From positions 1 to 55,567 of the forward strand of contig PWMT01000168.1 of assembly GCA_003558085.1 (NCBI GenBank): a stretch of 55,567 bases of DNA, read 5' to 3'. A program made the translations under genes and the position numbers. Shown one piece after another: positions 1-55,567 of the stretch. Each line of letters starts with the position of its first letter. Within the stretch, counting starts at the first letter, position 1. The notes beneath the pieces are model-generated. The model saw only the letters and a program-made list of their open reading frames with translations, was not told where the DNA came from and made no database searches. This DNA is from Methanobacteriaceae archaeon. Lineage in GTDB: Archaea > Methanobacteriota > Methanobacteria > Methanobacteriales > Methanobacteriaceae.

Positions 1-2
1 CA

Positions 3-1700
3 GGTAGTGAAATAATTTATTATGCGGAAGATATGGATTTATCTGAAGATCTGGAGATATGTGGATTGTGTTGCAGTGCTATAGAATTAGGTAGAGTTTC
101 GTCTAAAACTAAAATTGTAGGTCCTATTTCCCGACAATTGATGTTCATCAAATCAGGAATTCCTGATGTGGTGGTTTTAGATGAACAATGCATAAGATCT
201 GATATATTCGAATTATGTTTACAAAATAACATTCCTATATTAACTACCACAGATAAGTGCTCGCTAGGCTTATCAGATGTGACCAGTAAAAAGTCATCGG
301 AAATAATTAATGAAATCATAAGCGGAAATCTACCTGGAGTATTAATCCAAGACATGGAAAAATTAGGAAAAGTAGCTGTAGAATTATCCCTTGCAGTTAA
401 AAGATTGCGTGAACATTCTAAAAATGAGAATAATGAATTGATGGGTAAAGATTCTATTGAAAAGGATGTTAGTGCATGTTACATATGTAAATCATGCGCT
501 GATGAATCTGATATGAGTGAAACCATCCCCCTTAAAGAAAAATTTTTAAATCAAGAATATGAAGACCCTGAAACTCTCATCCAACAGTGTTTAGAATGTG
601 GACAGTGCGATAGAACCTGTCCAGCAATGTTACCCATAACCCAATCATTTTCAGAAGCTAAAAATGAAAATAATTCACTATTAGCCAGTCTTTATAGTAA
701 ATGTGTGGGTTGTGGTAGATGTACAGAATCTTGTAGCCAGGAAATGCCCATTGTAGACTTGATTCGCTGGGCTGCCCAGCAAGAAATTGCCCAGGAAAAA
801 TATTTGATAAGATCTGGTCGAGGACCAATACAGGATGTAGAAATACGTAAAGTGGGAGCACCTATAGTATTTGGAGACATACCCGGAGTTATTGTTCTGG
901 CCGGATGTTCGAATTACAGCCAGGGCGGGAAAGAAGTAGCCCTAATAGCAGAAGAATATGTAAAAAGAGGTTATATAGTAGTTGCTTCTGGTTGTGCAGC
1001 CATGGATATAGCCTTATATAAAGATGATGAAGGTAAAACCCTTTATGAAAAATATTCAGGTGATTTTGATAAAGGAGGTCTTCTTAATTTAGGACCCTGC
1101 GTGGCCAATGCTCACGCCATAGGTAGTGCTATCAAAATAGCCAATATATTTGCCAAAGTACCCTTGGAAAACAATTTCATAGATATAGCTGATTATATTA
1201 TCAACCGTATCGGGGTTTGTGTAATAGCTTGGGGCGCTATGTCGCAAAAAGCATTCGCCATTACTACTGGTGCAAATCGGTGGGGAATACCCGTCATTAT
1301 TGGACCTCAAGCATCCAAGTATCGTCGATTATATGTGGGGGATGAGGGAGAAGCAAGAATTATAAACGATAAGAGAAACCAGGAAACATTACTTAGTGAA
1401 CCCGCCCCTTTACATTTATCTTATGCTGCAGAGAGTTTAAATGAGTGTATGGTGCTCACCGCCAAGATGTGTATCAGACCCAATGATAATCCTAAGGGCA
1501 GGATGATTAAATTGACCAATTATGTGGATCTGCATAAAAAATATTATGGTTGTTTACCCTTAGATTTGCATCAATACATTAGAGATGAAAAGGAGATACC
1601 CTTTAAAGATAAAAACGAAATTTTAAAACAACTGGATAAAGTTAATTGGAAAGCTCGAACTAGGGCTCATGAACCATCTCTACTGGATAAGGTAGATTAA
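3..1700 (+). CDS. cdhA: CO dehydrogenase/acetyl-CoA synthase alpha subunit (5' end outside window)
   Basis: Frame is open from the window edge (GSEIIYYAEDMDL). It has CdhA motifs GLCCSA, DEQC, AGCSNY, SGCAA, GPCVANAH, WGAMSQKA and RPNDNPKGR, and two CxxCxxC Fe-S motifs. Confidence 0.92.
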   Translation, partial: GSEIIYYAEDMDLSEDLEICGLCCSAIELGRVSSKTKIVGPISRQLMFIKSGIPDVVVLDEQCIRSDIFELCLQNNIPILTTTDKCSLGLSDVTSKKSSEIINEIISGNLPGVLIQDMEKLGKVAVELSLAVKRLREHSKNENNELMGKDSIEKDVSACYICKSCADESDMSETIPLKEKFLNQEYEDPETLIQQCLECGQCDRTCPAMLPITQSFSEAKNENNSLLASLYSKCVGCGRCTESCSQEMPIVDLIRWAAQQEIAQEKYLIRSGRGPIQDVEIRKVGAPIVFGDIPGVIVLAGCSNYSQGGKEVALIAEEYVKRGYIVVASGCAAMDIALYKDDEGKTLYEKYSGDFDKGGLLNLGPCVANAHAIGSAIKIANIFAKVPLENNFIDIADYIINRIGVCVIAWGAMSQKAFAITTGANRWGIPVIIGPQASKYRRLYVGDEGEARIINDKRNQETLLSEPAPLHLSYAAESLNECMVLTAKMCIRPNDNPKGRMIKLTNYVDLHKKYYGCLPLDLHQYIRDEKEIPFKDKNEILKQLDKVNWKARTRAHEPSLLDKVD

Positions 1701-1755
1701 ATCTCTATCTTATCTATTTATAAAAAATGATTAGCTATTTTTCGGTGCTATACTT

Positions 1756-2148
1756 ATGAATCCCTATATCAATCTTAAAGATCCTTTAAAATGTTCTAAA
1801 TGTAACCTTTGTATGGTCCGATGTAGGCAAACTCATGGTGAAAGTAGAATATTAAGTGTGGACTCTATTCCCCATATCTGTATACAGTGTGAAGATGTTC
1901 CTTGCCAAAAAGCTTGCCGGGTAGGGGCTATCTATCTTAAAGAAGGTATAGCTATAGTAGATGAAGAAAAGTGTGTTGCTTGTAAAATGTGTTTAGATGC
2001 TTGTCCTCATCAGGGAATGTACATTAAAGATTTAATGGTCTATAAATGCACCTTATGTCTAGATTCGGATTTACTGATTCCGGCCTGTATAGAAGCATGT
2101 CCTAATAAAATTCTAGAGGTAAAATGCAGGAAAGAGGAAGATGAATAA
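1756..2148 (+). CDS. CooF-like multi-[4Fe-4S] ferredoxin
   Basis: Four Cys groups: CSKCNLCMVRC, CIQCEDVPCQKAC, CVACKMCLDACP and CTLC...PACIEACP. Lies directly after cdhA. Confidence 0.85.
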   Translation: MNPYINLKDPLKCSKCNLCMVRCRQTHGESRILSVDSIPHICIQCEDVPCQKACRVGAIYLKEGIAIVDEEKCVACKMCLDACPHQGMYIKDLMVYKCTLCLDSDLLIPACIEACPNKILEVKCRKEEDE

Positions 2149-2237
2149 AAAAGTGCATTAAATTATTCTGACTACTTAAAATCAGGGTGTTTTAGGAGAT
2201 TAATGCTAAATATTTTCTTTAAAAAAAAATAAAATTG

Positions 2238-2254
2238 GCAGTCAGATTGACTGC
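2238..2254. terminator. Putative bidirectional terminator hairpin between the convergent ferredoxin and mtd genes
   Basis: GCAGTCA-gat-TGACTGC, with an A-rich run on the left and TTTTT on the right. Confidence 0.5.
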
Positions 2255-2264
2255 TTTTTAATAT

Positions 2265-3095
2265 TTATTTTGGTTTTTCCATTAAATCTATTTTAGTAAT
2301 GGTTTGTCCTTCTCCACCATGTGGATTTCTGAAAACAGTGTTATTGGCTTTTTCAATTTCTCGTGCTTCATCAGCTAATTTAGCTGCAATAGCTATCATT
2401 TCATGTGCAGAAGCTACGATAGGTATGTATTTTTCAAAGTCTTGTACCATGAAACAACCTTCCACGTCAATATCAGCTACTTTCGTAGCGATTTCATATG
2501 CGGACATGGCTTTAGCTTTAGCGTATGGGTTAGCGAATTGAGCAGCTTCCACAGCTACATCACGAGATATTACTACTTTAGGTAATTCAATTCCTTTTCC
2601 AGCTTCACTATCAGCTATTACAGCATCAATAGTATTTTGAACTACGCGGTAAGCGCCAGTTAAAGCTAATACTTTAATTACATCAGCATTGAATGAGGCC
2701 ATTTCGGTAGGATCTAGGAATTCTCTTCTAGCTCCAATCATTGGATCTGCTTTAACGATAATGTAACCTACACCTTGTTCATCCATCTCGTCTTTGGATC
2801 TTAATCCTGGAGCATCCCCAATGATGATAGCTGGTACATCTGCATCTGCTAATATTTCTCTAGCTTTAGCAGGGCCGGGAGCACCAGGGTTGGGACTTAT
2901 AAATATTACAAAGTCCCTATCCATTTCAAGCATCATAGGTACGGCGTTTTCAATCTCTTCAGGGTTCATCTTAGCTCCGGAACCTATAACGCGAACGTCA
3001 ATGTTGGGACGGTCTGCTCTTTCATCTAATAATAAGTCCAAGACCGGAGATGTACCAATATTACCACATTTAATTATACCAATTTTTACAACCAT
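2265..3095 (-). CDS. mtd: F420-dependent methylenetetrahydromethanopterin dehydrogenase
   Basis: MVVKIGIIKCGNIGTS, LLDERADR, GSGAKM and GARREFLDPTEMA. Start placed at the ATG at 3095, which follows a GGTGA RBS. Confidence 0.97.
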   Translation of the reverse strand: MVVKIGIIKCGNIGTSPVLDLLLDERADRPNIDVRVIGSGAKMNPEEIENAVPMMLEMDRDFVIFISPNPGAPGPAKAREILADADVPAIIIGDAPGLRSKDEMDEQGVGYIIVKADPMIGARREFLDPTEMASFNADVIKVLALTGAYRVVQNTIDAVIADSEAGKGIELPKVVISRDVAVEAAQFANPYAKAKAMSAYEIATKVADIDVEGCFMVQDFEKYIPIVASAHEMIAIAAKLADEAREIEKANNTVFRNPHGGEGQTITKIDLMEKPK

Positions 3096-3285
3096 TAGAT
3101 CACCAAAAAAATTTATTCCCCCCATAAGTAAGTACTTTTTGATTTAATTGTTTTAATTAACTTTTTATATGATGAAAGTAGCATGAAAAAATCCTATATA
3201 ATTTTTATCTTTTCAGGATATTCCCCAAGATAAGCTGGTTTTAAACAAATTATATAAGAATTTGGCTATATAGCACCTTTAGCAC

Positions 3286-3708
3286 TTATTTCAGCTTATA
3301 AATTACCAAGGCATTTCCGCTGTATATTTGATTAAAAATATCTTTTTTCATTTTTATCTCACCCAGAGAAGGATCTGCTAAGTATACTTTATCATTGCTA
3401 ATTTTTCTTATAACACTATAATGGGAGCTTCCATTGAGTTTAATGAAGACTATATTATTGGTTTTAAGATTTTCTAGACCTAAACGCATACCCCATGCCC
3501 CCAATCCTTTTTTTCTAGCCGCCTGAATAAGTCCATACATGCTGGTGCCGCTTTCATCAGTTCCTGCTATTTGTGCTAATTCCATTTCACTGCAATCAAT
3601 TCCTTGAGCTTTGATTACTGTGGCCAGAGCTGCTGGTCCGCAGTTATAATTAGTGCTTTGCATTACAATATCTTGATAGGTCTCCCCCTTATCATTAATA
3701 CTAATCAC
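3286..3708 (-). CDS. Stand-alone C39-family cysteine peptidase domain protein
   Basis: QSTNYNCGPAALA (Q-x5-C), GTSMYGL, HYSV and LADPSLG. No ABC transporter domain. Confidence 0.85.
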   Translation of the reverse strand: MISINDKGETYQDIVMQSTNYNCGPAALATVIKAQGIDCSEMELAQIAGTDESGTSMYGLIQAARKKGLGAWGMRLGLENLKTNNIVFIKLNGSSHYSVIRKISNDKVYLADPSLGEIKMKKDIFNQIYSGNALVIYKLK

Positions 3709-3822
3709 CTACTTTAGTAATAAATATAATAGGGAGACCCCACTATTTAATAATTATCATTTTAAAATTATTACTCACACTGACTCTAAAATCAAAAATC
3801 TTAAAAAGAATAAAATTAGCAC

Positions 3823-4893
3823 CTATCTATACCGTGAACGTGCTTCCCATATTTTTTTAAAACTCTTAAAACCTGACTTGGTGGTTTTTTCTTTAGAAAA
3901 GTTATTGATTAAGTATACACATTTTTTTACTGCTTTTTCTGCATCTTGCAGTAGATCTTTTGATTTAGGTTTTTTTAAATCAGGTAAATACTTAGGAATA
4001 TCACATATAGCAGCCACCGGAATTCCCACCTTTTTAGAAATATCCACACTACTATGTTTATCATGGAACCCGGAAATTTTAATCGCTGGTGTCTCTAAAG
4101 CTGCTGCTTCCAGAGTTATGCCCATACCTGCTCCATAAACGATTGCTTTAGAAGCATTCATTATACTAGGTAGATCTACAAAACCTTCCAAGACAATGAT
4201 TCGGGAAGATTTGATCATGCTTCTAATTTTAGAGCTATCAAAACGAAACGGTACAATTAAAACTGGAAAATTCAATGATTCCATTGTTTTTATTAGAACC
4301 GGTAATTGATTTGGTTTTAGATCTCCCCCTAATACCAGGAGAATAAAATCTTCTACACCATATTTATCTATGATTGCAGCAGGATCTTCTAAAGACAAAC
4401 TTTTTATATAAGAAACTGCAGGATATCCTCCGATGTTCTGCACATTTTTAAGCTGATAATTTTTTTCTAGATAATTTTTATAATATGGGGAAGGGGCGGT
4501 AACCATCTCAGCAAAAGCTATAGTCTCTATAGGATTATATATATCCTGTTCCAAGTGTAAAACCGGAATTTTCAGTATATTAGCAGCGCATAACCCCTTA
4601 CGAACATCCCCCGCGTTTCCGCAAGTTAAAAGTAAATCTATTTTCTTACCCTTTAAAGCCTTTACTGCTTTTAAAATATCCTTTAATACTAGATAAGCTA
4701 TTTTAGACCGACTTCTTTTTTGAAAACCAGACCCACGGCCAGTTCCAATAAAATGGATCTCGTTGCAGTATGATTTTAATATCTGATCGGCTCCTGTACC
4801 ATGACTTAAGCCGATACAATCCACATCTAAATTATATAAAATTGGAGCTAATGTTCTAGCTGGAGCAGCTTCACCAGCGACCGCAATTCTCAT
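3823..4893 (-). CDS. GT-B fold glycosyltransferase-like protein (MurG/GT28-like or UDP-GlcNAc epimerase-like)
   Basis: Two Rossmann-like halves, with ILLVLGGD, GFVDLPSIM and GAGMGITLEAAALETPAI, typical of a GT-B C-terminal domain. Confidence 0.6.
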   Translation of the reverse strand: MRIAVAGEAAPARTLAPILYNLDVDCIGLSHGTGADQILKSYCNEIHFIGTGRGSGFQKRSRSKIAYLVLKDILKAVKALKGKKIDLLLTCGNAGDVRKGLCAANILKIPVLHLEQDIYNPIETIAFAEMVTAPSPYYKNYLEKNYQLKNVQNIGGYPAVSYIKSLSLEDPAAIIDKYGVEDFILLVLGGDLKPNQLPVLIKTMESLNFPVLIVPFRFDSSKIRSMIKSSRIIVLEGFVDLPSIMNASKAIVYGAGMGITLEAAALETPAIKISGFHDKHSSVDISKKVGIPVAAICDIPKYLPDLKKPKSKDLLQDAEKAVKKCVYLINNFSKEKTTKSGFKSFKKIWEARSRYR

Positions 4894-4916
4894 AATTCAT
4901 CCTCAAAATTCTTATA

Positions 4917-6095
4917 TCAAAACTTTTCTAATTTAAATTTTCGTTTAATTTGTAATAGAATAAATATAATCAGTATGACTGAAATAGCATAAAATATCCA
5001 TACAACCAGATCTGTAGGTCCGGTTTCGATCCAAACTAAAGTGTGGGACAAAATTATAGCATAAAAGGCTGTGAAAACACCTTTTTTGTATACCTGTATA
5101 ATGTGCATTAATTTTAAAATTAAACCTAAAAAAAGCATTTGCACTGCTAGGCCCCATGTTCCAAAATCCAGAAGTGCAGGACCCCATATAGTGGAAGTAC
5201 TGGAGTGACGATAACCCAATACTGCTTCTCCAATGATTACTCGAGGATCTACAGATTGAAAATAGCCGGTTAAGGTATAATAAAATAAAGAGCCCTGTGT
5301 AGATCCTTTTAGAGGTATTAACTGGTCAAAAACATTTAATGTATATCCTGCTCGGTATAAAAATAATTCTAATGGATTCAAAGACCATTGCTGCCATTCA
5401 ATAGATTGAACTGCCACATAACCAACCACTAATACTAAAAACAGTATAGAAGCTATGAATATCAGAATATAAGTCCCTTTAAATTCACGAGTATAATATA
5501 AGGTGATAAAAGCAGATAATAAGATGACTACGGTAGTGGTTCTATATCCAGTCAAGGCAAATAATAATATTCCTAAAGCCAATAAAATATAGTATTTTTT
5601 ATTAGGATACTTGGCTAATAATATGTTAATTCCTGGTAAAAATATTAGATAAGAAAGTAGCCATATTTTGGTAACCGCTGTGGCCTTCAAATGGCCACTA
5701 AGAAGAGGTATTCCCCCGGAAGAATAAATATTCCCAAGTTGTAAAACTAAACCCCCTATTACCAATGCCAATATTATTTTTTCAACAGGAAAATCTATTT
5801 TAGATTTAAATTCTCTTTTAGAATTACCTAAAAATTGCCTATAAGAAGTTAAATTAAATTTAGATGGAAATATTTTATGCAAAATTAAGGGCAAATTAAT
5901 TCCCAGCAAGTAAAACAAAGACCCAAAAAATATATAAAAATATAAATCGATGGAAGGACTTATAAGACCTCGAATTTGATAGTGAAAGGCCAGATAAGCT
6001 AAAAGAATATACAATAAGGTTATCAAGAGCAATAGATATGGAGAAAAGATATCTATTTTATTTAACGCACTGAATTTTAATTTGTGGAAGAACAT
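4917..6095 (-). CDS. Oligosaccharide repeat-unit polymerase (Wzy-like) polytopic membrane protein
   Basis: About 10 hydrophobic segments, with TGYRT and T-IWGPALLDFG motifs. Confidence 0.7.
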   Translation of the reverse strand: MFFHKLKFSALNKIDIFSPYLLLLITLLYILLAYLAFHYQIRGLISPSIDLYFYIFFGSLFYLLGINLPLILHKIFPSKFNLTSYRQFLGNSKREFKSKIDFPVEKIILALVIGGLVLQLGNIYSSGGIPLLSGHLKATAVTKIWLLSYLIFLPGINILLAKYPNKKYYILLALGILLFALTGYRTTTVVILLSAFITLYYTREFKGTYILIFIASILFLVLVVGYVAVQSIEWQQWSLNPLELFLYRAGYTLNVFDQLIPLKGSTQGSLFYYTLTGYFQSVDPRVIIGEAVLGYRHSSTSTIWGPALLDFGTWGLAVQMLFLGLILKLMHIIQVYKKGVFTAFYAIILSHTLVWIETGPTDLVVWIFYAISVILIIFILLQIKRKFKLEKF

Positions 6096-6114
6096 TTTAT
6101 CGTATCTAGATTAT

Positions 6115-7461
6115 TCATAGTTCTGCGGCATGCTGGATAAAATTTGAAGCAAAAGTAGGATAGGAAGCAGTATGGGTATGCACGTAACTAGCTAAAGTAT
6201 TATTATCCATTATTCCATCATTAGTATTCATAATTCCCTTACCCCTTAAAATTTGAAAGGCAAACTTTGCAGGATGGGAAATATTTATACATGAGTAGTG
6301 AAATTCATGTCCTCGTATAATTTCTCCTTTTTGGCTTATAATATTGTCTTCCTGGGTTTTAGCAATAACATAACTCAAACCCTGTACTTTAGAACGCATA
6401 TCAGCCGTGTAAGGAAAAACTCCGCACATTTGATGCTGATTAACAGATTTCATAAGATAAATTAATCCACCACATTCAGCATAGATAGGATGTTTTTCCA
6501 GATGAAATTTTTTAATAGATTGGCGCATAGAATGATTAGATTCCAATTCCTTGGAGAATACCTCAGGATAACCTCCCCCAATATAAAGGGCATCGACATC
6601 AGGTAATTCTTCATCATGATAGGGGCTGAAAGGGACTATATGGGCATTATTATCCTCTAAAGACTCAATATTTTCTGGATAGTAAAAGGTGAAAACTTCA
6701 TCCCAAGCCACCCCAATTTTAACTCTTGGGGCTTTCACCTTTCTCCATAAAATCTCTCTATGGGAAGGAATCTTTCCTGCGTTGTGCATAATATTCAAAA
6801 GTGCCTCCAAATCAATATTTTCTTGCACTGCCTGACTCCATTTTTCAATAAAACTATATAAGTTTTCTCTCTCCACAGCAGGTACCAGGCCCAAATGTCT
6901 TTCTTCTACGGTCAATTTTTCATCCCGGGGGATTCCTCCTATAACAGGAGTATCAGTAAAAGTTTCTACAGCTTCTTTTGTCTTTAAATAATGAGCTTTA
7001 TTTTTGACTTGGTTTAAAATAATACCTTCGATTCTAATTTGAGGATCCAAAGTTTTAAATCCCAAAACAACTGCAGCTGCACTTTTTACCAAACTGCGGG
7101 AATTTAATATTAAAATCACAGGAGAATTCAAAGCTTTAGCAATAGATGCGGTGTTTCCCACATCCTTGATAGGACTTATACCTTCATAAAGACCCCTTAC
7201 CCCTTCAATGATTCCTGATTGAGATTTGGATATTTTTAATCCTCGATGAAAAGCTTCTCTTATCTGTCCTGGGGACATGAAAAAGGAATCCAGGTTCCTA
7301 GATTTATTTCCCGTAGCCAGAGTATGATAAGTAGGATCAATATAATCCGGACCTACTTTAAAAGGTTGAATTTTTATCTCATCGGATAATGCTTTCATTA
7401 TTCCCGTGGAAATAGTGGTTTTTCCCACTCCACTACCAGTACCTGCCAGAACAATTCTCAT
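6115..7461 (-). CDS. cfbB: Ni-sirohydrochlorin/cobyrinate a,c-diamide synthase
   Basis: [30 protein letters not shown] and GHEFHYS. CbiA/CfbB family; CfbB versus CbiA cannot be settled from motifs alone. Confidence 0.85.
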
Positions 7462-7615
7462 ATTTAAATAATCATTGCACATTTTATTTAAAATTTAGTT
7501 ATCTAGCAAATATTTCTAAATTATCTTATCCATGATATGCAATTAAAACTTATATCATAAAACTACTCCTATGGAGGAAAAAAGGTTAATATGAACTTAA
7601 TAATAATATTATACA

Positions 7616-8734
7616 ATGAATACTTTAGAAAAGATGCAAATCTTAACTGATTCTGCCCAATATGACCTTTGTGATTACGTAAACCATCAAACTAGCTCAT
7701 CCCCGAATCTGCCAGGAATATATAACAGCACTATCAGTTCTGGATGTAAAATACCTATTTTTAAGGTTCTAATGACCAATCAATGTTGTAATGACTGTAA
7801 ATATTGTTTGAATAATTCAAAAAGAAAATTTACTAGAATAGAGCTTAGCCCTGAAGAATTGACTAGGGTATTCCTCAACTATTATCAACAAAAATATGTG
7901 CATGGTTTATTTTTAAGTTCAGGTATATCCAGAGATATTGAAACTTCCATGGGAAAAGTGGTGGAAGTGGCCCGATTATTAAGATTAGAACATGGATATC
8001 AGGACTACATTCATTTAAAAATTATCCCAGGAACATCAAGGGATCTAATTAAAAGAGCTATGGCATTGGCTGATAGAGTAAGTGTAAATATTGAAGCAGC
8101 CACCCCTTCCGGACTCCAGGAAATCAGCTCTACTAAAGATTTTCAAGGAGATATCATACGGCGTTTGAAATGGATAAGGAATATACATAAAAAGGATCCA
8201 CATAAAGCACCATCTGGACAAAGCACCCAATTTATAGTGGGGGCCAATGATGAAAGTGATGAGGACATTCTAAAAAGAGTTAAATGGCTTTATGATAAAT
8301 TTAAAATTAAAAGAAGCTATTTTAGTACTTTTCAATCTTTAGAAGACACGCCTCTTGAAAAAAGGCCCAGTGCTGACCCTGTACGTTCTTCTAGACTTTA
8401 TCAGGCTGATGCTTTACTAAATTCCTATAATTTCAAGCTTAGAGAATTAATTTTTGAGGAAGATGGTGATCTTAATTTGCATCAGGACCCTAAATATTTA
8501 GCTGCCCTGAATATGGACATGTTTCCTGTGGAAATTAATCAAGCTCTATATAAAAATTTAATTAGAGTACCCGGTATCGGTCCTATATCTGCTAGAAGAA
8601 TCATTACCCTAAGAAAAAAACAAGCCTTTGAAAAGGTAGGAGAATTAAAAAAAATCGGTGTGGCAGTAGAAAGAGCTCAACCATTTATAAAAATACAAGG
8701 AACTTATCAGAGTTCATTGGATATTTTTTCTTAG
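7616..8734 (+). CDS. Radical SAM protein with C-terminal helix-hairpin-helix (putative DNA modification/repair family)
   Basis: CCNDCKYC (CxxxCxxC), YIHLKIIPG, ADRVSVNIE, RLYQADAL, and HhH motif LIRVPGIGPISA. Confidence 0.85.
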   Translation: MNTLEKMQILTDSAQYDLCDYVNHQTSSSPNLPGIYNSTISSGCKIPIFKVLMTNQCCNDCKYCLNNSKRKFTRIELSPEELTRVFLNYYQQKYVHGLFLSSGISRDIETSMGKVVEVARLLRLEHGYQDYIHLKIIPGTSRDLIKRAMALADRVSVNIEAATPSGLQEISSTKDFQGDIIRRLKWIRNIHKKDPHKAPSGQSTQFIVGANDESDEDILKRVKWLYDKFKIKRSYFSTFQSLEDTPLEKRPSADPVRSSRLYQADALLNSYNFKLRELIFEEDGDLNLHQDPKYLAALNMDMFPVEINQALYKNLIRVPGIGPISARRIITLRKKQAFEKVGELKKIGVAVERAQPFIKIQGTYQSSLDIFS

Positions 8735-8777
8735 ATTTCCAAGTGAATATTAAATATTAACTTAGATTATGTTTAAA

Positions 8778-9158
8778 TTATAAATCCTTAAAAAGTTCCC
8801 AAATTTCCGGATATTTTTCCTGAACAGCCTCTTCTATTAGCTCAGAGGCGACTTTGCTAATGCTAAATTCGGGTTGTGTTTTTTTCAAGTAGCGAAGTAC
8901 AGCAGCAGACCTTGCAGACCATAAGGTTATTCTAGGATTTTTTTTAACTTGATTGGTGACCTGCTTTAAGTTTTGAGAATCAATAGATTGCGCTGATGAT
9001 GAGTTTTGAATTTTTTCATTATCTTTATTAATATCAGTTCTATTCTCTTCTTTAATCTGTAAATTTTCCTTGGGTTCTTCCGGAGATCTAGTCTTGGATT
9101 TAATTAAAGCGTCTAAACCCATACCTAGACCAGAAGTTTTTATTCTTTTACGGGCCAT
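8778..9158 (-). CDS. ParA partner protein: ParB-like N-terminal arm, linker, predicted ribbon-helix-helix C-terminus
   Basis: N-terminal GLGMGLDALI and C-terminal RITLW followed by two predicted helices. Its ATG overlaps the parA stop (TAATG at 9156-9160). Confidence 0.7.
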   Translation of the reverse strand: MARKRIKTSGLGMGLDALIKSKTRSPEEPKENLQIKEENRTDINKDNEKIQNSSSAQSIDSQNLKQVTNQVKKNPRITLWSARSAAVLRYLKKTQPEFSISKVASELIEEAVQEKYPEIWELFKDL

Positions 9159-9931
9159 TATTTATCCTCCATTTTTAAAAGCTCCTCAGCCAGTTTAATA
9201 TAAGATATGGTGCCTTTACTCTCTTGATCATATAAGATACAAGGTTTTCCATAACTTGGGGCTTCTGCTAGACGCACATTGCGCGGTATGGTAGTTTTAA
9301 AAATATATTCTTTATCTCCAAAGAATTTTTTAACCTCTTGATGCACCTCACGACCCAATCTTGTTCGTGAATCATAAAGAGTCATTAAAATACCTTTAAT
9401 GGGTGAGGGACTTTGTAGACGCTCTTCTACTAAATTCATAGTTTTAAGTAAATCAGCCATTCCCTCCAGTGCATAATATTCGGCCTGTATAGGAATAATA
9501 ACACTATCTGATGCAACCAAAGCATTTAAAGTAAGTATGCCTAAAGAAGGAGGTACATCCACAATAATATAATCAAAAAGCTCTTTTACATTTTTTAGAG
9601 CCTCTTCTAAAATGGAATGGTATCCGATTTCTCTACTAAGCTCTACTTCCGCACCAGATAGGGAAATATTGCTAGGTAAAATATATAATCCTTCCACCAT
9701 TGTGGGCAGTATAGCATCTGCTATATCATGTTCTCTGCTTAAAACGGAATATATGCTATAATCAAGATTGGCTTTTTCCACCCCAAAACCCGTGGTAGCA
9801 TTTCCCTGAGGATCCATATCAACCAAGAGTACTTTTTTATCAAATAAAGCTAATGCTGTGGATAAATTTACTGCTGTGGTAGTCTTGCCACAACCACCTT
9901 TTTGATTTAATATTGAAATTATTTCTCCCAT
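9158..9931 (-). CDS. parA: ParA/Soj family ATPase
   Basis: Deviant Walker A NQKGGCGKTTT, VDMDPQGNAT, DVPPSLG, QAEYYALEG and IPRNVRLAEAPSYG. Confidence 0.95.
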   Translation of the reverse strand: MGEIISILNQKGGCGKTTTAVNLSTALALFDKKVLLVDMDPQGNATTGFGVEKANLDYSIYSVLSREHDIADAILPTMVEGLYILPSNISLSGAEVELSREIGYHSILEEALKNVKELFDYIIVDVPPSLGILTLNALVASDSVIIPIQAEYYALEGMADLLKTMNLVEERLQSPSPIKGILMTLYDSRTRLGREVHQEVKKFFGDKEYIFKTTIPRNVRLAEAPSYGKPCILYDQESKGTISYIKLAEELLKMEDK

Positions 9932-9946
9932 CCGATCCCTCCAAAA

Positions 9947-10040
9947 ATAAGCTAGTATCCTAGTTATAAGTGATATAAGCTAATATCCTACTTATAAGTG
10001 ATAAGTATTATGTTATAAGTTAAAACTTATAACTTATAAG
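9947..10040 (-). repeat. Phased heptad array with a 28-bp tandem repeat in the parA promoter (candidate centromere/operator)
   Basis: Minus strand from 10038 reads TATAAGT TATAAGT TTTAACT TATAACA TAATACT TATCACT TATAAGT [14 bp] TATCACT TATAACT [14 bp]. Segments 9947-9974 and 9975-10002 match at 26/28. A perfect 10-bp inverted repeat lies at 10012-10021 and 10024-10033. Confidence 0.8.
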
Positions 10041-10082
10041 AGCCAAAGAGGTATGAGTATTGTTGAAAAAAAATAGATTAGA

Positions 10083-11912
10083 TTAAAATGCAATCCTTTC
10101 AGAAACTAGCAGCGGTAAAGGCAAAGCTCTAAATGGCATGCCGCTAGTTTCATCTTTTATTATTTTCACCAGATTATCCAGATCAGTGGTCTTTTTTTCT
10201 TCATTTTTTCGTATGTTTGCGGTGATTTCACCACTTTCGACTTCTCTATCCCCGATTACCACCACATAGGGTATCCATTCTTGGGCCGCGTTTCTTATTT
10301 TTTTACCCACCCTCTCTACACGATCATCCACATCTACTCTTATATTATGATCCTTTAATTTAGCGGCAAAATCAAGGGCAAAATCAAGGTGCCTTTCAGA
10401 GATAGGTAATAATCTAACCTGGGTAGGTGAAAGCCAAGTAGGTAACATTGGTGCTTTTTCATTCCTTTCAATAGCTGTTTTCTCAAGTAAACTGCATATC
10501 ACTCTTTCTATGCTTCCAGTAGGACTACAATGAATAATTATAGGGTGTGCTTCCTCTTCATCTTCATTTACATAAGTAATATCAAATCTTTCCCCGCTTT
10601 CCACATCAATTTGTATAGTAGGATTTTCAATAGGTCTTCCTAGATAATCAATAGCAGCAAAATCCATTTTACAAATCCAATAATGTTTTCTTTCTGCTAA
10701 AATTTCGATTAGGACAGGTTTATCTACTTTAGAAGCAGCCTGATGCATCCAGTCCTTATATTTTTCATAGAAATCTTCTGTAGCCCGGAATATAACCTCA
10801 TAATTTACTTCTAAGTCCTCACCGGTCTTTTTACACATGAGGATTTGACGATCGAATTCCGTTAATGACTGTTCCAGATCCTGACAGACGGTATGCAAAT
10901 CAGGCATGGTGAAACCACGCAAGCGTTTTAAACCTACTACTTCGCCTTTTTTCTCCATGCGGAAACTGTAAGTTGATAATTCATAAATTCTAACCGGAAG
11001 GTTTTTCCAGGTTAAAAAAGAGTCAGATAAAACTCTAAAAGCTCCAAAACAGCATGCATATCTTAACATGAGCTCCTTTTTACTATGGCCCATACGATAC
11101 TGACGTTCACCAAACTTTTCAGCATGTACTCTTATGGCTTCATCTGCCAGATCATACATAATAGGAGTTTCTACTTGCATTGCTCCTTCATGGGTGACAA
11201 GTTGATATACATAGTCTGCCAGTAAATCACGAATTAATCTACCTTTAGGATACCAACGAAGATGTCCAACATCGGCAGAGGGTTCATAGTCTGCTAAATT
11301 TTTCTCTCGCATTAGTTTTACATGTGGTGATTCCTCACCGCTTGATTTAATCTTTCCCAACTCATACATGGCCAGTTTTCGTAGTTCTTCGCTTTTGAAT
11401 TCAAATTCATCAGGTGAGATAAGCTTACCCTGATCTAAAATGTACCATTGAGATTCTATATCTTTTTCTTCTATTTCTTGAATTTTATCCTCAGGAGTAA
11501 TAGTACGGGATAATTCTGAAAGAGGATGGCCTTTACAAGATATTTCAAAGGATTTATACCATCCAAAAGGAGCTCGGGCCACTTTATATCCTTTTTCTTT
11601 TAAAATAGTCTCCATGTTATTTAAAATTGATTTAGCGGTTTCAGGAGAACTTAAAGAAGAGGTTAAATGAGCATAGGGGTATATGACTATTCCTTCTGCT
11701 TTTATTTTTTTGAAAACATCTTCCACTTCTTTTATTACTTTTGGAACGATTTCTTCAGATTTATTTTCATCTTCTGCTTCCACTGCAGTGAAAACTACCA
11801 ATACATCTTTAAAATAGCCTTCTTTTTGATCTGGTTCAATTTGCTCAGCAATTTTGGTTTTGTTTTTGGTTTGATATTTTAAATAATCGGAGTGAATAAA
11901 TAATACACGCAT
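10083..11912 (-). CDS. thrS: Threonine--tRNA ligase (archaeal type)
   Basis: Archaeal editing domain ([25 protein letters not shown]), plus [13 protein letters not shown] and [10 protein letters not shown]. Confidence 0.97.
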
Positions 11913-12330
11913 TTAACCACCTAATAAAAAATTTGACAATGGATCAAGACATTAGTTAATTAAACTAAATTTGCTTTAGAAACTACGGATAAGTAATGGT
12001 TAATTAATAACTAATAGATTATATGGTATAATATTATCCTAGTTTTTAAGTTTATTCCTGAAATTTTTGTCTGATACTAAATTTTTTTATAAACCTTCTG
12101 CAACAATAAAAATAAGAACTGATTAGTAAAATTTACAAAAGTCATATAACAAATTTTATATTTTATTACTTTTTATTCTTTGATATTGTAAGTTTTAGGG
12201 GTTTTTTAGAATTACTTAAAATTTTTTAACCAAAAATATCTCATTTTTTTTAAGAAAAAGACTAAATAAGGTTTATAAAATAAGTGCTAAATAGAAAAAC
12301 TTCCCCCAAACATTGCAAGGTATCATTTTT

Positions 12331-13119
12331 TTAAATTCTTTTATGCATATCTTCTTTCCACATTTGTTCAAATACTTGAGCATAATTTTGCGCTATTTCT
12401 TTGTATTGATTCCAAACCCCTATGGCACTTATGGGTAAGGCCTGATGATCTTCTCCAGAAAATTTGGAAAATATTAGCATCATCTCGGTTTCATCACGAA
12501 CGATCATCTTAACAAAAGGTATTTGGTAAGTTCTAACCTGGCCAGATATACCATTTAACTCCTGGGCTAAGTCTACCTTTTCCTGTCCTATAAAAGTGTA
12601 AGGTGCGGCCATTATTTTTATTAAAACCCCTCTTTTTGCTGCCTTATTTAACTTTTCTTTTATAAGCTCTAATTCACCTTCAAACATGAACCCCGCTCTT
12701 ATATTAATAGTTTTTTTGGCTCTAGAAATTATTTCTAGTTCTTTTTTTATTATCTTGTCAGGTCCGTGAATTAACCAAATAGGCGCGGAAACCTGAGATA
12801 TTTGGTTGTCATAAATGTTAGTTAATTGCTGTTCAGCTTTTTCCAACTCTTTAAGCATGCGTTTTTTATTTATTTTAAAAACTTCCATAGGAGATATTAC
12901 AGAATATTTTAATGGTCTACCTCTTTCTATTTCCACAAAGCCTTTTTCGGCCATTTCCTTTAAAACATCATAAATTCTGGAGCGAGGAATTTTAGAGTGA
13001 AGGCTGATTTCAGAGGCTGTTCCAGATATCATAGAAGTCAAAGCTAGATAAGTGCGGGCTTCATAGTCAGTTAAACCCATTATTTTTAGAGATTTCCATA
13101 TTTTTTTATCTAAATGCAT
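12331..13119 (-). CDS. TrmB family transcriptional regulator
   Basis: GLTDYEARTYLAL...IPRSRIYDVL...KGFVE...GRPLKY winged-helix domain plus a C-terminal effector domain. Confidence 0.9.
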   Translation of the reverse strand: MHLDKKIWKSLKIMGLTDYEARTYLALTSMISGTASEISLHSKIPRSRIYDVLKEMAEKGFVEIERGRPLKYSVISPMEVFKINKKRMLKELEKAEQQLTNIYDNQISQVSAPIWLIHGPDKIIKKELEIISRAKKTINIRAGFMFEGELELIKEKLNKAAKRGVLIKIMAAPYTFIGQEKVDLAQELNGISGQVRTYQIPFVKMIVRDETEMMLIFSKFSGEDHQALPISAIGVWNQYKEIAQNYAQVFEQMWKEDMHKRI

Positions 13120-13477
13120 TTACTACACCATTCTTTTTTTTTTCTTAGATCATAGTAGAAAAATTAATTCCACTCAACAATATTTGTTTCATTTTATACT
13201 AAACTAGTGACAAAAGTTATTTATAGTTTGCTGATCTATTATAAAACAGGAAGAAAAGGAATTATTCTGAATATAAGGATCCTATCAAAAAAATTTAATC
13301 CTCAAAATAGATAGTTGATTTCTAATAAAAAAATGAGGAGTTTTAAAATTCTTAATCAAAATTAGTTTATTATATTTGTATTAAAACGGTTTAGCTCAAT
13401 CTTATAAAGGTTAAATCTTATAAATTGCACTTTTTTAATAAAAAAAATTGAATATAGCTTTAAATGGAGGTAAAAAT

Positions 13478-14791
13478 ATGGAAAAAAAAGATGCATTAGA
13501 TATGTTCTGTTATCAGTGCTCTCAAACTGCTAGAGGTACCGGTTGCACTATAAGAGGTGTTTGTGGAAAAAATCCCACGGTGGCAAGATTACAGGATAAT
13601 CTCTTATTCGCCATGAAAGGCATATCTGCTTATCTATACCATGCTCGGGAATTAGGATATACTGATGAAGAAGTTGATGCTTTCTTAGAACGTGGATTTT
13701 ATTCCACCTTAACCAATGTAAATTTTGATCCTGAAAGTTTTGTAGAAATGGCCTTAGAAGCTGGAAGGATGAACATAAAAACCATGCAACTGCTTAAACA
13801 AGCCCATATTGACAATTATGGAGATCCAGTACCCACTGAAGTTCCGGTAGGTGCAGTAAAAGGTCCTGGGATTTTAGCCACAGGTCACAGTCTCAAAGCA
13901 TTAGAAGAATTATTAAAACAAACAGAAGGTAAAGGTATAAATGTTTATACCCACTCAGAACTGCTACCTGCCCATGGATATCCTGAATTAAAAAAATACA
14001 AACATCTGGTAGGTCAACTAGGTGGAGCTTGGTTTGATCAGCGAAAAACTTTTGCTAAATATCCAGTAGCCATCTTAGGAACCAGTAATTGTGTATTGAT
14101 TCCTCCAGAGCAATATCGAGAAAGAATGTTTACTAGTGGAGTGGCAGAGTTACCTGAGGTTGAACACATTGAAGATTATGATTTTACTCCAGTTATTGAA
14201 AAAGCACTTGAATTAGGAGATTTAGAAGAAGAACCTAGAGATAAAGTTTTAACCACTGGATTTGGTGCATCAACTATTCTTTCTCTAGCCCCAAAAATTA
14301 AAGAACTGGTAGAAAACGGGAAAATTAAACAATTCTTATTGGTGGGAGGATGTGATTCTCCCTTAACCCAGGCTAAATATTATACTGAATTTGTTGAAAA
14401 ATTGCCGGATGATGTGGTAATTCTTACACTTGCCTGTGGTAAATATCGTTTTAATGACCTAGATTTGGGAGATATTGAAGGTGTGCCTCGACTAATTGAT
14501 GTAGGACAATGTAATGATGCCATAGTAGCTGTAGATGTGGCAAACGCGCTTAGTGAATTATTTGGGTTGGATCTTAACGAACTACCCTTGACTATCGTAG
14601 CCAGCTGGATGGAGCAAAAAGCTGCTGCCATTCTATGGAGTTTGCTGGCACTGGATTTAAAAGGAATTTATTTAGGGCCGATAATACCTGGATGGGCTAA
14701 TGAAGATATAATCAACGTACTGGTTGATAAATATGATGTTAGACCCATAGGTGATCCTGAAGAAGATATTAAACAAATTTTGGGATCTTAA
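13478..14791 (+). CDS. hcp: Hybrid cluster protein (hydroxylamine/NO reductase), short class III type
   Basis: [47 protein letters not shown] and WMEQKA. About 437 aa, with a GGAGG RBS before the ATG at 13478. Confidence 0.95.
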
Positions 14792-14848
14792 AAGACCAGT
14801 TTAATATCTTATTTCTTTATTTTAATACTCCGTCAAGGAAAGATTTAA

Positions 14849-15655
14849 ATGCAAATTCAAATTTCTAGGCTGAAAAGAAAATTTAGCAAAAAGCGACTGA
14901 AAAGAAAATTAGGTTTTCGCGGTCCAATTATGTTGATATTGTTAGTGCTACTTCCTATTTTAATAATTATTTATTCGCCAGTGAAAATTATTATGGGTTC
15001 CTTGAATGGATTGATGACATTTAGTTCAGTGGTATTCCTTTTATGGATGATATCAGCATTATTTATAGGTCGAGGAGGATCATGTGGTTATTTATGTCCT
15101 TACGGAGCATTATCAGAAGTAATGGGCGGATGGTTGATGAATAAGAAAGTCCGCTCCCCTCTTGCATCAAAAATTAAATATTTATCTTTTGCAGGTTTTT
15201 TAGCGCTAATTATATTTTCAAGAAGAGTAATTGGTGGTAATAGTGGTTTTGATCCCTTTTTAATAAGTGATCAAGTAAATTTTTTAAATATAGATAGTTA
15301 TGGGGTTATGCTTATGGTTATAGCCTTTACAGTGGTGGTTGGAATATCCAGCATCGCCGGAAATAGGGCTTTTTGTCGTTATCTATGCCCACAGGCAATT
15401 TTTTTATACATTCCCCAGAAAGTTTCCAGAATAATTAAAATACCTTCTTTGAACTTAAAAGCAGACCCTGGAAAATGCGACAGTTGCCAGCGCTGTAATT
15501 GGGTCTGTCCCATGGGTCTAGAGGTGATGGAGCTGGTAAAAGAAAAGGAAGATGAACATCTTATTAGTCATTCAGATTGTATATCTTGTGGTGATTGTAT
15601 TCGGCACTGTAAAAAAGGTTCCCTTAAATATTCCTTTGGTATTCCCCGAGCTTAA
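14849..15655 (+). CDS. Membrane-bound 4Fe-4S protein (NapH/MauN-like)
   Basis: Hydrophobic segments, two CxxxCP motifs (CGYLCP, CRYLCP) and two C-terminal CxxCxxCxxxC motifs. Confidence 0.8.
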   Translation: MQIQISRLKRKFSKKRLKRKLGFRGPIMLILLVLLPILIIIYSPVKIIMGSLNGLMTFSSVVFLLWMISALFIGRGGSCGYLCPYGALSEVMGGWLMNKKVRSPLASKIKYLSFAGFLALIIFSRRVIGGNSGFDPFLISDQVNFLNIDSYGVMLMVIAFTVVVGISSIAGNRAFCRYLCPQAIFLYIPQKVSRIIKIPSLNLKADPGKCDSCQRCNWVCPMGLEVMELVKEKEDEHLISHSDCISCGDCIRHCKKGSLKYSFGIPRA

Positions 15656-15764
15656 GTGAGGAAATAGAGCTTTCAACTATAAATCTTATTCAATTTAAGA
15701 TAATATGAAGTTTGATATAGGAATAAGCATAAAATAGATAATTAAGAATCTTGTTGGTGATTAA

Positions 15765-16088
15765 ATGAAGGATGATTTAAAATCGAAAGTATTGGCCATT
15801 GAAGAGTTGATTGATTATCAGGACGGATCAGTAGTAAGTAGAGAGATCATCAGAAAAGAAACCGGTACTGTAACCATTTTTGCTTTTGATAAAGGTGAAG
15901 GATTAAGTGAACACACTGCGCCTTTTGATGCCATGGTGCAGATTATAGATGGAGAAGCAGAAATAACCATCTCTGGTAAAAAGAATCATCTAAAAAAGGG
16001 GGATATGATTATCATGCCTGCAGATGAACCACACGCCTTGTATGCCGTGAAAAAATATAAGATGATCTTAACTATGATCCGTTCTTAA
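15765..16088 (+). CDS. Cupin domain protein
   Basis: FAFDKGEGLSEHTAPFDA and GDMIIMPADEPHAL. Confidence 0.88.
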   Translation: MKDDLKSKVLAIEELIDYQDGSVVSREIIRKETGTVTIFAFDKGEGLSEHTAPFDAMVQIIDGEAEITISGKKNHLKKGDMIIMPADEPHALYAVKKYKMILTMIRS

Positions 16089-16414
16089 AACACTACACTT
16101 AAATTAATTTTTAATCTAAAACTAGATTAGAAATAACTCATTTAATATTTAATTAAAGTTTTTATATTACAAGTTAATAATCTAATTTTACATGCTTATG
16201 ATCTCTTGAGGGAAAGGTCAGTTAATTAATAATATAAGAAAAAATTTTATTTTACTTATATAAGTGCTAGCCTAAATTAAATTAATTAATTAAAATTATA
16301 TATTTAGATAATGGATTCCGTTACTAGTATTAAATATTAGATTCTATATAATACTTAGGGTTCACCCCGTTTTTGTGAAATATTACATATTTAAGTTTAT
16401 AAGCCGGTGGTTTA

Positions 16415-18070
16415 ATGAGAAGCGATAACATTAAAAAGGGATTGCAAAGAGCTCCCCATAGATCTCTACTTAGGGCATGTGGATTAACTGATGATGATTT
16501 TGAAAAACCATTCATAGGTATTGCTAATAGTTTTACTGATATTGTACCCGGCCATATTCATCTTAGAGAATTAAGTGAAGCAGTAAAAATCGGGATCAGC
16601 CAATCTGGAGGGGTTCCCTTCGAATTTAACACCATGGCCATATGTGATGGGATGGCCATGAATCACGAAGGAATGAATTATTCACTTGCTTCTAGAGAAA
16701 TTATAGCCGATACCGTGGAAAGTATGGCCCAAGCCCATAGTTTAGATGGATTGGTGCTAATTCCAACTTGTGATAAAGTAGTTCCGGGTATGCTCATGGC
16801 TAGTGCCCGACTTGACATACCTGCTATAGTATTAACCGGAGGGCCTATGGTTCCTGGTACATTTAAGGGAAAATCTGTAGACCTTATTAATGTTTTTGAA
16901 GGTATTGGGGCTGTATCTTCTGGTAAAATGTCCTTGGAAGAATTGGATGAATTGGAAAAATGTGCATGTCCAGGAGCTGGCTCATGTGCTGGTTTATTTA
17001 CTGCAAATACCATGGCATGTCTTACTGAAGCTATAGGTATGAGTCTGCCTGGCTGTGCCACAGCTCATGCTGTTAGTTCGAAAAAAATGAGGCTGGGTCG
17101 TTTATCTGGTGCTAGAATAGTGGAAATGGTGAATGAAAATCTTATTCCTTCCAAAATAATGACTCAAAAATCATTTGCAAATGCAGTGGCAGTTGATTTA
17201 GCACTAGGCGGTTCTACCAACACCGCCCTACACCTCCCAGCTATTGCTAGTGAACTGGAAAATAAAGGAGTAAAGGTAGATTTAGAACTATTCGATGTTA
17301 TGAGTAAAAATATACCTCATATAACCTCTATCTCTCCATCTGGAGAGCATATGATGATTGATTTAGATAAAGCCGGTGGAATACCTGCTGTTTTAAAAAC
17401 TCTAGAATCTAAGATAAATACTGAGGTCATAACTTGTAATGGTAAAAAACTGAAAGATAATATAAAAAACATTACTCTAACAGATAGATCAATAATAAGA
17501 TCTTTAGATAAACCAGTTCATAAAGAAGGCGGAATAGCTATTTTAAAAGGCAATTTAGCCCCTAATGGGTCTGTTGTAAAACAAGGTGCAGTTGATAAGA
17601 ATATGTTAACTCATCAGGGCCCTGGTAGAATATTTAACAGTGAAAATGAATGTGTAGAAGCCATATTTAATAATGAAATCGAAGATGGAGACGTTATTGT
17701 AATTCGTTATGAAGGGCCTCGAGGAGGTCCTGGTATGAGGGAGATGTTAAACCCTACTTCAGCTATTGCCGGCAGAGAACTTAAATCTGTAGCTCTAATT
17801 ACTGATGGTAGATTTTCAGGAGGAACTAGAGGACCTTGTATAGGACATGTATCCCCTGAAGCCATGAGCAATGGTCCTTTAGCAGCGCTTCAAGATGGAG
17901 ACTTGATAAAAATTGATATTCCTCAACGTAGTTTAGAAGTTGAACTTAGCCCACAGGAAATTAAAAAAAGAATGAAAAATGCAGTTAAACCTGAAAGAAA
18001 TGTTAAAGGTTTGTTAGCACGTTATCAGAAATTAGCAAGTTCCGCAGATAAAGGAGCAATTTTAAGATAG
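16415..18070 (+). CDS. ilvD: Dihydroxy-acid dehydratase
   Basis: [34 protein letters not shown] and TDGRFSGG. Confidence 0.98.
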
Positions 18071-18131
18071 TAAGATGCAATATTAATACTGAAAATATAT
18101 TAAAAAAAAGTTATAAACCATAATTATAGGT

Positions 18132-18563
18132 GTGAACATGTCCGCTACCCGGGAAATAATCATATATTTAGTAATAATTTTAGTAGGTCTCTTTGCAGCC
18201 CAACATATGAATGTGGTAGTTTCGGGAAGTATGGAACCAGTATTTCATCGAGGAGATATAGTATTTATCCAAAAAGCTGACTTCCTAGGTATACAAGAAT
18301 TTGATCCTACTACCTTAGAAAGTGGAGATATTATTGTATACAATGCACAATGGTTCCCTGAACCTGTTATACATCGAATTATTGAGGTAGGAATAGATAA
18401 TAATGGCCAAAGATTTTATATAACCCAAGGAGATAATAATCCTAACCCTGATCAGGCCCCGGTATATCCGCTACAGATTAAATCTAAAGTTATAACTATT
18501 GGGGATCAACCACTATTTTTACCAAGAATAGGATACATAACTCTCTGGATTAGAGGGTTATAA
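18132..18563 (+). CDS. Signal peptidase I (archaeal Sec11 type, S26B)
   Basis: [17 protein letters not shown] and TQGDNN. Confidence 0.92.
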
Positions 18564-18643
18564 AATAAAATAATTTAATCAGCAATCCTAATTTTTAACT
18601 CAACTTATATAATTTATTTTAATATTTAATTTTGGGTGAACTC

Positions 18644-20362
<1,719 letters not shown>

Positions 20363-20381
20363 GTGTTTTTCTAAAAAATCT

Positions 20382-21284
20382 TCATTTTAATAGGGTATAT
20401 AAAATAGCTTTTTGAGAGTGCAAACGATTTTCTGCTTGATCCCATACTACTGATTGTGGTCCATCAATTACACTGGCCGTGGTTTCCTGACCTCTTATAG
20501 CAGGTAAGCAATGCATGAAAATAGCATCTTTTTTAGCCAGACCCATTATTTGTTCATTAATCTGATAGGGTTGGAAAATTTTAAGGCGGTCCTTGAGTTC
20601 TGCTTCCTTACCCATACTCACCCAAACATCAGTATAAATCACATCGCATCCTTTAACAGCAGATAATATATCCGAGGTTATCTCTATTACAGCACCGGAT
20701 TTATCAGCTAAAAGTTGGGCTTTTTCCATTATTTGTAAAGGTGGTTCATATCCTGGGGGACAAGCTACGGTCATATCCATACCTAATATGGAGCATATTA
20801 AAAGTAATGAATTGCACACATTATTCCCATCACCTGCAAATAATAGTTTACCTTTAAAATCTCCTTTATATTCCAGCACAGTCTGCATATCTGCTAATGC
20901 TTGACAAGGATGTTCAAGATCAGTTAAACCATTTATAACTGGTACTGAAGAATTATTAGCTAACTGGATAAGATTATTATGTTTTCGAGCCCTGATCATA
21001 ATACCGTCTACATAACGACTCATAGTCTTGGCAGTATCGGAAATAGGTTCTCCTCTTCCAATTTGAAGATCATCAGTGGCGAGATAAAGTCCGGTCCCTC
21101 CTAACTGGTTCATTCCTACTTCAAAAGAAATCCTTGTACGAGTAGAAGGTTTCTCGAATATCATGGCCAAAGTCTTACCTTGAAGTGGTTTGCCAAAAGA
21201 AGTACTCATTTTAAACTTATGGGCTATTTCCAGTAGCTCTAAAATTTGATGCTGGACATCACATATAGATAAAAGATGTTTCAT
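20382..21284 (-). CDS. argF: Ornithine carbamoyltransferase
   Basis: [24 protein letters not shown] and QAENR. Confidence 0.97.
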
Positions 21285-21508
21285 TTAAATTCCATCTCCA
21301 AAATATGAAATACTTATTCATTAATGATAATGTAATATATAATTATCATTTTAAACTTAATATTTTAAAATCTTGTTTTTGAATCATTGTTGACTTATAA
21401 TTTAAAATTAATTTAAATATGAAAATACGTAGATCTATTATTAAATTTGGCTTAAAATAAATTTAGTTAAGATTTAAAATATTAGTTATCTTAATTCTTT
21501 CATATGAA

Positions 21509-22822
21509 CTAATTACCTCTTAATTCTTTCATATGATTGATTCTTTTTTGAATTAGGGCCGCAGTTCCCACATCTTTTCGATGGTAAAGGTCTCCTTTAA
21601 CAAATTGGGTTGATTCTTCACATATTTGTTCTGCCTCAGCTATTGTTTCTCCAATCCCTACTAAGGCTAATGCTCTAGAAGCAGTAGTATAGATGGTTTT
21701 ATTTTTTTGGTTAACAGCAGCATAATAAATTAAAGCCCCTGAATCCTTAATTTTGTTTTCATTTACATCTATTGCTTTATCTGCTGCTTTTGTTTCAGGA
21801 TAACCATTGGGAACCATGTATTTACAAACTGTGGCTTTGGCTTTGAAATTAGCTTTATGGAGTTTGCCATCAATTATATCAGTACATAAATCCCGCATGT
21901 TTGTCATTAAAAGAGGCAGGACATTCATTACTTCTGGATCTCCAAAACGGGCATTATATTCTACCAGGCGCGGTCCATCCTGAGATAACATAAATTGGCC
22001 ATATAAAATTCCTTTATAGGGGTCTGTTTCTTTTTTAATAGCGTTGATTGTTTTTTCCATGATATTAACTGCTTCTTCGTATTCTTTTTTAGATAGAAAT
22101 GGTAATACACCGTTTTTATCAGAATATGATCCCATTCCTCCCGTTATTGGTCCTTGATCTCCTTCGAAGGCGTGGGGATGATCCTGAACTGCAGGCATGG
22201 GTAATAAATGATCCCCATCGGAAAAGGCCTGTATAGTGAATTCTTCTCCTACTACTTTTTCTTCTATAACTACCAGAGGATGGCCTCCCATACTAGTTTC
22301 CATAATATGTTGGGCATACTCTTTAGCTTCCTGAGAATCTTTCAGGTGTTCACCTACAATTTTAACTCCTTTTCCACCGGTAAGTCCGACTGGTTTTACC
22401 ACTACATCCTGGTCAAATTCATCTAAAAATAAACTCATGTCTTCATTATTATCAAAAATTTTATAGGTGAGAGATCCTGGTAGATTATATTTTTCAAATA
22501 AATTCCTCATAAAGGCTTTATCTGTTTCTATTTTAGCAGCTTCTTGAGTAGGTCCCACGCAATTTATACCTTCCCTTTCAAGTAAATCTACAATACCCTG
22601 TTCTAAAGGGGCTTCAGGTCCAATAATTGCCATGTCAACTTTATTTTCTAAAGCAAATTGCTTAATTTTATCCATGTCACTTTCACTGGCAAGCTTATAT
22701 TGGGATAAACGAGCGATGCCAGGATTAGTATTGCTCATAATAGAATAAATTTCAGCTTCATCTTTCAAAGATTCGCAGATAGTATGTTCTCTGGCTCCAG
22801 TACCAACCACTAAAATTTTCAT
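21509..22822 (-). CDS. purD: Phosphoribosylamine--glycine ligase
   Basis: [22 protein letters not shown] and [10 protein letters not shown]. Confidence 0.97.
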
Positions 22823-23165
22823 TATATTCCTCCCTAAAAATCACCTTATAAATCCTAACTTGAATGATTAATTATAATATTAGGATATTAAATATAGGTT
22901 TTTTTATTACCTTAGGAGGCAATAACTGTACCTATTTTTATTATAAACTTAGAAGAATAAGTTCAAGTAATAAAATTCAATTTAGAATTAATAATTATGC
23001 AGACTATTGAAGAATTTTTATTTAAACTATTAATATCCATCCTAGCATTTAATAAAATTAAACAAGATTAAATATGACTATAAGTTAATATCAAATAACT
23101 GAATAAAAAATAAAAAATCAAGTATCTCAGCTATTAATCTATGTAAACTATTATCAGGTGTTATT

Positions 23166-24908
23166 ATGAAAGGCGGACAGGCTATAATAAACTCTCTTAT
23201 TGATCAAGGAGCAGATATCGTTTTTGGATATCCCGGGGGACAATTACTACCTCTTTACGACATGATATATGATTCTGATCTAAAACATATCTTGGTTAGA
23301 CATGAGCAATGCGCAGCTCATGCAGCAGATGGCTACGCTCGGGCTTCTTGAAAAGTAGGGGGTTGTATTGCCACCTCTGGTCCAGGTGCAACTAATTTGG
23401 TTACCGGTATTGCCACTGCAAACATGGATTCAGCCCCTATTTTAGCCATAGCTGGACAGGTACCCACCCATTTAATTGGTAATGATGCATTTCAAGAAGT
23501 AGATATGATTGGAATCACCATCCCCATAACTAAACACAGCTTTCAAGCTAATGATGCTAATGAAATACCAGGAATGATTAAATCTGGATTTGAAATCGCA
23601 CGCACTGGCCGACCAGGGCCGGTGGTGATTGATCTACCTAAAGATATACAGGAGCAGGAGCTTGATAAATACCATTCCCACCAACTGGATTTACCAGGAT
23701 ACAAACCTACTTTGAAGGGACATCCTCTACAAATTAAAAAAGCTGCTGAAAGCATATTAAATGCTAAAAAACCAGTTATATTATCTGGTGGTGGTGTAAT
23801 AATTTCTAATGCATCATCAGAACTAAAAGAATTATCTAATTTAATAAAGGCGCCAGTTACCACTACTTTATTAGGTAAGGGTTCCTTTCCAGAAGATGAA
23901 CCGGCATCAATGGGAATGCTGGGTATGCATGGAAGAAAGGTAGCCAATATAACCGTGGATGAATGTGATTGTTTAATAGCAGTGGGTTGTCGTTTTTCAG
24001 ATCGAACCACTGGAAACTTGGAAGAATTTGCTAATAATGCCCAGATAATCCATATTGATGTGGATCCTGCAGAAATCGGTAAAAATGTTGATGTACATGT
24101 ACCTATTGTGGGAGACGCGAAAACTGTATTACAGCAATTACTAAGTATTATAAAAAAACAGAGCTTACCTAATAATAAAAAATGGTTTAATGAAGTTTAC
24201 GAATTCAAAAAAAGCTGCATCCCACGTACTTCCTTTGAAGAGGATATACCTTTAAAACCACAACAGGTAATTAAAGAGATTTCCCATGTAGTGGATGCAG
24301 ATACAATTCTCACTACTGATGTTGGTCAAAATCAGATGTGGATGGCTCATTTTTTTAAGTCTCAAAAACCAAGAAAGTTTATATCTTCTGGTGGTTTAGG
24401 AACTATGGGATTTGGCTTTCCAGCAGCTATGGGTGCTAAAGTAGCTCTTCCTGAAAGTGATGTTGTCGCAGTATGTGGAGATGGTGGCTTTTTAATGGTA
24501 AGTCAAGACCTGGCTACTGTCAAAGAATATGATATACCAGTAGTGATTTGTGTCCTAGATAATCGATACTTAGGAATGGTGGCTCAATGGCAAAAATTGT
24601 TCTTTGATAAACGGATGTCCCATACTTACCTGGGAGAAGTTCCTGACTTTGTAAAATTAGCTGAAGCATTTGGAGTTCGAGCAGAAAGAGTAGAAAAACC
24701 AGGAGATACACAGGAAGCTCTACAAAACGCTATAAAATCAGGTGAGCCCACGTTATTGGATATTATAATTGATCCTGATGAAATATTACCTATGGTTCCT
24801 CCCGGATGTGGTTTAACAGAAATTATAGGTGAATATAAAGTTGAAAGAGAACATCCCCGAGAGATAACCTATAAAAATACTGTGAAAAAACCGGTGGAAG
24901 GTGAATAG
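23166..24908 (+). pseudogene. ilvB: Acetolactate synthase large subunit interrupted by an in-frame TGA (true nonsense mutation or sequence error)
   Basis: ORFs 23166-23351 and 23397-24908 share one frame: RHEQ...YARAS*KVGGCIATSGPGATN. The ThDP motif GDGG...N is intact downstream. Confidence 0.9.
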
Positions 24909-25407
24909 CATGAACGAAAGAAGCCATATCATCAGTGCCCTGGTAGAACATAAGCCCGGTGTATTACAGAGGGTTGCGGGATTGTTTACCCGTAGAGGAT
25001 TCAATATAGACACTATAACTGTAGGGGAAACAGAAAAGAAAAAACTGGCCAGAATGACTATAATTGCTAAAGGTGATGATAAAGTATTAGAACAAATAAC
25101 CAAGCAATTAAATAAATTAATTGACGTGATCAAAGTTAGGGATCTGGAAATGGAAAACACGGTGAAAAGAGAACTGTGCCTGATAAAGGTACATACTCCC
25201 TTGGAAAAAATTCGCTCAGAAGTTATACAATATGCAGGCATATTTAGGGGACGGATTATTGATGTAAGTCCAGAAACATTGACCGTGGAAATCACCGGGG
25301 ATCCTGAAAAAATTGATGCCTTAATCGATCTTTTAAGAAATTTTGGAATTAAAGAAGTGGCGCGTACTGGTCCCACAGCAATGTCTAGAGGAATTAAAAC
25401 CATATAA
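24901..25407 (+). CDS. ilvH: Acetolactate synthase small (regulatory) subunit
   Basis: ACT domain [20 protein letters not shown], plus [12 protein letters not shown] and EVARTG. Confidence 0.95.
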
Positions 25408-25593
25408 ATTGTATTTAATCGAATCCCCAAAAATCAACCATTTTTATTTTAAAATAAATTTAAAATTTAAACCAAACAAGGTTTTGGTGGTAGGTTGGGG
25501 TCTAATATATTATTTAGTACAAAAATAAGAAGCAGTTAAATCATATTTTTAAAATCAAGTTGTTTTTTCATTTAATTTTGAGGAGGATGGAAA

Positions 25594-26580
25594 ATGAATA
25601 TATGTTATGAAAAAGACGTAGATACTCAAGTTCTAGCTGATAAAACCATTGCTGTTATTGGATATGGAAGTCAGGGTATGGCCCAGTCACGTAACATGGC
25701 AGATAGTGGTTTAAATGTAGTGGTGGGACTAAGAGAAGGTGGTAAATCATGGCAAAAAGCTCATGATGATGGTATGAAAGTAATGAATATAGAAGAAGCA
25801 ACTAATGTTGCAGACATTATTCATATCCTGATTCCTGATGAAATACAGGCAGGTGTATTCGAACAATCTATAAAACCTTATCTAAAAGAAGGTAACACCA
25901 TATCTTTTTCACATGGTTATAACATCCACTTTGGATATATTAAAGTCCCTAAAAATATAAATGTGATAATGATTGCTCCTAAAGGTCCTGGAGCTATGGT
26001 ACGAAAAACTTACCTGGAAGGATTTGGAATACCTGGACTAATGGCTGTAGAACAAGATTTCAGTGGGAACTCACGGGAACTTGCTTTAGCTATGGGTAAA
26101 GGTTGTGGTTTAGCTCGAGCTGGAATATTAGAAACTACCTTCCAAGAGGAAACCGAAACCGATCTTTTTGGAGAACAGGCCGTTTTATGCGGTGGTGTAA
26201 CCGAATTAATTAAAGCTGCTTTTAAAACTTTAGTAGATGCAGGATATCAGCCAGAATTAGCTTATTTTGAAACATGTCATGAATTAAAACTCATTGTTGA
26301 TTTAATTTATGAAAAAGGATTTTCAGGTATGTGGAACGATGTGAGTAATACTGCTGAATTTGGAGGGTTAAGCCGTCGCTCCAGAATTATTACTTCAGAA
26401 ACTCAACAGCAAATGGTGGAAATATTAACTGATATCCAAGAAGGCAAATTTGCTAAAGATTGGGCTTTAGAGAATCAAGCTGGTTTGCCCATGCTTAAAA
26501 GATTGAGGGAAATTGAAAGTGAGCTTAAAATTGAAAAAGAAGGTTCTAAGTTAAGAAAATTATGTGGATTAGAAAAATAG
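25594..26580 (+). CDS. ilvC: Ketol-acid reductoisomerase
   Basis: [29 protein letters not shown] and SNTAEFG. Confidence 0.98.
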
Positions 26581-27609
26581 GTGAATAATTTGGTATTTGT
26601 AGGCATGGATCATGGAACTACAGGGGTTTCATTTACCATTCTTCCCTCATCCGCCGATACTAATAAGGTCGAACATTTCAAAATTGGGCGGGAAAGTCTT
26701 TCTCTACAAGAATTATCCGCTCTTGAACAATTATCTAAAAGAGTAGATTTAAATAAAATTAAACTTATGGCTATAACTTATGCTATGGGTGATGCTATTA
26801 ACTCTATTAAGCCATTGGATATGGTAGAAGATAGAGGGATAATTTCGATTGGTGGAGCAGGTAAGGTGACTGGTGGTGGTACCTCGGTTTATGAAGAAAT
26901 AGAAAAATCAGGTATACCTACTTTGCTAATTCCAGGCTTGCATAAAAATACTCCTTGTATGGATCCACGTTTTAAAGTAGCCTATTCCCACCATGGAAGT
27001 GCAGAAAAAATAAGTATTGCTTATAATGCTTTTCTGGAAACCGGTTGGGAAAATATGCTTGTAGCTGATATTAGCTCCAATACCGTCACCATCTTAGTGC
27101 AAGCTAGTGAAATAAAAGGTGCTATGGATGCCTGCTTAGGCGCCATGGGTGTAGTTCATGGGCCTCTTGATTTAGAGATGATAAGAAGTATTGATGATGG
27201 GAATAGAACTGCAAATGAATGTTTTTCGCGCGCAGGAGCAGTTAAAATAGCTCAAATAGATACTAAAGTCTCCCAGGCAAAAACAGAATTATTGAAAAAA
27301 TTTCTAAAGGGTGATGATCAAGCTATTCTAGCCTTGGATACTATGTTGATGACCATAGTAATGGAAATATGGGGTTTTATAGGTATTGCAGAAAAGATTG
27401 AAGGAATAGTGCTCACTGGCTCTATTGGTTCCATGGAAGAACCTGTTAATTTTTTTGGAGCTTTGAAAGATTATTTTGAAGACATTATCCCGGTGATTAG
27501 CTTACCTACCACTTCTGGGTCTATGGGTAGCGCTCAAATAGCTCGGGATATTTATAATGGTAAAAAAGATATTTTAGGAATTAAAGTAGAGGGTTATAAT
27601 CCTAAATAA
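26581..27609 (+). CDS. Methanogenesis marker protein 12 (UPF0285)
   Basis: FVGMDHGTTG, YAMGD, GAGKVTGGGT, DISSNTV and HGPLDLE. Confidence 0.85.
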   Translation: MNNLVFVGMDHGTTGVSFTILPSSADTNKVEHFKIGRESLSLQELSALEQLSKRVDLNKIKLMAITYAMGDAINSIKPLDMVEDRGIISIGGAGKVTGGGTSVYEEIEKSGIPTLLIPGLHKNTPCMDPRFKVAYSHHGSAEKISIAYNAFLETGWENMLVADISSNTVTILVQASEIKGAMDACLGAMGVVHGPLDLEMIRSIDDGNRTANECFSRAGAVKIAQIDTKVSQAKTELLKKFLKGDDQAILALDTMLMTIVMEIWGFIGIAEKIEGIVLTGSIGSMEEPVNFFGALKDYFEDIIPVISLPTTSGSMGSAQIARDIYNGKKDILGIKVEGYNPK

Positions 27610-27626
27610 AATGTTTATGAAAGTTA

Positions 27627-27833
27627 TTATTTTTTTAATGCAATAAAGGAAATCTTAGTACCTTTTATAAATTTTATCCCTTCTTCTGTCTCCAAAACGA
27701 TGTTAAGATAGTTATCCAAGGCCATAATTTTACCTTGATCTTCTTCTCTGTTTTTCAAACTGATTACCACATCTTTATTTTTAAACCGTAAAAATTGACG
27801 ATTTACCTGAAAATCACTATCTGTTTTTGACAT
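27627..27833 (-). CDS. Sm-like (LSm) protein
   Basis: Sm1 motif GKIMALDNYLNIVL and Sm2 motif FIKGTKISFI. Confidence 0.85.
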   Translation of the reverse strand: MSKTDSDFQVNRQFLRFKNKDVVISLKNREEDQGKIMALDNYLNIVLETEEGIKFIKGTKISFIALKK

Positions 27834-28009
27834 CTTAATCTCTCTATTTCTTTTCGTAATCTAATTAGAAAATTAAATTGCATATAGTTTTCCCCAACTT
27901 GGGATTACAGATTAATATCTATTTCTATAAGGTATACTATAAAATTAATTAGAGAATAATGTTTTAATTATAAGTTATTATATTTAAAATAAGATTAGGG
28001 TGCATGTAA

Positions 28010-28156
28010 ATGTCTGTAAATCAAATTGAAACTAACTTAGAAGCAGTTACCATCTCTATAGCTTATCTTGAAAAGTTGGGAAATTGCAATCCAGAGCTGC
28101 TGGAAGAACTTCGGAAGGAGAGAGACCGGCTTTTAAAAGAACTTAATATACGTTGA
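28010..28156 (+). CDS. Small 48-aa predicted helical protein (not in ORF track)
   Basis: [57 protein letters not shown]-like motif upstream; higher GC than the flanks. Confidence 0.7.
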
Positions 28157-28302
28157 AAATTAAATAGATTTTTTAAACTGGAAAAAACCTGAATAAATTT
28201 TTTTTGGATTAATTCTCTCCTGGAAAGAATAAAATAAGATGGTAATAATTAGTTACCATTACAAGTGAATAAAATTTCCATTGCTTAATCTAAAAATATA
28301 TT

Positions 28303-29079
28303 TTAATCAATCCATTCTTTTAGGGGACCCATATCAGTGGTACAATCCAGAGAAAGAGGAGTCAAACTTGGTTTTCTGACTACTTTAAGTGTGTGTACGT
28401 CAGTATATTTTCTATCACTTCCCACTGGATGTCCATCGAGCCAATAATAAGGACGGCCGCGCGGATCTAATCTTTTTTGAATATGGGCCTGATACATCCG
28501 CTCTCCTAAATCAGTGATGATAATCTCATCACTTTGAGGATGGGCTGGAATATTCAAATTTAAGAAATCTGTACCTTCAGGTAAACCTCTTTTTATTATC
28601 TGCTTCACTACATAACGGGTTATCTTCTTGGCGAAGGAGAAATCTATATCTACATGGCCATCATGAAATTTGATTTCACCCCTAGTTACCTGTAAAGATA
28701 CGGCTAAAGCTGGAATTCCGTGTGTAGCTGCCTCCATGGCAGCGCCTATTGTACCAGAAGTTGTTAACTCTGATTTACCCAGATTTTCACCCACATTAAT
28801 TCCTGAAATCACTAAATCTGGTTTTTTCTCGGCTAATTCAAAAATTCCAAGAATAACAGCATCAGTAGGAGTCCCTGAAACGGAAAATGCTTTTCCACCA
28901 TCTCTCAATTTAATATCAGTGACTCTTATAGGTTCGAACAGTGTCAGAGCATGGCCAATACCACTTTGCTGTGTAGCAGGAGCGACTACTGTTATTTCAG
29001 CTAAGCCATTTATTGCTTTTTTACTGGCAATTATTCCTGAAGAATTTACTCCATCGTCATTAGTTATCAAAATTCTCAT
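28303..29079 (-). CDS. surE: 5'/3'-nucleotidase SurE
   Basis: ILITNDDG, QQSGIG, GTPTD, SGINVGEN and SGTIGAA. Confidence 0.97.
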   Translation of the reverse strand: MRILITNDDGVNSSGIIASKKAINGLAEITVVAPATQQSGIGHALTLFEPIRVTDIKLRDGGKAFSVSGTPTDAVILGIFELAEKKPDLVISGINVGENLGKSELTTSGTIGAAMEAATHGIPALAVSLQVTRGEIKFHDGHVDIDFSFAKKITRYVVKQIIKRGLPEGTDFLNLNIPAHPQSDEIIITDLGERMYQAHIQKRLDPRGRPYYWLDGHPVGSDRKYTDVHTLKVVRKPSLTPLSLDCTTDMGPLKEWID

Positions 29080-29301
29080 ATGAAAGGTTATATTGATGAA
29101 GTTTTTAATATTTTTGTATATTGATCAGAAGATATAATGATTTAATTATGTTCAAATAGGCCTATCAATTGTAAGGCATTACAGCAAATCATTACTTATC
29201 TTGCATAAAAGATTATTAGTTATAAGCTAGTAATAATAACATTAATAATTAAAGATTATAGCTTAATAGATTAAAAATTTCCTTTCTAGAAGGTGGGTTG
29301 T

Positions 29302-30072
29302 TTGCAAAAAAATAGATTAGTCGAATTCATGGCAAAAATTATGGAAGAATCCGGCTTTAAAGTATATAAAGACTTTAGAACTTCAAGGCATCTTATAGAT
29401 ATCTATGGAATTCTACCCACTATTTTAGGGGATATTGGAGTGGTAGTATCTTGTAAAAATTATGATAAAAAATGGAATGTGGGTCTTGACGTGTTAAAAG
29501 AAATGGAAATGGTAGGAAAAACTTTAAAAGCGTCTAAAGTAGTGGTTGTTACTACCTCCGCTTTCAGCTCACAGGCTGTGAATTATGCAGCTCGTAGAAA
29601 TATCAAACTAATTGATCGCGACAGTTTATTAAATTTGGCTCAGAAATTCTCCAAAAAATCAGCAGAGTTAATGGAAGAATATGAAGAATATGATGATTCA
29701 GAGGTATCTTATAATCCTCCAGGAACAACTCCAAGTATTTCTTATTCAACTAATAATTATAGAGCATCGTTAAATAGAAAAAGGGAGAAAATTAAAGCTA
29801 ATTGGCAACCTTTAGTACGGGGAATTCTAAGTAACACTCTGATTTTAATTATAATGGTAGTTGGATTCTCCTATATCACAGCCACTATGGTTGGCTATTT
29901 TATTCCCTTATCTACCAGTACTTTAGGTATATTAAAAATAGTACTATCCGTGCTTTTATCCTATGGTCTGGTCTTTATACTGGATAAGAAAGGTACCTTA
30001 GTTCTAGTTAAAGGAACCGCGGTATTTTTTATATCCCTTTTGGTTTTAATTATTCAAATAATTTTCTTTTAA
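29302..30072 (+). CDS. Mrr-like (PD-D/ExK) restriction endonuclease-fold protein with C-terminal transmembrane helices
   Basis: GFKV...IDIYG...VSCKNY...VTTSAFSSQA...NIKLIDRDSL, then an acidic linker and about three hydrophobic helices. Start uncertain (GTG 29293 or TTG 29302). Confidence 0.75.
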   Translation: MQKNRLVEFMAKIMEESGFKVYKDFRTSRHLIDIYGILPTILGDIGVVVSCKNYDKKWNVGLDVLKEMEMVGKTLKASKVVVVTTSAFSSQAVNYAARRNIKLIDRDSLLNLAQKFSKKSAELMEEYEEYDDSEVSYNPPGTTPSISYSTNNYRASLNRKREKIKANWQPLVRGILSNTLILIIMVVGFSYITATMVGYFIPLSTSTLGILKIVLSVLLSYGLVFILDKKGTLVLVKGTAVFFISLLVLIIQIIFF

Positions 30073-30124
30073 AATCAATAATTTAATTTTTCTAAGATAA
30101 CTCAAAAGTCCTGAGATAATTTAA

Positions 30125-30193
30125 GGGATGGGGAGATTCTAACATATGATCACCAGTTTCAGACGAGGTATCATAGCCCAAGGCCACCATCCC
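30125..30193 (-). pseudogene. Degenerate tRNA-Val-like sequence
   Basis: About 52/71 identities by hand alignment to the tRNA at 30410-30481. Acceptor stem GGGATGG/CCATCCC pairs; anticodon and T stems are broken. Confidence 0.7.
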
Positions 30194-30409
30194 TGGGTTT
30201 TTAATAAGCTATAGAACTATTTGCAGTTTATTGATTATTTGAATTTTAAAAGTTAATATGAAACAAATACGCCTCTTTTTATCCTTATAAAGCCATAAAA
30301 TGTCCTTTTAATTATAAAGGAAAAATTAATCGGGCAGTGAAATGCAGGTGAAATTTTTGAACAAAAATAGATTCGAATTACTTAATAAAATTTAAAAAAA
30401 ATTAATAAA

Positions 30410-30481
<72 letters not shown>

Positions 30482-30511
30482 CCTCGCGTACAACAAGTTT
30501 GCAAACCTAGA

Positions 30512-30526
30512 TATATAAAGTTTTCC
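30512..30526 (-). promoter_or_regulatory. BRE/TATA promoter of tRNA-Val
   Basis: Minus strand reads GGAAAACTTTATATA, about 30 nt upstream of the mature 5' end. Confidence 0.75.
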
Positions 30527-30748
30527 AAAGAAAAAATGTTAATTAAAATTTTCAAGTAAAAAACTTTCAATTAATTTTGAGGATCAAAAAGCAAAAATAG
30601 AATATTAATAAACATTTTAAATTACCCAATGAATAATATCTGATTTAGATAATTTCTAATTGATAGATTTAAAAATAAGTAGAAATATCAAATTTAAACT
30701 AAAATAACTAAAATAAATTAACAGTGAAAATTATAAGAGGTTTTTATT

Positions 30749-31672
30749 ATGGCTTGGGATGAAAATGGAAAAATCTGGTTTAATGGAGAGCTAATTGATT
30801 GGAAACATGCCCACATACACGTTCTATCTCATGTAATTCATTATGGTTCTAGTGTATTTGAAGGAATAAGATGCTATAAAAATAAACAAGGATCTGCAAT
30901 TTTTCGTTTGAAGGAACACGTGACCAGATTATTTGATTCTGCTCGAATATATCGCATGGAAATTCCTTATACTGAAAATGAAATATCTCAAGCCATTGTG
31001 GATACCATTAAAAGTAATGGTTTAGAGGAATGTTATATTAGGCCGATTGTATTTAGAGGAACCGGTGAATTAGGAGTTAATCCCTTAAATAGTCCCTTAG
31101 AAGTGGTAATTGCCGTATGGGAATGGGGAAGTTATCTAGGTCAGGAAGCTTTAGAAAAAGGAGTAGATGTGGGTGTTTCCACTTGGAGACGTATGGCTCC
31201 TGATACATTACCTAATATGGCTAAGGCTGGGGCAAATTACATGAATTCTCAGTTGGTAAAAATAGAAGCCTTGGAAAATGGTTATGATGAAGGAATACTG
31301 CTTGATTATCACGGAATGATTAGTGAAGGTAGCGGGGAAAATATTTTTCTAATTAAAGAGGATATTATATACACTCCTCCTATGGCAGCCTCTCTTTTAA
31401 AAGGCATTACCAGAGACTCTGTTATACATCTGGCTAAAGAAATGGATCTTGAAATTAGAGAAGAGCAACTGCCTAGAGAAATGCTTTATTTAGTCGATGA
31501 GATTTTTTTAACTGGGACTGCTGCAGAAATAAGCCCAATAAGATCTGTGGATAAAATAAAAGTAGGATCCGGTGAGAGAGGCCCTATAACTAAGAAACTC
31601 CAGAAAGAATTTTTCAGTATACTAGAAGCAAAAACAGAAGATCGATTCAACTGGTTATATTACTTGGACTAA
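30749..31672 (+). CDS. ilvE: Branched-chain amino acid aminotransferase
   Basis: [34 protein letters not shown] and GTAAE. Confidence 0.97.
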
Positions 31673-31676
31673 TTAT

Positions 31677-31711
31677 GCTAAGTTATAAGTTATCACTTAT
31701 AACTTATAATT
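31677..31711 (+). repeat. Second copy of the parA-promoter heptad array
   Basis: GCTAAGT TATAAGT TATCACT TATAACT TATAATT. Segment 31682-31709 matches 10012-10039 at 26/28. Perfect 12-bp inverted arms at 31679-31690 and 31695-31706. Confidence 0.75.
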
Positions 31712-31803
31712 AGAAATTTTTAAATGTAAGAATAATTTACTTAGCTATTTATCTAATCTAAGGATAATAATTATAAATTTTTCAGTGTATTAACGGTGAT
31801 CTA

Positions 31804-32628
31804 ATGGATATTATACAGGCCATAATTATTGGATTAGTGCAAGGATTTACAGAATTTCTTCCAATTAGCAGCACAGCACAATTAGTATTCGTAACACAGG
31901 CTTTAGGAGCACAAGAGTCTCTTGCTTTTGATACTTTACTACACCTGGCCACATTGGTGGCGGTGGTTAGTTATTTCTGGAAAGACTTAGTACATATGGT
32001 TGTATCTTTCATATCTAGTTTGCAAGATATTCCCCGTGGAAATTTTAAACAGGGATTTAAAGAGGATCCCTATAAAAAATTAGCTTGGTTAATTATAATT
32101 GGTACCATGCCCGCCGGTTTGATGGGACTTTTTCTTAAAGACTTTTTTGAATCTCTCTTCACCAATATATTAGTTGTAGGATCTTTACTTTTGATCACCG
32201 GTATGTTACTTTGGGCTTCCGAAAGAATAGGTGGTGGTGAAAGATCCATAAAAGATATGGGATTAAAGACTACACTTTGGATTGGTTTATTCCAAGGATT
32301 TTCACTTGCTCCAGGAATATCTCGATCAGGAGCCACTATATCTGCAGGTTTATTTTCAAATTTGGAAAGAGAATTAGCAGCTCGGTTCAGTTTTTTGCTT
32401 TCCATACCTATCATAATGAGCGCGGGATTAATACAGATCCCAGATATAGGCTCTGGTTTTGATTTAAATACATGGGCGTTTATTGCTGGTTTTGCAGCAT
32501 CAGCAATTTCTGGATACTTGGCCATAAAGATCTTGTTAAAAATTATTAAAGAAAGAAGTTTAATGATCTTCGCCTATTACTGCTGGTTAGCCGGATCTAT
32601 AGCTATATTATCTTCATTATTTATTTAA
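31804..32628 (+). CDS. uppP: Undecaprenyl-diphosphate phosphatase
   Basis: GLVQGFTEFLPISS, PGISRSGATI and AARFSFLLSIP. Confidence 0.95.
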   Translation: MDIIQAIIIGLVQGFTEFLPISSTAQLVFVTQALGAQESLAFDTLLHLATLVAVVSYFWKDLVHMVVSFISSLQDIPRGNFKQGFKEDPYKKLAWLIIIGTMPAGLMGLFLKDFFESLFTNILVVGSLLLITGMLLWASERIGGGERSIKDMGLKTTLWIGLFQGFSLAPGISRSGATISAGLFSNLERELAARFSFLLSIPIIMSAGLIQIPDIGSGFDLNTWAFIAGFAASAISGYLAIKILLKIIKERSLMIFAYYCWLAGSIAILSSLFI

Positions 32629-32675
32629 TTTTAGCTAATGGATGAATATGATAATTAATTTAAGAAAAGATTAAT

Positions 32676-33743
32676 TTAAAATAATTTCCAGCACAATTCT
32701 TCAGTTTTAACTCTTATATCCTCTATGGTAAATCCATTTAAGGCCGCCATTAACATTGCACCGCCAGCCCCAACTCCCTCTTTAACTGATCCATTTAAAT
32801 AATTTTTTAAACCCTCATGATGGGATAATTGAAAAAAAGGATCCATGGCAAATATGGGTATATCATCTATCTGTTTAATAATATGGTTAATATCTGAGGT
32901 CTCATCTTCAGCCACGAAGATAGTGGTGGCAATAGCCATATTGGAAAAATCATAATCATTATTCATAGCCTTTAAAAATGCGCATATAGCAGTCATTTGC
33001 GTTCCACCAGCAAGAGTAACAGGTAAATCGCTCCCCCTTATTATACCAGCTACTGCGGGTATCATAGGATCTCCGACCGCTGAGACAGCTTTAAAAGGAT
33101 TTAATTCTTTTTTATTGAATATTCCTGCAGCTTTTAAACCTTCACTAACCACTTCTTTTTTTAAATTATGGGGATTAACTGGAATACTACCACTAACCTT
33201 AAAATCAGCATCATAACCTAGCGCTGTTAGAACTCCTAAGGCAGTTGTGGTTCCAGCAGGAGTGCTCTCACCAATCATCAAATGATCGGTGATCTTAGAT
33301 AATGTTTTACCTAATATACGGCCATTATCAAATATTTTTTGAGGATTAGCAATTGCCTTTCCAGTTCTGATATCCCCTCCAGCTTTGGGGTTAATACTTA
33401 TGTAGGGTAAATTTGGTTTGATTGAAGAACCTGCATCAGCTACCATAAAGGGTGTCTGGGTAAGTTCCAAGCCAGCTTTAGTAATTACTGCTGGTGTAGG
33501 GGTAGATTCTCCTTCCACAATAGTTTGCGGAATTTCTTCCATACATAGAGATTTATCATGTACTATGAGTTCCACATCAGCAGCAGGAGTGTATTGTGTA
33601 AGTTCAGGAGATGCACCTGCTCCGGTTATTCCTGGTATAAGAGAAGTGGCAGTGGTAGCTATGGTGCATAAAAAAAGTGTGTTGTGATTTGAAATTTGAG
33701 ACAAATATTGATCGTTTCCATATACTGTTAATCCATCAAACAT
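32676..33743 (-). CDS. cobT: Archaeal nicotinate-nucleotide--dimethylbenzimidazole phosphoribosyltransferase
   Basis: PGITGAG, PTPAVIT, GESTPAGTTTALGVL, LAGGTQM and VKEGVGAGG. Confidence 0.88.
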   Translation of the reverse strand: MFDGLTVYGNDQYLSQISNHNTLFLCTIATTATSLIPGITGAGASPELTQYTPAADVELIVHDKSLCMEEIPQTIVEGESTPTPAVITKAGLELTQTPFMVADAGSSIKPNLPYISINPKAGGDIRTGKAIANPQKIFDNGRILGKTLSKITDHLMIGESTPAGTTTALGVLTALGYDADFKVSGSIPVNPHNLKKEVVSEGLKAAGIFNKKELNPFKAVSAVGDPMIPAVAGIIRGSDLPVTLAGGTQMTAICAFLKAMNNDYDFSNMAIATTIFVAEDETSDINHIIKQIDDIPIFAMDPFFQLSHHEGLKNYLNGSVKEGVGAGGAMLMAALNGFTIEDIRVKTEELCWKLF

Positions 33744-33971
33744 GAGCTCACCTGAGATAATTAATAATATTTGCATATAATTAATCCATAAGAACTAATA
33801 ATAAACATCACATAAATTAGTTGTTAAGGAGTAATATATGCTTTTTGGATGGAAAATCTGTTTAAAGATTTATTACTTATTAAAATGATTTCCAGTGATT
33901 AATATTCTTAAAACAATAATAATTGAATTTTGATACAATTATTTTTAGCTAATTATTACTCAAGATGAAAG

Positions 33972-33994
33972 AGAGAGGTATATTTCCACTGAAA
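33972..33994 (-). promoter_or_regulatory. Isolated ORB-like box in the cobT/kae1 divergent intergenic region
   Basis: Minus strand TTTCAGTGGAAATATACCTCTCT, 19/23 identical to the origin box at 46633-46655. Confidence 0.5.
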
Positions 33995-34115
33995 ATAAAT
34001 GATGAGAATGGTGCAGACCAAGTAAATATAAAAAAATAAATAATGAACATGATATTGTTAGTTGCAATATCTATAAGTATAAAATAGATTGGGAATGATT
34101 TTAAAGGTTTGATAA

Positions 34116-35765
<1,650 letters not shown>

Positions 35766-35901
35766 AAAATAAAATCATGGGACTATTTAATTTCTATTAA
35801 AGTCTATTTAGTTTTCAGTTATTAATTACAAATTATTTAGGGAGATTGATTTAGACTTAGTTCTTAGATATTATTTACATAATGTTAAGAGAGGGAGCTT
35901 A

Positions 35902-36462
35902 ATGAGGATAACATTTATAACTGGTAACCAACACCAATTAGAAGAAGCAGAAAAAATCTTCCAGAAATTTGGAATAGAACTGAAACATTTGAATTTAGGT
36001 TATCCTGAAATTCAAGGAACTCTAGAGGAAGTGGCTAAGTTCGGCGCGAAATATGCTGCTGATAATTTAAATAAAGCGGTTATAGTGGAAGATGCAGGAC
36101 TGTTTATAAAAGCTTTAAACTGGTTTCCAGGACCATATTCTGCGTATGTGCAGAGTACTATAGGTAATGAAGGTATATTAAAACTCATGGAATATGTTGA
36201 AGACCGATATGCTGAATTCAGGTCGGTGGTTGGGTACTGCGCCCCCAATGCCGAGCCCGAGATTTTTTTAGGCTTGGTTGAAGGACATATTTCTAAAGAA
36301 GAGAAAGGAAACTTAGGTTTTGCATTTGATCCTATATTTTATCCGCATAAATCTAATAAAACTTTTGGAGAACTAACTATAATTGAAAAAAATTTAATTT
36401 CACATAGAAAACGTTCTCTAGAAAATTTTGCACACTGGTATCAAAAAAAGGCAAGGTTTTAA
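35902..36462 (+). CDS. rdgB: XTP/dITP diphosphatase (Ham1/RdgB family)
   Basis: [29 protein letters not shown] and KNLISHR. Confidence 0.95.
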
Positions 36463-36512
36463 GCTTCTTATTAAACTTTTTAAAAAATTATGTATTAATA
36501 GAGGTGATTTAG

Positions 36513-36914
36513 ATGACTAATAATCCTGATTGGGTTGAATATTCTACTGAAGAAATTGAAGAATTGATATTAAAACTATACAAAGAAGGAAATTCTGCCA
36601 GCATGATTGGAATAATTCTTAGGGATCAGTATGGTATTCCTAATATAAAACTAGTTACTGGTAAAAAAATAACCAAAATTTTAGAAGAACATGGGCAAAA
36701 GGAAGAATATCCAGAAGATATTATGAATCTTATTAAAAAAGCAGTTAATATTCGGGAACATTTAATAGAAAATCCGAAGGATCTGCATACCAAACGCGGA
36801 TTGCAAATAACAGAATCTCAAATTAGGCGTCTAGGTAAGTATTATGTAAAAGAAGGTGTTTTACCTGAAGAATGGAGATATGAGCCAGCAAAAGCAGCTC
36901 TCCTTATTAAATAA
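36513..36914 (+). CDS. rps15: 30S ribosomal protein S15 (uS15/S13e)
   Basis: [35 protein letters not shown] and IRRLGKYY. Confidence 0.97.
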
Positions 36915-38235
36915 GGCTGATGAAGCTTGTAAAGTTTTAAAAAAGCACTTAAACCAGGGAAATATTGTTAGAATAATCTCCCATAATGATGCAGACGGCC
37001 TTTCTGCAGCGGGAATTGTAGCCAACGCCATCACCCAGGAAGGAGGGCAATTCCATCTTACCATCGTGCCTAGGCTAAAACATAAATTTATTCAGAAATT
37101 AGCGCAAGAAAAATACAAAATATATTTCTTTTGCGATATGGGGAGTGCGTATTTAGAACCTATTTCTATAATAAAAAAAGACGTGATTATAGCTGATCAT
37201 CACCGACCCATTGATTATCAAATAAGTAATAATATCAAACACGTAAATCCACATCTTTTTGGATTAAATGGTAGTAAAGAAATCAGCGCTTCTGGTGTGG
37301 CCTATTTAATAGTACGGTGTTTGGAAAAAAAATCATTAGTAGGATTAGCCTTATCTGGTGCATTTGGAGATATGCAATATTTCAATGGATTTTTAGGTCC
37401 CAATCAGATGATCTTAGAGGAAGGATTAAATGCAAACACCGTAGAAATCCATCAGGATTTGAAAATTGTCTCTAAAAACGAAGAACCTCTGTATAAATCT
37501 ATAGCCTATACATTTAATCCCATTCTTCCTGGATTGAGTGGTAGTTTGGAAGATTCCATGGCGTTTTTAGAGAAAATAGGGATATCCTATGGAATAAAAT
37601 TTTCAGATTTAGGAAATGAAGAAAAGGATATCTTAAAAGATGAATTAATTAAAATAAATCCTGAAATATTTGGTGATGTATATTCTAATCCTAAAGAAAG
37701 ACCTTCCCTTAAAAATATAGAAGATTTATCTGACATATTGGATGCTTGTGGAAAAAATAAAAAATATGGTCTGGCTATAGGGATTTGTCTGGGAGAAAAA
37801 AGTAATGCATTAGAAGTAGCCTTTGATCTACAGCGAAAGTATCGCGAAAATCTAATTAAGGGATTAAACTGGATAAAAAAAGAGGGATCCCAAGTTTTAG
37901 AAAATATCCAATATATTTATACTGAGGATAAGCTTCGTAAAAGTATGTTAGGAAGCCTATCCAGCATATCCTTATCCTTGGAAATTTTAGAGCCTCAAAA
38001 ACCGTTATTAGCTTTAGCTCGTATGGATAATCAGGTCAAAGTTTCTGCTAGAACCACTATGAACATGATCAACCAAGGAGTGGATTTGGGAAAATCTCTT
38101 AAAGATGCCTCCCAAAGTTGTGGGGGTACTGGTGGTGGTCATGATATTGCTGCTGGAGCCATGATTCCCTATAAAGAAATGGACAATTTCATGTCTTTAG
38201 TAGACGAAATTACCAGTTATCAACTGGAAAAGTAA
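36880..38235 (+). CDS. DHH/DHHA1 phosphoesterase (RecJ-like)
   Basis: SHNDADG, CDMGS, ADHH, SAR and [13 protein letters not shown] at 36880 overlaps the end of rps15. Confidence 0.9.
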
Positions 38236-38331
38236 ATATTACGTTTATTTTTCCTAATATAGTATCAGTGGATATTAAAAAAAAATAGAACCTACTTTAT
38301 AGAAAATTATAAATTATATTAAGGGATTTAA

Positions 38332-39519
38332 ATGCACCTTACTCGTCAAGAAGAAAAGATGTGCCAAGGAGAATATGGTGAATCCATAAGAAAAAGTATG
38401 GAAATTATAGTGGCCCTAGGAGATATATATCAGGCCCAGGGCTTAGTGAATATCACATCTGCTCAAGTATCAGGAGTATCCTATAAAACCATTGGGGATG
38501 CAGGTCTAGAGTACTTAGAAGAGATAGCATCAGATAGTAAGGCTAAAACAAGAGTACCTTCCACTTTAAATCCAGCGGGGATTGACCTAGAAAATTGGGA
38601 AAAATTAGGTTTTTCTGCAGAATTTAGCCACCATCAACAACGTATTGTAGAAGCTTATGGAAAAATGGATGTGATGACTACTTGTACCTGCACTCCTTAT
38701 CTTATTGGTAATGTACCCCTGAAAGGTTCTCATATTGCTTGGTCTGAATCTTCTGCAGTGGCTTATGCAAATTCAATATTAGGTGCTAGAACCAATCGAG
38801 AAGGAGGTCCAAGCGCGCTTGCTGCTGCTATATGTGGGAAAACAGCATGTTATGGTTATCATTTATCTCAAAATCGTCTAACTGACTTAATAGTTGAAGT
38901 AGATTGTGATTTGAAAGGAATTGATTACGATTCTTTAGGATATTTAGTAGGTAAAACTGTAAAAGAAGGACGACCCTATTTTAAATTAAAAAATCGTCCT
39001 ATTAGTGATAATTTGAAGGGATTAGGCGCTGCTTTAGCTTCTTCTGGCGCTGTTGCTCTGTATCATATAGAGAGGATAACTCCAGAATATCAGGATGCTG
39101 CTCCTGAGGAAGCAGAAGATAAATTAATAATAGATCGGGAAGAATTAGATTCAGTTAAAAAAGAATTATCTACCACTACTGATACGCCAGATTTGATCTG
39201 TCTTGGCTGTCCTCATGCTTCTTTAGAAGAGATCAGGTATGTGGCTGAAATTCTAGAAAATAAAACGCTAAAAAATGATCTTTGGCTCTGTACTTCTATT
39301 AATATGAAGCATGCTGCAGCTCGAATGGGATATACACAAACAATCGAAGAAGCAGGAGGTAAGCTAGTTTTTGATACTTGTATGGTGGTAGCACCGATAG
39401 AAGAATTAGATTACAAAGTTATCGGGGTAAACTCTGCAAAAGCCGCTAATTATGTACCTAATCTATGTGGGTTAGAAGTAGTATATGATGATTTACCATC
39501 TTTATTAAATTTAAAATAA
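38332..39519 (+). CDS. Aconitase X catalytic subunit (probable phosphomevalonate dehydratase large subunit)
   Basis: [41 protein letters not shown] and NSAKAANY. Confidence 0.88.
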
Positions 39520-39535
39520 AAAAGTATTGTAAGTT

Positions 39536-40744
39536 CTAAATTTCTTCTTGGAGTAAATCCACTTCTAAAAACTTATCCCCTACAATCTTAATAGCCATTC
39601 CTCCAATAGGTGTGGTAACTAATATGGCCAATACAGATATGGCTAAAATTATTTCACCTGAAGGTATACCAGCCAGCAAGGGTAAGGGTCCAATAGCAGC
39701 AGGCACTATGGCCTTAGGCATGTAAGATACCATGCAAAAAATTTTTTCTTTAAGATTAATGGGAGTGCCCATTAAAGAAATATAGACTCCTAAGCTACGA
39801 GCAATTAAACCCAAAGATATAATTAAGATACCTACCAATCCTGCTTGAATGGAAAGTTCAATATCAACCTGAGCTCCTAACATTACAAATAACAATATTT
39901 CTGCTAGTAACCATAATTTGGAATATTTTTGGGATAATCTATAACCTAAATTAGGATTATTATCTACCAAAATAAAGCCAATTAACATAACTCCTACTAA
40001 GGCAGCCAGTGGTATAATACCCTGCAATAAGTCGCCTATTCCATTAAAAACTATGGCAAAAGCCAGTATTAATAATAATTTTTCCGAATCATTAAATTTC
40101 CAATGTTTAAAAATTTTTAAAACAATTATACCAATAATTAAACCACCAGCAGCACCCAATATTAAAGATAAAGGTATTTCCAAGATCTGTAAGATTAGAT
40201 TAACATCTCCTCTTAAATAGGTGCTGAAAAATGCGGAAAATATGGTAATGGCTACTACGTCATTAATGCCTGATCCTGCCATTAAAAGAGTAGGTATTCC
40301 TCTTTTGATTCCTTTTTTTTGTTCTATAAAAGAAAGCATTTCCGGTACTAAAATAGCTGGTGCTGGTGCTGCAAGAATAAAACCTAACATACCTGCTTCT
40401 AAAAAAGTAATTCCTAATATCTGCTGTGAAATAAAAAGAATAGCTATACCTTCTATGATACATGGTATGACACTCATAGTTAAAGCAGGTTTTCCCACCC
40501 TGCGTAAAGTATCACGTTGAAGACCTAGCCCTGCCCTTAAAAGAATTATGATTAATGCTATTATTCTAACATCTGCTGATAAATCTAAAAAACTTGAACT
40601 TATTACATTAAAACCATAGGGACCCAATATCATTCCTAAAATCAATAAACCTAAAACACTAGGTACACCTACTTTTACAAAAAACTTGTTAAAGATTATT
40701 CCTAAAATTATAATTAATGCTAGGGTTAATGCTATTATTTCCAT
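39536..40744 (-). CDS. Cation:proton antiporter (CPA family)
   Basis: About 12 hydrophobic helices, with IILLRAGL, GINDV and PKA motifs. Confidence 0.88.
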   Translation of the reverse strand: MEIIALTLALIIILGIIFNKFFVKVGVPSVLGLLILGMILGPYGFNVISSSFLDLSADVRIIALIIILLRAGLGLQRDTLRRVGKPALTMSVIPCIIEGIAILFISQQILGITFLEAGMLGFILAAPAPAILVPEMLSFIEQKKGIKRGIPTLLMAGSGINDVVAITIFSAFFSTYLRGDVNLILQILEIPLSLILGAAGGLIIGIIVLKIFKHWKFNDSEKLLLILAFAIVFNGIGDLLQGIIPLAALVGVMLIGFILVDNNPNLGYRLSQKYSKLWLLAEILLFVMLGAQVDIELSIQAGLVGILIISLGLIARSLGVYISLMGTPINLKEKIFCMVSYMPKAIVPAAIGPLPLLAGIPSGEIILAISVLAILVTTPIGGMAIKIVGDKFLEVDLLQEEI

Positions 40745-41013
40745 GATATCATTAGGTTTTTGTAGTTTTTTATTAAATTAAGTTATTTTATATAGTAATT
40801 TGTGATTTGCTATGCATATATTTAAGATAAGAGATAGATATAAAAAAACTTAACCACTTTTAAGAATAGGCTTAATAATTAAAGTAGGAAAAAAGAGTTA
40901 TTTTTAAATTAATTTAAAAGGATACGGGCCACTATCTTCTCTTAATTTAATTTTTAGGCATATAAATTATTCAGGATCAACTTATTAATATAGGTTCCTA
41001 AAAATATAAAATC

Positions 41014-43287
41014 ATGGAAAAATTCATTGAACATCCGTTGATCAAATCAAAAAAAATCGAATCTCGACTTTATCAGCAATTATTAGCAGCTGATGTTTTA
41101 AAAAAAGGTAATTCTATTATTGTTGCTCCCACTGCATTGGGAAAAACTATTGTCGGTGTTCTAGTAGCTGCCGAACGATTATTTAAATATAAAGGTTCTA
41201 AAGTTTTAATTCTGGCCCCTAGCAAACCACTGGTTATTCAACATGAGGAAAGTTTCAGAAATTTTCTAAAAGTTAGTTCTACTTCCATTACAGGATCTAT
41301 CAAGCCTGAAGATAGAAGAAAAAGATGGGAGGAAGCACAAGTTGTATGTGCCACCCCACAAACTATTGAATCTGATCTACTCAATAAACGTTATTCTTTA
41401 AAACATGTTTCACTTATGATTATAGATGAATGCCACCGAGGGGTTGGTTCATATGCTTATGTTTATCTAGCCCAAAAATATCTTCAGGGAACAAGCAATC
41501 CGTTAATACTCGGTCTCACTGCTTCTCCTGGATCAGATAAAGAAAAAATTAAAATGGTATGTGAAAATTTATTCATAAAAGAAGTAATGATTAAAAGTGA
41601 AGAAGATTTGGATGTAGTTCCCTATTTTAATCCTGTAGAAATAGAATGGGTAAAGGTGGATTTAGGAAAAGAAATGAAAAATATAAAAAAGCATTTAAAT
41701 AAATCCTTAAAACACCGCCTTAAATTACTTAAAAGTATGAAAGTAATTCCTACCATTTCAGTAAGTAAAAAAGATTTACTAATTGCAAGGAATAAGGTAC
41801 AAAACCATATTTCTCAAACTAGCAAACCTCCGCAAGAATGTTTTAAAACTATTTCTCTTTTAGCTGCTTCTTTAAATATTCATCACGCCCTGGAATTGTT
41901 AGAAACTCAAGGAATTAGTACCTTAAATGAATATTTTGCACGTCTACGGAAAAAAAATACAAAAGCTGCTAAAGGACTCTTGCTTGACGCTGATTTTGGA
42001 CTAGCTATGAAATTAACCCGTAAATCACTTAAAAAAGGCCTCGAGCATCCAAAATTAGATAAATTAATTCATATTATCCATAGGGAATTAAAAAAAGGTA
42101 AAAATCGCATTATTGTTTTTACCCAATATCGAGATACACTGGAAATGATTTATAGAAGCTGTGTAAAAGAAAATATAAATGCAGTCAAGTTTTTTGGACA
42201 AGGAAGTCGTAATGGAAAAAAAGGCCTTACTCAAAAAGAGCAGAAAAATATCATCAAAGGATTCCGTAAGGGAATATATGATGTTTTATTATCAACCAGT
42301 GTAGCAGAGGAAGGTATTGATATACCGGCAGTAGATCTGGTGCTAATGTATGAACCTGTGCCCTCTGAAATAAGAATGATTCAGCGTCGAGGTCGCACCG
42401 GTCGAAAAGAAAGTGGGAAAATGATGGTGCTGATAACTAAAGAAACACGAGATGAAGCTTATTACTGGTCAAGCGTACATAAAGAACGTAAGATGCAGGA
42501 AGAATTGGGTAAAACAGCCGTTTTAGAAAATTTAGAATTAACAGGCAAAAATAGGGTTTTGATGAACGATGATGCTACTTTAAACTCTTTTAAAGAAAAT
42601 CTAAAAGGAAAAAAAGATAGGCCCTTGATATATGCCGACTCTCGTGAAATTAGTTCCAAAGTATTGCGAGAATTGGATAAATTGAATGTTGAAGTGATAA
42701 TCAAACCTTTGGCTGTGGCTGATTATCAAGTTAGTGCAGATGTAGCCTTAGAGCGAAAAACTGCTTCGGATTTTGTTAGTTCTATTATTGACCAACGCTT
42801 GAATAAACAAGCAAAAGAAATGGTAGAAGAATTTGATAAGCCAATTTTAATATTGGAAGGTGATAATTTATACACCGGATTCATAAGTCCCAATGCAATT
42901 AGAGGAGCTTTATCATCTATAGCAGTAGACTTCCAAATTCCTATCATACCGACTAAGTCTCCAGAAGATACAGCAGCTTTAATTAGAAGAATTGCTATTA
43001 GAGAACAGATGCATGAAAGGCCAGAAATACAGGTTAGAACTGATAAAAAGCCATTAACTTTATGGCAGCAGCAGCTTTATGTAGTGGAGTCTTTACCCGG
43101 TGTCGGACCAGTTAACGCTCGTAAATTAATGGAAGAATTTGGTTCAGTAAAAGAAATCTTCACAGCATCGGAAGATGATCTACAAAAAGTTGAGGGTATT
43201 GGAAAACAGATCGCTAGAAACATGAAAAGAGTGGTTGACACCAAATTTAAAAAAATAAATAAAGATTTAGAACAAAGTTTAATCTAA
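41014..43287 (+). CDS. hef: Hef helicase/nuclease (FANCM-like helicase, ERCC4 nuclease, HhH)
   Basis: APTALGKT, DECH, TASPG and QRRGRTGR, followed by DSRE, ERKT..DF and HhH repeats. Confidence 0.95.
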   Translation: MEKFIEHPLIKSKKIESRLYQQLLAADVLKKGNSIIVAPTALGKTIVGVLVAAERLFKYKGSKVLILAPSKPLVIQHEESFRNFLKVSSTSITGSIKPEDRRKRWEEAQVVCATPQTIESDLLNKRYSLKHVSLMIIDECHRGVGSYAYVYLAQKYLQGTSNPLILGLTASPGSDKEKIKMVCENLFIKEVMIKSEEDLDVVPYFNPVEIEWVKVDLGKEMKNIKKHLNKSLKHRLKLLKSMKVIPTISVSKKDLLIARNKVQNHISQTSKPPQECFKTISLLAASLNIHHALELLETQGISTLNEYFARLRKKNTKAAKGLLLDADFGLAMKLTRKSLKKGLEHPKLDKLIHIIHRELKKGKNRIIVFTQYRDTLEMIYRSCVKENINAVKFFGQGSRNGKKGLTQKEQKNIIKGFRKGIYDVLLSTSVAEEGIDIPAVDLVLMYEPVPSEIRMIQRRGRTGRKESGKMMVLITKETRDEAYYWSSVHKERKMQEELGKTAVLENLELTGKNRVLMNDDATLNSFKENLKGKKDRPLIYADSREISSKVLRELDKLNVEVIIKPLAVADYQVSADVALERKTASDFVSSIIDQRLNKQAKEMVEEFDKPILILEGDNLYTGFISPNAIRGALSSIAVDFQIPIIPTKSPEDTAALIRRIAIREQMHERPEIQVRTDKKPLTLWQQQLYVVESLPGVGPVNARKLMEEFGSVKEIFTASEDDLQKVEGIGKQIARNMKRVVDTKFKKINKDLEQSLI

Positions 43288-43330
43288 AAAATAACTATCA
43301 ATTTAATCCATCCTAATTAAAGGTGATATA

Positions 43331-44062
43331 TTGTTAATTTTGATTGACCAACGGGAAAAGAAGTATCTAGTTAACGAAGATCAAGATTTTCATAGTGATC
43401 TAGGGATTATTAAAAAAGAAGTTCTAAATGAAGCTAAACCAGGCAGCATACTATTAAGTCATTTATCTAAAGAATTCAAGGTTATAGAACCTGATGTAAA
43501 TGATTTTATTGAAATAATGGAGCGAAGATGTTCTATATTACTGCCTAAGGACATAGGGATTGTTATTTCATATACTGGCTTGGGATGTGGAGATAGTGTA
43601 GTAGATGCCGGTACAGGGGCAGGGGCTATGGCCTTACATTTTTCTAATATAGTAGGTAATACAGGAAAAATATATTCTTATGAAATACGTGAAGATTTCG
43701 CAACCATTGCCCAAAAAAATTTGGAACAGTTTGGAATAAGTAACATAGAAATAAAAAACCAGGATGTTAAAGAAGGAATTCAAGAATCCCATCTAGATCT
43801 GGTTTTTCTAGATCTGCCAAAACCCTGGGAAGTAGCTCAACAAGCTTTTGAAGCTTTAAAAATAGGGGGTTGGTTAGTTGTTTATGCACCCTATATTGAT
43901 CAAGTTCAGATTCTAAATAAAACATGCAAAAAAACAGGTTTTAAATATTTTAATTGTTTAGAATGTATTTTAAGAGAAATTGAAGTAAAATCAAAGGGTA
44001 CTCGTCCCAAAACTAGAATGTTAGGACATACTGGATATCTAGTATTTTGCCGTAAATTATAA
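43331..44062 (+). CDS. trmI: tRNA (adenine-N1)-methyltransferase
   Basis: LPKDIG, DAGTGAGA, YEIREDF, FLDLPKPW and GHTGYL. Confidence 0.93.
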   Translation: MLILIDQREKKYLVNEDQDFHSDLGIIKKEVLNEAKPGSILLSHLSKEFKVIEPDVNDFIEIMERRCSILLPKDIGIVISYTGLGCGDSVVDAGTGAGAMALHFSNIVGNTGKIYSYEIREDFATIAQKNLEQFGISNIEIKNQDVKEGIQESHLDLVFLDLPKPWEVAQQAFEALKIGGWLVVYAPYIDQVQILNKTCKKTGFKYFNCLECILREIEVKSKGTRPKTRMLGHTGYLVFCRKL

Positions 44063-44155
44063 ATTAATATAGGATTGAGCCTAGACTACTATCATGACTT
44101 ATATTAGTAATAAAATGAAATCAGCTGTCTAGAAAATTTTTTAAGGAGTATCAAA

Positions 44156-45079
44156 ATGACATTTCCCCTAAAAAATATAATTTCTATAAAAGATTTCTCT
44201 AAGCAGGATATAAACCTAATTTTAAAATTAGCAGAAAACTTAGAACCTGTAGCAAGATCAAAGCAACAATCAGACAGTCTAACTGGAAAAATTTTAGGTA
44301 TGATGTTTTATGAGCCTTCCACTAGAACCAGATTATCATTTGAAACAGCTATGAAACGATTGAATGGTGGAGTAATTGGCTTTGCAGAGACTGGTGCTAG
44401 TTCAGTAACTAAAGGAGAAAATCTTGCAGATACAGCTAGAACCATTGCAGAATATGCTGATGCTTTAGTAATTAGGCATGATCTGGAAGGCGCAGCCCGT
44501 TATATATCTGACATGGTTAGTGTTCCAGTGATTAACGCCGGAGACGGGGCAGGACAACATCCCACTCAAACTCTTCTAGATTTATATACTATGAAAAGAA
44601 TTTTAGGTAAAATTAAAGGATTACAAGTTGCTTTAATCGGAGATCTAAAATACGGAAGAACAGTACATTCTCTATCCTATGCCTTAGCTATGTATGGTGT
44701 AAAAATGAGTTTTGTATCCCCCAAGGAACTAAAAATGCCTCGCGGTGTTTTACATGATTTAAAAAGAGATGGGGTAGTTGCTCAAGAAACAGCAGATATT
44801 AATGAAGTTTTAGATGATGCTGATGTTCTCTATGTCACTAGGATACAAAAAGAGCGTTTCCCAGATCCAGAAGAATATTCAAAAATTAAAGGTGCTTACA
44901 GAATCGATTCTGATTTAATCAAAGGAAAGGAATTAATTGTAATGCATCCCTTACCTAAAATGGATGAAATTGCCCAGGAAGTAGATAATACTCCCTATGG
45001 TAAATATTTTGAACAAGCTTTTTATGGAGTACCAGTTAGAATGGCAATTTTAAAGACCTTAATAAAGTCTTTTAGTTAA
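44156..45079 (+). CDS. pyrB: Aspartate carbamoyltransferase catalytic subunit
   Basis: [29 protein letters not shown] and MHPLP. Confidence 0.97.
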
Positions 45080-45130
45080 TTATTTTTTTTATAGATATAT
45101 TAATTTAAAAATAGAATTTATTTTTATATT

Positions 45131-46288
45131 TTACATACCCCATATTGCGTCTTCCAAGAGGATAGTATCGCATTGGAGATCTATTATATTAGTCCTTCCC
45201 TTTGCCCGGCCTCTAGAAATAGTATTAGTAGAGATTAAACCTAACATTTCTAATTCATTAATGAAATCAAATATTCTTCTATACGAGACTGAATCTCCCC
45301 TTGATACATCTTTATATACTTCAAAAAGCCTTCCTGAAGTTATTTCTTCTTTTCTCTTAGTAAGATAAAGTATGGACTCTAACACTCTCTGCTGCTGACT
45401 AGGTAAAGTCATGATAATGTCAGTTATTTTATTGTGTTCAATATAATCTTTAGCCTCTCGAACATATTCTCCTCTTACAAGTTCGGATTCTTTTTCATCA
45501 GCGAGTTCTCCAGAGGTTCTTAAAAGATCAAGGGCATAACGAGCATCTCCTTCTTCTTTAGCAGCTAAAGCAGCACATAATGGTATTACATCATCACTTA
45601 ATGCTCCTTCTTTAAAGGATAATTTCGCGCGTTCATCCAATATGTCAACCAATTGTTGAGCGCCGTAGGGAGGGAAAACAATTTCCCTGTCTCTCAAACT
45701 ACTTTTAACCCGAGGTTTAATAAATTTTTTAAAATCGACATAATTACTTATAGATAAAATGGAAACATTATCGGTCCTGGTCAAAGTGTAGAGTATCCCG
45801 TCACCATCATTTCGCAATAGAATATCTATTTCATCAAGAATAACTATTAATAATAGATTCTTTCCAAAAGCATTCCTTTTAAATAAATTTCGGAAGGTAT
45901 TTATAACTTCTGCTTTAGTCCATCCCCGATAAGGGACATCTCTACCCATCTGTTGACATAAACGCGCTATAACTTGATATTCAGTAGTATAATCTGTACA
46001 TCTAATATATTCAGTTCTAATATTCAATTCATCCTTTTTTGATGCTTCTTTTAATTGTTTCATACCAAATTTTGCTACAGCAGTTTTTCCAGTCCCTGTT
46101 TTACCATATATAGTAATATCGGGAGGTGTTACATTATTTAAAGCTTCAATCCAGTATTTAGCAATTGATTTAATTTGTTCTTCCCTATGAGGTAGATTAT
46201 CCGGCAAAAATCGATGATCTAAAAATTTTTTATCCGTAAAAACAGTTTCTTTATCCCCTAATTCTTCGAATATATTCATAAAAACCAC
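45131..46288 (-). CDS. cdc6: Orc1/Cdc6 replication initiator
   Basis: [33 protein letters not shown] and a winged-helix end (ELEMLGLI...SRGR..GRT). Confidence 0.97.
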
Positions 46289-46499
46289 TCAAATCAATTG
46301 TAACAACTAAAACATTAACGTTAGAAAACCCCTATAATCTAACGATAATCTTTAAGGCAAATTAATCAGCCAAATATTTAAAAAATATCTTAAAAACTTA
46401 AGATATGATTGAAACTAAACTGGACTTAGATGGATCTAAAAACAATCAAAAGCATTGTTTTTTATCCATTAAGTCACGGAAAAACATATTTTTTTAAGT

Positions 46500-47300
46500 A
46501 ATATGAAGTTATGTTTCAAGTGTAAAAATGTTATCATAACTAACAAATAAAACTTTTTATTATTTTCTCAGGTTCTTATTAATAACAAATCTGGAACTTA
46601 TATTTATAATAAATTATTAATTTATATTATTAAAAGAGGTGTATTTCCAGTGTAATATGATGATAAATTATAACCTTGAAATTTTCATATCTGCTTATAT
46701 TTAAATAGAAGTAATCATAGGATCTTAAATATAAAATTAAGTAGAAATAAGTTTATCTAGCATTATAAATTATATTTAATAATTAATTAATTAAAAAAAC
46801 TTTTAAATTGAATATTGTTTATGGTCTAATTAGGTTAGGAGAATAGTTACACTTGAAATATATGACTATTTTAATTAATTCAAAAATATTCACCTAAAAA
46901 AAAACCACTATTTTATTATTTTTACACTTGCAATTGACCTCATTTTAACTTTCTTATTGCACTATTTTAAGGTAAAAATGAACCAGAATCCTTGTTTATT
47001 AATTTTTCGTATTTTTATTCATTAATTAAAAATTACTTAGTTACAGTTGCAATTGACCTCTCTGTGGAGGGTTTGGTTTTTTCGGGTGCTGGTTTTTTAC
47101 AGTTGCAATTGACCTCTCTGTGGTGTTTTTATGTGATGGGAGGTAGATTTTTTTTACAGTTGCAATTGACCTCTCTCTGATGTTTTTTGGTTTTTTTGGG
47201 TGCTGGTTTTTTACAGTTGCAATTGACCTCTCTGTGGTGTTTTTATGTGATGGGAGGTAGATTTTTTTTACAGTTGCAATTGACCTCTCTAAAAAAAAAA
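46500..47300. other. Probable chromosomal replication origin (oriC): inverted ORB boxes flanking an AT-rich segment
   Basis: Minus-strand boxes at 46513-46525 (TTACACTTGAAAC) and 46636-46655 (TTACACTGGAAATACACCTC). AT-rich segment at 46656-46846. Plus-strand boxes at 46847 (TTACACTTGAAAT), 46922, 47041, 47097, 47154, 47211 and 47268. Directly upstream of cdc6. Confidence 0.9.
47041..47290 (+). repeat. Five identical 23-bp ORB-type repeats, period 56-57 bp
   Basis: TTACAGTTGCAATTGACCTCTCT five times. Spacers 2 and 4 are identical; spacers 1 and 3 are related. Confidence 0.95.
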
Positions 47301-47479
47301 GAATAAACTTAATTTTGAATTTTTACTACTTAAATGGAATAAATTTTGAATTATAAATTGAACTAAACCGCTTAAGTGAATAATCTTAATTTCAGATATT
47401 AAATAAAAATATAAAACAATATTCACTATCTTAAGTGAATAAAAATAAGGAAGTTTATTTTTATATTACTTAGATTTTA

Positions 47480-47962
47480 TTAAACATACATAGAATCAGA
47501 CTGTTTGGCTTCAATTTCGTTTGTACCGAAATTTTTCTGTATTTTCCATAAACCCTGTAATTTAGCCCTAAAAACTTTTTTCAAACTTAAAATTAAATTA
47601 TTTTTAGTTAGACCATCCTCATATAATTCATCACTAATAACATAACTATTTAAGACATTATCAGGATGTTCCAATTGAAAATCCACTAAAAAATTATTTA
47701 AAGAGAATTTAAAATCCCATAAAAATTCTTCCTTCTCTTTATCACTTAATTTTTGAATTTGCGAGACATGTTCCGGGCTTACATTCGTAGCACAACCAAT
47801 TACAACCATATCTTTTTTGTTTAAAGGCTGTATAAGATCTAAAATATGTCCTTCAGGATAATTTAAAAGGAAGTGGAAATTCGAATTTTCATCAGGTATT
47901 TTTTTATTAAAGTAGCCTTCATCTGCCAACCATTTTTGTATTTTATTTTCCATTTTTGACAT
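47480..47962 (-). CDS. Conserved archaeal hypothetical protein (DUF2299-like)
   Basis: KIQKWLADEG...NFHF...LYEDGLTKN pattern; 160-aa ORF with a GGTGA RBS. Confidence 0.65.
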   Translation of the reverse strand: MSKMENKIQKWLADEGYFNKKIPDENSNFHFLLNYPEGHILDLIQPLNKKDMVVIGCATNVSPEHVSQIQKLSDKEKEEFLWDFKFSLNNFLVDFQLEHPDNVLNSYVISDELYEDGLTKNNLILSLKKVFRAKLQGLWKIQKNFGTNEIEAKQSDSMYV

Positions 47963-48057
47963 TATATCACCACATATATGATTATAGTATGGTCTCCATT
48001 ATCTAACTTAAAACCTAAGCATAGCCTTAATATTAATGGATTCAAAAAGATTGATTT

Positions 48058-48993
48058 ATGGAATCTATTTTTCTGTTAATATTTCTAATGGCCATATTAT
48101 TGGATCTCGTTCTCGGGGAACTACCATTAAAGTTACATCCAGTAGTATGGATAGGTAATATCATCCACTTTCTTAAACCTAGTTTTAAAAAATTACCAAA
48201 CAAATTTTCGGGTTTAATACTTAGTCTAGTGGTAATTATAATTTTTATTGTACCCATCTATTTACTACTAAATTATCTACAATTGAACTTAATTATTTAC
48301 GTTATTATTTCATCGATTTTATTAACTACTACCTTCTCTATTAACCTATTAATATGCTCTGCAAGACAAGTTAAAGAAGATTTAAATTTAGATATAAATA
48401 AAGCAAGGCATTCAATTTCATTGTTAGTGAGTAGGGATACTGAATTATTATCAAAAGAAGAAATCATATCTGCCACTATTGAAACCTTAACCGAGAATAT
48501 AACTGATTCAGTTATGGCCCCTTTGCTATTTTTTTTCATATTGAGTGTACCCGGAGCATTTCTATATCGAATAGTAAATACTTTAGATTCTATGGTAGGA
48601 TACCAGGATGAGGAACATTCATTAATTGGTTGGTTTCCAGCTAAATTAGACGATCTATTAAATTACATCCCTGCTCGTTTAGCAGGATTATTAATAGTAA
48701 TAGCTGCATTAATTCTAGGCTTTAATTGGAAAAAAAGTTTCAATATCATGCTAAAAGATGCTAAAAAAACTCCTAGTCCAAATTCAGGATATACAATGGC
48801 TGCTGCTGCTGGTGCATTAGAAATAAAACTTGAAAAACCAGATGTATATGTTTTAGGTGAAAATCAGCAGAATTTAACTGAAGAAAGTATAAACAAGGCC
48901 GTAAAGTTAAGCAAAATGAGTATAATTTTATTTATTATTTTTTCTATGATTATATATCTTCTTTTTTCCTTTATATGGTTTCAATTCCTATAA
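48058..48993 (+). CDS. cbiB: Adenosylcobinamide-phosphate synthase (CbiB/CobD)
   Basis: HPVVWIG, VSRDT, ENITDS, YRIVNTLDSMVGY, NYIPARL and SPNSG. Confidence 0.95.
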   Translation: MESIFLLIFLMAILLDLVLGELPLKLHPVVWIGNIIHFLKPSFKKLPNKFSGLILSLVVIIIFIVPIYLLLNYLQLNLIIYVIISSILLTTTFSINLLICSARQVKEDLNLDINKARHSISLLVSRDTELLSKEEIISATIETLTENITDSVMAPLLFFFILSVPGAFLYRIVNTLDSMVGYQDEEHSLIGWFPAKLDDLLNYIPARLAGLLIVIAALILGFNWKKSFNIMLKDAKKTPSPNSGYTMAAAAGALEIKLEKPDVYVLGENQQNLTEESINKAVKLSKMSIILFIIFSMIIYLLFSFIWFQFL

Positions 48994-49097
48994 TTTACTT
49001 TTTTTATAATTATTTTTATTAGATCCAATTTTAAACTAGAGAATATTTCCATTATTTATGTAGAGATTATATATTTCAGATTATAAATTTAGTAGAG

Positions 49098-50120
49098 ATG
49101 AAAATAGTAATTTTAAGTGTAACCCTATCTGGTAAAAAACTTGCTCACAAATTAAAGAGTCTGCTCTCAGATGATCCTACAGTAATTCAAGTTGATGTTT
49201 ATCATAAAAATATTAGATCCAACTTAAACAAGATTTTCAATTCTTATGATATAATTGTGGGAATTATGGCCACTGGAATAATGATTAGATCTCTTCTAAA
49301 TTTATTAAATAATAAAAAAACTGATCCTGGAATATTAATTATAGATGAGAAATCTAAATATGTGATTAGTTTAATAGCGGGGCATTTAGGAGGAGCAAAC
49401 CAAATAAGCTTAAAAATTTCCGATCTTCTGGGTGCAGAACCAGTAATAACCACTGCCACTGATATAAATAATAAAATTGGAATTGACGCTTTGGCTTACC
49501 AGTTTTTTTGGGAGATTAAAAATCCAGAATTAATCGTGGATTTCAATAAGGCCATACTTAATGGAGAAAAAATTGGATTACTTACCCAATCACCTATAGA
49601 TTATTTATTTTATGATTCTAAAGTAGCAGATAATTATTATTTGATAAATAAATTAGAATACCGAAAAATCGAACCTATTGAATTAAAGGATAATGAAATA
49701 TGGGCAGTTTTTAATGATAAAAAAATTTTAATAGTTCCTAAAAAATTAACAATTGGAATAGGAAGTCGTAAAGATGTAACCCGAAAACAGGTTTTAAGGG
49801 CTATAGATCAAGCAATCCAAAATCTTAAATTACCGATTAGTAGGATAGATTTCTTGGCCACAGGAGAAATGAAAAGTAATGAGAGAGGAATTATAGAGGC
49901 AGCTTCATATTTAGGACTTCCCTTGGAAATAGTTCCTTTGAATGAACTTAGAGAATTTAAATCATCCCAGTGCTCTAATTCAGCTCTAGTAAAAAATAAG
50001 TTTGGCATTGTTGGGGTTTGTGAACCAAGCTCACTTATCAGCGCAGGTAAAAATTCTAAGTTAATCTTAAAAAAAATCCCTTATAATAAAGTCACAGTAG
50101 CTGCAGCCATATCCACCTGA
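49098..50120 (+). CDS. cbiG: Cobalt-precorrin-5A hydrolase
   Basis: MATGIMIR, KKTDPG, GHLGGAN, PVITTATD, GIGSRK and GVCEPS. Confidence 0.93.
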   Translation: MKIVILSVTLSGKKLAHKLKSLLSDDPTVIQVDVYHKNIRSNLNKIFNSYDIIVGIMATGIMIRSLLNLLNNKKTDPGILIIDEKSKYVISLIAGHLGGANQISLKISDLLGAEPVITTATDINNKIGIDALAYQFFWEIKNPELIVDFNKAILNGEKIGLLTQSPIDYLFYDSKVADNYYLINKLEYRKIEPIELKDNEIWAVFNDKKILIVPKKLTIGIGSRKDVTRKQVLRAIDQAIQNLKLPISRIDFLATGEMKSNERGIIEAASYLGLPLEIVPLNELREFKSSQCSNSALVKNKFGIVGVCEPSSLISAGKNSKLILKKIPYNKVTVAAAIST

Positions 50121-50285
50121 TTTTTATTTTTCTTTAATTAAGGTTTTATATCTATTTATCATCCTATACCAAAACCTATATAAATCTGGTCATATAAACC
50201 AAAATGGATATAATCTTTACTGGGGATATATCTAATTAAGTCAAAATAATCGATATTTTTCTAGGTTTTTATAGGAGGAATTATT

Positions 50286-50540
50286 ATGAGTAATGAAGAA
50301 ATTGACCGTGTTTATGATATATTAAAACACATAATGGATGATAATAGCGTTCCACGTAATATAAGAAGGGCTGCAGAAGAATCTAATGAAATTTTAAGTA
50401 GAAAAGATGAAGATCCAACAGTAAGGGCTAGTACAGTTATTTCTATTTTGGATGAAATTAGTAACGATCCTAATATACCCATACATGCTAGAACCTTAGT
50501 ATGGGAAATACTTAGTGAATTAGAATCTGTTCGGGATTAA
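50286..50540 (+). CDS. UPF0147 family protein
   Basis: [12 protein letters not shown] and [27 protein letters not shown]. Confidence 0.92.
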
Positions 50541-50595
50541 ATAATTTATTAAATCTCTATATAAAGCTATTTTTTGATGTTTGATCATAGGATGT

Positions 50596-51180
50596 TTAAT
50601 CTTTGTTCATTGAATTTAGGAATTGAGCTATAAATTGTGTTTTAGCCATTTCTTCTACAAATTCTGCCATTAAAGCTGCTTGCTCTGTATTTTTTCCAGC
50701 TACAACCAAACCATGATTTTTTAATAGGATTACATCCTCATTTTTTATCATTTTAGATACATTGAATGCTAATTTTTTACTACCTGGTGGTTCATAGGGG
50801 ACCTCAGCCAGATATAATTTATCAGTATCCCCTAAACCCTCCATTCTTTTAATTTTTTGTGTGGAAAAAGAAAAACCAGTGGCATATGGTGAATGTGTAT
50901 GCACAATACCATTAACATCAGGCCGTTTTTTATATATTTCTAGATGTAACGGTAATTCTGAGGATGGAATATTTTTATTTATGCTAAATCCGTCTGTATT
51001 TAACAGCACAATATTTTTAGTATTTACCTGGGAAAGTGAAATTTCAGTAGGAGTAATGGTTATTACATCTCCATCTGGATTTTTAAATCTAGCACTTACA
51101 TTTCCAGCTTTTCCTGAAACTAATTTTCGGTTAAATAAATAATGGGATGTTTTTACAACATTTTCTACTAGTTCTAACAT
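50596..51180 (-). CDS. Class II aldolase/adducin family protein (fuculose-1-phosphate aldolase-like)
   Basis: GNVSAR, ITPT, PSSELPLH, HTHSPYAT and LKNHG. Start uncertain. Confidence 0.88.
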   Translation of the reverse strand: MLELVENVVKTSHYLFNRKLVSGKAGNVSARFKNPDGDVITITPTEISLSQVNTKNIVLLNTDGFSINKNIPSSELPLHLEIYKKRPDVNGIVHTHSPYATGFSFSTQKIKRMEGLGDTDKLYLAEVPYEPPGSKKLAFNVSKMIKNEDVILLKNHGLVVAGKNTEQAALMAEFVEEMAKTQFIAQFLNSMNKD

Positions 51181-51313
51181 TAGAGACTTCCTGTTTATAT
51201 TGAGTCTATTAATTTTTTTAAACAATTCGGCTAAATTATATTTTTTAATTTATTTTAAGAGCTTTAATTAATTTATTTTATCTTTAATTATTTAATTCTG
51301 AATAAATCCGGAT

Positions 51314-52900
51314 TCAAGCAAATTTTAAAACCTTGAAAACTCCTTTATGGAGTACAGGGACTTCTCCACAGGTAGGTATGATATTATATATTTTCTGGAA
51401 TTCTGTTTGTGATTGAAAAGTTCCAGAATTAATCATATGCACGCCTTTATACATTTTATAAGAATTTATATGCACATGACCAGTATGCAGTACATGAGGT
51501 ATTTCATCTATTACTAAGTGATCTTCTAATTCAGAAGCTAGGGGAGTCCTTTCTCCATATATAGGGGCTAAATGCCGTTTTTCTAGTAATTCTCTCATAA
51601 TAAGGTCAGATTTCTGATGTGAAAACCCTTTTAAAGTCATAGCTAGGTCATCAAAACTTCTACCATGATAAATAAGTGTATTTAATCCGTTTAAACTAAC
51701 TAAAGAAGGATTAGAAACAAATTCTATATTATTTAAATCATAGAGGGGATTTGCATATTCTTTAGGTATCACTGGTTGGGGTTCTGCAACTCTAGATGCA
51801 TCGTGGTTTCCAGGAGATATGATTATCTTAAGATCCTGTCGAATTTCACCAAATAATCGGGCAGCTTCATCATATTGTGAATGTATATCCTTTATGATTA
51901 ATTCTTCCTCCTGGTGAGGATAAATTCCAATACCATCCACAATATCTCCAGCTACTATTAAATACTTAACATCAGCAGCAATTTCTTTTTGTTCTTCATT
52001 GCCGTACTCTCCATTTAACCATTTGATAAACTTTCTAAAGGAATCTTCTAAAAACGTGGAACTGCCAATGTGTATATCGGATATAAACACTACTGAAAAG
52101 TCTATATTTTTTTCTTCAAGACGGGGGACACCAGGATTTACTAATTCAGAAGCGATAATTAAATTTCCTTTACGACTACCAACCACCCCTAAAACTTCAT
52201 CTCTTACCAATGTTTCTGATTTTTCAAAAAGCTTATGGTTATCGTTATGAATCAACACACTAATTTCACCGGTTTCGTCCTCTAATTCAATTATTTTATG
52301 ATTGTTTTTGGTTGAACGAATATCATTTACCATTCCAATAATTTTTATCACGTCTTTAGATTGATAGATATCAGCTATGGCAAAGTGATCAGTCAGCTCT
52401 TTTCTTTTTTTTAAAAATTCTTTAATTTTACGGTACCTGCTATTAAAGTAGGATACCATATCTTTAATATTTCCACTAGTGTATGATTTTTTATTACTAT
52501 CTTTAAGTACCTTGAAATCAAAATCAAAATCATTGCTAGGCTTTTTAAATTTAAAATCCTTACCATATTTAGAATCATCATTTTCACTAATGCCGAATCC
52601 TGAGTCTTGTAGCTTTACAGAATTTATTGCATCAGGAACTCTTTTTTTTACAGATTCCATCCCCTTAGTTTCAATGCCTTGATTTTCTAATAATTCTTTT
52701 TCCAAGAATTTGTCTAATATTTCTACAGTTAATAGGATTAAATCTTTTTTTTTATATTTAGCTGATAAATAGGAAATAATTGATGATGTTAAGTCTATAG
52801 GATCCTTAGATGAACTAATTTTTTTATAGGCTCTTTCATTTAATAGTATGCCCGCATTTGTAAATTTATAAAGAATATCAGGAGTCATGGTGATCTTCAT
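51314..52900 (-). CDS. polD1: DNA polymerase D small subunit (DP1)
   Basis: OB fold, then SDIHIGS, AGDIVDG, PGNHD, YHGRS, RHLAP, GHVH and NSGTFQ. Confidence 0.95.
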
Positions 52901-53326
52901 TTCTTATTATTATAAGCTGTTTTTGGGAATTTTTAATCAAATTATTTAAGTTTAAAATATAATCTATTTTATTAATTAACTTTAATTTTATTTATGATAA
53001 AAAGTAAATGTTTACCAGTATTATTAGATAGAATATTATTAAATATAAAAAAACCTTATAAATATTTAAATCATAATCTTGTAATATTTATCTTCAGGTA
53101 CTTCTTTATCTTCAGGTAATAAAAAATACACCTGACCATACAATTATTTCATATTTTAACGTTAAAACAATATTATAAACAATATAAAGGCTGATAAAAA
53201 TTCAATATATTCATTTAAGAAATAATATAAAAAAAAATTCTCTATATTAAAGTGGAATACAATGGAAAAAAGTCCAGTATCCTAATTTAATATGTAGATC
53301 CAAGTACTTAATTTAAAGGTGGTTTT

Positions 53327-53851
53327 TTGTCAAGGATATTAAAATTCATACTATTCCTAGTTTTATTCCTAGTTTTCTTTGAAGCGGGATTAATCAGTTC
53401 CTATACTATCGTCACTTCTCAACCTCCAGATGTGGGTCAGTTGATAGGAATGCAAATTGATCGATTACTAGAAATTTTTGATTTTAGGGAAGATGTAAGT
53501 TCTGCTTTAGAAAGAGAACCTGATGCTTTAAATGTTACTAACAGCGATGAAGTAGCTCAGGCACTGAAGACTAATACTAATTTGGATGGTATTGATCTAG
53601 ATAGTGTTAATGCTACTACTTTTGCATCTAAAAATGAAGACATGATTCCAGTAAATATTACTGCCATGGGATTCCGGGAAGATATTAGTGGAGCAAATGC
53701 TTCTGCTGGCCAGATAATTATTACACCCAGTTCTGACCATATAGTAAAAGCTACAGCTATGGGTACACTAAGAAGACAAGGCATAGAAATTGACATAAAT
53801 ACTATACAAATTGTTTCTATAGGTAGATTGTACTCTCAAGCAAGAAACTAG
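53327..53851 (+). CDS. Hypothetical protein with an N-terminal membrane anchor or signal peptide
   Basis: Hydrophobic [12 protein letters not shown]-terminus; AGGTGG RBS before the TTG start. Confidence 0.7.
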
Positions 53852-53886
53852 TATTCAATATTTTTTTTAATTTAATATACGGTGAT

Positions 53887-54966
53887 TTGATGATTAGTAT
53901 TGTGGGTATTGGTCCAACTAAAGATGACATGACAATCCGGGCCTTAGCTACCATAAAAAAAGCAGAAGTGGTTATAGGTTATAAACATTATATTCAATTA
54001 ATAGAGGATCTATTAGAGGGAAAAGAGATAATTAAGAAAGGAATGGGTCAGGAGTTACTCCGTGCGGAAATAGCCATTCAAAAAAGTCAGCAAGGTAAAA
54101 AAGTGGCCATAATTAGTTCTGGTGATCCGGGTATATTTGGAATGGCCAATGTTTTTTTTCATTTGATAGGTAAATACAGTGACATTCAAGTAGAAGTAGT
54201 TCCTGGAGTTTCTGCAGTTAATCATGCATCCTCTTTATTAGGAGCTCCTCTCCATGACTTTGCAGTAATTAGTTTATCTGATATTCTTACACCACTAGAG
54301 GAAATTAAGAATAAAATAAAATATGCAATAAAGGGTAATTTAATAATTGCGTTATATAATCCTCGAAGCAAAAAACGCACTGAACCTTTTTATCAAGCTC
54401 AAAAAATTTTTTCAAAGTACCTTAATCCCAATACTCCAGTAGGTATAGTTCAATCCACAACATCTGGACCTGAAACAAAAATTATTCCCTTAAAAAATCT
54501 TAAAGAAGACATGGTTAACATGTCTACCATTTTAATTGTAGGAAACACTACCACCTATGTAGAAGAGGGATACATGATCACGCCTCGTGGTTATGCCTTG
54601 CCTAAATCTATACATCCCCTTTCACAAGAATTTTTTGAAAATTTCCTTACTGGGGAGCGTATATTAGGACCTAATAAGGATTGTGAGTATTATCCTTGCC
54701 ATGCACATCCTCAAAACTGTACCTTTTGTTATTGTCCTTTTTATCCTTGTGGGGACAGATCTACGGGAGGAAAATGGATAAAAGATAAAGGCGTATGGAG
54801 TTGTCAGGATTGTGACTGGATACATCAGGATGAAAATGTTAACTGTATAATGAAAAAATTACCTAATATATTGGAAAGCGTGCAAGATCTTAAAAATAAG
54901 AAGAGAGAACTGTTAAAACTTCGAAGAGAATGTCTATTAAAAATTAATAAGCAATCAAATGAATAA
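53887..54966 (+). CDS. cbiH: Precorrin-3B C17-methyltransferase with a C-terminal cysteine-rich domain
   Basis: [35 protein letters not shown] and TPRGY, then CEYYPCH...[11 protein letters not shown]...CQDCDWIH. Confidence 0.92.
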
Positions 54967-55065
54967 TGATTAATGGATCTTAGTAAATTCCAAACGTATT
55001 TATTAAATTATATTTAAATAAATATTTACTATTTTTCATAATAAACATCAATCAGGGGAGGATGA

Positions 55066-55567
55066 ATGGTGTCAAAAAATGTTAAGGATATTTTAATTGA
55101 GATGAAAAACTTATCAGAGCTCATGGTGGATTTAGCCTACTCAGCACTTCTTTTTAATAGTAAAGATGCTGCTGAAGAAGTTATTAAATTAGAAAATAAA
55201 GTTAATCGCCTTAACTATGAAATTAAAAAAGAATCTTTACTAGCAGCCCGTTCAGTAGAAGATGCTGAAAGATTAACTGCACTGTTAGAAGTAGGTGAAG
55301 CAGCAGAATCCATTGCAAACTCAGCTAAAGATATTGCAGATCTTGTTTTAAAAGGCATTAAACCACATCCTGTATTTAAAATGGTCATGGAAGAATCAGA
55401 CGAAATAATAATTAGAGTTATTATTGAAAATGATTCAGATTTATCTGAAAAATCATTAGGTGAATTATTATTAGCCACTAGAACTGGCATGAGGGTATTG
55501 GCCATACGAAGAAATGAATCATGGATCTATGGTCCTGATCGAAATACTATACTTAGCGAGGAAGATA
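55066..55567 (+). CDS. PhoU + TrkA-C domain protein (3' end outside window; not in ORF track)
   Basis: [30 protein letters not shown]...[28 protein letters not shown]. Confidence 0.85.

Follow-up and report, generated by a model that had tools for sequence, protein, structure and literature searches.

The window that we analyzed, a stretch of 55,567 nucleotides from a Methanobacteriaceae archaeon (contig PWMT01000168.1 of assembly GCA_003558085.1), probably carries the chromosomal segAB partition operon of the Methanobacteriales in a hybrid form, one that resembles ParABS and does without a CTP-clamp ParB. The mechanism that we infer comprises heptad DNA binding, binding of a peptide to ParA, activation of the ATPase, and a role in segregation. 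SegB would be a dimeric ribbon-helix-helix (RHH) protein, homologous to Sulfolobus SegB, that binds arrays of the heptad TAACTTA/TAAGTTA at predicted sites. These arrays lie on either side of the operon, extend over its promoter, and are found again near the origin, and on them a centromere-like partition complex would form; on the same heptads, SegB probably also autoregulates the operon. The flexible N-terminus of SegB carries an amphipathic L-G-x-G-L-D-A-L-I, as bacterial ParB/Spo0J uses for docking on ParA. This peptide would enter a hydrophobic pocket at the dimer interface of a DNA-bound, Soj-type ParA-ATP dimer, and once docked it would stimulate ATP hydrolysis by ParA. The outcome would be a ParABS-like partition of the origin regions without the CTP-clamp ParB.

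The homology of both proteins, the conservation of motif and pocket, the synteny, and the arrays with their clustering near segAB and cdc6 are computed directly. The features of the window are as follows.

9158 to 9931, minus strand: parA/segA, a 257-aa Soj-type deviant Walker A ATPase (by ORF, Pfam, and PDB matches)
8778 to 9158, minus strand: segB homologue, a 126-aa candidate centromere-binding adaptor whose start overlaps the parA stop (TAATG)
8781 to 8981, minus strand: predicted SegB-type RHH DNA-binding domain, residues 60-126, with the signature KNPRITLWS
9102 to 9134, minus strand: candidate ParB-type ParA-binding motif SGLGMGLDALI, residues 9-19, with the basic tail MARKRIKT before it and KSKTR after it
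9947 to 10040: heptad (TAACTTA/TAAGTTA) array, candidate centromere/operator, upstream of parA and overlapping the promoter region
8758 to 8764: one exact heptad, TAACTTA, lying 14 bp beyond the segB stop
31679 to 31706: second phased 4-heptad array, TAAGTTA TAAGTTA TCACTTA TAACTTA, intergenic, between segAB and oriC
45131 to 47309: cdc6/orc1 and ORB-like repeats, together the replication origin, at roughly 37 kb from segAB

The two ORFs have base 9158 in common, which gives TAATG on the coding strand and bears out the translational coupling claimed in the preliminary description of this DNA. The ParA signature lysine and arginine-containing segments named there can all be located in the translation: KGGCGKT is residues 11-17, with the signature Lys11, DSRTRL is residues 187-192, and PRNVRL is residues 216-221. 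Pfam assigns AAA_31 (E-value 2.6e-64) and CbiA (2.9e-24) to the protein. Its best match in the PDB is M. xanthus ParA (8RAY, E-value 2.8e-74, 252.8 bits); H. pylori Soj (6IUB, 9.6e-62) and T. thermophilus Soj (1WCV, 4.7e-60) are also matched, and each of the three alignments runs from residue 1 or 5 of our ParA to residue 252 or 254. Sulfolobus SegA (7DUT), at 73.8 bits and an E-value of 1.4e-19, aligns to residues 4-165 only, and it is the eleventh among the listed PDB sequences, under MinD and PF-32. Judged by these alignments, the partner ATPase is Soj-type, as had been proposed, and not SegA-type.

The pocket that receives the ParB peptide is also kept. Residues V116, L150, L152, L155, L187, and L192 of M. 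xanthus ParA (MxParA) correspond here to V96, L130, I132, L135, L167, and L172, so that six out of six are identical or conservative. The equivalents of MxParA Y81, E117, L150, L187, and L192 are invariant in all 74 ParAs compared.

The small protein begins with MARKRIKTSGLGMGLDALIKSK and ends in NPRITLWSARSAAVLRYLKKTQPEFSISKVASELIEEAVQEKYPEIWELFKDL, with a polar, low-complexity middle. Homology to Sulfolobus SegB covers the 67 residues at its C-terminus. A profile of 25 homologues searched against the PDB finds SegB only (7DUV, E-value 2.1e-13; 7DV2, 4.8e-10), with the next best match at an E-value of 0.12. The published SegB signature is K/R-D/N-P-K/R-I-G/T-V/L-W-S-Y/P-P/E (PMC12139799); the sequence K-N-P-R-I-T-L-W-S-A-R fits the first 9 of these 11 positions, and the final A and R do not. 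Residues N74, P75, R76, I77, L79, W80, and S81 are invariant in the 25 homologues, as are most of the residues from 74 to 123, and the linker cannot be aligned.

The preliminary description had predicted an RHH at the C-terminus, with structure prediction and a fold search set beforehand as the check. For residues 60-126, an AF2 model from an alignment of 88 sequences has a pLDDT of 94.9 and consists of a helix, an extended NPRITLWS, and then three helices; being the model of a single chain, it leaves the strand extended yet unpaired. The best four Foldseek matches of this domain are all SegB chains (TM 0.75-0.82, rmsd 2.0-3.0 Å, 30-32% identity), among them 7DV2_A with TM 0.80 and rmsd 2.0 Å and 7DUV_A with TM 0.82 and rmsd 2.2 Å, and the remaining nine rows all have E-values of at least 7. 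The predicted RHH is thus upheld by profile homology and by the fold match of the single chain. An AF2 model of the full-length SegB monomer was set aside because its mean pLDDT is 58.8 and it models the strand as a helix. The description had also linked the adaptor to SegB, as an analogue; the likeness stands and the mere analogy does not, and on the profile and the domain model we say that the small protein is a homologue of the SegB family. Methanobacteriales homologues of SegB are already on record, in PMC5120986 (which names M. thermautotrophicus) and PMC12139799.

We find no match of the small protein to a ParB/Srx CTPase or an HTH in Pfam or NCBIfam at E-values ≤1, in agreement with the earlier statement that it lacks a CTPase (GxRR) motif and an HTH. 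The sole Pfam row is Med26 with an E-value of 0.086, under the cut-off, and nothing in NCBIfam comes near any cut-off.

The position relative to the replication origin had been given as 37 kb from oriC, and it is confirmed by a Cdc6/Orc1 gene at 45131-46288 on the minus strand (Cdc6_lid, E-value 3.7e-28; Cdc6_C, 7.8e-22) and by six ORB-like repeats (TTACAGTTGCAATTGACCTC) at 46915-47309, spaced mostly by 57 bp. The distance between cdc6 and segAB is about 35-37 kb here, and about 29-44 kb in four of four complete genomes.

The question of which DNA SegB would recognize was addressed by comparing 74 loci, after which the heptad took the place of the palindrome CTTATAAG. This palindrome is not enriched: it occurs 3 times in the window against an expectation of 2.32, and 37 of 100 shuffles also reach that count. 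The Sulfolobus SegB site TCTAGA-S-TCTAGA has no exact copy in the genome, and its 13 copies with at most 2 substitutions all lie outside the window's contig. The density of the hexamer AACTTA/TAAGTT across the 74 loci is 21.8 per kb within the 220 bp ahead of parA versus 1.87 per kb elsewhere in them, an 11.7-fold enrichment, with at least 2 copies upstream of parA in every one of the loci. The positional peaks fall between -400 and 0 and just downstream of segB. In 28 of the 74 loci, some other 223-bp window is richer in hexamers than the 220 bp upstream of parA; the positional peaks suggest that such windows are extensions of the array to -400 and the cluster downstream of segB.

In this genome, the array upstream of parA is degenerate, with 4 heptads that each have at most 1 mismatch. 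It comprises a 28-bp (4 × 7) direct repeat present twice at 9947-10002 and a phased core of 4 heptads at 10009-10036, and the region is also the densest cluster of [CG]TTATAA[CG] in the 1.86-Mb genome (5 in 120 bp). We count 4 phased arrays of three or more heptads in the genome, compared to 0-2 (mean 0.25) in 20 shuffles. The array at 31679-31706 has an aminotransferase class IV gene on one side and a BacA/UppP gene on the other. All nine complete chromosomes of relatives have a double-heptad array directly upstream of parA, and a control with the reversed pattern gives 0-1 arrays per genome. The repeats upstream of parA, which the preliminary description missed, are likely the centromere.

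The heptad is A+T-rich and promoter-like, and its occurrence in intergenic arrays beside unrelated genes (uppP-like, ferredoxin) also fits a pure operator. One could then read SegB as mainly an RHH repressor of a small regulon (its own operon and neighbors of the other heptad arrays, for instance the uppP-like and ferredoxin genes), with ParA as a co-regulator or in some other positioning role and no part in segregation. The arrays are indeed intergenic and in promoter regions, and RHH partition proteins such as omega are global repressors as well, with heptads over promoters (PMC4498918). But by our own count, the nine complete chromosomes have 30 of their 35 double-heptad arrays no farther than 45 kb from segB, close to cdc6/oriC, rather than regulon-wide; SegB is paired with a full Soj-type ParA, in which DNA-binding and ParB-pocket residues are conserved; and the N-terminal peptide is strictly conserved in the 25 homologues. 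Moreover, segregation phenotypes are reported for the Sulfolobus homologues (PMC12139799 and PMC12284271), and autoregulation and partition can coexist. We consider a repressor without a segregation role unlikely.

The evidence for ParA docking in the partition reading comes from the N-terminus of SegB, where a Spo0J-type arm had been proposed. The proposal agrees position for position with the ParA-binding motif of bacterial ParB: the motif residues of M. xanthus ParB are L11, R13, L15, L18, and I19, and the window has L11, M13, L15, L18, and I19. Residues L11, G12, G14, L15, L18, and I19 are invariant in all 25 homologues, and the motif is found in 66 of 144 distant representatives, including an Archaeoglobaceae protein. 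Against T. thermophilus Spo0J (1VZ0), the N-terminal profile finds residues 1-18 with an E-value of 0.77, not significant alone for a motif 9 residues long. In M. xanthus ParB, mutation shows that L11, L15, L18, and I19 are needed for ParA binding, and the change R13A keeps ParA binding while ATPase stimulation is almost gone (PMC12462528). Because R13A binds ParA and barely stimulates its ATPase, by analogy the window's SegB, with Met13, may tether ParA without activating it.

The methionine in place of the usual basic residue had been pointed out before, and it is there; what the preliminary description missed is its minority status, since the 74 loci divide into 44 with K as the central residue, 18 with R, 9 with M, and 3 with L (K/R in 62, M/L in 12). 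The net charge of the 8 residues that follow the motif averages +1.75 in the M/L type, -1.75 in the K type, and -0.83 in the R type. This is suggestive of compensation for a missing K/R, with few independent lineages behind the averages, and in this genome the basic KSKTR after the motif may compensate for Met13. The MxParA residues that contact R13, E82 and D110, are S62 and S90 here, and both positions are variable across the order. Covariation of the central residue with these two ParA positions has no clean pattern in the 74 loci; the E82 position is acidic in 20 of the 62 K/R loci and in none of the 12 M/L loci, a count confounded by relatedness. A complex prediction of two ParA chains with ATP, Mg, and SegB residues 1-45, run without controls, gave scores of 0.21 and 0.01, with the mark at 0.32, and counts neither for nor against docking.

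Alternatively, the likeness of LGxGLDALI to the ParB motif could be convergence or chance, the motif serving oligomerization, spreading, or DNA contact while ParA is activated through another part of SegB, as may hold in Sulfolobus. The motif is short, its Spo0J profile match is the weak one given above, 12 of the 74 loci do without the central basic residue, and the SegA-SegB cross-links of Sulfolobus are scattered along SegB (PMC8682754). In that same system, SegB residues 1-21 are required for stimulation of the SegA ATPase (PMC8682754). Set against convergence, L11, L15, L18, and I19 are all matched, invariant, and equally far from the N-terminus as in M. xanthus ParB, and the motif co-occurs with a ParA pocket whose six residues are identical or conservative, three of them invariant in 74 of 74. 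The N-terminal profile, searched in the PDB at E-values ≤10, also gives no hit to Sulfolobus SegB, whose ParA partner differs (PMC12462528). Profile positions 1-41 do not align to 7DUV, the first 9 residues of 7DUV lying outside the comparison, and PMC12139799 describes low N-terminal conservation of SegB in Euryarchaeota. We regard convergence or chance as improbable.

The synteny survey that had been called for as a check covered 229 Methanobacteriales genomes. SegB is present in 221 of them, with all 27 genera and all 3 families represented, and a ParA gene adjoins or overlaps it in 74 of 81 loci; the segB homologues form 1450 clusters at 90% identity and 237 representatives at 50% identity (E-value ≤0.001). 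Housekeeping genes flank the locus, thrS (10083-11912) on one side and a radical-SAM/HhH gene (7616-8734) on the other. An integrated type Ib par locus from a plasmid or mobile element, outside the host's chromosome-segregation machinery, would have the small ParA, RHH protein, and upstream iterons of the classic plasmid layout, and some of the 229 genomes do have 2-3 SegB matches, but such an origin is very hard to reconcile with a gene this widespread, at a conserved position 29-45 kb from cdc6, between housekeeping genes, and with no integrase or other mobile-element gene among the ORFs examined around segAB.

A hybrid partition operon can be compared to several known systems. Among the closest is SegAB of Sulfolobus (7DUV, 7DV2, and 7DUT, from Saccharolobus solfataricus/Sulfolobus acidocaldarius), with which it shares a homologous C-terminal RHH, the signature K-N/D-P-K/R-I-T/G-L/V-W-S, a segB directly downstream of and overlapping the ParA-type gene, a disordered N-terminus with a variable linker behind it, and binding sites anticipated both ahead of the operon and at other places on the chromosome (candidates here). 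The differences are a 257-aa Soj-type partner as opposed to the 220-aa SegA, a bacterial ParB motif on the SegB N-terminus, a candidate heptad array instead of TCTAGA-S-TCTAGA, and a protein that stops short of the region with Sso R106. The hosts differ as well: Methanobacteriales are rods that use FtsZ, whereas Sulfolobus cells are cocci that divide by ESCRT.

Also among the closest is bacterial Soj-Spo0J/ParABS (8RAY, 1WCV, 1VZ0, 6IUB). The ParA is similar over its full length, with the ParB-peptide pocket conserved, as are the equivalents of Y81 and E117 and the DNA-binding arginine of PRNVRL; the adaptor motif L-G-(R/K)-G-L-x-A-L-(I/L) lies at the same residues 11-19; and the locus is origin-proximal. 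Unlike bacterial ParB, the adaptor has no ParB/Srx CTPase, HTH, or C-terminal ParB dimerization domain, and therefore no CTP-gated clamp, clamp-driven sliding, or peptide juxtaposition. DNA would be read here by the predicted RHH, and the central R/K of the motif is Met in this genome.

In architecture, the system also resembles type Ib systems such as pSM19035 delta-omega and TP228 ParF-ParG: a small Walker ParA with a small dimeric RHH adaptor and a flexible ATPase-activating tail (activation here is predicted), and contiguous 7-bp heptads, direct and inverted, over promoters (with a centromere role predicted here). The omega centromere has 7-10 heptads (PMC4498918). The likeness is architectural only, in that the PDB profile search at E-values ≤10 returns no ParG, omega, or CopG chains. 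The heptad sequence differs, our system belongs to the chromosome and is universal across an archaeal order, and its activating tail is predicted to be of the chromosomal ParB type. Finally, AspA-ParB-ParA of the Sulfolobus plasmid pNOB8 likewise combines bacterial-type with archaeal parts in one archaeal partition system (PMC8682754). Centromere binding there falls to a separate protein, AspA, in a three-component set that also includes a true ParB N-domain, and we found no homology of the pNOB8 components to the window's small protein.

In the searchable literature, we find no report of the Soj-type partner, of a ParB motif on SegB, or of the heptad arrays, with the qualification that Figs S4/S5 of PMC12139799, which are euryarchaeal SegB alignments, may display the motif. 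To our knowledge, archaeal chromosome segregation is known only from Sulfolobales SegAB, and we know of no centromere or mechanism for methanogens or other histone-bearing Euryarchaeota.

In our estimate, it is an evenly balanced proposition that the Methanobacteriales partition their origins by a ParABS-like machine without a CTP-clamp ParB, composed of Soj, a SegB RHH dimer with an acquired or retained ParB peptide, and an origin-proximal TAACTTA centromere. If true, a methanogen would have its first predicted centromere here, and the hybrid would imply an exchange of modules between bacterial ParB and archaeal SegB. The hybrid bears on the published evolutionary story of SegB: a near-universal gene, together with diverse motif-bearing SegBs (66 of 144), argues against euryarchaeal SegB as a scarce recent import from Sulfolobaceae, and also against the published link of SegB with spherical cells. 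The locus offers a defined 7-bp repeat as a centromere candidate adjoining oriC, and an 11-residue candidate activation peptide that lends itself to direct comparison with the bacterial ParB-ParA interface, itself well mapped. The K, R, M, and L found at the key motif position are natural variants for structure-function work. A ParB activation peptide, its function predicted, would here be a portable module on an unrelated DNA-binding scaffold, which bears on how ParA-adaptor specificity evolves.

The preliminary description proposed a parA gene translationally coupled to a 126-aa adaptor that lacks both a ParB CTPase domain and a helix-turn-helix, and the ORF listing and translation agree with it in every particular. 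The features of the window are:

7616-8734, + strand: radical-SAM protein with a C-terminal helix-hairpin-helix
8778..9158, - strand: 126-aa small protein (SegB homologue)
9158..9931, - strand: 257-aa ParA
9947-10040, upstream of parA: 28-bp direct repeat and several TTATAAG-like words
10009-10036, upstream of parA: phased heptad array
31679-31706, between the aminotransferase class IV and BacA/UppP genes, and between segAB and oriC: phased heptad array
45131-46288: Cdc6/Orc1 gene
46915-47309: six ORB-like repeats TTACAGTTGCAATTGACCTC, mostly at 57-bp spacing

Base 9158 is common to both ORFs, whose junction reads TAATG on the coding strand. The ParA translation carries the motifs KGGCGKT, DSRTRL and PRNVRL, and matches Pfam AAA_31 (2.6e-64) and CbiA (2.9e-24). 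The small protein starts with MARKRIKTSGLGMGLDALIKSK, continues into a polar linker, and has a C-terminal end of NPRITLWS, ARSAAVLRYLKK and a stretch beginning SISKVASELIEEAV; Pfam and NCBIfam scans assign it to no family, and find neither ParB/Srx nor an HTH domain. The radical-SAM gene is convergent with segB (Radical_SAM 7e-13, HHH_3 8.5e-9), and its product may be a DNA-related radical-SAM enzyme.

A search for relatives of the small protein gives 1450 clusters (90% identity) at E ≤ 0.01 among 1454 candidates; the 120 clusters listed come from Methanobacterium, Methanothermobacter, Methanobrevibacter, Methanosphaera and unnamed Methanobacteriaceae. At 50% identity there are 237 representatives at E ≤ 0.001, 101 of them at E ≤ 1e-10. 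When 25 relatives are aligned, three parts stand out: L-G-x-G-L-D/E-A/S-L-I at the N-terminus, without variation; a linker that cannot be aligned and differs greatly in length; and some 55 residues at the C-terminal end that hardly vary. Against the PDB, the profile of these 25 sequences has a sole match, Saccharolobus solfataricus SegB (7DUV, 2.1e-13; 7DV2, 4.8e-10), the next-best E-value being 0.12. The AlphaFold2 model of residues 60-126 (88-sequence alignment, pLDDT 94.9) shows a helix, an extended NPRITLWS and three helices; SegB chains take the top four places in a Foldseek search of the PDB (TM 0.75-0.82, rmsd 2.0-3.0 Å, 30-32% identity), and all other rows have E ≥ 7. In addition, KNPRITLWS agrees with the published SegB signature (PMC12139799) over its first nine positions. 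Because of the profile match, the fold match and the fit to the signature, the adaptor is, by sequence and modelled fold, a SegB-family protein. The SegB fold is a ribbon-helix-helix (RHH) with site-specific DNA binding, according to Yen et al. 2021 (PMC8682754), and the RHH-like end that had been suggested for the adaptor is thus upheld by both the structure prediction and the fold search.

Many 100-190-aa SegB homologues without an ATPase domain (for example clusters P0015, P0018, P0021, P0027 and P0064) have the NCBI label "AAA family ATPase", probably an annotation carry-over from the adjoining ParA. A separate group of 156-214-aa relatives (P0174, P0184, P0186, P0196, P0205-P0208, P0211, P0212, P0214, P0221-P0223) begins with the SegB-like strand-helix block and has no ParB-type peptide; most have two matched stretches, which suggests tandem or extended RHH proteins.

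The ATPase was expected to be Soj-type, and its best PDB matches are M. xanthus ParA (8RAY, 252.8 bits, E 2.8e-74, full length), H. pylori Soj (6IUB, E 9.6e-62) and T. thermophilus Soj (1WCV, E 4.7e-60). S. solfataricus SegA (7DUT) scores only 73.8 bits (E 1.4e-19) with residues 4-165 aligned, which rules out a Sulfolobus-type SegA. Thus, while the partner of SegB in Sulfolobus is SegA, here it is a Soj-type ParA. The synteny survey across Methanobacteriales that had been called for finds a ParA-segB pairing: in a sample of 81 loci (the window's own, and the best 80 of 235 confirmed from 350 pattern matches in species genomes), our script places a ParA of 254-267 aa with KGGxGK[ST] abutting or overlapping segB in 74. 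In the remaining 7 it detected no ParA or, in one (L021), no SegB by pattern; several of these lie at contig ends. Two Methanobrevibacter-type segAB loci (L030, L066) are on contigs filed as "Bacteroidaceae bacterium" and "Bacilli bacterium" MAGs, likely by binning contamination.

Adjoining cdc6/orc1 is a 1.8-kb non-coding stretch that holds the six TTACAGTTGCAATTGACCTC copies, and inverted copies of TTACACTTG(A/C)AA are found further left; by these sequence features, 45131-47309 is a replication origin. The positions of Cdc6/Orc1 and the ORB-like repeats put segAB ~35-37 kb from it, in keeping with the ~37 kb first estimated. The distance from segAB to the best Cdc6 match is ~29-44 kb in four complete relatives.

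The regions upstream of parA in the 74 loci share a 7-bp unit, the heptad TAACTTA or, as its complement, TAAGTTA, arranged in both direct and inverted copies (a close variant, AACTTAA, in Methanobrevibacter). The core hexamer occurs there 354 times in 16,255 bp (21.8 per kb) vs. 673 times in 360,074 bp (1.87 per kb) for the rest of the locus sequence, with at least 2 copies in 74/74 loci and at least 3 in 61. In 28 of the 74 loci some other 223-bp window is richer in the hexamer than the parA upstream region; the positional profile suggests an explanation for most of these. Over the four 100-bp bins that precede the start of parA, a locus holds on average 2.96, 1.64, 1.11 and 1.16 copies, and at most 0.16 per bin within genes; a second peak (1.2 copies per locus) lies immediately beyond the segB end. 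Therefore, the arrays bracket the operon.

Phased arrays (at least 3 heptads, each with at most 1 mismatch) are only four in the window's 1.86-Mb genome, compared to 0-2 (mean 0.25) in twenty block shuffles. Two are in the window. A third, the best heptad array of the genome, is at 35601-35635 of contig C18 (1802-1836 of locus L082), with 5 phased units, all but one exact, flanked by genes for a TOBE-domain (ModE-like) regulator and a small 2x[4Fe-4S] ferredoxin. The fourth, at 982-1002 of contig C31, is a perfect tandem of three TGAGTTA, a unit that differs from the SegB-type heptad by a single base. In nine single-contig chromosomes (2.0-2.9 Mb), the exact double heptad TAASTTATAASTTA, with overlapping matches merged, forms by our count 35 arrays, 30 of them within 45 kb of segB; one is immediately upstream of parA in 9/9, and several of the remaining ones sit between cdc6 and segAB. 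Each strand of each genome holds at most one copy of the reversed pattern. We propose the heptad arrays as a candidate centromere. They resemble the contiguous, promoter-overlapping heptads that make up parS in pSM19035 and are read by the RHH partition protein omega (PMC4498918). The Sulfolobus SegB site, TCTAGA-S-TCTAGA, has no exact copy in the window's genome; PMC12284271 describes that site and expects different euryarchaeal ones.

Could SegB be purely a regulatory RHH repressor? The intergenic position of the arrays would agree, but their clustering near the origin and the conserved ParA partnership make this improbable.

In its N-terminal motif, M. xanthus ParB needs L11, L15, L18 and I19 for ParA binding, and R13 (replaced by Lys in roughly half of ParBs) for ATPase stimulation, not binding; R13A binds ParA and hardly activates it (PMC12462528). 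The motif docks in a ParA pocket formed by V116, L150, L152, L155, L187 and L192, with Y81, E82, D110 and E117 neighboring R13; in Sulfolobus SegA this region is different, and so is the sequence of the peptide that activates it (PMC12462528). The window SegB has L11, M13, L15, L18 and I19 at the motif positions, as anticipated for a Spo0J/ParB-type arm. A profile of 14 N-termini against the whole PDB (E ≤ 10) returns two sequences, SegB not among them; one is T. thermophilus Spo0J residues 1-18, with E 0.77, alone not significant. Aligned to 8RAY, the pocket of the window ParA is V96, L130, I132, L135, L167 and L172, with Y61 and E97 for Y81 and E117, and S62 and S90 for E82 and D110. Across the 74 ParAs, the equivalents of Y81, E117, L150, L187 and L192 never change, the remaining pocket positions are aliphatic in nearly all (one has Arg for V116), and those of E82 and D110 vary. 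That the LGxGL motif is convergent and has another role is somewhat less probable still than a pure repressor: the motif is short, but convergence fits poorly with a matching pocket in ParA. Among 144 distant representatives, 66 have the ParB-type motif, one such cluster including proteins labelled Archaeoglobaceae.

The Met noted at the usual basic position is there, but it is a minority state: 44 of the 74 loci have K as the central residue and 18 have R, against 9 with M and 3 with L. The mean net charge of the eight residues past the motif is +1.75 in the 12 M/L loci, -1.75 in K-type and -0.83 in R-type loci, which hints, with relatedness as a confounder, that a basic stretch compensates. 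Since R13A in M. xanthus binds but hardly activates, Met13 is the main uncertainty for the mechanism in this genome.

A whole-genome search finds SegB in 221/229 genomes of the order (214/222 high-quality), in 27/27 genera and 3/3 families, with one copy in the window's genome. It belongs to the core genes of the order, and is neither scarce nor mobile-element cargo; that the operon is a mobile-element par locus is very hard to believe given this universality and its fixed genomic position. Some genomes (G058, G063, G065 and G066 of genus g10, and others) have 2-3 SegB matches, which may be paralogues, or copies on plasmids or proviruses in addition to the chromosomal gene.

The SegAB family is already known, and its Methanobacteriales homologues already catalogued. 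PMC5120986 names the one in M. thermautotrophicus, and PMC12139799 proposes transfer of SegB into "the ancestor of Methanobacteriales" and regards the N-terminal regions of euryarchaeal homologues as lineage-specific and of unknown function. Searches of the literature on Methanobacteriales gave no description of the Soj-type partner, the ParB-type peptide or a heptad centromere; neither do the accessible parts of PMC12139799 (whose supplementary alignments may show the motif), PMC8682754, PMC12284271, PMC5120986, PMC7613921, PMC7617429 and PMC12216602 describe them.

The analysis shows the homologies, the conserved motif and pocket, the synteny, and the heptad arrays with their clustering; the binding events, the ATPase stimulation and the phenotype of the mechanism that we propose are inferred. 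SegB dimers would bind the heptad arrays via the RHH ribbon and build a partition complex across the region near the origin; they would probably also repress their own promoter. Two flexible N-terminal SegB peptides would dock in both pockets of a Soj-type ParA-ATP dimer on the nucleoid, and their docking would trigger ATP hydrolysis, leading to a ParABS-like ratchet.
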